Shown piece by piece: positions 1 to 64,000 of a stretch of DNA of 64,000 bases; the stretch's first letter is position 1, and each line of letters starts with the position of its first letter. The position numbers and the translations under genes are program-made. This stretch comes from Pseudovirgaria hyperparasitica. Its lineage: Eukaryota. The notes beneath the pieces are model-generated. The model made no database searches. It was given only the letters and a program-made list of their open reading frames with translations, and had not been told where the DNA came from. Where the stretch lies: NCBI GenBank assembly GCA_010093815.1, contig ML996574.1; one strand, 5' to 3'.

Positions 1-363
1 GCGGAAGGGAGGGAAAGGTTTCCTGTGAATTTTGATGACAATATATACAGTTTCTAAAGTGCCAATCCGAGAATAGATGCTAAGATGCACGTTCTAAGAG
101 CAGGGTTCTGCAATCAGCATGCATTTTCTATAAGGATATGTTATGAGGCATCAAGGCAACAATTCTTTTATGACGTTGACATCGTGAGGGCTGTTCGCCG
201 AGATCGCCCGAGCCACCAGATCGCTACAAACTCCACTGCAAAACATCAGCTATTATGATCATGTCAAGCAAAAAGTAATTGTATCTTCGCCTGGCCCTTG
301 CGCCGCCTCGAACTGTCCGGTTACTGTCACTTCATAGGATCGCGCACAAGTCTCACAACACCC

Positions 364-2064
364 ATGTCTCTGCGTCTTGAAATTGAGCTGGACAAGCTCG
401 ACCCCGCGGTTCCATTTCGCGCGTCGCGTAACCACCTTCATCATACGTGGGCGCGCACTTTCTATACGTCTCCAGAGCTGTATATCCAGCCGGAATCTCT
501 CGAAGAAGTCCTGAAAGTTGTTACGCTCGCGCGAAGATGTAGGCGCCGAGTCGTCGTCGTTGGCTGTGCGCATTCGCCGAGCGATCTGACCTGTTCGTCA
601 TCATGGATAGTTAACTTGGACAAATACAATAACGTACTACGCGTGGACAAAGATGCGAAGACCATGACTGTACAAGGTGGAATGAGGCTGGCAGATTTCA
701 ACAGGAGGGCCGCTGAACACGGGCTCACAATAAGGAATCTTGGGAGTATTGATGAGCAAAGTATTGTGGGCGCTATCGCGACGGCGACCCATGGCAGCTC
801 TTTACAACATGGTCTACTCAGTCAGAATGTCAAGAGCTTGCGGATTGTTTTGGCGAACGGGGGTTCTGTGAAGTGTAGCAAGGACCATAACGAAGAGCTA
901 TTCCGTGCGGCGCTGGTCTCTTTGGGTGCGCTGGGCATTATCGTCGAGGTAGAATTCCAACTGCGCCAAACAACGAATATCGAATGGGTGCAGTCGATTG
1001 AACCTCTATCTCTCGTCACAGGTACCTGGAATACGGACCTTTGGACACAGGCTGAATTTACACGGGTCTGGTGGTTGCCGTACTTGAAGCGTGCAATCAT
1101 ATGGCGCGCAGACACGACCACGAAACCGCGACGCGCACCTGCTAGCAACTGGTATGGCGGATCTATGGGCTACCATATATATCACAACCTGCTGTGGCTT
1201 TCAAATTATTTCCCCCGGCTTCTCCCCGCCATCGAATGGTTTGTCTTCGGCATGCAGTACGGTTTCAGAAATGGTACCACAGCGTCCGCCGTCGAGGAAA
1301 TGCGCTCTGGCTTGCTGATGAACTGCCTATATTCCCAGTTTGTCAATGAATGGGCTATTCCTCTATCCAAAGGGCTCGAAGCGATAGATCGCTTGTCTGC
1401 ATGGTTGAATGGCGACGAGGTAACGGCTGCCATCCCTTTCTCATCAGAGGGTCTCTGGGTTCATTCGCCCATCGAAGTTCGCGTTTCCGACACATCTTCA
1501 GTCTCTCCGCGTCCGTTCCTTGATCCAAGCTGCTCTTCTGAACCGACTCTCTACCTGAACGCAACGCTATATCGTCCATATCATCAAGATCCGCCCTGCC
1601 GCGAACGTTACTACGAAGCCTTCGAATATCTCATGCGCTCTCTTGGTGGCCGTCCTCACTGGGCAAAGAATTTTAACACCGTGACACAGACCGACATCCA
1701 ACGTATGTACGGTGCGGACCTGAACTCCTACCTTAAAATCCGCCAAGAAGTTGATCCAGAAGGCATGTTTGTGGGTGCATGGCACAGACGCTTACTACTC
1801 GGCTCGCAAGAAACCCTGCTCGCAAGAAACGCCCTCAGTCTCGAGGAACGTGAAGTTGCACGCGAAAGTAGAAGAGGCGGAGGTATGAAATGGTATGGTG
1901 AAGTGGTAGGCGGAAGTGAAAGCGTCCTCGGGAGTGCGACGAGTGAGGAGAGTTTTGACTTGATGCAGGGTGCCGAGGCAGAGCAGAGTATGCTTATGTC
2001 GAAGAGCGCTTTTGTGCTCGAAGAGGTGGATGGTGATGAACAGGATCATGAGAAGGCAGATTAG
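364..2064 (+). CDS. ALO1: D-arabinono-1,4-lactone oxidase (FAD-linked sugar-lactone oxidase)
   Basis: Single-exon ORF, first ATG at 364. N-terminal FAD-binding region with VVGCAHSPSDL (His at the covalent-FAD position), LGSIDEQSIVGAIATATHGSS, LVSLGALGII; C-terminal ALO motifs PIEVR and GGRPHWAK. Confidence 0.93.
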   Translation: MSLRLEIELDKLDPAVPFRASRNHLHHTWARTFYTSPELYIQPESLEEVLKVVTLARRCRRRVVVVGCAHSPSDLTCSSSWIVNLDKYNNVLRVDKDAKTMTVQGGMRLADFNRRAAEHGLTIRNLGSIDEQSIVGAIATATHGSSLQHGLLSQNVKSLRIVLANGGSVKCSKDHNEELFRAALVSLGALGIIVEVEFQLRQTTNIEWVQSIEPLSLVTGTWNTDLWTQAEFTRVWWLPYLKRAIIWRADTTTKPRRAPASNWYGGSMGYHIYHNLLWLSNYFPRLLPAIEWFVFGMQYGFRNGTTASAVEEMRSGLLMNCLYSQFVNEWAIPLSKGLEAIDRLSAWLNGDEVTAAIPFSSEGLWVHSPIEVRVSDTSSVSPRPFLDPSCSSEPTLYLNATLYRPYHQDPPCRERYYEAFEYLMRSLGGRPHWAKNFNTVTQTDIQRMYGADLNSYLKIRQEVDPEGMFVGAWHRRLLLGSQETLLARNALSLEEREVARESRRGGGMKWYGEVVGGSESVLGSATSEESFDLMQGAEAEQSMLMSKSAFVLEEVDGDEQDHEKAD

Positions 2065-3082
2065 CGGCGAAGGGGCTTCGAATGTCTCCGGACAAGATGT
2101 AGGCAGTCTCGGGCCGCGACGGAACACCTCGATTGACCATAAGAACGTAATGAGAAGCTGGATTCGGGCTACTTACAACCCTCTGGAGTGACCATGGTCT
2201 TTTCTCTTGGTCTTCACCCCTCAATACATTGAGGGACGTCGACATCTTACGAGGTAGCCGGCTCAAAGCAGACAAGACCTCTCGCGGCACCGTAGCGGAC
2301 CTGATCAGCCGAACTGCTCATTAAAAGTGTGCCTGTGACGTAATAATGTAGAGTCGACCCAGATGACTCTCTGGAATAGAATCTAGGGTTGCTAGCCTCT
2401 ATGATGTAGTGATTGACCTCATTGAATGACTTGTTAATGCAATTGACTAGACGAAGTTGTTCTCTGCAACCATCTGATGGTGTACCAGAATAACTGGCTT
2501 AGAGATCATCGGCCCAGGTATTCACTGGCTTTAGGCCAGAGCCATGAAAGCTTAAGGTACAATTCCCTCAAATGTTCACTTCCAGCGACCAAAAATGAAT
2601 CTATGAATGCAAACCGCCCGGCGATCACCTTCTAAAGCAAGTCCCTGCAAGTGCACAGTCATACCAAATAAACCAAGAAACGGTTCTCTATGCTAAATAA
2701 ACATGCTTCTTCTCCACCCGTTCCACAACACCAGTGCTTATTTTGTCGGCTCCTCGTTTGAAGTTTGAACGAACTCCTCATGGAGCTCTCTACCAGTTAT
2801 CTCGGACGCTGAGGCAACAAAAGAAATGTCCCATGCCAGAGTCGAACTGGCGGCCTTCGGATAACCGCACTCTGTGAGTACATCATATGATAGAATATGA
2901 GACCGACGTCATAACCAACTAGACCAATGAGACGTCTAGACCTTCTGCGCTGGGGATGAGTATTATATATGAGTGACACGCTGCGGCGTTACGATTCGAC
3001 AGCTTAGTAGACCACGCATAAGGTGTGGAACCAAATGGAAAAAGAAAAAAAATTCTTCACGAATATGTCCTGGAAATGTTAT

Positions 3083-3087
3083 AAAAA
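3083..3087 (-). terminator. Pol III oligo-T terminator of tRNA-Thr
   Basis: TTTTT on the minus strand 3 nt after the discriminator base. Confidence 0.7.
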
Positions 3088-3090
3088 CAA

Positions 3091-3173
3091 TGCCGCTTCT
3101 CGGAATCGAACCGAGGGTCTTCACATGGCGTAGGGATACGAGTGTGACGCGTTAGCCACTGCGCTAAAGCGGC
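3091..3173 (-). tRNA. tRNA-Thr(CGU) with 10-nt intron
   Basis: Minus strand GCCGCTT-TA-GCGCAGTGGCTAACGCG-TCACA-CT-CGT-A-[TCCCTACGCC]-A-TGTGA-AGAC-CCTCGGTTCGATTCCGAGA-AGCGGC-A. Acceptor GCCGCTT/AAGCGGC, anticodon stem TCACA/TGTGA, intron 3127-3136 after position 37, B box GGTTCGATTCC. Confidence 0.93.
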
Positions 3174-4701
3174 TAGAGTTATGTTGTGAAATTTTAAATC
3201 GTAAATATCTCCCTATAACTTTGTGAGGAAGATCAATGCATTTGTCAGGTCTGCTAATTACCGCTGCGTTCGTTCATGGCCACGAATCGGCCCCAGCCGT
3301 TCACGCCTACTCCCGGTACAACCGTCGAACCATGTTGATCTCATCTAACGTCGTCCGGTCCTCGTGCCGTTCTCCATCCTAATCTTCTGCGACATTGCAA
3401 TTCACTTTTGTCATTGGCCACAAAATGAACGGGTACTGAACTTATGGAAAGTCTTCACATTGCAGCCTAATGGTAAGGCAGTCGGGCAGCATTTGTGCGC
3501 CACACGACAGGCAAGCCTTCCTTCACACGACTGCGTGACCGATAGGATGCAGACTCAATTCCAGCCTCACATTTCAGGTCGCTAATGTGCTGAGTGCGTT
3601 GGCCATACTGTAAGCATCATCGTGGACAGTTGCCTGATGAAACAGGCTACCAGCGAGGCCTGACTAGCCTTGACTCCCCATGACGATGCGAGCAGCGCCT
3701 CATTGGAATAGCAAGCCATTATAATCAACTGCTGCAACGATGCTCGAAGCCACGATCCCCCGGATCATGGCACACTTTGTTCGGCCAATTCAGAATAGGG
3801 CTTACCACCGTGCGCGGCAATTGGTGAACTACTGCTCTCAAGATGCCGTGCAGAAGAGATGCTTAGCACCTTCAATTGGTCAAGGCTTTGCATTCGAAAG
3901 TCGGTGTATGGGATAGGCGTGTAATTATCGTGCATGCACTGAGGCTGAGCTGGGAGCCTCCGGCTCATGCCAATGCAGCAATGCTCACACCTTTAGCTAC
4001 TGAACAAACGTGCTCATCAACGACTGGATGGCGTTGCTCGATCTCTAGAATTATTGGAATTGAATCGTCATAACATTTCGAAGTAGATTCTGTCTCTCAA
4101 TGCTAGCCAGTGTCTCGATTTCCGAGTGCGCTCCTATGCCGTTGATACCTGCTGCGCCTCAGGCCAAACCCGACTTGGCTGTGTGGCGCAGGCAGCAATA
4201 CAATGACCCAGGACAGAAATCGTACCCCCAATACAGACGTACATACAAGCTGAAGGGCCTGATACTCATTGTACCCGCCTGTCTTAAGAATTGTAGACTC
4301 CCCACTGTCTTGCTCACAGCTTACATCCTCTGCCTCGAGCTAGTCCTCTAATCTTCGACTGCTTTTCACTCCTATCCTAAGTGAGGTTATAGTCACGCTT
4401 TTACAACCATATCTTCTATGATGCCAATCTCCTTCAGTCGTAAAGATTCTACTTTCGTCTAATTCGCCGGCTCATCGCATAATACTGGTACTCGGCTCTA
4501 ACGACGATAACTCAATCGCTTCTCAGGCACGAAGACTTCAGACCTCTTAACGATTTTGTCGGTGCTACGTCTTTCCAATCGTCGATTGTGAGGGAAACTT
4601 CGACCTCCTGGGAACACGTTTTCCGACGTATTTGTCGTCTAACAATCAGTTCGTCGATATATATTGACTAGTCTTACTTCGTGAGCTTAGTAGTTCGAAC
4701 A

Positions 4702-6363
4702 ATGGCTATTCCCACCACACGTCTGGAGTTTTCTGATTTCCATCGGAGGCCTAGGAGCAATTCTTTCGGTCAACCTGGTCCTCTTCATATCGACATTCCA
4801 TCCCAACCTCTAGGTCACACTTATGATACAACATTTCACGGTAGCTGTTCCAGATGCCACCACTGGCATGATGGGATTCCCTTTAAGGTCCTGAATGCCC
4901 CCGAAGAGTTCACTGGCCTCCATTGTCATAAGTGTAACCACAAAATGTGCGGTTTGGGGAGGACCTCAACACATGCGAGCCTCGCGTCACAAAATACTAT
5001 TCCAGACCCACTACGCTACCCAGTCGAGAGTGAAATCCTATCAGGAACGATAGCGGAACAACACGAAGAATCAGAATCCATGCGTCACGGCGGTCTCGCC
5101 ATATCAATAGCCGATGAATCAGGAGATTCCACATTCGACGATGTGGATCACCTTTCTTGCGGACGGGACAGGAAATCCCAGGCTTCGATACACCCGCCTT
5201 CCCCGAGCTTACTGTCTCCGAACGACTTCCATGATCAACCAATCCTGCGTGACTACCCAGGGCCACCTCCAAATGACGTTGAAGAACCATTATTTCCACA
5301 TTCGCAACCCTCGGAGCTCCCACGCCGTGGATTCTTCAAAGATAAGCTCAAGAAGGGAATCAAGCGTGCAGTAAATAAAGTTGGATACGACATTGTCAGA
5401 CTTTCCCCAACTTCGCCCCATGAGTTTGAAGCCACCACGAAACCACCCGTGATTGGTCATGAAGGAGCAAGTAAAGTTACAATGACCCATGGGGTGCACT
5501 CACAGCCCTCTCCGCCTCCATCCCCAGAAACTCGCATATCCCCACGGCTGTCACCCGTTCCCAGACTGCACACATACAAGCATCCAAAAGGACATATTCC
5601 GCCGACCGATGAGCTTATCCATGAATGCCGGCAGGCAATGACCACTAAAGCGAGCGCGCATCGCTCAGTCTCAGCTCACCCTACATCGTACAATATTCCA
5701 TTAGCAAGCTCAGTTGCAGATGATAATAATGCCATCGAAGACTGCCAATTGCCTTCCAACAACAGTCAATCAGGCAGAAGTGACTCATATAGTCAGCACC
5801 AGGATATTGTCTATAATGAAGATAATAGTGAGCACCAAAGCTCGTCCCTTGCCACCGACCGTGATCGTGAATCCGGGATAGGAAACGAAGTTTCGGATGC
5901 GAGTCATCGGAGCATGACAACGACTGCTATCAGCTCGCAATCATCTGCTGGACACCCGTCGATATCTGATCTGCCTGATTTTGCATTGGCTTCACCTGGT
6001 GGTGTCTCCGGTCGCGATGATCAGCTTTTTGAGCATGTAGGATCGCAAGTTTTGTTAGCCGAACCGTACCCTTCAAACCTGAGAATTTCCACAGATTCCG
6101 AAGGCTTGGGAATCCAATTACGCTACGACATGCCCCAGGATGACACGAATGAGGAAGATGGTGGCCTCACGCCAGTGGCCGCCAACGGAGGAGGAAGCCG
6201 TAGATCTTCTTTACCGTTCCTCGAACCACCTGTGTCACCCGAAGACATCATAGAGAGACGAGAGCAATTACACAATGGTACCGAGCCCCAATTGCGAGGG
6301 AGTATTGATAATGACAGCCTGACTGCCAACTACGGCAGTGAAACACCACACCAGGATGAATGA
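4702..6363 (+). CDS. Hypothetical protein, N-terminal Cys/His cluster followed by long Ser/Pro-rich disordered region
   Basis: 553-codon single-exon ORF from ATG 4702; motif HGSCSRCHHWH...HCHKCNHKMC near the N-terminus; the rest is low complexity. Confidence 0.75.
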   Translation: MAIPTTRLEFSDFHRRPRSNSFGQPGPLHIDIPSQPLGHTYDTTFHGSCSRCHHWHDGIPFKVLNAPEEFTGLHCHKCNHKMCGLGRTSTHASLASQNTIPDPLRYPVESEILSGTIAEQHEESESMRHGGLAISIADESGDSTFDDVDHLSCGRDRKSQASIHPPSPSLLSPNDFHDQPILRDYPGPPPNDVEEPLFPHSQPSELPRRGFFKDKLKKGIKRAVNKVGYDIVRLSPTSPHEFEATTKPPVIGHEGASKVTMTHGVHSQPSPPPSPETRISPRLSPVPRLHTYKHPKGHIPPTDELIHECRQAMTTKASAHRSVSAHPTSYNIPLASSVADDNNAIEDCQLPSNNSQSGRSDSYSQHQDIVYNEDNSEHQSSSLATDRDRESGIGNEVSDASHRSMTTTAISSQSSAGHPSISDLPDFALASPGGVSGRDDQLFEHVGSQVLLAEPYPSNLRISTDSEGLGIQLRYDMPQDDTNEEDGGLTPVAANGGGSRRSSLPFLEPPVSPEDIIERREQLHNGTEPQLRGSIDNDSLTANYGSETPHQDE

Positions 6364-7873
6364 CGAGTCTTTTGCATCCTTATGCACAAGGATGGACACA
6401 TACACTACTGGCCGATAAAGAGTTAATCCACATGGAATTGCAAGTATGAGTCCGGTTCGGTCCTCATTCGATATAATCCCGACAGCAAAGGTCTCGATCA
6501 ATGGCCACTTTGAGGCAAATTTAACACGCCTGGTATTTCCTTGATCCTTGTATATCCATCTACATCTCTGTATATGTATAGGAAGCAATAGGTTCCCAGA
6601 TATCTCACTTGCACATTCATTGCTTGTATGTAACTCACCATTTCATTCTTGCGCAATCAGAACACGCTACCTTTATCCACAAACAACAATGGTGTAAATA
6701 TAGATTCCTACTACTCTATGGAAATGAGCTGAGGCAGATAATATGATTCTCTGTTCTAGATTACAGAATCTTTGACTGCAGCCAAGTGTCTCTGATGTGT
6801 ATGTGAGCCTGTTCATAAATGGTAGTCCTTTTTGGGGCCTACCCCTGAACCTTAGATCCCTGAAAGCAAGCGCCTGGCCGAAAGCTAAAAAATATAACAC
6901 TTAGGTGTATTCTGTTTATTGTGAGTACCAATATGGAAGAGCCGTTCAATGTATACGTGACCGATGACCAATTGAAGCACGTTAGTCAAGCATACATGAG
7001 TGGAAGTACCGAGGAGGGAGTACAGCCATCGCATTAGTAGTGCGAATACGATAAGACAATAACAGAGTTTGTACGAGGAAAGATCAGGCCCTAGACTTGA
7101 GCCTCCACAGACTCATAGCAATGTCTGTTCCGGTCTCTAGGGAGCAGATGCCCATTAGCGGTATGCTTTTGTTTACTTTATCGACATACTGCGCGCCTTG
7201 ACTCGTACAGGTAAATATTATACATATATTTCTGTCTTTCTTTCTTTCTTTCTTTTTTACTCCTAGGATATGTAATCTTGCAATTAACTTTGTTCTCCGT
7301 CGATCTGGCGAACGTTGGTTAAAACTGCTAATCGAAAGGAGCCAATCAATGCCACTAATCTGCGTCCCGTCACCTTAAGGTGGTAGCCATATACAGTTCA
7401 TCGTCGAAAGCAGGGCGATCGGACAGCATGGCCCGTGTCTAGAAAAAGCGGAGCCTTGACGGATCACTATAATTGGCTTACGAGCCATATTCGCTCCCAA
7501 AACGGGAATTTTTGACCATCGTTGAAAACAGGGCCATTGGGCAGTTGGGCAACATGGTCCGTGACTGGAAAACAGTGGGTCTTTGGTGATCTACTTTCAC
7601 CAGCCACTACTGTACTAGCTTCAAGGGCAACCATGGTTAGGCAAGTAGATCTGTGATGAATTTATGTCCTGACACCTATTGGCTCCTCTACTTTCACACT
7701 GATAACGAAGTAAGCACTCCCGCTCGCTCTGATTCGATGCCTCATATTCGATCTATGAATGGGTGGATTAATGATTAGTTGGGTAGATTGCTTAAGCAAT
7801 TCGACGACTTAGTAGCAAACATCATCATGAATGTATTACGATCGTGGCATTACAGACTCGCCCTATTCGTTTT

Positions 7874-10800
7874 TCACGTCCAAATCAATTTCTTCAGATT
7901 ATAACCCAAGCTTTCGACCCAACCGGTCGCTTTCTTCGCCTCTGCCTCACTAATGATATCCTTCTCCTCGATTTTGAGCCCCCTTGTGCATTCCGTAAAT
8001 TTATTCGCGACCCGCGCGATCTCCTCTGTAATATGCTTACACGTCTCGATTTCGTTTAGTGGCGTATGTGCATCATCATCGCCCTTCGAGGATTGTATCG
8101 TTGACGCGGGGGGAAGTGCTTTGAATGCTAGGAATCGAGTTTCTTGGGTAGGTAAAGGTGTCGAAGAGGTGTTCGACGGTTCAAATTCGTGTGAACTGTC
8201 CAAGCTGCGGGTATTGCGTCGGACAAGGTCTTTCCCACTACCGGTGCGGAACTGCAAGACCAAACCGACGTTTTTGCTTGTGTCAAGATGTCGTGGTGCG
8301 AGTGTTGATGTTATATATGTGCCACGTGAAAGCGAAATCATGTCTCCAAGGTCAACACGTTCGAACATCTTGACTTTCTCTGTTTGCCAATCAAGTCTGC
8401 ACATGTAGGCAGCTTTCTCAGTGAGTAGCAGAACACATTCTTCGAACGGTAGTGTACGCAAGGTATTGCTTTCGGCTGGACAGCTTAATGTCCAACCGTG
8501 GATGAGATCCTCCGCACCTGGATCTTCTATCACGATCTCTGCCGCGCGGTGGATGGCACTTTGGCGGACTTTTCGCATATCTAGTGCGTAGTCAGTTGTC
8601 TTCATATCAGCCTCGAACTCGGCGAATATTGATTCGGGGGCACGGCCCAATAGGTAGTCGATGAGCGCTTGCGCAAAGTAATCATTAACAATGTTATTGT
8701 AGTATCTCGTTAGAGTAAGACCAAAGTCGGTGAGTGCGCCAGAGATCTGTCTCTTTCTTGTACGGGTGTAATCTCCTTTTAGAGCTGCCGTGCCCGAATA
8801 TTGTTTCGAGACTGCATCACCATTATCTGCCCAAAGTGTATTGAACCAAGAAGTTCGAGGGTCAGTCTGCAGATCGATCTTGATATTAAGATAGGAGAGC
8901 TGGGTCTCCAGTGCTGCACGACCTGTAGCAGACTGAACAACATTTGTGCGGTCAAGACAGTCCATACAATTCGTTCTAAGGATGCCTGATTGAATTGAAG
9001 TCAAGGTGTCTCCTTCTTGAACAGTGAACCCGGTAGAATGAAGAAACGGGCCTAGGGTGTCCATAAGAATCGATACGTTCTCGAAGCGCATGCCGCGACA
9101 CACGTTGTGGAAATCAAACCACTCGAATCCAAGCTCGCTTCCTTTACCATCTATACCGCCAGACTTATTAAGTGCCTCCGCATGCTGTTCGTATAATTTT
9201 CCAACTTTGGCTTCTGTCCCATGCTTATCGACCAGCGAGTCAGCATAGACCGTCCCATAACGCGAAGCGAGATTCGCAAAATGTAACCTGAAGGCGCTGG
9301 CGTTCATTTCCTCAGAACCCTGCAGGGTTACTGCGGGTTTGAGCGAGTATGGACTCTGAGAAAAAATCAATGGGATAGATCCACGGCACTGCGTAAAAGA
9401 GTAGATCGCGTTGTTTGTGGTATCCCATGTTGGGGAGGACAGTAACTGCTCTGTCTCCACACTGTTCGCAACATTACCCTCTCCGTCAACGCCTCTTCGT
9501 AGGTATCGAAGGCCTGCGCGTAGAGTTGATCGTCTTGAGATGAGTGTTAACAGGAAGTCCTTCGTCTCAGATTCGGTTGCTGACGCAGCTTGTTTTTTAG
9601 CAACCTCGTCATGTTTGCTCAGTATGGCCTGTAAGGACGTTGCAGCGTCGACTACAGTGTCCAAATGTGAGTCCATTGAGGTGTTGACTGTAAATGCTCG
9701 CTGGCCCACGAATCCTTGTATAATAGGCAAGACAAAACTTAGCTGCCCAGCGTCTATAAAAGGGCTAGCCATATGGTGGTTCCACAAGTACTGGTATATA
9801 CTGTGATTAGCAAAGTTTCTAGAGTTGATCGTATGTAACATACCAAAGGATCGAATTGCTTGAAAAGAGGCTGACTGCTAGGTGTCAAACTTTGGATTGC
9901 TAGTCTCCGTGAGAGATCGATATCGTACGAGAAATAGAAACTCTTGGATCCAAAATAAATCTTCGTCGTTCGTAGTATTTTTGGAAGGAGTGTGATAGAT
10001 GATGCATTCTCAGCATCACCCAGAGCTTTTGGTATTTCTTCCACAGGTACGTCGGACATACACACCGCAGGCCTGACTTCATCGGAGTTCAATTTTCGAC
10101 CCCCGTCTAACGTCTGCTTGTTTCCTTCTCCATAATTCGTCGGCTTAGAGCTATCTAGATTATCATCATCCATAGTTTGCTCCAAATCTTGCTGCCTTCT
10201 CTGCGCTAGGCTATCATCGCTGCTGATTCCCTGTCTTTTTCTCTGTTGGGTACTCCAACCCTTACGACTAAACCACTGGTCCGCGAATCTTCCATACAAG
10301 CCTCGACGTGCGATAACGTCTTGCCCTATGCTGGTGCGTCGTTGCCTCTCTTGCACTGTGGCTGCATCCTTTTCCAAGCTCGTACGTGGTGTTGAAGGTA
10401 CACTCTCGGGAAGAGACTCGTCATCGGTCACAGTTGCTGTGTCGCTCTCTTCTGCGGACGAATCATCATCTTCGGGCCCTAGGGCTGTTTCTGTCGAGGT
10501 CTGTCGTCTCAAGTGGTCTTTTGCTGAGGTGATTGCCTTCTCGGCCTCGGCCTGGGAGACTAGGGGTATGAGCGATACGTCTGAAATGACATAAATCGGC
10601 TTTCGTCGTATATGAGCAACTTGTTCGCGACTTGCGATGGACACCAGAAAACTTGTAGACGCGACTTTGAAGAGGCCTAGTGCGGGGGCAAAGTGATCAG
10701 TAGACATACGACGAGTAGCAAACATGAGTATTCACCAACAATGCCCCAAGACTCTAGTACATTCTCTGCGGTCGGCTCTTCTCTGCGATCGTTCAACAGT

Positions 10801-10934
10801 GGGCCAACGTTACCCTTCCAATCGATCTTTATCGCTTGGTGAGTCGTTGGTGGATGGTTTTTTGGAGGTGCTGGCTGCAAGATAAGACCATCGACGGCAG
10901 CAAATATTAGCAGTTTTCGAACTATGCTAGGCAT
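7874..10934 (-). CDS. SacI-domain phosphoinositide phosphatase, Sac2/INPP5F-like (~982 aa, 3 exons)
   Basis: Exons 10934-10736, 10676-9844, 9790-7874 joined by GT-AG introns of 59 and 53 nt. Motifs FYFSYDIDLS, LISRRSTLRAGLRYLRRGVD, QCRGSIPL, catalytic LRTNCMDCLDRTNVVQ (CX5RT) and LWADNGDAVSKQYSGT. C-terminal extra domain and no C-terminal TM helices. Confidence 0.9.
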
Positions 10935-11392
10935 TTTGAAGGGAGTAGTTTGTCCAGCTCTGAAACCGCGATAGCTATCGTGTTGCGCTCTCCCAGGTGT
11001 TATAGGGAGCTGGAAGAGAGTCTATCTATAGAAATGGAGACCTGGTCTCATGTTAGAAGATCCAGCTGAATCATAATTTCGAAGTCTGCGATGAAGGGAG
11101 CTGTACCGAGTTGGTAGTCTCAGGTGCAGTGGTCGCATGATGACGTCGGTCTTGGCAGGGAAAGTACTTTGCAAGTCGAGCAGGGGGATGCTTGCGGCCT
11201 TGCTCGTGCGAGATCGACCGCATATCTGTATAACATTGAATTGTTACATATACACATGTAGTAAGCATTGGGCCGTCTTCAGACTATGTTTCGACATCAC
11301 GAGTGCTTGAATAACGTTGTCGTGTGGAGTACCCATGTAATATCCTGAACGCCAGAGAACTCGGAACACTTCGTACTGTTACACTGGAAGTG

Positions 11393-12626
11393 TCATTGGC
11401 CTTTGGGAGGCTTTACCAGATTCATATGCCACTTCATCCTCTCGATAGCTTCGCGCATGGCCTCGTCACGATCAGGCTGAAAAGATATGGCATCCTTCAT
11501 TCCACCAACAGCCTTCTTGAGCTCTTCAGGAGCGTTATCCACACCCAGCCTTGCTATCATCGTCTCTGCCTCATGCAATCTGATTCTAGCATCCATAATC
11601 TGGCCCCAATAGTGATCCATCGCACCCATATATCCTGTGTGCGATAACGGCACCGGTAGCTTGTCTTTGTTCCACTCAATGATACCGAAAGAATCTGACA
11701 TAGCCTTCCATCGAGCACCCTCAAGCTCTGGCGGGAATACTATACACAGCGACCCGAGATCGCCGTGAAAGACAAGATCGTCGCCAATCTTGTTGTTGTA
11801 CCACTCGATATTCTGGTAAAAAACCGAGTCTCGAAAGCCAGTATCATTGAGCGCTGTTGCCATGGCTTGGGCGTCAATGTTCGCTAGTAGATCCATGTTC
11901 GTATCTGTGAATGGAGTTGCCATAGCCTTGACCAGGAATCTGATTGACCAAGGAGAGACCTTTATGAAGAATGAAGTGGTGTTCAGGGCGCCTTGTGTAT
12001 GTGTCGCGAGGAAAGATGTTTGCGCAAATTGCTCGTGGGGAGGAGGAAGAAATATATCCAAAGGAATTGCAGGATTAATTATAATTATGGCTGGGTCGAC
12101 CCACCTGTCCAAAGCACTATTAGCATGACAGCGCAGCTGAGGATCGTCACATACCAGATCCAGTCAAGTCGTCCCTCAAGGTCTTTTTGGAGCTCATTTG
12201 CTATAATTGTTTGCAGATGCAAGAGCTTATTCCAATACCCTTCGGTGATCTGATGGCGCAAAACGAACATGTCGTAGCCGTGTAACTCATTATGGGGCGT
12301 ATGGCTCTCGATAGCGCGTTCGTACATCTCGTTGTATGGCCCATAAAGCATCGAGGCCTTGCCAATCTTCAACTTTGCCCCAGGGCGATCTCTTGGGAAC
12401 AGCTCTGGCAGAGGCGCATGGTGGTGAAGACTTTTGCTCAGAATGAATATGAAGGATACGAGTATCGTTATGGAGAGAATAATGCGCGTCTTAAGAGGAG
12501 TTAGCAGTGCGCTAGATCTGATTCTTGCATCTATCGCGTACAGGCTTGATGCGTACTACTATAATATCAGCACTGTCAAACCCCGGACCTGTGGTAGAAC
12601 GTACTCCTGTTGTTCGACACTAACAT
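11393..12626 (-). CDS. Glycosyltransferase family 34 (GMA12/MNN10-like) type II membrane protein (~361 aa, 4 exons)
   Basis: Exons 12626-12605, 12558-12542, 12489-12155, 12104-11393 give a continuous frame MLVSNNRIVRIKPTRIILSITILVSFIFILSK (signal anchor)...KIGKASMLYG...YERAIESH...HGY...GYWNK...LDWIWWVDPAIIIINPAIPLDIFLPP...FFIKVSPWS. Confidence 0.8.
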
Positions 12627-13618
12627 CTTCACTTAGGTAGTTCGGCCCGATTCTTCAAGAACTTGACTTGCCAAATGCATAGCTACCACCAGGTGAAATC
12701 CAAGGATTGAACGCGGAGGTGTTCAGCGAGCGAGGCTGATAGCTTCTCGCATTGCGCAGGTCGGAGGACGTCTGAATAGATGCGATTCTATGCTGCGCTG
12801 GCCAGAGGAGGTAATTAGCCCGCGTATGGAGGCGTCTAAGGACTCCCGTCTAAACTCTGTTGAGCCCGGTGTGCAAGATGCCGACATAAGGAAGCTTGCC
12901 GAGTCTCCGGTCCCAGCCCAGCTACGAGTAATTACGGGCAGCAGAAGTCCGAGTCCGAGTCTGAGTCCCTCACATGAATGGGCTGTCAACAACCATAACC
13001 CGATCAATGGACACGAATATTAGACCTGGTTGTCATAGATGTTGGCCACCGTGACCCGCTGAACGATCAACATAACGATCGCGTCTTCCTTCTTTGTCTT
13101 GCGGTAATTTCGTCTTCGCAAGTATCCACGCCGGCGATCATCCATGATCCATTGTCGCCATTCAACACGGGGCCCTGCTGGACTTTCTGCTTGATTTACT
13201 GCACCGCGTTACTATTCTGGAAGACTTGGTCGTTCTCAACTTGTTGTTGGAAGACAATATTTTTACATCAACATTGTCCTTACTAGTAGTCTTGTTCTTG
13301 TTTTGGCCTTGGCGCCGAATGTCTTTCCGCCAGAGACGACAGGGCCTCGATGGCGGAAAGACATCCGGATTCGGCGCTGAAAGTGCCAGCACAGCTACCG
13401 ACTAGCAGTTGACTGTAATCGGTAGGATACACTTATATCATACTGCATGATATACATTTTGTACAATCTCATACAGATACACTGAGGCTCGTTAACACGG
13501 CTTAGGAAAGTCTTGAGAGTAGCATATTTGCGGAAGAGGTGGGATTGCGTTATGTACCGTAAATCGTACTAATCCATGGATCAATGCTCAAGGGGGTACC
13601 GAGTCACACACGCGAGAT

Positions 13619-13670
13619 AGAACGAACACGACTGTGAGAGCAACAGAACGAACAAGACTGTGAAAGCAAC
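13619..13670. repeat. 26-bp imperfect tandem duplication
   Basis: AGAACGAACACGACTGTGAGAGCAAC / AGAACGAACAAGACTGTGAAAGCAAC (2 mismatches). Confidence 0.85.
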
Positions 13671-14767
13671 AAGATTAAGAAAGACGAACAACGTAATACA
13701 ACGTACGTAAAATTCGAGCTACAAGAGAAAGACAGAGAAAGTTTGCATTACTAGGATACTCGTGCCATTTCCAGTCGGTACCTTCTCTACTATCATGTCA
13801 ACACTAAGAGCACCATCTCGGCCCGCGCACCAAGTCGTGCATCATCATGCCATTCTACCAGCTCATTTTGCCTCTACACGTCAAGCAATCTCGAAGACAG
13901 TTTTGGCTAAAAAACTCGGAAGCTCTCGAGGTCATGTATCGCATTTTCGCTCTCCTGAGTTGTCATCGCATCAATACGAACCTGGACACCAACCCTACGA
14001 GCACCTACACGTGCACCTACCTTGAGCAATGAAATAGTCACGATGTTGCTTGGTCTCGCTGCGTATTACAATCTGTTCTCTGAAGTGCTGCAATGTTGGA
14101 CATTGTTGGTTGATGAGTTTCACTGTTTCACAGGTCCCGGTGCAGGGGTTAACAGCTTTTAAGATAGCCACTGATAAGGGTACTGGACGTGGAAACGATG
14201 TTAGGTATGACGATATGTATTCCGTGGGTTTGTGTCAAAGCTTGTGCGGTGTCGTCGTTCTAATACATTGGAGCTGTGTAAGACTGACCCCGGCAAAACT
14301 TATGTTAGATTCGAACGTCCAGCACATGTAGATCTAGTTGCAAGTAACTACAGCATCACGACTCCCCAGTAATCTTAATAGAACATTCTCGATTTGTTGA
14401 CCCATGCCTGTAGAAAGCAGCGCCTGTTACGCGCCTGGAGCCGCCATTGGAATGGAAGACTCATCTTGAAAACATTGATAGTTGTCGCGGACTTGTTGTA
14501 CGGAATACAAACAAATATAGACATCTTGAGACAGACTTCCGAAGGTCTTGGCAGAGAGTTGAACATCCACCTGTGGAATCCAATACACAGTCGCCATACT
14601 TGGCGGTGGCTTGACAGCATAGGTAGGCGCCAGCTGAAGCTCAACCTCTTTTCCTTCCACAACGAACCACGCAACGCAGAAGCCGCCAATTTCTATGTTA
14701 TCATGAGCAACGCTAGGGAAGATTCCCATCAATACAGGACATAAGCTGCACCCCTTCTTGCACCATC

Positions 14768-16771
14768 ATGGCCAGCCAAGACTCGGTCTATCGTCCACTA
14801 CCAAAAGGTGTAGATGCAATTCGCATTCTCACTGTCAAACCAGAACAATTCCCGGCTCCATTGAACTGTGAACTGAGAGTCGCAGCCTTCAGCGAGCGCC
14901 CGAAATATGCTGCTCTTTCCTATACTTGGGGTGATTCTCACAGTGAGAGCTTCAGTGCGTTTAGAAAACTTAAAGTCTCAATACAAGGACGCCATTGGAA
15001 CTTGGCTCATAGAGTCGAATATGTGGAACTGGGTACGATAACTATCAATGGAATGGATGTTCCCGTTCAAAATAACGTGAATATTGCGTTGCGCCATCTT
15101 CGGTCTGCGACCCAGCCTTTATCGCTCTGGGTCGATGCAGTTTGTATCAATCAGGGCGATGTTGCGGAGGTAAACGCGCAGGTTGCTATGATGTCTTTCA
15201 TATACACGCGAGCCGTGAAAGTAGCTGCTTGGATAGGGTTTCCAACGTCGGACTGGCAAATCTCAGCCAGAGAATGGTCCAGCGGACAGACACGTGCGTT
15301 CTCGGACGTAATTGCTGGAAATGCGAAACGATTTATGTGGTCTGCGGAACCGGATCATAATGAGCTCACACGCATCGCCGAAAGTGCATACTGGACCAGG
15401 CTATGGATCGTACAGGAGATGTGTCTGGCTGCGGACGTGGTATTCGTGTACGGAGCAAAGATTTGGAGCTTTGAACATATCAAAGCTTGGGCATCGATGA
15501 GATCAGCACAGGTGCTGAAAGAGCATTCCAAGTCGATCATAAAGGTTGATCAAGTAAATGTCTTTGCAACGATGCTAGATTGTATCACAGCTCGAAATCA
15601 ACGTTTCAGTGAAGACATGCAATTGGAGCAACTGGTAGAGCGATTCTCTAAATGTTCATGCTCGGAACCACGGGATAGAGTATATGGCCTCATGGGCCTT
15701 GCCAATGATACAAAGTCGTCTGCACAGCCCCATACTACGCGCAAGACACCAAGCGAAAGCACCCCCGATCCGGATGGGTGGGATGATCCTGGCGATATGA
15801 CAATTCAGATCGACTATACGCGATCTTTCTTCGATATCTGGAAAGATGTTATACATCACAGATTGGCACAAGGCCCCGGGGGAAGTCGTTATTACTCGAA
15901 CCCAAAGGCAGAACGTCATATGAGTCTTGTCAGATTCGCTGGTGTGGTGCAAGCAGCTCTGAATGGAAAAGTTGAAGAGGAACTCAGAACAGGGGGTACT
16001 TCAATATCCCAAGACCTTGTAAGTAATCTTCATGCTGGAGACTGGTCCTATAGCTCATGATTCTGAAAGATTCATGCCCCATTAAATATCCGAGTCCTTG
16101 GATTTGTATGCAGCACAATTGCTCATATAGACACTTCGCATTCCTCTCTTTTTGGCTCTTTTAGTGCGCAACAGGCCTGGCATGGAAGCTGGACACGACT
16201 TCAGCGTGAGATGCACAGATGGGATCTCGTCACTCTCCGAGAGAAGGATCGAGGATATATGTCGAAGATATGTGAATACACTGACGACGATCTTGGAAGA
16301 ATAAGGGATATTTCCAGTCCTCGAGTACTAGCTTGGCCATGGAAAGAGGAAAATCCAATCGATTGTGGGAATGACACGAGAAGTAGTCCCGCACAAGGAC
16401 TCGATGAGGAGCCGAGAATCTGTTTGGGCACCAATAATTTCATCGGTCTAGCACCCCGATCAGCGAAAGTTGGCGATGTCATTGTCCGGTTCATCAATTG
16501 TAATGCGGCACTCGTGATGAGGCGTCTTTCAGCTAGAAAAAGGAAAAAGTCAGAGAGCTTACCATCAACCATTGGCAAGTCGTATACTCTGATCGGACGA
16601 GCAGATGTAGCAAGTAAGGTCAATGCAGAATTGTCTGCTGCCCCTGAAAGTCCTGCTCAGATGATGGGTAAGAGCACTGATCTACTGTACGTAGACCTCA
16701 ACTTCCACTTACTGCAACTTATAACGGCCGGTATTTCGACCAAAGCCGAATTCAAGCCTCGAGAAGCTTGA
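14768..16771 (+). CDS. Heterokaryon incompatibility (HET-domain, PF06985-like) protein (~650 aa, 2 exons)
   Basis: HET motifs YRPL...IRIL, YAALSYTWG, LWVDAVCINQ, QVAMMSFIYTRA, YWTRLWIVQE, CSEPRDRVYGLMGL, IDY. Intron 16019-16069 (GTAAGT...AAG) joins in frame to the 16211-16771 ORF, which has the HET-6-like C-terminal IGLAP...KVGDVI...LVMR...YTLIG. Confidence 0.9.
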
Positions 16772-17148
16772 AGATTGGTTCTCTGGTGTTTGATAACATG
16801 ACCAAGAATGAGGAAAAGTTGGAAGATAGATGCAAAGTTACAATTCGCTCTTCGGAAGTTTCCAACACATAGTTCACTGATCGATTTCGAAACCAGTCCA
16901 TTAGACTCGTTCATCTCAAGCGTCACTGCTAGGCTTATTACGGGCGTAACGTATTCCATAATGGCTGGTACGTGCCGTAGCCTTGCACATAATACGAGCT
17001 CAAAGAGCATGTCAAGACTAGGGTCATGATGGCAGCCCAGAAGTTCCATCACTGCACAAAGACTTTGCCCCTTGAATGAGCTTTGCTGTATTCTCGGCTC
17101 CTACGAAAAGCCTTCAGAAGTCTTCATTTCCTTTCTCTCTGCCTAAAC

Positions 17149-18971
17149 CTATTCTTTTGCGTCTGTCTCTCGTGTTTCATCGCTATCCGACGCAACTGCC
17201 ACATCCAACGTAGTCTTTGGTCCTGTGAACCATTTCCTTGCGCTCAAAAAATAGTATGCAAGGCTTCCACCCCATACCGCCGAATTCACCACCACTGCAT
17301 AATTCATGCTCGCTGGTTCCGGATTTGGGCTTCCCACCGGGAACATGCTCAGACAAATTCCAAAAATCAGAAACACGATCGCAGTCCATCCAATCGCGTT
17401 ACTGAACCTACCAGTATGGAAAAAGCCTGGCCTAAACTTCTGCTGTCCCCAAACAAGCCTGCAGAATATCGGCAGGCCCCAGGCAAGATTATTCCCGGAG
17501 ACGCAAAGACTGAATAGCGCCGACGCAGCAACTGGTGCAATCAAGCAGATCAGGCCAAGAACCAGCCCTGCAATCGCACATCCCCAGACCGTCCTTAGTG
17601 GAATGTATCCCAATCGCGTCGAGATCGGCCTGAAGAACGAACTGAATGGTAATGCACCATCTCTCGAAAATGCCCAACTCTGTCTTGATGCAGCGACGAG
17701 AATACTCAACCCCATTAGAAACTGCACAATCATTAGGAAGCTCATCATTCCCATTGCCCCCCTCTTCCCAAGCGCATCGTAGTAGATCTGCGCCATTGGC
17801 TGCCCATAGCTCGTTCCAACAACCGAGACAAGGTCCTGGCTCATGCATGTCGCAATCACAATGCACAAGATCCAACCAAACAGCCAACAGCATCCAATTG
17901 ACATGAGAATCCCGTATGGCACGGCTTTGGGTGCATTTGATGCTTCCTCACTGATATGCACACAGCTGTCAAACGCGCCAATCGTCCAAATCGGACTCAT
18001 CCAACTCAACATAAATGCCCATCCACTTGGCCAACTTGTCAGATTATCAGTATGCGTGAAAACCCACTTTGCGGCATTCCTCTCACTCCATCTCCCGACC
18101 GGCAGCACAACAATTGTGGCCAATATCAAGGCGAAGTTTACAACCACAAATACGGTCTGCAGTTTACCCATGACTTTGGAAAGCGTGGACGCAAGGATAG
18201 CGTGACAGAGTATGCAGACCGTAAAAACCGCATAAACAGTGGAGTTAGACGGCACCCACTCACCGTCGCGCGCAATGACGATGACGGACAGGAACATGAG
18301 AGCAAAGCCGTACTCAACGGAACATAGGCCGCCAATCAGACCAAGAGTATTGCTGTAGCCGACGAGAAAGGAAAGGGGGTTGCGGGTCTTGGGGGATGCG
18401 AAGTAGTGAGTCCACCTGATGTACGATTAGATGTGTATCTTGAAGAAGGGTTTCAGGAGAAAATAGAAGGAGCGCACCAGTAAAGACCACCTGCGGTTGG
18501 CATAGCAGAGCCGAGATCTGCCATTGCGAGGCCGACAACGAAGATGAACATACTTGAGAGAAACCAGCCCTGGGAGGATGTAAGCAGTCGAAATATCTGG
18601 CGTCTGGATCGTGAACGACACACCCAGACGAGTCCTACAGGCCCGGCTGAAATTGAGTAGGACAAGGTGCTTGCGATGGACGGCACAAGACCCATAATGG
18701 AGAACGCAATACCTATGGATTCTTCAGCGGATCTGACAAGAAGTGTCGGACTCTTCAATCACATACCGAAGACCTCTATCATTTTGAAGTTGCGTCGAAG
18801 CTCTTGCTTGTACCCCATACCAGCTTTTCAGCGTCAGAAGTGTCCATTACTACTAGTCGTAATCTTACCAAGCACAACAGTATCGCCGTCACTGATCAGA
18901 CCTTTGTTCACAGGCATTGAGACCACGGAGGCTTTCTGGCCCTCGATATCTCGATACACCTTCTCAGTCAT
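17149..18971 (-). CDS. APC-family amino acid permease, GABA permease (UGA4)-like (5 exons)
   Basis: ATG 18971; four short introns link MGYKQELRRNF...EVFGIAFSIMGL...GPVGLVWGW...MADLGSAMPTAGGLYWWTHYFA to the long final exon with AFDSCVHISEEASNA, SRQSWAFSRDGALPFS and MNYAVVV; about 12 hydrophobic segments. Confidence 0.9.
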
Positions 18972-19544
18972 GACTCAAAGTACAACAGACTAATGGAGAG
19001 ATTGCGTCACTTGGATGGAGTAAGGCTCGGCGATGAGATGCGGAAGCTAATTAGTAGAGCAAGCTAAGTAGTACATATCTAGTCGTGAGGTTTCAAAGCA
19101 TGTCACGGACGAGTGAAAAAAGACGCAATGCTCAGACCGCATCTTGTCTTCCCGTAATGGCGGGAAAGAATTCACTCAACCTCGATGAGTATTGGATTAC
19201 CGACTAATTGATAAACATTCGCGTCTTCACGCTTGTCAGATGGGAGAAAGCCATGGTCTACTTGGATGCTGTGAAAAGGGTATACATCAAACGAGCTGGG
19301 CTTCGTGTACTAGCTTAACAGCAACAGCGAAAACGTCAACTGTGTTGGCTTCGGCGGCGGGTCGACGAGGAATGAAAGTCCACATGCTAGCTACCCGAGT
19401 CACCTGCAAATCGTAGTCGTCATCGTGGAGCTTTCATCTGTTGATTGCCCGCTTCTCCATAAGGCTAAGACCCGACCCACCTTTCACCCAGTTCTGGTAG
19501 TCCTGACCAGGGCTTCACGTTGCACCTCAAAGACATCAGATCAA

Positions 19545-19588
19545 TTCCAGAACTGGTGATCATATGTTCCAGAACTGGTGATCATATG
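19545..19588. repeat. Perfect 22-bp tandem duplication
   Basis: TTCCAGAACTGGTGATCATATG x2, just 3' of the Vps3-like stop codon. Confidence 0.9.
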
Positions 19589-19617
19589 ATACTGTCTCAA
19601 GCCAGAGTATCATCTAA

Positions 19618-22600
19618 TCACTTCACCGTTTCCAGAGTAGGTTTCTCCGCTTCGGTCTTTTCTATCAGATCAGCACTTGACCTTAGATTGACCGCCCCGT
19701 TGAGTGCCTTAACAACTTCGCTCTCGTGTCTATCTCGCACTAATTCTCGTAGTGCACTGACAAGGAAGCCCCCAAATATTTCCACGGACCATTCGTCCGG
19801 CACCTGGCTCAGGACATCCATGACATCGAACCAGCCACCAAATCTTTCGAGCAGTTCGCCTGTGCGTTCAATACGTTCCCCAAGATCCTCGATTTTTAGG
19901 AACTCTGCGAGTAGGACCTTAAACAATCGGCCCTGCTCCTCCCGAGATGGCATGGCATTGTCAGGTACATATCCTAGTGAGGGTCGGAAGATGGATGACC
20001 CTCCGAGAAGACAATAGTTCACTGCGGTATCGAAGTCGCCAAGGCCGTGGGTAAGCAGGCGGATGGCCGAGTCGTGCTCTCCTTGTCGACCCGAGAGAAC
20101 AATCATCTCCGGTACTAGCTCGTTCTCGTAGGCTTTCAGTCGAGACATAACATTTACAACATCGTAGTCTGCAACAGCAGAGCCTGTGGCGCTGCCGAGT
20201 AGTTGTAGAAGGCGCAATCGATTGTCCCACCACTCCACACCCAGCGAGTTTTCTGTAATAAATTGTCGATATGTGGGTTTGTGGGGACGAAGGGCTCTAT
20301 ATGTCTCATAGGTCTGGAGGAGAATGGTCCGTGTTTCGGGTGAGGATGAGAGCTGCTCAATCACCGAGTCCAAGTAGAAGCCGATAAGGTCATTGGCGTA
20401 CTTCGAGAGTTTTTTCCCGAACACGAGGTACTCAAGGTACTCTTTCACTGCACCCGGAGCCCTGGCTTTGAGTATCTCAACCGCACGCGCAGGCTCGAAC
20501 TTTACTCTCGCATTGTCATCGGCGAATAGCTCCACCCCGAGCTTCGGGTTTCGGTTCGCTAGCCACGTTCCGTATTCTTCCATAAGTGCCGGATCGCGGA
20601 CTTCAGCTAGATGCTTCCGCATTCGAATTTCTCCATCAGCAAACTCTCCACCTTCATCGTTCTCGCCTTCGAGAATACGTCTCCATGTCTCGAGTACTTT
20701 GCCTACCAATCTCTTACTCATGTAAAGCCGACTGAGCAGGAAAAGGCGCTGATATTGTTCAAGTAGCTCCACAGCCCGTTCGAAACAATCTACACCACCG
20801 TCGAGTAAGCTATTAAGCTCTTTCCGCAAATTTGCATTGGTGGATGGACCATGTGTGCTGTGTCTATCCAAGAGAAGCAAAATGTGCAGGAGAGCAGCGT
20901 CCACGGTCTGGAAAACTTCCTTATCGTCTGCAATACTGGCCATGCCTTTCTTCTGCCTCCATAGACCCAGATAGCGTCTTATGAGCTGAAGTAAATTGTC
21001 ACCAAAAGGGCTTTTGGGGTCTCGGGAGATCTTCGTGACATCATACTGCCCTAGAAAGGCTTCAATGGTACTCTTGAGACCTCCTAGTATCGAGATTCCG
21101 CTTGGCCCTTGCACTACCTCGTCTTTAAATTGTGGCAACAGAGCGAGAATGATACGGGGGTCAACCTCGCCTTGAATCAAGGCTTCTTCGGTCGATCTTT
21201 TGTCCTTTTCAAAGACTAGGACGTCTGAGATTGTGCGAATTATGAGGTCCATGAACAATAACAAAGATGCTTTCTGTCGAATATATCCAAGACCCAGATA
21301 GTCGACTTCAGTCCAGCCCTGAAGCCCGTGCAGATCGTTTAGTAAAAGTTCGATCTGCTCTCGGTTGGGCACCATCTTTGAGTCAGCAGTTTCTGAGTGT
21401 TGCGCGTTGTAGAGCCTAGCATCGAGTTTCAGGATCATTGGGTTTCTGACGATCCACCATACATTATTACTAGACCAGAGCACACTCCGAGCCTGCCATT
21501 GAGATAATCGCTCAGCATACTGCTTTGCACCCTGGTCATCTGACTTGAGCGATGACGACCGCACCGGTACCAGCTTTTCACTGGTCAATCCACGCAGATC
21601 CATTTGCCTAGGTGTCAGTTTCTGTCCCAGCTCTGGTAAAATCAGGCCCGTCTTGACAACCATACTTGACATGCCTGCTGATATATTTGGATGTGAGGTG
21701 TCATTGACCGTTGAAATGTCGATCCATTCTTTCAGGGATGCGCTTTCTCCTGGTTCCGTGTCCCAGCGTTGTACTTCAACACAGACTTTGTGCTGTTCAT
21801 CTTTGAACAAGTACACCATGGCCAGGACATAACCTTCTTCAGGTGTCTCGCCTGGGCCCATAGAACTACTAGGATCAATGCCTCTGCCATCCGAAATAAT
21901 ACTAATTGGGTAAGAGCTGAATTCCATTGTACCACGTGAGGGATCACCATCAAGATTGACGAACGACCCTACGCCTCTATCCTCAGGAGTTGTTCCAGTA
22001 GTGAGGAGAAACTCATTTGGTGTCGGTGAGATGATGTGAGGCATCAATGGGACGAACTTCTTCAACGGCTCGGGGGGTGTGACTGATATAGGCTCTGACT
22101 CTGGATGATGTTCTACCGGGCGTGCTGGAAGAGGCTTATCTGATCCCTCTGGACCGGGGGCCGGAGTCGCACCTCTTTCTGGTGATCTATCGTCTGGGGT
22201 TGGTACTGGAAATGGCGAGCGGGATCTTGAAAAAAAGTCGGGCGCATCGAAAGCATATCTCGACTGACTCCCTGGCCGCGGGCTTTCTAATTTCCGTTGG
22301 TCTCCAAAAATGCCCAGACTTGTGCTTCGGCCATGAGTTCGACCTTCAGGCTGTCCCCGGGCTGGTAACCCTTGGGTAGATGCCATGCTCTTCGATGGCG
22401 TATGGTGCCCTGAGCTTGTCGAAATATCCTGAGTTGGGCCGGCGACAATTCCACTAGCTTCCTCGTCCAGTGTCGATATAGGAAATAGTGGAACCTTCTG
22501 TTGCTGATCAACATCTAGCAAGGCATAGGAGTGTTGATCTGCTGCGCAGGCGATGTCACCACGCCTTCTTGTTACCAAGCAACCGCCGTACTGGACGCTT

Positions 22601-23227
22601 TTCTTACTCCTCGGGCCTTCTTCAGTCACTCTGACCATGCGCAGGTTGTTTTTCTGGGCCATAAGAATGGCCATACTATCTTCGTTATCCTCATCATCTT
22701 CTTCGAGATTTTGATCTACGCCTCCGACATGTGTACAGGCGATGGGTTTGGTGCTTGGGAATGCGGGACTCAGTTCGGGAAGTGAGTAGAATGTCAATGT
22801 GTTGTTACAGATTATGCAGGCTTTATTGACCTTCGGAAGAAGAAGAATCTGTTGTATACCGGCTTTCAGGTCTTGTGCATAGGCTGGCTGTTGCCTTGAA
22901 GCCAGCATCGGCGTGGGTTCATCTGAGGCATCATCGGGTTCGGCCGGGATAAGGACGAAATGAAGGATTTCTGCAGCGGATGTGCCAATATACAGATTCT
23001 CGTCTGCAAGAAGGATCAGTTTTGATACTTGACTGATATCTCTTATGACTGCAGTTCCATGGTTGCGACTCACTGTAAACTTCTACGCAGGTGATTCTGA
23101 TGTCTGACGTCTGCCCATCTGCGGAGAGCGGGACGTCAGATATGAGCTTGCGCAAGACGAAGGTGCCGTCTTCATGCCTATGTATAACATCATGAACTAA
23201 GCTCTGTCGCGCCGGTGAACTTGCCAT
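19618..23227 (-). CDS. TGFBRAP1/Vps3/Vps39-family vesicle tethering subunit (CNH domain + alpha-solenoid; ~1179 aa, 2 exons)
   Basis: Exons 23227-23074 and 23003-19618. CNH-like N-terminus ITCVEVYNENLYIGTS...ILLLPKVNKACIICNNTLTFYSLPEL; Vps39-like VDAALLHILL, YLEYLVF, LSGRQGEHDSAIRLLTHGLGDFDTAVNYC, VLSQVPDEWS. Confidence 0.85.
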
Positions 23228-23536
23228 AGCTCACCAGGCATAGCATGGTCGTGGCTGGTCGTAAAAGTTAGGAGATGTACGAGGTGCCCAACACACTTTG
23301 AGGCTTGAGGAGCGGGTGGTCCGAGCACTTCCGCCCCGTCTAAGCCACCCATCCATAGCGAGGAGTGTCCTCTTCGATGGATTCATAGCTGCGCAAGCAG
23401 AACTTGAAGCGCAAAGCATTGAGCAGGCCATTGCAACCCGCTGAAACTGTAGGTCAATGATGTTGCAATCTGTGTACTTTACGCCATAGACCAGGGTTTC
23501 ATGCCAACGCGCCATCCAAATACCAAGGGCACCAAC

Positions 23537-25966
23537 ATGGACAAAGACGCGGCAAGAACCTCACAAGACGAAGCTGCAAATGGGGCCACAACAACAGCTG
23601 CATCATCAAGACCCGGAATGTCTCCCGGGGATGAAGAAAATAAATTCCAGAAGGCTATCGCAGCGTGGCGCAGTACGTACTACAACGTAAATCTACGACA
23701 CCAAAGCTGACCTGTGTTGATTAGACATCGATCTGACTACCTTGGTTCCCACCCTTGATACTGCTGCCTATGATCTGAATGCGAATCAGCGTGATACTTT
23801 GACACAACGGAAGGATCTTGCCCAAAAGACGAAGGAATTTAGGAAACTTGACGATGCCGGCAAACTGGCTGAGATCAAAGGACTACTGAAATGTATGGCC
23901 TGACCGATTCAATACAGCTTTATGGGAGACTAGCTGACTGGTCTCAGCATATCAGACGTTCATTGACCTGATCTCGAACCAATCCAAAAGCATATCAACT
24001 GCGTTCTTCCAGGTGTACACTCCCTTGTCTGAAGCCCCTGATCCATACCCACTCCTCGAAGCCTCGGTTGAATCACTAGTCACATCTATTGATACCGTTC
24101 CAAGGCTCGAGAAAGAAAATCAGGAGCTACACAAAAATGTGAAGGCTCTATCGACACAGCTTGAGGAAACGGAGGTGAAGCTACAGGAGGAACGTACCAC
24201 AAGGCAGGCTTTGGAAGAGACTCGTGATTCAGAAGTAAAGGAGATCGAGTCTACATGGTCAGCGGTCTTGGGCGAGAAACAAGACAACTGCGATGCAAAA
24301 GTAAAGAGCTTAGAAGACAAGTTAGAGAGCCAGGATAGACTCCTAAAAGAAATCAAAGCTAGCTACGAAGTCTCCCAGCGGCTTGACAGAGGCGAAGAGG
24401 CAGAGAATGAAGGTGCCCGAAGTAGTGCAACCGCCGCTGAATTGGAAGTTGTCAGCTCGGAGCTAGAGAGAACAAATCTGCGATTAGCGGACGTAGAGGC
24501 AAGGAATGAGCAGCTACGCCTGGAACTAGCCCAATCTGCTTCACAGTCACACCGTACCCGACCTGAGGCTGTTGAAGATGACCCGGTTTACCAGCGGTTG
24601 CAATCCGAGAACCAGATCTTGCTGCGCAAGCTTGGAACTACCCGCCTTGAGAAGGAGTCCGAAAACAGAAGAATTGAAGGCGAGATTAGAACACTAGAGC
24701 GAGAGATTACGACTCTCAAGAAAGATCGCGACTCTTTAAAAGATAAAGTGCAGAAGTGGGGTGACTATGAGAACGTCAAACAAGAGCTCGAGGTCCTAAA
24801 GGTACGTCAAGCCGCTGCGGGCACTTGCGTAAACTAATAAGTATCAGTCGATCGAGTTCGCCACAGGCGATGATGATGAGGAAGCTGATCTTGACACAAC
24901 ATCCGACCAGAGTGAGCAGCCAAATGGCTCCGCAAGCACGAGCAAGGGAGATACCCTGGAGCAATTACTTCTCACGCGCAACAAGAAGCTCACGAATGAG
25001 CTTACTGTGCTGCGCGTCTCACATCAGGATCTTCAGAACAGGCTCGAGACCCTGCAAGAAGAGCTTTCAAATACCAACATGGACTTGGAAAAGTCGAGGG
25101 CTCTGACCGCAACACTGGAGAACGATCTCGAAAAGGTTCAACAGGAAGCTACCAATGCCTTTGATTCTTCGGCTATGTCTGTAGCAGGGACGTATACGTC
25201 AAGGTACCCTGGCACAGCCTATGGAAGTCGACGAGGTAGGGCCTCCTCCCCAACTTCGTCTATTATCTCTGGGTTCGACAACTCAGGGCCGAAATCAACG
25301 CTCGATGCAATCCGAGCTGGAGAACCAGTAGGTGGTGGCTCTGGTATATTGCCCATGATCACTGCTCAGCGCGATCGCTTCAAGAAGAAGAATACTGAAC
25401 TAGAGTCTGAGCTTTCCAAGGCCCATCAATCAGTGTCATCGCTTCGCTCTGAGGTCGCCTCCTTACAGAAAGACAATCTGAATCTTTACGAAAAGACTCG
25501 TTATGTGTCGACATACAACCGTGGCGCGACTTCATCCTCAGCATATTCAAATGCAAATCCTTCCGCCATCCAAATGACCTCCAACACCTCGTCCGGTCTG
25601 ACTACCGACCGATATCGATCTGCTTACGAGTCTTCTATCTCGCCATTCGCAGCCTTTCGTGGACGAGAAAGCGCCCGCGCTATAAAACGTATGAGCTTAC
25701 CTGAACGGATAGTTTTCAGAATTACGCGGCTGGTATTAGCGACACGTGCGAGTCGAAACCTTTTTGCTTTCTATTGCATGGCATTACATATCCTGGTCTT
25801 TATGATGCTTTACTGGATGAGCACAGTGGAAATTGAACAACGTAGTAGTGGTTTAAGCAGCGGAACTGCTGCTGCAATGCAAGCTGTCGCAGACGGCGCC
25901 TTGTCAGGTAAGGAGGATCTGGCTGGCAAGGAGTGGCATCAAGAAAGTTTCCAAGAAGGGGGATAG
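23537..25966 (+). CDS. COY1: Golgi coiled-coil membrane protein CASP/Coy1 (4 exons)
   Basis: ATG 23537; FQKAIAAWRNIDL, RKDLAQKTKEFRKL, YQTFID, LSEAPDPYPLLEA, long coiled coil, ILPMITAQRDRF, LQKDNLNLYEKTRY, YESSISPFAAF and a C-terminal TM (FYCMALHILVF). Three short GT-AG introns. Confidence 0.9.
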
Positions 25967-26607
25967 CAGTGAATGTTTTCTGTATAATAATGTGGATGTC
26001 CCATCTAGGATGTGAGCTCAATTTCGGGAAATTTGATCTGTGAAGACTCTTACTAGCCATCATTGTTTGTCGGCACAATTAAGTCGTATCATTAGCAAGC
26101 GCTCAGCAGCAGACTCGTGTCTTATGTACTTCCGAAGTTCGTACTGTCAGTGGTTGGGCTATGAAACGAGTGACGCTGGTATACGAATCTGAAACCCCTC
26201 AACATCCCTGCAAGGCGTAATTGAAAGCTATTGGACCAAAATAGTAGAATGGTCATCCGATCCAATGGGGGGCGTTTGAGAATGTAAATATTGCCAGTTA
26301 GCCGACCATTCATTGTCAATGTACAAATATCGCGAACAATGCGTGTAGCGAAAAAACACGAAAGAACTCATTGGTCACGCTATTAATGATTTCATTTGTT
26401 CATGTATATTACTATCATTCGATGCGTAGCATCGTCCAACGAGCATTCAATGGCGATACAACAATGAATGCCACCCAAGTACAACCACAGCCAGAGCTCC
26501 ATTATATGGCAACGCCTTTCAACGCCCCCGCGCCATACTATGCATCATCAAGATAAAAGAATATATCGACAGTCAGAACCAAATTCTCCCTTTCCCACAC
26601 TTCCCAC

Positions 26608-27388
26608 TCAGTGGTAGAAGTAGTAATTTGCCGCATATTGGACCTGAAACGTCGCAGCTTGTCCGTCACATGTCTTGGGTGCAACACCACCCGCGGTATC
26701 TACACGGTACACCTCCTTGTAATTACCCTCCACCGCCGTTAGTCGCAGCCACGGCACGCTGCCGAGGCCATTGTATCCCTTTGCTGCGTCCCCTGGCGCA
26801 GGCGTCTTGACCGCGTTCTTGCCGTCGCACATGACGGTGCCAAACTCGTGGTTTGCGGTGTCGAGGTTGAAGAAAGGTGTTGTGAGGCTAGTGAAGAGAT
26901 GGTGGCCGCTCATGAGCATGTCAACGTTGTCGGCAGCGCGAGTGGAGACGGGGACTGGGAGGGAGAGTGCCACACGAGGGAGCCAGTGGATTAGATTCGA
27001 GGATTGAGCCGCGGCGCAGGTCATGTTGAACAATGTGGCGATGGCGCCGCCGGCTTTTGGCGCAGAGGATGGGTTTGATGTATCGCATGTGTAGTTCTGG
27101 GTGCCACGACCTAGGGCGACATGGGCGAGTGTAAGGCCTTCTGAAGGGGGACCGAGGGCTTCAAAGCCTGTGGGAAATTGATTAACTATGCGTAGAGGAA
27201 AAAGAGAGACGGGACTAACCTTGAGGTAATTGTGCTTGTGAAGGATCACACACAGCCATACCAGTGCGTAAAGCGTCAGAGCCGCGCCGGGCGATTGAGT
27301 CCAGCCAGTTCAAGTTGAAGCTTCCACCAGGGAGAGCAGCAACGAGAGGAATAGCAGCAACAAGGGTGAGGATACTCGAGCAGCGCAT
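26608..27388 (-). CDS. Secreted DUF3455-family protein (~242 aa, 2 exons)
   Basis: Signal peptide MRCSSILTLVAAIPLVAA; intron 27219-27168; motifs ALGRGTQNYTC, GAIATLF, GHHLF, VPWLRL, VYRVDTAGG, VQYAANYYFY. Confidence 0.85.
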
Positions 27389-30300
27389 GATGTAGAGCGT
27401 CAAATACTGTCGGATATCTGGAGAAGAAGGTTGATCAAAAGGGAAGCAAGGAGAGTAAATAGAAAACAAGAAACCCCAAAGCAAACGCGCAATCAATGCA
27501 ACAGGAATGATGAATGTATGACACTGCAATCGAAGCGGTCGGAACAATTCCTTATATGTTTTCTCCTCTGCTCCACAAGATCAAGGTTGCCAAACGAGGT
27601 CCGTCCAGAAATCCAGTTTTTCCCCAGCGCGTACGGATGGCAAAAATAACCAGCCGCGCACAAGCCAATCAACGCGCTTGCCGGGCTAAAGCGCTAGTGT
27701 CACCCCCTGATGCTTCTGCCAGGATTATGAGGCCAAGCTCATTAGCTCCCGTAGCTAGCGCACGGCAATCTGACCCAAAAATAGCAATGCTGAGAGATAC
27801 ACAATCTGTGAGCTGTGATAGGTCAAGGATGCCAGAGTTCGACTGGTAGAGATCGGGTGGGTGCTTTGACAACGGGAATGCAAGGATCGAGTGGAACCAA
27901 TGCCCATGTGCGTTCTGCGTTCTGGTCATCTTCTTCGACGCGCCGTGTGGCTGGTGAGCAGGGTGGGCTAAGAAGCATACGGTCCGTAGGGTTGCGCAAT
28001 GTGTTGTCGATGTCTTGGCTAATGATATTTTGTGCTCATGAGCCGTGAGGTTGTTGACAATCTGAGTCCAGTCGTTCTTCGTGGCGGTAAATGCCGAGTA
28101 CGGCTCGGCAATGGATGAAAAGTTCCGGACCGGGGAGTTCAGTGCGCATAATAACTTTCTCCGTCACGCTTCCTCAAGGAAGATTGTTTAATAGTCCTCT
28201 GAAGACCATATTTGGTATCCCATATTCGTACTCGTCTAGAGACCTACGTCAAAAAGACACTAGCTTGGACACCGGTCTCAAGGCTCATCGCGCTATTGCA
28301 GATTTCGCGCCGTGAAAAGGCATTGACAGTTTGACACCATGGTTTCCACGGGCCAAGCCGCCGAACACGTCTTCGAGGGCTTCTATGAGCCGCACGCGCT
28401 GGCACCGTGCCACCATGCGATTCTGCGTTGTCGAAGACCCACACGCAAGCCGAAGTCGCCAGCACGACGACGACCATGATAAAGACCGCTAATTGCACTA
28501 CCTAAGAGGATATATTAGCATTCAATAGATGTCCATTATTCAGCCCATGGATGAGATCGTCCAATCGCTGCCGTGGATCACGGTTCCCTTGTACCCGCTA
28601 AGTCAAACTAAGAAAGCAATCTCGATGAGCGCTTCAATGAAGGTTCTGATTGGACGGACGCTTCGGATGTTTCACGACATATCCGCAACGACTCTTCACT
28701 CGATAGGAGCTTCACAGAAACAAGGTGGACGTGGTGGTGGGTTGCGCAATACTTATGCGGTGACCATGTTAATATGCGGCTGATAGTAAGAGATTGCGTG
28801 GTTCCTTTTGTCGCGTGCACAATCTATCAATGGATTATGCTGGCCTGTTCAAACGTCGTCATTCGTAGCGTTACTAATGGTGAAGCAAGCTGTACGTGGG
28901 AAGCTACTGAATTCGTGATATCTGCAAGATCCTAGTGTCCAAATTTGAAGTTCATATCGTGCTCGAGCATAAATGGATCCCGAGTTCTGTTCATGACATG
29001 TCGTATCACTTGTGCTAATGACATGGAAAAAGCAATAACTATATTAGCCTTGTTGGATAGGTCCACAATTTTCAAGTTACTAGTCAAAGCACGTCTGGCA
29101 GGCATGACAGTGTTGGAAAAACAACTTGGGAACCGTCGCTGTGCCCAGCATACGTCGAGGCAAATGGCTATAGATTATTCGCATGCGAGCAGAGCCAATA
29201 ACAGCACTCTTGCATTCACTTTCTTCATCAATTCCCATTTTCACGCATTGGCATATAAAGCCGCCGATCTATCATTTATACTCCCGGAGTCCCGGATATG
29301 CTCTGGTCAGGTTTCAAAGAGTCGTGATAGAAGAGGTCATATGCACAAAGTGAATCGGAGAAGGCCATGTGCTGCTGTGGTTTGTAGCACAGGATTCCAA
29401 CTCATCATGTACGTCCATTCTTTGACATTCGTGGGCATACAAAGCCCTGACTGCCCTGCACATGAAGAGCCTTGTTCTTGTAGTGATCATTGTTGTTGCT
29501 TTATAAGCCCCTTGTAGACCTTACACCTGCATCAGGCTGTACTTTGCATAGTATTGGATATATGCTAGATCTATATAACATTTCATAGGTTCTTTGAAGA
29601 GATGCATTCGGCTGTGCTTCAGCTCCTCAAACTTATCGTCCAACACGTTTTCGAGACGGTGGCGTATCCGTATGCTGAATAGTGGATTTAAGATCAAGGA
29701 CGATGAGTACTTCATGGAACGCTATGTGTCTTTCGTCGGTACGTAGAGAACAACGACAGCAGAGGCCTACTTGCAGATCCTACTCACTCACGACCAACTT
29801 TATACACAAATTGAAAGCTTCGATGAGAGCGATCTTTGGGATGTGCCACTCGCATCGGGGCAGGCTTTTCGATCACAATTTCTTGTGCAAATTGGATGAG
29901 ACTCGCCTGTGTTCATCTGGCCATCAAAATCGTATCACGATCCAATGAGCATGAACAGTCTTGATCTCGCGTCGAGACTCATCCAATACCTGCCTGGTGG
30001 AGATCTTCCTGTCTCTTATCTACCAATGATCATGCCTCTCATATTCTGTCGTCTTTTGTCTCACGCCATCGATGAACAATGCAATTTTCGGGCCTCTCCT
30101 AATCGTGTCCACCGCTTGGGAGTTATGGCAATCATCACCGCTACGAGAGATCCTGTCTGTACGCTGGAACGCGAGAGAAGTATGTATTGAGCGGCCGGTA
30201 TGAACGAGGAGACAAGTAGAGAGGCATTATGCCGGGCGTGATTGCCGTTGAGAAAAGTCGAGTTTATCAGCATGGACGAGACGCTCATATCTGGGAGCGA

Positions 30301-30430
30301 TCGAGCTGGACGTCAGGTAGGACAGGGCAATCAGTCAATGAGAGCGGCAGCAGCAAGAACAACGACGAAAGAGCAATGAACCCAAGCCGAAATCAAACCG
30401 AAAAATGGGCGCTCAAAATTCAAAACAAAA

Positions 30431-30562
30431 GCTCATGCCCGGAATCGAACCGGAGATCATGCGCCTCTGCGCCCCTGCAGATACTTAGCTCCTTCATCTG
30501 GTGCTTTTCTTCAGTGGTAGGTCAGGTCATTAACCAACTAGACTATTCTCCCACTGGGGCTT
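30431..30562 (-). ncRNA. Putative Pol III-transcribed tRNA-like structured RNA (not a canonical tRNA)
   Basis: Upstream TATAA (30590-30586), A box TAGTCTAGTTGG (30545-30534), B box GGTTCGATTCC (30451-30441) in a T-arm, followed by TTTTGTTTTG. No acceptor or anticodon stem can be formed. Confidence 0.6.
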
Positions 30563-30785
30563 GCATTCTTCGGTGAATAGAAAACTTATAAAGGATGTGT
30601 GTGGAACGCTACAGCCAATGAACAGAAGTCCTGAAGACGAACACAATGTACACTCGAATATGTTAAGTGAAGTACGTAGGGGTATCTGATCCACAACAAA
30701 ATGAAAACGCTAAAATCCTCAAATTAGCTCCTGGCAATGGTCCAACGCAGTGAACAGACAATGGCCATCCTTCGCTAAAACACGT

Positions 30786-32666
30786 TCATCCGATCATATT
30801 ACTCCAAGTGCTGCGCAAAGAGCCAAATATGCGTCGCCCAAAATCTCCAATTTTTGCACCAAAAACTGCTGCAGGCTTGGTCGCAAGCTGTGCTTCAAGG
30901 TCTATGATCTGCTCTAGATGCCTCTGCTGATTCGAAGCAAAGAATTTATTTCGAGCGCTCGAGTTTGATAACTCGACTTGGGTTTGCAGCAACGAGATCT
31001 GTAGGCTTTCAAGTTGAACCCTTAGCTTTCTCTCTCTTTCTTTGCCTCTTTCATCGTTCATAGTAAGAATCCCTTCTAGCTTTGTATTGATGGTCTCCTG
31101 AGTAACGAGCTTTGCCTTCAGGCCTGCCATATCGGACTCATGGCGTGCAACTATCGGATCCCATTCTTCGCGGAGCTTGTAAGTGATATCGCGCTCGTTC
31201 ATGAGTTGTTGTCGAAGTGATATAATCTCCTCGAGGAGCATCGTTTCGGTGCGGAAATCAGTCCCAATAGCCGTCCCTAGTGAGAGCTTTTGAAACTGCA
31301 GTGGTTGGGGAAGATCTTCGATGGCATCAGAGTTCACACTGTCACGTCTGCCTAATGATATGTTGTCGTCTTCGGTGTATGCAGCCGAAAAGCGTTCGTC
31401 ACGGGGACGAGCACGAGCCCGAGTGCTGCCACCAAGTATGTTGTCCTGGGCGAGACTACGTAGCGTTTCTATTTCTGATATCAGTTCTCTTCGTCTTTGT
31501 AACTCGGCTTCTATCTGCTTCTTTAGGCGATTCGTGGATGCTTCGTATGCCAGAGATTGGGCATGGTAGTGTTCACGCTGACGAACGGCTTCATTCTCCG
31601 CATCGTGTGCCGTTACTAAGCTTTGACGAAGCTGTTCTGATTTACGAAGTTCAGTCGCTAGCCTTGCTTCGAGCGCACTGATCCGAGCCACAAGGCTGTA
31701 TTCACTATTACCTACTTTTTCCAGATCCTCTCTTAGCTGTTTAGTGTTTCTGCTTTCACTGTCGAGCTGTGCTGTAAGACGATCGATCTTGTTGACCAGC
31801 GTAAGATTCTTCGCGGCTTTCTCCGTCATCTCACTCTCGTATTTCTTCAAGACCACCGACTTGTCTGCAATGTCGGCCTGTAGTGCTTCGATCAGATGGT
31901 CTTGGCTGGTTTGAAGATCCTCGACAGCGGCCCGCCCTTGTTGTAGGACTTGTTGATACTCTCGGGCAGATTCGCGTTCTTGTGCAAGTTCGGCATTGAA
32001 CTCAGCTTTTTGGTATTCTAGGAATGTTCGCAGCTCCTCTGCATCACGTGCACGCTCAGCGTAGGCAATTTCGAGTTGATTGATACGCGTTTTGAGGTTT
32101 TCGTTGTCTACTTCTGCTTGCTGCAATCCTTGCTCGTGTCCAAGTCTTCCTGGCGGAGTGGAGAGGCGGAAGAACATGTGACGGTCTATTTCATGAATCT
32201 CGGATACAGTGCTTTCGGAGCTGTCCGAGAGCGCAAGATGCACAGGCTCGCTCGAGGAGTAGACGATTTCTTGCAAGCGACTCTTTTCATGTCGCTCAGC
32301 AGCGAGCTTCCCGATCAGCCGGAGATTCTCAGTGCGCAGTCTTTGGCTATCTTCGTAATTGCGAGCCTCTTCGTATACTTTGCGTTTCCACTTGGCGACG
32401 ACCTCGACCTTCTGATTTGAATGAACAGATGGACAAAGGCATAGTTTGGCTAGTTTTGATAGGGCTATGGCGGAGTCGCATGGGGAGAATGCCATCATGT
32501 TATTGATCATGATGCGGATCTGTACAAGATCCGAGTCGGGTATCTTGTACTGGCATCGAGCATTCCAGCGCGAGACTGAGCGCCCGACACAGCAAAGGAC
32601 GCCTTCGCCATCTTGGTGAGAGTTGAGGTTGAGAGTCTGGTAGGGATCCCAAATTTGGCGCGTCAT
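30786..32666 (-). CDS. Hypothetical coiled-coil protein with N-terminal Cys/His motif
   Basis: 626-aa single-exon ORF with ATG start. E/Q/L/K/R-rich heptad pattern over most of its length; N-terminal CCVG...RC...LCLC..VH motif. Confidence 0.8.
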   Translation of the reverse strand: MTRQIWDPYQTLNLNSHQDGEGVLCCVGRSVSRWNARCQYKIPDSDLVQIRIMINNMMAFSPCDSAIALSKLAKLCLCPSVHSNQKVEVVAKWKRKVYEEARNYEDSQRLRTENLRLIGKLAAERHEKSRLQEIVYSSSEPVHLALSDSSESTVSEIHEIDRHMFFRLSTPPGRLGHEQGLQQAEVDNENLKTRINQLEIAYAERARDAEELRTFLEYQKAEFNAELAQERESAREYQQVLQQGRAAVEDLQTSQDHLIEALQADIADKSVVLKKYESEMTEKAAKNLTLVNKIDRLTAQLDSESRNTKQLREDLEKVGNSEYSLVARISALEARLATELRKSEQLRQSLVTAHDAENEAVRQREHYHAQSLAYEASTNRLKKQIEAELQRRRELISEIETLRSLAQDNILGGSTRARARPRDERFSAAYTEDDNISLGRRDSVNSDAIEDLPQPLQFQKLSLGTAIGTDFRTETMLLEEIISLRQQLMNERDITYKLREEWDPIVARHESDMAGLKAKLVTQETINTKLEGILTMNDERGKERERKLRVQLESLQISLLQTQVELSNSSARNKFFASNQQRHLEQIIDLEAQLATKPAAVFGAKIGDFGRRIFGSLRSTWSNMIG

Positions 32667-33680
32667 CGCATCAGTTCAGGAAAAAATGAAGTCTTCGGTG
32701 CGAGCATAGGGATGGGATACTGGGACGGCAGATGATTAAGGGAACTATTGGCGGTCCACATAAGGAGATATAAAAGCCCACTCAAAAGGGGAAAAACGCG
32801 GCCGTAAGTCAAGTGAAAGTACCATTATGCGTCTATAGAGACAGGTCAACAAACTCAAATATAAGTCGATCGCGAAGCTTAGAAGGATCTTCGGCAAGTC
32901 GCCTAGGATGCGAATCTTTGCGATTGGCTAACAACGAGATCACAGCCCAGTTGAATGCATGATTGCATTTGATGGTTTTGAGGTTTCAGCCCCAGGGCCT
33001 ATCGAGGTAATTGTCAAAAAAGGACTCGCCTCGTCATAGCATGAAGTATGCAGTCAGGCCTGAGAACCTTAATCAGTCAGGGTCGCGTCTTCGCTCAGGC
33101 TCTTCATCTAGGGAGGGCAGAAGAGACCAAAAATGTTTACGCTCGTGTCTTATCTTGGAAATCTATCCGTATTCCTCGTAATGCTCGTGACGCCGCAACA
33201 ATACGAGTAGCCAGCATGGTTAGCCAAGTGTTTGTCGAATGACCATCACGCTGGAGCGAGCAAAACAACATAAGACTTTTCGTGTTGATCTGGTAACGTA
33301 TAAATATACATATGACAGCTCCGTCGAGCTGGAAATTAGGACGAAAATGTTCTTCGAAGCCTGTGAGCGATGATAGAATAATCACGTCGTTTGTCTCAGG
33401 ATGAGGTCTCATACAGACTTCCAACGCCTTGGCGCGCTAGACAAAACTGCGCTCAACCCAGAGTGGATAATAGCTTAACTCACGTCAATGCATCCATTCC
33501 ATCAAAGATCGTTGACATCAACTCAAACCTGTTGCATCCAGGTGTGTCCCGCACACAAACGCCCCAAATTGCAGTCAGCTCGCAGCCTCCAGGATAATCA
33601 CTACGCGCAATATACAACAGAACCTGAAGACACCTACACAATTACCTTCCGCTAACTCACTGTACATTACCGGAGCTGCT

Positions 33681-34722
33681 ATGGCCGCACCTCCTTCGAA
33701 AGTAGACCGCCAGACTACCACGCCCTTTCTGCTGAAACTGTTTTATCGTACAGGCGCTTTTCACCGGTAAGCATGATATCCGTCGTTGTAGCGTAGTCGA
33801 TTCCTCCAAATCTGCCAACGGGCGCTCAGACTAGTCGTACCTTGTGACCACCAAGCTCTCGAAACAAGTTGAAGCTCGCCTTGACTATTGAAAGCGCAGG
33901 GCTTGATGCACTTACTTGGTACAATCGTCCTCACAAGCGTCGTCCCCATCTCCATCGAGCAAGCATCGTTACGCACAGATCGCCACGCCTCAGCCTCATA
34001 CAGAACAGGCACGGCCAGAGATACTCTGCTGACTTTACATGTACAGGAACGATGAATTCTCCCCCCAATCACATCCGATAAACCAGCATTTACAGATCTA
34101 CACGTGGCCAAACTGTACTCTCAAAGAGCTGTCGCATCTCCTCGTATCTGCCTTGCCGAATGTCTTGCCTTCACCGGCGATCGGTACACGTCTCGCCTTT
34201 CGCCTAGTATTTCCTGATACCAAGAACACCTCGGGACCACCTAGATACATGAGCAAAGATCTTGGCAGCATAGTTGTCAATGCTGAGCCCGACCCGCAAG
34301 CAAAAAATGCTCCGATGGGCGACCTCGGAGGTGATGCCGAGAAAACGCTACAAGATGCACGTTTTGTTATAGGGGACTATGTATGTTGCGCAATATTTCC
34401 ACCATTAGCGAATGGTGACGTCGCCGGACCGCCTCCACCACAAGCACCTGGTTATGGAGGTATGGGATATGGCGGACGAGGCGGGAGACCACCTCCGCGA
34501 GAGAACGGATTCGGGAGGGGTCGAGACTTCCGGCCAAGAGATCCCGACGGCTTGCCCTCCGGTGAATGGAGGCGAGGAGACATACCACCCCCTGCCCCAG
34601 CAGGCTATGGTGGGGGAGGTAGGCGTGGCAATGGCCGCTACGAAAACGACCGAGAGTATCGTGGAGGATATGGGGGTGGTGGCTATGGTCGAGCTAGAGG
34701 CCGAGGCCGCGGTGGCTACTGA
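33681..34722 (+). CDS. SAP18: Sin3-associated polypeptide SAP18 with RGG-rich tail (~253 aa, 2 exons)
   Basis: Exon 1 33681-33766 MAAPPSKVDRQTTTPFLLKLFYRTGAFHR; intron 33767-34046; exon 2 LQIYTWPNCTLKEL...RLAFRLVFPD...KDLGS...KTLQDARFVIGDYVCCAIFPP, then G/R/Y-rich C-terminus. Confidence 0.92.
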
Positions 34723-36516
34723 TACAGGAATCGTTTCAAGAACTGACCAGGATGATATGACATTTATAGATCCGTCAGTCATCGAAGATCAAGTTCAAGT
34801 TGGCAGCATTGCAGGCTCCAAAACAGACACAACGAACGCCTACTATATCCCAGACGACTACAGGCACTATACGCTCTATACTCGCGCCGTTTGCTAGTGT
34901 CTGTCCATTCGGGCGTTCCATCAGGCAAGCGTAAAGCATGCGTAACTAGACATTTACCATGAAAGCGACAACAGTTCATCTTTTTGCAGACACATAGTCC
35001 GTGGATTTGACTGTCGTATGGTAGGGCACTGCAGATCTTCTAGCTCGCGACAAATTCCAATCTCTCGGTCGAGTGATGAGGATTCAATCAAGAAAATCCT
35101 ACAAAACGTTTACAAGACAAACAAGGTTTGGAAGGCAGAAGCGATTAACGAAAATAGCACGGCTGTGTGACTTCGGGTACGAGGCAGGATAAGCAAGGCG
35201 GTGCGTGGAGAAGACTGGTAGCACAGCATGAACATTATGATAGTATGGAACGTATATATATCCATGACGCGAAACACTTGCCCACGCCGCAAACATTGCG
35301 CCATCAACATCTACGCGAGCCCGGCTCCTGCATATGTGGAGATGTACGATTCCAAATACCGAGATATACAAAACGTATGACTAGGTCTTATATCAGTTGT
35401 GCCTATGACGGACTGAGCAATTGGCTCTTTATACTGAGACGCAATGTATATCTTTTAGCGTAGCCCAGTCGTTTATGTCGCAAACACTCTAGGCTTCAAA
35501 ACGTGCGTTGTGTTGGTCGCAGTATTCGTGTTATTCTTCTTCTCAGCATTAGATCTGGAGGTCTTAACAGCACATCCTCGGGTCGCCAAAGGAGTCCAGA
35601 TCGATGTGCATGAACAACAAGCGATGAGCAAAGAACTTATCACCAGCCAGCATTCTGGTGTATTTATTGATAGTCCGAACAAGTGAACTCCGTCCAGTCC
35701 GTGTATGGTGCACTCTGCGAGCCATACACGCCACAATTTTCATATCCATGTCTTGATACTGACAGATGCTTACGCTACACAAGTACTAAACGTCGTTCCG
35801 TCCCAACAGTCCCATCGTTGGATCGGATGATGATGGTATCTGGCGTATATAGAGGGCTTAGTGTGTGGCACAGATGGCTTCTCTCAGGGCGTAAGTTGAC
35901 GTTCGCTCTCATGCACACAGCATGGAAGAATACGATGTCTCTGAAGATATATGGTTCATGAAGAGAACGCAGTATTGTCATTTACATATTTAGCAAGGGT
36001 ATGATATTCAAAGACTGTACATAATAGTATGATGCCCGACGGAACATATTGATGTTAGGGCTGACCTCCAAAGCCGATCGTGCGCTGGGGGCGGAGGGCG
36101 ATGCACCAATGAAGGAGCGCCTTACCTGGCTGCCTTGTTGCCTGGAAACAGTGTGACGCCATGCATGGTACCTACAGTTTTACCTACGGGTCTGCTTACT
36201 TGCCTATAATGCATCACCGATCCACAGTGCCTGTCCTGTACATAGGCAAGGCTATTATGATGTGGACGCGATCTTCTCCTTCAGACCCTCACCATCGTCC
36301 TGATTGACAGCGAATGACTTTGTTGGCGTCCTTATGTCCTTGTCTTCATCCTACCCCTTGTCTTCGCTCATGTCTGTCTTCACTCTTCCTTCCGCTTCTA
36401 CCCGGCTTGTATGCATCTTATAGAGATCGCGCCTGTCAGCATTGTATCCTCCCTAGTTCCTAGAAACTACTTCTGACACCTGGAACCAAGACCTGAGTTC
36501 TCTTCACTGAGAAATA

Positions 36517-39339
36517 ATGGCTGTGGTAGAGGCCCGGCCGAACCCGCCTCCAAACCCGCGCTCGAATCGACCAAACGCCCTAGCTGATATACATTATGGC
36601 TCTATCGTGGCATCTGAGTCGGGAACGCCTTCGGAAGAGGATGAGCATGAAGATGTATCCAAGTATACTAGAGAGGATGCAGAGAATGCGATTGGCGTCA
36701 GTATCGGCCAAGAGCAAACACGCCTCACCTCCCCAAAGACGCCTGCTGCTGAGAAGGCTGCTGCTATGGACGATCTCGATGGAGGAGCATTGTTTGACAG
36801 CGCCCTGGTAAACACTGGCCATGACTCGCAGGAACCCAGCCCTGAGAAGGTGGAAAGTACCGAGGAGCCTTCGAGCTACTTTGAACAACCTATCGACAAC
36901 GCTGTGAACCATTCATATCCCGTCAAAGAAGAAGAGTCCCCTAATTATCCACCCATGCCTTCACCGTGGCGGGCGCAACCTCGCAAGTTTACCCGACTGG
37001 AGGCTACACGGAATACATTGCGAGATAGTTTTGCTGGTGGCCGACGAAGAGCACACTCCAGTAGCGGCATGACTGCCGAAGCGATCAGAAAGTTCATCGG
37101 AAGCCTTCCTTCTATGCCCAAAGGACCTGCTATGCTGCAATTTAGCCTCCCCAATTTCTCCAGCAATGACAAACCGATTGAGGTGAATGAATATACTAGA
37201 GCGAGACCGGCATATCCCACACGCACCAAATCAGGTGCACACAATCTCCCTCAAAATGACGGCGCATCAGGGTCCAAGATTCGACATGACTCCCAGATAT
37301 CCCCTTTGCAAAGTGGTAGCACTATTACCGGACCATCTGCGATGCAGTCTCTAGATCAAGTCGCAGCTTCCGATTATGCAGCTTTGCAACGGGCCAACTT
37401 CGAACAGCCTCAGCGGCCAATCCATCGACCACCCCTGAAAACACTTCCGAGTCAACTTCGGAAATCAGCCTCCCATGATTCGTTGCTCATGCGCCGAACT
37501 CTTTCGACCGCCTCGTCTCTGGGCGACGATGGGCGATTTGACAATGTTTCCGATCAAGTGAATAGTCGATTCAAGGCTATTAAAGACAGCTTGCAGGACG
37601 CCAACTTCAAATTGCCCAGCATACCGACAAGAACGACTTTCACCAATTTTGACTTTAGTGATTCAGTTTCGAATCTCTTTGGCGAGAAGAGGAATAATAG
37701 GTTTTTGGAATCGAATAGTCCGGATGGTTCATTTGGGAGTGCTGGTAGTCGAAGTCCTCGCCCCTCATATAAGCGAGGTTCTTTGAATGCATCTTCAAAT
37801 ACACCAAGCTCATCTGGTATGGACCCCGCTTTTTCTGCTACTCATCCACACTTTACGCGGGCTCTGGAGAGGCTCAACGGAGATGTCGTTATCATGGGGG
37901 GCTATAGGGGCTCTATCCTACGTTCTGCTGAACCTCCCAATCGCCAACTATGGGTCCCTATAAAAGTAGGCCTCAACATACGAAAGGTCGACTTGGAGGT
38001 GGGTCTTGAACCAGAAGATGAGGAGACGATGGAAAAGCGAATAATACCAAGCGGGATGCTCAAAAATATAGGGCCTGTAGACATCTCTCGACGACTCTTC
38101 AAACGATTACGACATTCGGAGAATGCGAAGAGTGGTCGATTACGTGTCCATGACTACGGCTACGACTGGCGGCTTAGTCCTCACATCCTTAGTCGCAAAC
38201 TCATAGAATTTCTCGAGTCTTTACCATGTAATCAACCTGACGTACCATCCTCGGAGCGTGGCGCCACTGTTATCGCACATAGTCTAGGAGGTCTCATAAC
38301 TCGGCATGCCGTGAATAGGCGTCCTGAGCTCTTCGCTGGAGTTGTATACGCAGGTGTGCCTACGCGATGTGTCAACATCCTTGGCCCTTTTCGTAACGGT
38401 GACGACGTTCTCTTTAGTTCACGTGTACTCACAGCGCAAGTCAACTTCAGCATTCGTACGAGTTTTGCCCTACTTCCTCTCGATGGCGAATGCTTCATCG
38501 ATAAGCAGACAAAAGAGCGCTACACAGTCGACTTTTTTGACGTCAAGAATTGGATCGACTACCGCTTTTCTCCATGCATTGCACCACCGCTTCCTGCCCT
38601 CAATGCAGCTCCGCAGAATACCATCTCTGGCATGATCTCCTCCATGGCATCGATGCTCAATGATCTTCCGAACCCCTTGAATCCTCGCAAGAACTCAATG
38701 CCAAAATCATGCTCTGATGGCCCGCCCGCCGAAACAAAAGAACACCTCATGTCTGCCATACATACCGCCGAAGCTCAAGTCAAGTCAGGCGGAGCAAACA
38801 ATTTCGAGCCTCAGATGGGCGGTAAAGGCTCTCCCCCACCCACCTCGGCTTCTCCTCCTGTGACCGCACACAACCAGCATATGCGTCAGAGCTCTGGTAG
38901 CGGGAGCACAGCCTGCACCATTCCATACGCCAAAGCAATCGCATATCTCGAGCGCACTCTCGCGGATACCAAACGATTCAAGCTCGAACTCGAGCATCAG
39001 CCTGCTCATGCTGCTGCAAATGCTTACCCACCCATTGCCACCATCTACGGCAAATCTACACCGACGGTGTATGGTGCGAAGGTCACTGGGCGGGACGGGA
39101 TACGCAGAGCAGATGCGTATGATGAGTTGGCGTTTGCGAGTGGGGACGGAGTTGTGCTGGCACGCGCGGCGCAGATACCGGATGGGTACAAGGTCGTTAG
39201 TGGTGGTGTCGTGAGTAGCGAGCGTGGACATGTCACGCTTTTGGGCGACTTGGAGGCTGTCGGGAAGTGTTTGGATAGAGTGACGCAGGCAAGGAGGAAG
39301 CATGGTATTGGGCTGGGGGTTGGAAAGAGCAATGATTGA
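36517..39339 (+). CDS. Alpha/beta-hydrolase (LCAT/phospholipase-like), yeast YJR098C-like
   Basis: 940-aa single exon. Disordered N-terminal half, then VVIMGGYRGSILR, YGYDWRLS, nucleophile elbow VIAHSLGG, GDGVVL and GHVTLL (candidate Ser-Asp-His triad). Confidence 0.85.
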   Translation: MAVVEARPNPPPNPRSNRPNALADIHYGSIVASESGTPSEEDEHEDVSKYTREDAENAIGVSIGQEQTRLTSPKTPAAEKAAAMDDLDGGALFDSALVNTGHDSQEPSPEKVESTEEPSSYFEQPIDNAVNHSYPVKEEESPNYPPMPSPWRAQPRKFTRLEATRNTLRDSFAGGRRRAHSSSGMTAEAIRKFIGSLPSMPKGPAMLQFSLPNFSSNDKPIEVNEYTRARPAYPTRTKSGAHNLPQNDGASGSKIRHDSQISPLQSGSTITGPSAMQSLDQVAASDYAALQRANFEQPQRPIHRPPLKTLPSQLRKSASHDSLLMRRTLSTASSLGDDGRFDNVSDQVNSRFKAIKDSLQDANFKLPSIPTRTTFTNFDFSDSVSNLFGEKRNNRFLESNSPDGSFGSAGSRSPRPSYKRGSLNASSNTPSSSGMDPAFSATHPHFTRALERLNGDVVIMGGYRGSILRSAEPPNRQLWVPIKVGLNIRKVDLEVGLEPEDEETMEKRIIPSGMLKNIGPVDISRRLFKRLRHSENAKSGRLRVHDYGYDWRLSPHILSRKLIEFLESLPCNQPDVPSSERGATVIAHSLGGLITRHAVNRRPELFAGVVYAGVPTRCVNILGPFRNGDDVLFSSRVLTAQVNFSIRTSFALLPLDGECFIDKQTKERYTVDFFDVKNWIDYRFSPCIAPPLPALNAAPQNTISGMISSMASMLNDLPNPLNPRKNSMPKSCSDGPPAETKEHLMSAIHTAEAQVKSGGANNFEPQMGGKGSPPPTSASPPVTAHNQHMRQSSGSGSTACTIPYAKAIAYLERTLADTKRFKLELEHQPAHAAANAYPPIATIYGKSTPTVYGAKVTGRDGIRRADAYDELAFASGDGVVLARAAQIPDGYKVVSGGVVSSERGHVTLLGDLEAVGKCLDRVTQARRKHGIGLGVGKSND

Positions 39340-40017
39340 ATGGACTTGTATATTGGATATTCTGTCGCCTGTTGGATACGCATGCTCAGTCTCATACGAT
39401 AAACGTGGAGGTTGTTCCATTCGATTTCGCATTCCTCCTAGAACGACGTAGACGATTCACTACTTTTGGTGTATAACACGGTTTTTGAGGCCAATAATAC
39501 TGACCAACTCTCTACTGAATAGACAAATTCGCATAATATTCTAGACTCCATACGGTTGAAGGTAAGAGATAGTAATAGATTCTTTTATAGCGTATTCATA
39601 AGCCATGTGTCGTGTAATTTTCTCATCGGTGGTTGCGGTGTGTAGAGTGTGATAGGGAAGATCCAGAAAGATGGTGTTGGCCAGAGCAAACTCTCGGGGA
39701 TGTCTAGGTTTCTTCTCAGCTTGCTGGAGAGATCTTTGCTTATATGGACACGTTATTAGGAGCACAGAGGTATTGATCCATTACAGTGAATCGGGCAGGC
39801 CTAGAGAGGCAAAGATGGAACGATCACTGTTGAAATCAAGAGTGGCAAGACAGCGATGACTCGAAGAGGCACAGTTGAAATGAGTGGCTGACATGAGGAA
39901 AGTATTTTCATATATTGATTGATATAAGTTATCCTGAATCATGAACGCTCATTACTGCATTCCCACATTGCGCCATTCCCACATGGTTACATGTTCCCAA
40001 GTCTAATATAAAGATTT

Positions 40018-41499
40018 CTAGTCCACAAGCTTGATCTCATCACTCCGACTATCGCTCCTGTTGCGGCCCGGCACTCGGACATGACGATCACTGCCGACGC
40101 TGTCCTGCCGCGAGAGCGTCTCAGCCGGGCTCCGATCCGTCGTCCTGATGCCGATAGGGCGGTGCATGTTGAAGACGCCGTTCGGTCGCGCATGCGTAGG
40201 CCGCTCCTCGTCGTTCTCGCCAAAGTTGACGCGCGGCTCACTGACAATTGTTATCTCCGTCGTCTTTTTCATCTGAGTGCCCACGGGCACAAACGAGTCG
40301 CTCGACAGCCTGTTCTCCTTCCAGGTCCACATTGCATCGCCCTTGCCCATGTCGTCAAGCTCGGTGCCGCGGAAGCTTGAGCGGTGGCGACCATCGCGGG
40401 AGGAGCTTGTTGTGCCGGCGGCGGCGAACTCTTGCGCGTGGGAGAAGCGGCCCTTGGCGTCGCTGGAGATGGCGATGCGTTTGATGAGGTCGGCCATGGT
40501 CATCTCGATGTTGAGTTTGACGAGGTAGGCGAGAGGGTGGAACTGGATGTAACTGGTGGCAGAGAGTCAGAGGGAGACGAGTCGTGAACGGAAGAGGAGT
40601 ACATACACGAAACTGTTGGGTATGCTCATGGCTGCGATGATCATAACATCCATGAGCAGGGAGATGATAATGATACGTTGATTGAATCTGAGCAGCTTGT
40701 GGTACTTCTGGAGACCATTGTCGACAAGACTCTTCTTCACAGCGCGAATGAAGTACCAGTTGAGAGAAGCATCGATGGCAAGGTATATGCCTTTCTCGAT
40801 TCGGTCCCAAATCTCGTTGATGTGGATGTACCTAGAACGTCGAGATTAAGCGATGATCGACCATTCCATCGGATCATGCTTACCGTGAGCTTGTCTGCAG
40901 CCGAGCGGGGATCCAGATGTTGAAGACACTGATATTGACAAGGGTAACGACGACGGCAGTGGTGACCAGGATCCATAGGGACTTTTTGCGATTGGGTGTA
41001 ATGACCCGGATACGATTGATGATAATCTGGAGCAGCAATTGTACTTGGATACACCACCAGAAGACTGTTCATGATCAATATGAGGCTTTTCACTCATAGT
41101 CCGGCATGACTTACGGATAGTGAAGTAGAATGCAAAACCTGATAAACATTAGTGGTCTGCTCGATGTTTTGAGAGTGTATCGTGATTGGACATACTAGGT
41201 CTGATGATCTTCAGAAGATGCATGTAGCATTCCGAGGCCATGAGAAAAGAAACCAGTAACTCCAGCCAGATGAGCCATATGTATACACTTCTCAACGGCC
41301 GCCGTGCACTCTTTGACTGTGCGATGCCTATGTAGATTGCTATACCGACGTTCAAGATCGTCAATGCGAACACAACAGTCGCGATGATGACATCGGATAG
41401 AGTGATGGGCTCAAGGACGTATTCTGGCGAGATAAAAGGTCCCCATGTTGTGAAAGTAGGGTCCTCCTTGAACTCCTTGATACCCGCTGATTGAACCAT
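40018..41499 (-). CDS. Conserved fungal multi-pass (about 7 TM) membrane protein with cytoplasmic tail (5 exons)
   Basis: ATG 41499; four GT-AG introns give a continuous frame with ...SVYIWLIWLEL...FAFYFTILFWWCIQVQLLLQIIINRI...NISVFNIWIPARLQ...INEIWDRIEKGIYLAIDASLNWYFI...YIQFHPLAYLVKLNIEMTMADLI, then a hydrophilic tail. Confidence 0.85.
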
Positions 41500-42772
41500 G
41501 GAGGGCCGATGCAAACAAAGACAAAACGCTGGGTGAGAATCAAATGAATGTCAGATGGATATCGTGCTCTCGACAGTGGAGGTACATGATAGTAGTGCTA
41601 GGGATATATATCCTGCCCTCTCCAGAGGTGTGAACTAAGCGCAAAACGGTTACAGACTTGTGCAAGCCACAACCATAAACACAGTTGCTGACATGGACAA
41701 TTAAGCTGTGGTGGCCTACCCAAGCGCGAACCCAAAGCTCGAGACGCGGGAAGAGCATGAGCGTCGCATAGCGGAAGATTCGGGTACCTGTCCCTCGCCA
41801 GAGCCATGGCCGTCCCGGGGCGAAAGTCTAAGTTGCAAATTCGGGCAGACATTGCAGATGTCCAGAAGCAAGGTTTCAGCGCTGAGTGCCAGCCATGATT
41901 CTGGTCCTGGAGTACGTACCGTTTGTAGAGAAGTCCAACAAGGAGATAGTACCGAGTGTGAACCGCTGTGTACAAACAAAACGATACTGGCAGGGAAGCC
42001 GAGGTTCCAGTCACACTCACTATGAAGTATGAGGTATCTCCCCGTAGTCCCTACCAATGTAGCTGTTGAGGTCTCTACATTCTTACAGCATGGGATGGCT
42101 GTATGGCTGCGCTTGCCTAGCAATTAGGGTACCTCGTATTTTCCTAGAGTCTGTTCCATACTGTGGTCTGTTCCCCCAGTGTTGTGTTGAGAGTGGATGT
42201 GGCGGGTTCTGATCTAGATCTTGGATGCAAACTTTAAATCCATGACCCGCAGCCGACGGACCAATCATACGAGCTCCTGCCGCTCGCTTCTCTTACTCCG
42301 CGAGTCGAGCATTTCATCGACATCCACACCTTTTGAACGTTGGCTGTCGCCGCAGGTGCCTCAATCGGCCCTTTCTGTAGTATGCTTTACGGTATCCATG
42401 TGCCCAGAAGACAACGCAGACCTTCTGATTGCCAAAGTCAGTTTCGAGTATCGCAGTACGAAATTGCTTATAGATGTTGCTCGTGGCGGCATCGGCCGAA
42501 GAAACGACGATGTAAATGGAATTGTCCCGGGCCCCCGGCCACTAATCCATTTAATTGAAGACGAAAGCCCTCGGGCACCATTCAGACCTTTCAAATTCCA
42601 GCCAGCGCCGTGGCTGAAGCCTATTATAGTCTGAGGCTAAGCACTACCGAGAGCGCAATGCAGCTACCGTGGGCGAAACAGCATAAGGGTTTTTCACTAC
42701 GGGATAGGGCTGGGCTGTTACAGATTTTGACTTCTCTTTGACGAATCTTACAGGCCGCTAAGCTATTACCGG

Positions 42773-42807
42773 TGCTTCCTAATCTGCTTCCTAATCTGCT
42801 TCCTAAC
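42773..42807. repeat. 12-bp tandem repeat x3
   Basis: TGCTTCCTAATC, TGCTTCCTAATC, TGCTTCCTAAC. Confidence 0.85.
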
Positions 42808-43699
42808 GCAGAAGATGCCCCAGATCCTTCCAGTCGCGGCACTTATCTCGATTGCACGGACATTCATGTGGCGATCAGGACAGTGCTCTTGATTTCAAGG
42901 CCTCATATACTTTGTCTACCCTGTAGCAGGATACGAACATGGATTTTGGGCTGAGGAAGCCACCAACAGAACTGCAAAGATCTTGTGTTGATGCCCTGAG
43001 CCCGCACATGATGGTTCGCATACGGCTGATGGCTTTTGTTGTCCCTGGCCTCCCGAACAATTTCATCAAGGGTAGGCATGTTCCGACTCTCGATCTAGTC
43101 AGACTAGACACCGCGCTACTCGGAGGTGACTGCGAAATGATTATGGATCGGACTATCGTACCATGGGGCCCCATGGCGAGTCTAGGTTGGCTTCCTGGGA
43201 TGCCTGGACCTCTGAATGTAGTCAAGTGCCTTGTCAGTACTAAAGACGTCACCTCGCAGAGCACGTAATGGAGCTATGTCTTTGAATGTTACTGCGGCAC
43301 TAATAATACTCGAAAATCTCCGAGCGTTCGTTCAACCAGTCACCGTTTGCGGGACCGCTAGTAAACCAAAATAATCTCCAGACACGCCGCACCACAGAAG
43401 CTCTTGCAATGATTACTATGTAGACTATGACCAGCACGACGAACGACCCAAATAGGTGAGGTCCCTACTTCTGTTCGTCGATCCAACAATGTAGGACCCA
43501 AGAACGAAACCCTAAGCGACGTAGACAGGCCAAGAGAAAGGTGTAGAAGTTGGAAAAAAAAATGCATAATGAGGGTGCCAACTGCAAAGATGCAGGGTAG
43601 AAAGCCCCACCCAGCATCAAGGTCGCCTAGTTTGAGTTCCGGTAGCAAAACAGTCTCGTACGAAATAGGCCTGCCCCGAGATTTGTCTCAATGCGGGAG

Positions 43700-44990
43700 C
43701 GTGTGCTGGACTCTAGTTCTGAATCCATGATCCCTGGTATTCTAGAGCCGCTCGCGAGCTCTCATATAGCCTTGTTCTCTCCTGCGATCTCCTTACATTG
43801 TTGTATCTTCATGGCCAAATAACAATGCGACCACATTAGGAACATGCCAACAGACCAAATAATGAGGATTATCAGCATGAGCTTGAGCAGAAGCCCCACT
43901 GAGATTTCAATGCGAAGAGTCAGTCTTAGCGCAGAAACATACAGCAGAAGTCGATAATCCTCAGATGTCTCGCAGGAACCATTCTCCCCGATGTACCTGT
44001 AGTCGTACACGGAAATCGATGTATTCCATTTGGCTCGCAAAATATCCTCTTGGGCTCCCGGAGTTTCTGCATCAAAGTTGGAGAAGGGACCGTCTGATGG
44101 GAGGTAGTAGCCCGTGATGTCGAGCACCGGTATTGGCAACGACCCGCTGTTTAAAGTGTACTGCCCATGTGATGTCCATCGTGTTACACTCGAAGTTGTG
44201 GCTAAGAGACGTCGTGGACATGGAGCAGTAGAAAGAAAAGCTCCACGGACAGCGTTCCTGAGGAAGAACTGGCTCCGCTGAACACATTGCTAGTTTTCTG
44301 CCTGCAGTGCACATATGACCACAAACACCAACCAGTGCTTTTGGGCCACGTCACGACGAATTCATCTGCCCTGTTGATACTCGATCCATCATGTATGATG
44401 AAACGATCCCCCTTTTCAGTCCTGATGAACAACCTTACAACCCCACTACACCCAGTCATCGAACTCCCAAATCTCGGACAGGCTAGCAAAGATACCATGG
44501 TCATGACTATGAATATCATGACGAGCATGGATTGCAGTCTTTTGATAGAAAAGTCACGCACCAGGTGTGGGATATCGTAGAGCATAGGGCCAGTCTGGAT
44601 GAAGACAGCACGATAGGTGAGGAATGTGATAGGCGATACCCGCATCGAGGTCGTAACACGCATGGCGAACATCTGCTACGATATGAACGCAAAAAGAGCC
44701 TGGCTGCGACGACTGAAGCACTGCAGGTGTTATTAGACTCGAGCATCATTTCACGTCGTAACGTTAGATTGATAGCTCACCACATCTATGACTTTGCCTG
44801 TAGTGAAGCTCGAGGTCCCGAAATCAGGTGTGATCTAGAAAAACCCAGAGTCCGATCACAAGCTGTAGAGTGGAGTGTGCATCCGGAACGAGCCATCAGG
44901 CATGCATGCCGCATCCTGACGAGAGAACGCATAGGAGCTGCTGATAGGGGCTCGTCACAAGCAAGCAAGTGAAGAGAGCAGACAGCCAGA
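43700..44990 (-). pseudogene. Decayed gene for a fungal multi-pass membrane hypothetical protein
   Basis: Protein-like fragments CMPDGSF...GFF*IT...GKVIDV, QALFAFIS*QMF...SPITFLTYRAVF, SSMTG...IIHDG, LPIPVLDI, YIGENGSC, LIIWSVGMFLMW...KAI*EL. In-frame stops at 44858-44856, 44837-44835, 44678-44676 and 43764-43762, plus apparent frame changes. Confidence 0.6.
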
Positions 44991-46068
44991 TAGATGGAAA
45001 AAGCCGCACGTTACCATCACGTACGCATATCCCTCCTGATTTGACGGTGACTACCGACCCAGCCTGTTGAAAAGATGGTCTTGCTCTTTCAAATCCATGA
45101 GTATGTGCCCGATCGATCTCAAGGGAAAAATCAAAAGCCTCTTGCCCTCTACTTAAAGGCTATTTACTGCTGGCATACCTTATCACCGAACCTGATGCCC
45201 AGCCGCACACAGGCCAGGCTAGATCTAGCAAGGCTGAAGGGTGAAGTAGACGAAGTCCAATACCCGTCATGGAGACACGGCCAAGAACCTATCACTGCGT
45301 AGGCTTCCCGAGTATGCTCGTATACCTGCAGTCCCTTTTTATCGCAACGTCCAATCACAATTAATTACCCATACATTTCGATTCGACACTAGAATCATTC
45401 TATTATCGCACGACGCACGCAAGCATAGACTCCTACCTCCCTCCCTCACATCCTCTGCCTGCGCTCCACACACCCACACACACATACAACGCCAGACTAA
45501 ATCTTATCCAGACAGAGAGGACCTTGGCACATCGTGCATATACAGCCGTATGCACAAACGAGGAGATGAAGTAAGACAAAACCCCGAAAGTGTATAATGG
45601 AGACGGGATCGACAGCCGAATGTGGAGAAGAACTTGGTGGTCCTGTTGCCTCAGGCACATTCATGTGCACATGCCTCCCGTCCCGTCAACACTTCTTCCA
45701 TGTACCGGAAGGCGCGGCACGAGGACAATCGTCATTATGCATTCAACAAATCTTACAGTAGTCTCAAACATTGATGCCACAAAAAAGAATTCTTCTTTAA
45801 GTATCATGCCATACTATGCTATGAAACGCTCATCCCATTCGTGCGTTGCTCTGCTGGCTTCGCTCAATGCCTACGACCATGGTCGGTCGTCATTACAAAA
45901 GTGGCCATCATGCTATCTAAATGCAAGACATCACTGCCGTTAACTAGCATCCATCATTCATATTCGTCAATTCGTCAAGATATCCACGTCCTATCGCATC
46001 GAGAAAGTGCTTCCGGGACGAGAGTCCTCTACCAGGGAACGCAATCTCGGGTTCATCGATTCGTGGGC

Positions 46069-48054
46069 TCAAGCGTCACAGCGGCCCAGTTTTAAATTAT
46101 TGATGTGGCGGACAGGTCCCTGGTCGGCTTTACAGAATTGATTCATATGAATACTGGTGGCGGCGCCTTCTTCAGACTTCTCAGTCTCGAAAGACGGCGA
46201 TGACTTGGTGTTACCCATGCGAGAGTCAAGAGGTTCCACGGAAATGTTACGGCGAACGGGAGTTTCTAAGGAAATGTTACGGCGAACGGGAATTTCTAAA
46301 ACATCTGTAGCGGCGGGAAGAGCTTCTCTAAAAGTGGAGACTGCAGTGTCTGTAACGGTGGAAACAACTTTCTCGATAACAGCGTCAGAGATACCTGTAG
46401 CAAGGGGAGGAACTTCTTTGGCGGTGAACAGAGTCTGGACCACTGTCTGGCTAACCGTCTCGGTGGCAGTCACAGTCTCCAGAGCGATCACCGTTTCTGT
46501 GACAGGTATAGCATTTTCAATGCTAGACGTGAAATGCCTCATACTGGGGAGTCCACGATCGAAGACTGGGGCTGGAGAGGGCCTGATGCAGAGGAACAGG
46601 ACGACTAGGCTAAGTCCAATGACCATAAGGTTCCGAGTATCTTGTGCCAGAAGGTAGAAGTAGTTGAGGAGTGCAGCAGCCAGAGGTACCTCCTTGTTGC
46701 TACACTTCCTGGGAAGTGCAGGCCTGTCCGTATCGAAAGAAACAGTCTTTGGTGCAGAGGATGGAACTTGTGGCTCTCGTAATATTTGACTTGCGTCCAT
46801 CGCAACATCTGATTGCTGTCGTGAATGCGCTCCCTCTGAGGCCGGTGGTGTAGGAATCCCGTGCCTGATGCTAGTACCGATCTCTTTCTGCAAACCTCTC
46901 CTGTTCTCTTCACTTTTCATCTCCCGCTCCAGCTTTTTCTTCAGGTCTTCGGGTATCCAGGGTAACACTTCAACGTCGACTCTTTCCATCTCCATCCAAG
47001 CGGCACTCCACGCGCCCGAACGCATCAGTCCATTTGCTGCATAGATTCTAACATCCCACCTCCGCTTCCCAATTCCTGCTCCCTTGCTCGGCGAGCCCAT
47101 TGGCTGCGAGCAATCCGGACATACATCATCATCTAGATCTTCCTCCATGTCAGACCCGGAATTGCTCCCTCTCGCCGTTGCACAACCATCATCGTCATCT
47201 TCAAATGGATCATAGCTGATAGATGACGCACAGCTACTACTTCGATGGCGATTAAAGTGTCCACTCTTGAGCAGCCGTGGAGGGGCTAAGTCGAGACTCT
47301 CCAGTAGCCTCTCTTCTAGAAGTTCATATTCGTGTCTGGGATGCGGGATCAACAGCCCTCTACCCATCAGGGTCGAATCTTCCAATCTATTCTCCAACAG
47401 CCTGAAGTTCTCTAACAGCCAACCCGGCAACACCGACTCGAGGATATGGGCAGAGTATGGCAAAGAGGGAGGTAGCAGCGTAACATGAAGGAGGACTAGA
47501 GGATAATCGCGTTTCGGTGTCTCGTAGACCGGGGTCTGGTGCGCGCTCTCGTATCTCCGCTCAAGTTGTCTGTCTGATCGTATCGACTGAGATCTTTGAG
47601 ACCGTGGGGTTTCCGAGCGCCTGATCGGAGTCGCTAGGTGATGGGGTTGCTGCATATGAGGCGGAGAGGAAGGTAAGCTAGGGAGAGGGCTTGACATTTG
47701 CATTGCTTTGACAGACGAGGTGTTCCTGAACGCAGGCCGCGACCGCATCGGTGTGTATTGCTTCAAGGTCGCATGTAGATCCTGATCCAGTTCTTCTGAG
47801 GTAATTTCGGAAGGAAAAGACGATACTGAGGATACTGTGGCATTTGACAATCTCTTTTTCTTCTTGTCCTTTGACGTGTGACCAACATGAGAGAGGGGCG
47901 CGTCATTCTCAATGCTAGCAAGTGGTACGTCGCAGTCATAGTTTGGCACCGTAGAATCATTCACGCTCATGCCGGTGCCGGCTGCTTGGTCGAATCTATT
48001 GTGCTCTTCGTAGATCGAGAATGGTGAGACCGAGTCTGTACGAATGGAAGCCAT
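46069..48054 (-). CDS. Conserved fungal hypothetical protein with one TM segment
   Basis: 661-aa single exon with conserved-looking blocks PLVLLHVTLLP, GLLIPHPRHEYELLEERLLESL, CPDC, WDVRIYAANGLMRSGAWSAAWMEMERVDVE. TM segment LMVIGLSLVVLFLCI, Thr/Val-rich C-terminus and a duplicated PVRRNIS. Confidence 0.85.
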   Translation of the reverse strand: MASIRTDSVSPFSIYEEHNRFDQAAGTGMSVNDSTVPNYDCDVPLASIENDAPLSHVGHTSKDKKKKRLSNATVSSVSSFPSEITSEELDQDLHATLKQYTPMRSRPAFRNTSSVKAMQMSSPLPSLPSSPPHMQQPHHLATPIRRSETPRSQRSQSIRSDRQLERRYESAHQTPVYETPKRDYPLVLLHVTLLPPSLPYSAHILESVLPGWLLENFRLLENRLEDSTLMGRGLLIPHPRHEYELLEERLLESLDLAPPRLLKSGHFNRHRSSSCASSISYDPFEDDDDGCATARGSNSGSDMEEDLDDDVCPDCSQPMGSPSKGAGIGKRRWDVRIYAANGLMRSGAWSAAWMEMERVDVEVLPWIPEDLKKKLEREMKSEENRRGLQKEIGTSIRHGIPTPPASEGAHSRQQSDVAMDASQILREPQVPSSAPKTVSFDTDRPALPRKCSNKEVPLAAALLNYFYLLAQDTRNLMVIGLSLVVLFLCIRPSPAPVFDRGLPSMRHFTSSIENAIPVTETVIALETVTATETVSQTVVQTLFTAKEVPPLATGISDAVIEKVVSTVTDTAVSTFREALPAATDVLEIPVRRNISLETPVRRNISVEPLDSRMGNTKSSPSFETEKSEEGAATSIHMNQFCKADQGPVRHINNLKLGRCDA

Positions 48055-49047
48055 CGGTAGCCGCGTTGCACTTGCGCGGATGTCACCTCCGAAGGCGCCC
48101 GAAGACTTCCAGAGTCCTAGGTCAAGCTGATGATGGTAAATGTGTGTGGGACGCTATGGTCATCGAATACTGTTGCAGTAGACTTTGGCTCCAGAGTAAT
48201 TTAGTGGGGCGCTCACGGAAGAGATTCAAGAGCTAAAGTGAAAGTTGGTTGTGTCAAGGTTGATGTTTAGATGTTACCACAGCAACATAACCGTTATCCC
48301 AACACCACATCCAACGTAGCCATTGAAATGCCAATCCATCGTTCGTGACCATATAATCGCTATTCATAATCAGTCTTCTGCCTTTACATTCTCATTCAAG
48401 GCATTCTAATATCGAAGCAAGCATTGTCTCGTTGTGTCTAGTCGTCGTCAGTGCATGTAGGCCACAGCCGTGACATTCATTGAATTGTGAATTAGCGCTA
48501 GTCGTTGTCGCACTCCCGATGTGGGCTAGAGAGGCGTACAAAAGTAAAGCCGACCTGGGCGATAAGGATCTTAGAAAAGAAGCAAGTCATGACCTGAGGT
48601 CCATAATTAGATCTTAATTAGATGTATTGTTGAGTTGAGCATAAGACGCAGTATATCTCCAATGAAACAGCTCACTATCAGCAATGTCAAGTCAGTGCAA
48701 AGCAAATAGTTCATTTAGTTTGCCAGAACGAGCGCATCTGCATAAGTAGTAGCAGACATCCCAGACAATGCCATGCCTCTAACCAGACAGTGCTTCATTA
48801 CGCGACCTAGCATCACTATTATCAATCCACGGTTTCAAACATGAAAATTATATCATCGAGCCTGACCGACGGATGTTGCGGGTCAAGATACATCACATAA
48901 ATTTAGACCATGAAATCGTTTCGCTAAGAAAACCCGAACACCAAGCTGAACCCTTCACATGACGCCGTACAGTAACGTTTCTAACAGATAGACTTGCTTT
49001 GCTTGCACTTCGTTACATTCGTGAGATGGTCAACAGCGCCTCAAGTG

Positions 49048-52000
49048 TCAATAGATATGAGTAGGTCCAGAGTGCTCCAATTTTACGTATCCACTAGGAG
49101 CATGATCAATACTCCACAAGTGCTGCTCAAACTCATCTAGGGTGAGTCCAGGACCGACTGCGATCGCAGAGGGCATAGAACTCTGCAAGCTGCACTGCGA
49201 ACATGTCACCTGCCAACCTCTGACTGGACACAGCCGAAGTCTGAAGTCTGCCATGGGATGCTTCCGGCGTAATTCACCTTCTGCTTGTACTAGCCACCAC
49301 GGTTTGAGATACTGGCTTTGTTCAGACTCCTCCAGAACATGTAGGCGCTGCGAGTCCTGGTGTGTTGGATGTGTATATCCTTTGAGCTGCATGCGGGTTC
49401 TATATGAACTTGGAGGTGAATATAGCTCCGACGATTGAGTGATAGCAGAATACATGTTAGGGTCTCGAAACGGGTTTGTGTTCCAAGGCAATTGCGACTG
49501 CACTGGTACTGGAGCATGGAATGGATTTCCAGGCGGCTTTTGGGGCTCAGACGTCTCAGCCGGACAGGGGAGCAGTGGCATAGACTGGCGATTCCTCAAA
49601 GGGCCTTTTGTGCGGATATTCGGAAGCTGCGGAGGTATGTCTGAGTACCCAGTATTGTGGCCAAAGCTCTGGCGTTGTCGATGTGCAGCCATGTGTCTTA
49701 CGGGGGAAGCGTCGACCATTTTCTTGCGACGTGTGTTGTAATCCTGAAATGGGTGAGGATCGGCTGCATGGCAAACTTGCCTGTCAGGGAGGCAACCAGT
49801 GGTATTTGACCGATTTGGAACCACGGACGAATTGACACTGTGTTGAATCAGATCTATCGATGGCCGTCTATCAGACTGTTCCATCTCAGGAGCAACATAA
49901 GCTGATCGCAAAGAGGCAACGCTGTTGCGGTAGGGCATCGGTTTAGCGGGAATTTCGGGCACCTTCTGTGGAACGGTTGGTCCGCCAGTGGTTTCGAGCG
50001 GTGTTGCACCATGATGCCACTCAGATTCCCTCACTCCCTTGTGACAGGGCGAAGATGTAGGCGATTGCAAAGAAGGACTCGAGGTCTCATCGACAAGTAT
50101 TAGCGGTGTTGAAGTCTCTGACATCTCCCACGACTCCCTTGTACCCTGTGGTGATCCTGTGCACTCTTGATGATTGGTTTCTGTCTCTTCTATAGCAGCC
50201 AGCATACTCTCGGTCTCACTCCCATCAAGTAGCCAGTGGAGAGTGTCTGCTGTCATCCTTTTTGCAGCCGTCTCACTAAAACGAGTTCCTAAAGTCTCGG
50301 TCTCGTTCCCATCGAGTAGCCAATGCAAATTATCCTTTTTCAAAGTGTCTGTTGTCATCCCTGTTACAGCGTGCTTACTAGAACGAGTGTTTAATGCTTC
50401 TGGATGGGACCTTGCTGAGCTCACAGTTGATGACGTAACGTTTGGTGGAAGTGCGATCGTCTCGTTTCGTCCTCTCTCCTGAAGCACACTTTGTGCATGC
50501 AGTTCATTCACTCTGCGGAGCTGCTCAGCATATTGCAGACTGGCCAAACGACGTTTAGTAGTCCGCCTAATTTCGGTTGTATCAACATAGGTTTGCATAT
50601 CATGTCGACCTCGGATTGGGCAATAGAGCGGTGCTGGCGTGTGAGAGTCGGTGTCATCACCGTTTATGATACGCAGTGCTTCGTTCCCCTTGGGAGCGGT
50701 AGTCAGATTCTCATTTCCTTTGGATGTTATCAGATAATTATCCTCGATCCTCACACCACCGACTGGGAGATAGCGCTTAAGTATAGCTGGGTTAATGAAT
50801 TTTGCGTGGACTGGAGAGGGCAAATATACAGACTCCAGAGCGAGACGATTAAAGTAGCTGCATGGCGATCAGATCACGGTGACAAGATTCGGACGCTCTA
50901 CTCACATTCCAGGCTCGACTGTCAACACCATGTTTTCCTCCAGTGTTGTCCCGTACGGGCTAGCAGCGTTTTCAACCATCGACTCGATATCCATAACCTG
51001 CCAGACAGATCTTGATGTACCAGACTCTGCTGAAACAGCTTTAAGGGGACGCAAGAGGTCCCTGTATAGCACATCGTGTACGTCTAGTCCTATGTGGTGT
51101 CCCAGCCCGTGGGGATAGAATGCGAGTGACGTCCCAGCCTCATAAATTTCTGCCACGGTCCCGTTATGCAAGATGCCAAGATCAAGAAGTCCGCGGATAG
51201 CGACTTTGTGTGCGAGTATATGCAGATCGATATATCTGACACCAGCACCCATTCTTTGCACACACGCATCCTGCATTGCTTGTACGAGTTCGTATATGTC
51301 TTTCGCCTCCTTTGTCCACGAGCCTGACAATGGGAACGAACGAGTGACGTCGCTGGCGTATAGATCGTACTCACACCCAGCGTCCAGACACATGAGCTGT
51401 TTATCTGCCAGTGAGTCATTGTTCCTCGCATAATGAAGTGTGCTTGCATTCTCGCCCGCAGCAGCGATTATATCGTAGGCTTGATTAGGCGCACCGTTCG
51501 AGATACACGTATCCATAAATATACCTGCTACTTCTGATTCCGTAGTGAACGTTTTGATCTTGCGCAGCACGTTTCTGTGCGCCTCTGCCGAGATCTCGTT
51601 TGCCTTCCGTATGAGTTCGATTTCATGGTGATCTTTGATCACTCGTGCTTGGTTCATGGCATTCTGAAGAGAGTCCGTGTTGAACCTCGTCTGATCAAGC
51701 TTAGTTTCGGGCTGCTGTTGCTGGTGAAGTACGAATATTGGTGCGTCGTTTCTTCTAGCCCAAGCCTCAACATGCGCCGCGACACAAGTATTCAATTCCA
51801 CAACATCGACATCATATTTAGTATATGCGCTGGGTATGGACAGTCCCGGCCCGTTGTATATTGTGTCATGAAGGTCGTGTTTCGGGATATATAAGTTCAA
51901 GATATCGGCACCAATATCGTAGGTTACGTGGCAATCAATTTCGTTCACGCCAGTGATGTAGTAGAAATAGCGTCGTTGGTGGAAGGGTATGGGCATGTCA

Positions 52001-52217
52001 GAGTCTTCGAGGAGTCTGGTAGGGGTTCCCGGGAGATATATGAGCCCCTCTTCGACTCCCAGTTTCTCTGCAACGCGCTGGGCATGCTGTTTAGCTAGCG
52101 AGCTGTAAGTTAGTTTGACATCCTGTTTGACAGCGGAATGCTCTCCGTACCTGGATACTTGTTGAATGGCGTAGACTCTGGTGCGTGACAATGCTCTAGC
52201 CGCAATCGGAGGTCCAT
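49048..52217 (-). CDS. Xaa-Pro aminopeptidase (M24B, pepP-like) with long C-terminal extension (~1021 aa, 3 exons)
   Basis: Exons 52217-52151, 52094-50906, 50857-49048. Motifs KYPAKQHA, FHQRRYFYYITG, CLDAGCE, YASDVTRSFP, PHGLGHHIGLDVHD, LTVEPGIYF, GGVRIED; all five metal ligands present. Confidence 0.9.
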
Positions 52218-52718
52218 ACTGCTGGTTTTGGACCGTCCGAAGTCCGTGATGAAAGCTCTGGGTGCTGCACGTTACCGAAGTGGTATTGTAGCAGAAGGAG
52301 ATAGATGAAAGTAAGTTTGGTGTCGTCTGTAAGCAGTGGGGCTATGAATGGATCCATGGATGGCGCAGGTGATAAGATCGTGGCAGCCTAGCTAGCCTAG
52401 CCTCCCCCACTTCTGTTAAATAGCCAGGCCCCCATATCAGGTATGGCTACGGCGGCCATTGTACAATCGAATCATCGCAGCAATGTACGTTCCCGGGGTT
52501 ATCAAAGATGTAGGGAACATTATCATCATCCAGGATGCGAAGACGGTTTCGACAAACTTGCCAGGACAGCACCAATATCGCACGACGATGACCACCAGGA
52601 CGCATTACTCCTTGCTTCCTTGATCTAGAAGACGGAGTGTGTAGTAGGCCATGAAAAGGAGACATCACAGAGAACGGGCATAGAGATGCTTTCTGCCAAT
52701 TTGATAACGCATACAAGC

Positions 52719-53774
52719 TTATTGGCCATCGGCTTTTGGCTTGGCAAAACTCTTGCTATTCTCAATCGACATCATCTCATCATAGTCCGGTCGCGGTATC
52801 TCTAAACCTTCCACTGTTCTAGCATATGTGATGCCGCCCAGGCGAGAGATTGGACGCAGGACGTTGGGATCCATGAGGTTTCGATCTTCATTGATTGCAT
52901 CCTCTCGTGCCCAAAATTTTATACCCTCTAGCATTAGGAGAACGCCCGTCTTCTTGCCCGGTGTGGCTCGACTCTCAAACTCTTCTGTCTTGTAAAGCTT
53001 GGCCTCAATGGAAAAGATGGCTTCTTTGACTCGGGAGGCTTTGATATGGGTACATGGTGCTGGGGTAAGGCCTGTCAAGGCCCACTCCGATGTTCCGTAT
53101 GGAGCGTTGACGCTGCATGCATTTGCAGCCTCGACGTAATGCTCTGAAATGATGTTGATGCACACTGTCAGGCATTGTCAGCATTTGTTACTTGGACTAT
53201 TCAATTTGTGAGCGATACCTTCCTGCGTCTCTACAACATTCTTTAGACTATCCTTCGCTCTGTCCATGCCGCCAGCAACGCCTATTATGAACATCGGAGG
53301 GTCGTGGTTCACCATGTTAAAATATGAGTATGGAGCCAGGTTTATGCTCTCGCCTGTCATCAAGTATCAATTTCAATTACATGAAGAAACGGTTGCATGC
53401 TAGTACACACCATCTTTCGAGCGAGTGCTCAAGAAGCCGATTGGGCGGGGTACAATGGCACTGATCAAAAGTTTATAATTGAATGTCGCAGGACGTCCCT
53501 CCTGGTATGGATCGATCTCAATGTGATTCTTCTCAAGGGATCGGCCTCCGTCATTTGCCCCACCACCAAGCTTCCAGTCGGGATCGCGAGTCTTTGTGTA
53601 TTTCCACTCCAGGGACTCGTCCCATTTCGGTCGCGAAGCCTCGACTCCTTTGAAATCCGGATGAGGATTTCGTTTGATAAATTTCTCAGCGTCGGCCATG
53701 ACTTGGTTTCCTGCATCGGAACTAGCTTTCAATTTCTTTTCGTATTCGGCCATTACTTCAGCTCGAGATGACAT
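52719..53774 (-). CDS. Flavin reductase-like FMN-binding split-barrel protein (3 exons)
   Basis: ATG 53774; RNPHPDFK, YKLLISAIVPRPIGFLST, NLAPYSYFNMVNHDPP, KDSLKN, CINIISE, SEWALTGLTP, RVKEAIFSIE, LRPISRLGGITY; two short introns. Confidence 0.88.
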
Positions 53775-55438
53775 CGTGGGCAAGAGACAGTATGTCGGCT
53801 TTCTATGAGAGCTTATAATATGGAGAGGAAGGAAAGAAAGTAAAGTCGCAGATATCCGTCGGCTATTGACGGACCGTAAGGCGGAAGACGTGTCGGGAGA
53901 CAGACGAGCGCGTTCGCCCGTCGGCTAGCTGCCCTAGCCTAGCATTCAAGATGATATCATGCTATCATTTCCTTGTGTAATTACTATAAGATAGGTGTCT
54001 CATTGAATGCTTATCACTATAGATATTATTATAGTCAATAAAATGGTTATACAGAAGATGATCTATGGTACTAACTCGTAAGAATATATCATAAACTTAT
54101 CCATGTGGTTTAGCTATAGTCAAATGAAAAGAAAGAGTACAGTTTGATTTGAGATCATATTGCTCAAGAAGACATATTTCATGATGATATCTACTGGTTT
54201 TATGAAAATAATGGATTATCTGTCTTATGGTAATCTAGGTACGGGATTCATAGTGTGACATCTCGTTTGGACAAGCAACGAACACCACGTGGGCAGACTC
54301 CTAAGTGCATCATCTCTCTTTGTTGTTTCGACTAGCCGTCTCAGACATCGATGAGTCGTAATTATGTGTCAGTTTCATTCACTCCATATCTCACCTTCAA
54401 CGTCATCTCCTACTCCGAACTTCAATGTCACTGTGTCACTGTGTCGCCGACCTCACTCTCTCGGGAACTACAAGCGTAGTAGATCGTTTTACATTTGCTA
54501 CTCCCAACCTCGCACTACCTCTTCTTCCGACCACCGCGACAGCGACCAGGTGTTTCAGCGCTCGTCATCAGCATGTTTCACATCGCAGTCCATCCAGTAG
54601 AGGTCATTCTCGGCCAGTATTTTGTCGCACTGTTCCTCTTTCATCATCGTACGATCAGCGGATGGTAGTCAGTGACATTAACAAACGTCAATCATTCACT
54701 GATTGCTGTTCGTTCCACCACCCTCATGTTCATGGCCCTCCCCCACAAGTAGCTCTTCCTTGCGCCGTCTTTACGAGGGATGTCAAACGGTAGCTGCTGA
54801 AGGTCATACCTCGGTCCCCAGACTTGACGGCTCGTAAATGCAGCACCAGCTCATCTGCACTTTTTGGAATGCAAAACACTGAAGTTTATGGCATGCTCAG
54901 CCCACCGAATCCTATGCGATGGTACGTATATCGCACTGTCTGGAATCTCTATATCTTGGAGGTTGGTACGTTGAGACGTCAAGCTAAGCTTGGAGATATA
55001 GGTCGTTGGCTGTGCTCGTGATCAGGAGCTGAAGCAGTTATGATAATAATCGACTGCACGTTCGACTACGTACGGGCAGACCGCGCACCATGTATAAATT
55101 GGCTGCTCCACCAGATCCCCATGGGTTGCGCTCGGGCGTTCCGGAGATGGATGAGTGACATTCGTGAGACATCTTAGCGGTAACTTCACAATGCCGGGTT
55201 CAACAACTGCCGCGAGTCCTGTCAAGGGCACACTTCTTTTGAAACCGTATCCCCGGTTAGTTCACATTGTAGGCCAGCCCAGAAGTAACATTATTCTCCC
55301 ACCTCGCTTCTTGCTTCGTATGAAGTATTAGTAAGGGAACACCGTCTGGTCCCAGGACCCAGTCTCTGCCAGAACTACGCCTACAATTCTCATGTAGAAG
55401 GTGGTTTGGTACATCAATTGCTGAAGCCTCTTAGCACC

Positions 55439-57523
55439 ATGGTGCGACATCATCGGAGGCGATTCTTCGAACTTGCGATTTGCAGCATACTGCTCTCTGC
55501 TGTTGCAAGAGCACAACATAATGAGAATGGGACCGATCCTGTTGGGGACATGTGCTCCCGGTGGTATCAGGCCTGTAAGTCATGTACATCTAATGATATA
55601 CTTGATAAATTGTTGACACTTGCGTAGCCACGCTGATGGGTAAAATACTCTATATGACTGGTGGCATCGAGACGTTCCAAAAAGGTCATAAGAGCAGTAG
55701 CAATATATCTCTTGGCATCAGTAAGTGCATCTCTATGGGTATTTCAAAGGGCGATGCTGAGCTCTTTCAGACCCTACGGTAATCACGGTCCAGATGGGTG
55801 AGTCCTGGGACTGGAAACCGGACGGCGGGATTCCTATTCTAAGTCATGCTAAGGAGTACATCGGGAGCAGTAGGATCCTCCCACCATCACTGATGCGTGG
55901 TGCTTTTTTTCAAGGAGATGCTAGCGACGATCGCCTCTATGCTTTCGGTGGTACGGCCTACTACGGTAACACCAGCTTCCCGGGATGGGTTGATATGCCC
56001 GATGCACCACCACTATGGGTTTTCAACACCCACAACAACACTTGGATTGAGCAGAATACCAGTATTCCTTTGCAGAGGCCGAACAATGGAGCTGCGGCGG
56101 ATGCGCTTGAAGCAGGCCTATCGTTTTACCTGAACGGGCAATCGGATAACACTACTCAATCCAAGAACACCCCGAATCGAAATGGCACTTCCATTATGGA
56201 CGGCCTCTTGGTATTCGATCATCGGAATATGTCATCGGTGAGGAACGTTTCCACCGAATTTGAGGGTGGCAGGTTTCCCAGGATTGGAGGGACGATGAAC
56301 TACATCTCACGTTTCGGACATGAGGGTATCCTAGTGTCGCTCGGTGGATTGTGGGCAAACAAGACGGCGAAACCAACTCTGGAGATGGTCGGTTGATTGA
56401 GAAGTTGTTCTCGATGCCCGAAGCTAACAAAGTAAAGGTCGAATTCTCCAAAGTCGATATATTCGATGTCGCCGCTCTGAAAAGGAATGACGGATCCAAG
56501 TACTCGTACACACAGGGCACTACTGGTGATGCTCCCTCGCCCAGGGTCGATTTCTGTACCGTCTTGCAGTCCGCAGCAGACTTATCGAGCCATAACCTGT
56601 AGGTGGCCATTCCTCTGTTGCGCCTCTCATCGCTGACTATATAGTTACGTCTATGGTGGCCGCGACGCATACTCAGACGTCATCTACGACGATATACGGG
56701 TACTTTCTTTACCTTCGTTCACGTGGACCATTATCTACAACGGCAAATCCCCTCGTTGGGGCCACGCGTGTCATACAATCCCCGGAACGCGACAAATGAT
56801 CACCGCCGGGGGCAGTCTCGCGGCGCCAAACATCACCTCGAGCTGTGATTGGGAGGACAAAGGTGTGGCCATCTATGACCTGAGTCTAGGTGGGCTTGGT
56901 GGCTGGGGTATGATAAAGCTCATAATTTGTGGAGATCTGGAATGTCTACTGACTCTTTTGAAGGGAGTGTATACCACAGCGAGCCGCGGCCCTATGAAGT
57001 TACTAAGAGTATGCTTCGTCGCATTGGCGGAACACCACAGGGCGGAGCGATGATGAAAGCGCCTGAGAACGGATACGAGTCCTCGCAGCTTGCCGGCGTC
57101 ATGCGCTTGAAGGGACCGACTCAAAGCGGAGATTCATCCACGATATCAAAAGGAGTAATGGCAGGCGCAATCATCGGGTCAGTCGTAGGTGTCATCCTTA
57201 TCGGGTTGGGGGTACTATTCCTCTTGTTTGGGAAAAGGCTCCTAAAAAAGACAACAAACGAGGACAGACCAAATACTGAGATTGGCGAGACGATAATATA
57301 CAAGTATGAGAAAGAGGAGAAAGGCATAGAGCTCGCGGTGCCACCGCCTCCTGTCGAATTGCCGGTCACAGAGAAGGCTGTGGAGGCCATGACAAGCATA
57401 CATTCCACGACACAGCGGCATGGTTATGAAGACGAAGAGAGAGGCCAGACGACTCCTGGGGGCGCAGAATCCATGCTGGACACGTGGAATCACGACGAAA
57501 AGTCATGGCTTTCCTTACCATAG
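55439..57523 (+). CDS. Kelch-repeat type I cell-surface membrane protein (6 exons)
   Basis: Signal peptide, then Kelch-like blades LYMTGG, LYAFGG, FYLNG, LVSLGG, LYVYGG, MITAGG, many N-x-S/T sequons, TM AGAIIGSVVGVILIGLGVLFLLF and a cytoplasmic tail. Five GT-AG introns restore the frame. Confidence 0.82.
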
Positions 57524-58601
57524 TATATAGATATGAAACATTGCTACTTCTTCAAAACTGATTACGACTACGTATGAGGGTAGAGAGACTTACCGTTCCA
57601 GGCCATCCTTCCCGTTGGATGTGCAGTTTGATAGGATCTGTCTGAACTGGGACGCCTGGCAGACCATGGCGGAGAAGTCCGCATGCAGTCGCTGGACGTG
57701 TTTCAGTTCCTCGAAGCAGCATTACCCATGTGTGAGATGAAGACCTGATGCATGACGAGCCATCAGTCCTCGATTGGCTCTGTAAATACATTCTATGGCT
57801 ATAGACAGCATGATACATAGTCAACAAAGAAGTGTAAGGCGCGTGGCCAGTGGGGCCAAGGACTGACTGCAGGACGCTGGCAAAGTGGTTGAGATATTGA
57901 GAAGCCGAAGCCAAGGAGAGAGAGGGGGGGGAGGGGGTAAGAGAGAAAAGCCGCGCAATGGAAGTGAAATGTGGGGAGAGGGGGCCGCAGAGTGGCTATT
58001 GCAGTGTTGACCCCCTGACAAGTCTGTTGCACTTAAGCTCGAGGTTGCCGCCAAGCCGAAGAGAGACCGCTGCTAAATTAGCGCCATCGCCATTCATCGC
58101 CATCTCCATCTTCCATCCCGGGTCGGTCGCCATCTTCAGCTCAGCGGCTACGTTGCATTCCTCAGGCACAGAATGCTCATACACTCAACACTCAACACCC
58201 AATATTGTCACCGTCACTGACCACGTCAACCTCAGGTCTATCCTGTGTCGCTGTGTCCTTGTGGTCTTCTAAACCCTTGCCCTCACCGCCGCTCTCTGTC
58301 GTCTCTCGCGTTGCTGCATACTGTCGCTCGTTGTTCGCTACCGTCGTCGCATCTTTCTCAACATCCATCTTGAACCGTCACTGCCTGTATCCTGCGCTTC
58401 GAGCAACAGGAACAGCATCTTCACACTTGTCTATTCGCCCTTCTCCGTCTTTACCGTCTGCGCGTGCTGCTGGTTCCGTTCGCGCAGATCTGGACTCGCA
58501 ACAACAGTGTTGGGCTACAGGACACACTGTCCTCAGCCTTCTTGATCGTCAGGCCTCCTACAATACCTGCCTGAGAGGCTCATCGAGATTTTTTGGACAC
58601 G

Positions 58602-60185
58602 ATGGAAGAACTAGACGACAAGTACGCCAATCCGCATACGCCGATTTCAGCACTATGGCTGACCGCGCTCTTGTGTAACTTGTAATACTGACCGTCGGTA
58701 CAGATACATAGGCCTGGCACTGGCCATACTAGGCACTGTCTGCATAGGTAAGCACATCACTCCAATTTTCACAGCATGCAATGTCCCGGCTAATGATGTA
58801 ACTATTAGGAGCGAGTTTCGTCATAACGAAGAAAGGCTTGATGCAAGCGTCAGAGAGACATGGCTTCGAAGGAGACGGTTTCACATACTTGAAGAATGCA
58901 ACGTGGTGGGGAGGAATAATAACAAGTCAGTCGACCGTCTTCGATATCCCGAGACCAAGCTGACTTGCGTAGTGGTCGTTGGAGAAATCGGTAATTTTGC
59001 AGCATATGCGTATGCTCCCGCCATATTGGTCACACCTTTGGGAGCACTGAGTGTCCTAATCGGGTCAGTCTTCACGAGCTGTCCTACTTCAAGTACCCTC
59101 TGACCGTCTCGTAGCGCTATCCTCGGTTCATATTTTCTGGGCGAACGACTTGGAATACTCGGGAAAATCGGTTGCGCCATCTGTCTGTTGGGTTCTTTGA
59201 TAATTGTCCTACATGCGCCCCCAGATAAGGACATACAACGAATTGACGAGATGCTACAATATGCACTTCATCCACGTAAGTCGTTCCACAATCAGCTTGT
59301 AGGGTCGATGCTCACTGGATTAGTATTCGTAATATATTGCCTAATTGTCGCAGTCTTCTCTGTGTTCATGATATACAAAGTCGCCCCGAAATATGGACGT
59401 ACAAACCCTATGATATACCTCTCGATATGCTCGACAACAGGATCGATATCTGTCATGGCGATTAAAGGCTTCGGGATCGCGCTCAAGCTCACGTTCGCGG
59501 GTAAGAATCAATTTGTATACCCATCGACATACATATTTTTGATCGTCGTGGTTGTTTGCATCCTTACACAAATGAACTACTTCAACAAAGCTCTTAGCCA
59601 ATTCTCGACATCAATGTAGGTCCCACGGCATGTCTATTTCTTCGCAAAGCTTACCAAGCCGTCAGAGTCAATCCCCTCTACTACGTAACGTTCACGACTT
59701 GTACTCTCCTTGCCTCGTTCCTCCTCTTCCGCGGCTTCAACACCACCTCTGCCGTCGACATCATTTCACTCCTCTGCGGCTTTCTGATCATCTTCTCTGG
59801 TGTCTACCTTCTGAACCTCTCCCGTGAGGACCCCGACGGCAAGAGTAAACTCGCAAATAAATTCTCTGACGGCATTCCAACGGACGGAATTGCATCTGTC
59901 GGTACGCGGCGCAGTCTACAGGCGCGCAGGAGTAGTGTCGAAGCCGGCTATGCCCGCGGCAGCTTCGGCGACCGCGACGCACTGATGCACGGCTACGATG
60001 AAGAAAACCAATTCGGACTCGGTGAGCTAGCCGAGGACAGCGAGGACGACAGCAGTGGTCACCGCAAGCGAACGAGCTTCGACGAGACGGAAGCGAATCC
60101 GCGGAAGAGCACGCAGACGCGTACATCGAGCGCTAAAGGTGTGCGAACTAGTCTTAATGTCCGCGGGAAGAGTGTTGATCGGTGA
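58602..60185 (+). CDS. NIPA-family (DUF803) Mg2+ transporter (7 exons)
   Basis: [14 protein letters not shown]...SFVITKKGL...[10 protein letters not shown]...[25 protein letters not shown]...LHAP...YLSICS...QMNYFNKAL...[10 protein letters not shown]; six short GT-AG introns. Confidence 0.92.
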
Positions 60186-61498
60186 TTTCTAGGCGATGCG
60201 TGGGCAGAATGGTAGAATGTCGAAGTTCGGCTTGATTCGCGAGTACATATATCTCGCGAAAATCAACGACACATCGGCACATCAGCTTTCACCCACCTGC
60301 ACAAACGGCGTAAAGGGCGTTATCGGGACGACTAGACCTCAAGCGTACAGCGGCGTACGGAAACAACAGGGACTTAGAGAGCATTTTTTTCAGTATTCAT
60401 GTCTATATCATTGCACACGCATTGTGTTCCGCGAACACACGCGCCCGGAGTTAATACAGGTGGTGGCACAAGGGTGTACTTTGGATAGAGGTTAGAGGAT
60501 GGCATCGGGAACGGCTGTGTCACGATACGGAGATCATGTGGCATGAACAAAAGTAGTTATATGAGAGTATATCCATGTCTCCAAAGGTGCAAACCTCTTG
60601 GAAACCACATTGCCAAAGCAGAATAATGTGCATAGGACGTGATTCAACGAGTTAGAGGCGCGGAATCTCTCTGCTTACAGAAGGTTATGATGGTATTACT
60701 GACGAATCTACTGCACCAAGACGCGAAACAATAGTGGTCAATTATGATAGCAACCGCAAACTAAGGGCACCAACCTACCTTATAGCACTGACAGAGCCTG
60801 CATATAGTCTTCCTGCAAAACCTGTCATATGCAACAACTCCTCTCAGTACGCATATCGAAATATACCGCACACCTCTTCCATTGCCGTGCACCACAGACA
60901 AAACACTCCAATACCTAATTAGCTTCAGTAGGCTGCTTGCTGCTCTTTAAGACCGTGCCTGCCTGCCTTTCTCCATACCCTATCTTTAGGTGGAACGGAC
61001 GCCCAGAGCTGATCCTTATGGTAGAAGTATATGATTTGTTTTTTTAGGACTTGGATGGCATCATGCAAGAAGCACTGGCCTTTGTCTGTCTGTCTGTCGT
61101 CTGTCGTCTCGAGAAAAGGACCTCCCATGAGAGACGTTACCCCGGAAGGAGGAAGCAGGCAGTTTTGGTAGACGACGAATGTCTGGCATATTTGTGACTC
61201 CTTTGAACTTACTGAACAATGCCGTCCAAGTATAGACAGAAGTACCCACTCCGTCATTCTCAAGGAAACAATGTCTATCGCTGCATCGTCCATGAAGCTG
61301 AACAACGTTAGTGGCGAACCTCTAGGCATTGCGTATTCGCCATCGATGGTATAAGATTACTCCAAATTCTTGCTTGGACAGAGGTCTCAATACACGCTTG
61401 ATCATAATAAGAGAAATCTCGAGCACTTCAGAACCTAAAACGGTTGTGTGAATATTCGCCAGTCAACATCGCACCTCTTTCCAGCCATCACATCTGAC

Positions 61499-62332
61499 AT
61501 GCCAGTTAAACTTCGAAAAGCAAGCAGAGCAACTGAATTTAGCACTATGGCCCCATTCAATGGCAGAATTACGTCTCCTCACCGCCCGTCCAACGACGAT
61601 TCTGAAACACTCACGCACTGGGATGACGACTTGAACAGCCCTCCCGCAGAAGAACATGTTGGACCTCAGAGGAGAATCGCAGAGAACAGTATCGCCGATG
61701 TCCATTTCCAAAAATTGCCCGTCACCAAAAACGAGCAGCGTAAGAAATATACAGGGAATATCCGCAAGCTGTTGAGCACCGCCAGCACATTGAGACGAGA
61801 GTTGCCGAGCTCGATGAATAGACCACTGAACTCGGAAGCCACGATAGCGGACTGGAGCACGAAGCTGGGTTTCTGGAAGAACGAGGTGATACATCTCAAG
61901 AATAGAAACACGAAACTCGCCAAAAAGCTCGCAATATCGGAGGCCAAGTACGGGGAAATGTCCGTCAGCCTGAAAAAACGACTGAGTCAAACAAAGAAGG
62001 ATCTTGAACAGCTGAAAGAGGCTCATGAACAGGCAGAGGACACGCTGCAACAGGAATATCTGCTCAAGCGGGGATCCGAAAACGCCGTACTTGAAAGTTT
62101 GCACTCGAAATCAATGTACCGTGTAGAGCAGGCACATACACAGGAACGCAAGCGTCTGACGGACAAGCTGGAGACCCTGCAGGACAAGCTGGAGAGCTTG
62201 CAGGACAAGCTGGGGACCCTGCAGGACAAGGCCATGTACCAGTTGCTTCACACTGCTTTCAAGGCACTAGGCCTGACCGTTCTCATGCTTTTCCTCTTTG
62301 TTCCCGTTTGCGTGTTTCTATCCCTATACTAA
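61499..62332 (+). CDS. Hypothetical tail-anchored coiled-coil protein
   Basis: 277-codon ORF from ATG 61499; coiled-coil C-terminal half, hydrophobic C-terminus ALGLTVLMLFLFVPVCVFLSLY. Confidence 0.65.
   Translation: MPVKLRKASRATEFSTMAPFNGRITSPHRPSNDDSETLTHWDDDLNSPPAEEHVGPQRRIAENSIADVHFQKLPVTKNEQRKKYTGNIRKLLSTASTLRRELPSSMNRPLNSEATIADWSTKLGFWKNEVIHLKNRNTKLAKKLAISEAKYGEMSVSLKKRLSQTKKDLEQLKEAHEQAEDTLQQEYLLKRGSENAVLESLHSKSMYRVEQAHTQERKRLTDKLETLQDKLESLQDKLGTLQDKAMYQLLHTAFKALGLTVLMLFLFVPVCVFLSLY
62161..62230 (+). repeat. 21-bp coding tandem repeat x3.3 (DKLETLQ heptads)
   Basis: GGACAAGCTGGAGACCCTGCA / GGACAAGCTGGAGAGCTTGCA / GGACAAGCTGGGGACCCTGCA / GGACAAG. Confidence 0.9.
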
Positions 62333-63398
62333 AGTCTGAGTAGGCTTAGTACTGCTAGGTAGGGCCTGTGTACTCGTATTTGTCTTTACTCATCGTTTGT
62401 TTTTATCTTTGTATAGTATTGTCTTTTGACGTAGCTTGTTACACTTAATCTCACGCTACCTTCTTATACGTGAAGACGGACTTCATGAAAGAGGCTGAAA
62501 ATCTGAGTGTCGAGCGATGATCGAACGAGCGACTGTAGAAGGACTAGATTGTTGTAAGAGAGTCAACATGTAACATGTTCAGTTATCCAAAGCTTGAGGA
62601 TTAGCAGGCGAACGCAGCAAAGTTCAAGTCCAGGTATAACCTCAGGGGACGGCAGAACAGGTGTCCCCTTGCGTGGCCCGAGTAGGCTTCCAGCCGTAAG
62701 TCCCGAGTCTAGGGCATTATGCCCCTTGCTCGTAGGCGTTATATTACCTTTCCATCTAGATCTTAACGCAGTTGTCTGGTCTGGTGAGTACCGACCATCC
62801 TTCACGTCGTCCGCTGCTGTACGAAGCGCTTATTGATCTGGTACAGTGAGATCTAAATAAGATTATCCAAGGCCATGTGCCGAGCGTTCGGAACACATTC
62901 CTTAGTGTTCATCCAAGGATCGGCATTAGTTGCTCCGGCCCGGCTTACCCTACGGTTACACTGCATACACATCGGGCCGCACTCACGGCTCCATCCCTTA
63001 GCGTTAGTTCTCATCACTCATCATCATACATTGATCTTTTTTTGTATCTTACGTTATTATCTGCCCAGCTCTTTCTCCAACTCCACGATGAAGAGACGAA
63101 GTTTGCTGTCCTGGTACAGTAGATGTGGGACGGGAGTCTTTACTGGATATAGCTAGCGTTCCGAGGTGCCGAGGCATCTGAGCTGGGAGCGGCTCAATTG
63201 TTGCTCCGACTCCTTGACACATTCTTCTCCTGATTTGTATTGTAAAAGCATCTTTTCGTCCGCTATGCATCGGGTCGGTGGATAGTTTCCCTTCAGAAGT
63301 TCTTTTATATAGACTTGCGCTCATTTCTCAACTGTCATATCATATACATTCTACATTACACAAACAGGAGGACATCTCTTTCCTTTTCATTCGCCATC

Positions 63399-64000
63399 AT
63401 GTCGTCTCTATCTTCCCCTCTAACGCTTCCGAGCGGTCTCGTACTTCCAAACCGGCTGTCCAAGGTATGTTACAGGTTGCTGAGCATGCACCTTACATCG
63501 TCTAACATCTCCAGGCCGCCATGGCCGAAGACCTCGCCGAATCGGGCGCCCACCCAGGTACCGCCCTCAACACCGTGTACAACAAATGGGCGACCGGAAA
63601 CTGGGGCATGCTCCTGACCGGAAACGTAATGGTCGACAGCTCACACCGGGGCTCCCCAAGCGACGTCGCGCTCCCATCCTCAATCGCCACCTCGAGCCCC
63701 TCCGCGCCCTCTGATCGCGCCACTGCCCTCGCACTCTGGACCGCCTGGGCAAACGCAATCCAATCCAATGGCACGCCCGCAGTCATGCAAGTCAACCACC
63801 CGGGCCGCCAATGTCCACGCAACCTACGCAAAGGCGCCGCCCTCGCTCCGTCCGCGATCCCGCTACAGCTCGGCACGGGGCTGTTCGCGCGCTTCATCAG
63901 CTGGGTTGTGTTCGGGTCGCCACGCGAGATGTCCAAAGATGACATCCAGCACGTGGTAGCCGAGTTTGCGGAGACGGCGAGGCTGGCGAGTGACGCGGGG
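63399..64000 (+). CDS. NADH:flavin oxidoreductase / Old Yellow Enzyme family, 5' part (runs off window)
   Basis: MSSLSSPLTLPSGLVLPNRLSK, intron 63465-63514, then AAMAE...YNKWATGNWGMLLTGNVMVD...MQVNHPGRQ...APSAIPL...PREMSKDDIQHVVAEFAETARLA. Confidence 0.88.

Follow-up and report, generated by a model that had tools for sequence, protein, structure and literature searches.

The vault RNAs and the rodent 4.5SI RNA are small non-coding RNAs of the type-2 Pol III class that are multi-copy in some lineages, and we know of no description of either family in fungi. SINEs also keep A and B boxes and sometimes tRNA-like folds, and some plant SINEs carry T-rich tails. To our knowledge, few SINE-like elements have been characterised in filamentous fungi. 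One described case is AfuSINE2 of Aspergillus fumigatus, which according to the available text of its description is tRNA-related, 140-493 bp long and present in low copy number, with degenerate A and B boxes and without a member that folds into a cloverleaf (PMC5063351). The same text includes tRNA-Met among the source tRNAs named by its authors, and gives target-site duplications of 4-14 bp and a 5' tRNA-related head that is followed by an unrelated body (PMC5063351).

Here we describe an element at 30592-30415 on the minus strand of a 64-kb window (the whole stretch of DNA that was analysed). It is one copy of a short dispersed repeat, in which D-arm-like and T-arm-like parts stand around a conserved core of ~55 nt. 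The element has tRNA-like parts, does not fold as a tRNA, matches no known RNA family and is found at several loci with unrelated flanks.

Anatomy of the element and the tRNA genes of the window

When the sequence was re-read, all motifs listed in the preliminary description were found on the minus strand at their coordinates. From 5' to 3', the TATA-like element TTTATAAG (30592-30585) is followed by a CAAG start region (30563-30560) and by the A box TAGTCTAGTTGG (30545-30534), which is enclosed in a D-arm-like hairpin (30526-30545) of the form GTC-TAGTTGGTTAAT-GAC with its stem strands at 30543-41 and 30528-26. A conserved core unrelated to tRNA (30474-30525, ~55 nt) lies between this D arm and a T arm, TCCGG-TTCGATT-CCGGG (30454-30438), which harbours an exact B box (GGTTCGATTCC). 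The T arm is followed by the 3' acceptor-like strand CATGAGC (30437-30431), which lacks a partner beside the D arm, and by three T4 runs (30430-27, 30425-22 and 30418-15) that resemble either Pol III terminators or a T-rich tail. Both the D and the T arm keep the conserved loop residues of a nuclear tRNA gene. The anatomy of a type-2 Pol III unit that had been proposed for this locus, with an A box in a D-arm hairpin, an exact B box in a T arm and T runs, is thus present in full. The Pol III promoter boxes are intact, and activity is predicted from them. A scan for bacterial-type promoters and terminators, which is inapplicable to Pol III, returned nothing.

Two tRNA genes of the window serve for comparison. 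Once introns were allowed, ARAGORN identified a tRNA-Met(CAU) gene (intron of 33 nt) on the minus strand at 2827-2933; its acceptor strands GTCTCAT and ATGGGAC pair at 7/7 positions, including one G-U, and a TATA-like TATATAATA lies ~30 nt upstream. A tRNA-Thr(CGU) gene with an intron of 10-12 nt (3091-3173, minus strand) is located 158 nt upstream of the tRNA-Met gene, and the two form a small gene pair on the same strand. The TATA-like element of the window copy stands ~25-30 nt upstream of the unit, as it does at both of these real tRNA genes. Exact matches to GGTTCGANTCC occur twice in the window, once in the element and once in the real tRNA at 3102-3112, while ~0.1 matches are expected by chance in 128 kb (two strands). 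The D arm of the element is identical to that of tRNA-Met(CAU) (2924-2908) at 17 of 18 aligned positions, and the alignment score of 29 compares with a mean of 17.0 (sd 2.3, maximum 29) in 300 shuffles. The tRNA-like parts of the element are more than chance.

The element as a whole is not a tRNA, as had been claimed. Its would-be acceptor strands, GGGAGAA (30552-46) and CATGAGC (30437-31), form only the pair G1-C72 and one G-U, and the partner pattern GYTYRTG is absent from the minus strand between 30438 and 31411. The sole candidate for an acceptor partner is GTTCAT at 30623-18, ~75 nt before the D arm. The earlier statement that an anticodon stem is lacking even if an intron is admitted also held, since ARAGORN with introns of 0-150 nt made no call here at default, 95% or 90% thresholds. 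Subsequently, each segment of 6-124 nt of 30650-30395 was removed in turn and the remainder was submitted to ARAGORN with a canonical intron of 0-100 nt allowed; tRNA calls were obtained in 0/18668 single-deletion variants. As a positive control the deletion scan was run without introns on the intron-bearing tRNA-Met locus, where 392/12123 variants were called. This control was needed because default ARAGORN and Rfam had missed a real tRNA-Met gene with an intron.

Rfam 15 was empty for the element at the gathering score, in line with the earlier statement that it matches no described RNA family. With E values of up to 10 admitted for 30250-30750, only two plus-strand matches were obtained (U1A_PIE and bxd_4, both with E ~8), which are due to chance. 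The tRNA model RF00005 did not match in this interval even at E up to 10, a result to be read with the caveat that at the gathering score the real tRNA-Met gene, with its intron of 33 nt, escaped this model too. As default ARAGORN and Rfam at the gathering score overlooked that gene, little can be concluded in genomes of this kind from the absence of a tRNA call alone.

Dispersed copies and their variation

Contigs of four public runs (X1-X4) were aligned to 29900-31100 at 80% likeness. X1 and X2 derive from one sample, from which the window most likely also comes, and X3 and X4 belong to a second study. Both flanks of the element are single copy and are represented by long X1 contigs with depths of 326 and 310. 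These flank contigs end inside the element, one at 30473 and the other at 30530 or 30502, so that neither spans the core; such breaks are expected where 31-mers are common to several copies. The summed word depth in X1 reached 3550, 9992 and 2883 in three bins of 30433-30555, with the peak of 9992 in bin 30474-30514. Within the element this is 9-31x the depth of the flanks, summed depth being no copy number.

At least 29 X1 contigs fell on the 1.2-kb stretch, in identity classes of 17, 5, 5 and 2. At least seven of the X1 contigs fit partly, at a depth of 273-343 that equals the single-copy depth, and then run into unlike sequence. Their points of divergence are 30403, 30415, 30523, 30559 (three contigs) and 30567, so that a single genome has at least five upstream and at least two downstream contexts, each distinct. 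The listed pieces extend over 30403-30483 (5 differences in 81 nt) and 30490-30559 or 30490-30567 (0-10 differences in 66-78 nt). Because they span 30403-30483 and 30490-30567, the parts that do not resemble tRNA are repeated as well. A copy with 3 differences over 99 nt, in a further context, is present in X3 and X4; neither run has a contig for 30427-30522 as it reads in the window. Within the 64-kb window a second copy was not found. The family is seen here in part, as 36 further contig pieces exist beyond those listed.

Since the flanks are unrelated at several loci, the element is a member of a short dispersed family. As seen from the window copy, the repeat unit, i.e. the segment common to other loci, is 30403-30567 on the minus strand, and the repeat is confined to less than 200 bp. 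An upstream segment (30568-30597, minus strand), which includes the TATA-like TTTATAAG, is common to one other copy. The preliminary description had taken the locus for a unique, maintained non-coding RNA gene. This is not supported: 30403-30567 recurs at several loci with unrelated flanks, and the proposed fold is no more stable than shuffled sequence (see below). What had been called the best candidate for an undescribed system in the window is, given the dispersed copies, a probable short interspersed repeat.

The core (~30474-30525) is the best conserved part of the family. Over 30461-30523 the sole variant with a share of at least 10% is at 30508 (T>G on the plus strand), where the letter of the window is the minority form. 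The 3' side of the D arm (30524-36) differs among copies, and the D stem of at least one of them is broken (loose end at 30523, read by eye). In one other copy the T arm reads CATGG-TTCGAGC-CTGTG instead of TCCGG-TTCGATT-CCGGG; by eye, changes at 5 of the 10 stem positions leave all five pairs intact, a double compensatory change accounting for one of them.

The copies also differ at the 5' end. Directly before CCCCAG, most other copies carry a 10-nt 5' end, GTTYTCATAA (by eye, from loose ends of 30 letters), and its start, GTTYTCAT, resembles the acceptor strand GTCTCAT of tRNA-Met (by eye). In the copies diverging at 30559, the X1 consensus and the X3 copy have 9 of the last 10 letters in common, against 5 of the 20 before those (by eye). 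This sharp drop ~10 nt upstream of 30559 looks like the boundary of an element that would start with G. The window copy is unlike the GTTYTCATAA type of 5' sequence, agreeing with it at 7/30 positions in register (by eye). A single contig (record 3 of X1, identical to record 13 of X2) matches the window in the upstream segment at 17/30 positions in register, including the 9-mer CCTTTATAA (by eye), and four other upstream continuations are unlike the window at 30568-30597. As the window copy and this one sibling have a 5' end of their own that differs from that of the GTTYTCATAA copies, at least two 5' variants exist in the family. The unpaired acceptor of the window copy therefore goes back to a 5' variant without an acceptor-like strand, and the window copy would be a variant or a relic of the family.

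By eye, the 5' flank of the tRNA-Met gene (2935-2965, minus strand; CTCATCCCCAG...AGAAGGTCTAG) resembles the 5' part of the family (CTCATAACCCCAG...AGAATAGTCTAG), and GGTCTAG is present twice in this flank. Local alignment of the flank with the window copy recovered CCCCAG only, a score equalled in 515/1000 shuffles. The likeness may be due to chance, or it may be a trace of an origin of the family at the tRNA-Met locus.

At the 3' side, homology to two other copies runs through the T runs to 30415 and 30403. The 3' end consists of TTTTGTTTTGAATTTT and then unique sequence; it is T-rich and without an A-rich, simple-repeat or LINE-like tail. The best direct repeat flanking the window copy is the 8-nt GTTCATTG at 30623-30616 and 30381-30374 (minus strand), which brackets a segment of 234 nt with the element inside. 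It lies outside the limits of homology seen among the copies and was equalled in 107/500 shuffles. This check covered the flanks of the window copy, the other copies being known for 30 letters on one side only. Many dispersed copies with target-site duplications had been named earlier as the finding that would speak against a non-coding RNA gene: the dispersed copies were found and the duplications were not. The first six bases of GTTCATTG could pair with ATGAGC and resemble GTTYTCAT, and the repeat may be a duplication, a displaced acceptor strand or chance.

The element is located on the same strand as, and downstream of, a 629-codon open frame for a coiled-coil-like protein (30786-32675, minus strand), whose stop codon lies 194 nt before the TATA-like element. 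The protein matches nothing in Pfam; a search of 5.8 billion clustered proteins, confined to a range of lengths, returned the protein itself (626 aa) as the sole homologue. The gene looks lineage-specific, and as the protein has no other homologue there is no orthologous locus to compare. The neighbourhood is that of ordinary eukaryotic genes, with neighbouring frames for CASP_C (24833-25966, plus strand, E 3.8e-96), DUF3455 (26608-27309, minus strand, E 1.5e-43) and SAP18 (34033-34722, plus strand, E 1.5e-31). In X3 and X4, two runs without a recorded type, depth is 114.6 and 57.9, respectively, for the contig towards the gene, and the low-coordinate side has 5.3 in X3 and none in X4. Such a step would fit transcripts ending in or near the element, contig depth being a poor measure and the kind of run unrecorded.

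A plus-strand open frame extends over the element. Used as a translated query for further copies of the element, it yielded no candidate sharing words, and its sole HMMER match among 1.84 billion representatives, a repeat protein of 3637 aa, is spurious, with 16-26% identity per repeat and a score inflated by summing.

Origin and spread of the family

The element is short, dispersed, low in copy number and sharply bounded, and has tRNA-derived boxes, an unrelated body and no cloverleaf. This combination fits a tRNA-derived SINE, and we lean, with limited confidence, towards reading the element as a copy of a tRNA-derived SINE-like repeat of ~165-195 bp and low copy number. Its parent would be a tRNA gene, the closest in the window being the intron-bearing elongator tRNA-Met(CAU), and likeness of sequence suggests tRNA-Met as the source. 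The family would have kept the A box with the D arm and the B box with the T arm, with the ~55-nt tRNA-unrelated core in the position of the anticodon arm. Pol III transcription would start from the internal A and B boxes and read to the T runs, and retroposition would follow, with a reverse transcriptase acting in trans to turn the RNA into DNA at new sites. The window copy would in this way have inserted ~220 nt beyond the stop codon of a putatively lineage-specific gene.

Several observations stand against a SINE. The best candidate for a target-site duplication is no better than in shuffles (107/500), the 3' end is T-rich, and the A and B boxes flank the core, so that a compact 5' head is lacking. 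One copy also has 17/30 upstream positions in common with the window copy, including the TATA-like 9-mer, which would not be expected if a transcript starting downstream of the TATA were simply retroposed. Further, the compensated T stem in one copy points to selection on RNA structure.

The last two of these observations belong equally to a reading in which the copies are genuine Pol III genes, forming a multi-copy family for a tRNA-like non-coding RNA of ~130-165 nt. The core would be its functional part, and the elbow of D and T arms together with the acceptor-like stem would be kept for tRNA-type processing, export or protein binding. The intact A box, the exact B box, the T runs directly after the acceptor-like 3' strand and the conservation of the core above all other parts would agree with this, as would the TATA-like element ~25-30 nt upstream, which is in register in one other copy (by eye), and the change from TCCGG/CCGGG to CATGG/CTGTG with five pairs kept, one by a double compensatory change (by eye). 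However, A and B boxes, and at times tRNA-like folds, are kept by SINEs too. At least one copy has a disrupted D stem (by eye), the 5' ends differ, the window copy is without an acceptor partner, and homology between copies extends 12-25 nt beyond the first terminator. Rfam holds no such family, and scans of metagenomes and prokaryote genomes recovered no relative outside the species: the core 29-mer was found in 0 metagenome contigs, 0 prokaryote genome contigs and 0 papers, and the gapped pattern from A box to B box in 0 metagenome contigs.

A thermodynamic signal is also missing. The preliminary description had proposed an alternative fold with the helices GCCC/GGGC (30560-57/30474-71), CAGTGG/CCACTG (30556-51/30517-12) and CAGATG/TATCTG (30500-495/30483-78) on the minus strand. 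These helices do exist, and the first two are both present in the minimum-free-energy structure; their stability is no better than that of shuffled sequence. The 136-nt RNA folds with -38.6 kcal/mol (z -0.14), and 78/200 shuffles fold at least as well; for a 197-nt version that includes the upstream region, z is +0.55 and 134/200 shuffles fold at least as well. Among the other copies, variants with a share of at least 10% are absent from the three helices, and covariation therefore neither supports nor contradicts them. Overall, we regard a family of genuine Pol III genes as unlikely, although it deserves to be taken seriously.

Homology that outruns the putative transcript, past the T runs to 30403 and in one copy through the TATA-like element, would be explained if pseudogene fragments derived from tRNA-Met had spread as DNA, by segmental duplication, ectopic recombination or capture by a transposon, without a Pol III RNA intermediate and without function. 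At the window copy neither a target-site duplication nor a tail of the retroposon type was found, as this would predict. Yet the repeat is very short, ends abruptly and is set in unrelated flanks at five or more loci, which is unusual for segmental duplication; terminal inverted repeats were not seen at its ends, and both promoter boxes are intact. Spread at the DNA level is in our view improbable.

A bolder form of the gene-family reading would make the element part of an active Pol III gene family for a tRNA-Met-derived non-coding RNA, in which the ~55-nt core replaces the anticodon arm, compensatory changes hold the T arm, and the acceptor-like ends retain the RNA in the pathway of tRNA processing, so that the product would be a functional fungal mimic of tRNA. 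If true, this would be a kind of family undescribed in filamentous fungi, for among the best literature matches for tRNA-like Pol III RNAs such a mimic in filamentous fungi did not occur. We consider it doubtful.

That the element is instead a genuine tRNA gene with a long or oddly placed intron, overlooked by the detectors, is extremely improbable: the intron-bearing tRNA-Met(CAU) at 2827-2933 was indeed missed by default ARAGORN and by Rfam at the gathering score and found once introns were allowed, and at 80% thresholds ARAGORN can be forced to an 'Ile(tat)' with a 111-nt intron, in which GTTCATT (30623-17) pairs at 6/7 positions with CATGAGC, but this call, which we do not credit, has a poor D arm and assigns the real D-arm-like hairpin to its 'intron', an anticodon stem is lacking, and the deletion scan gave 0/18668 calls against 392/12123 in the control.

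Comparison with described systems

Read as a copy of a SINE-like repeat, the element loses the features that had seemed odd in a single locus: the unpaired acceptor is explained as a copy-specific 5' variant, and the 'new helices' as no better than chance. The layout, with A box, core and B box in that order, would still be unusual, and the T arm has at least one compensatory variant. With a gene of equal orientation ending shortly before it, the element could act as a source of Pol III binding sites or influence how 3' ends are formed.

The element resembles the vault RNAs and the rodent 4.5SI RNA in size class, internal A and B boxes, an upstream TATA-like element and a terminator of T runs. 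It differs from them in that neither a sequence match nor an Rfam match was found, and in being known from sequence alone.

With the tRNA-Met(CAU) gene it has in common the D arm (17/18), a similar T arm, a 3' acceptor strand (CATGAGC vs ATGGGAC), a TATA-like element upstream and a T-rich stretch downstream. In contrast to this gene, the window copy is without an anticodon stem-loop or acceptor pairing, ~16 extra nt precede the D arm, unrelated sequence of ~70 nt stands where the anticodon arm and the intron would be, and ARAGORN and Rfam reject the element.

AfuSINE2 was compared by its description and not by its sequence, and the element may be identical with a described one (PMC5063351). 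In contrast to AfuSINE2 as characterised in the available text, the element has its core between the A and B boxes, exact boxes, T runs at the 3' end and no duplication shown (PMC5063351). Like AfuSINE2 in that text, it is short and low in copy number, has both boxes and a region unrelated to tRNA, does not fold into a cloverleaf, and lies in a gene-rich setting (PMC5063351).
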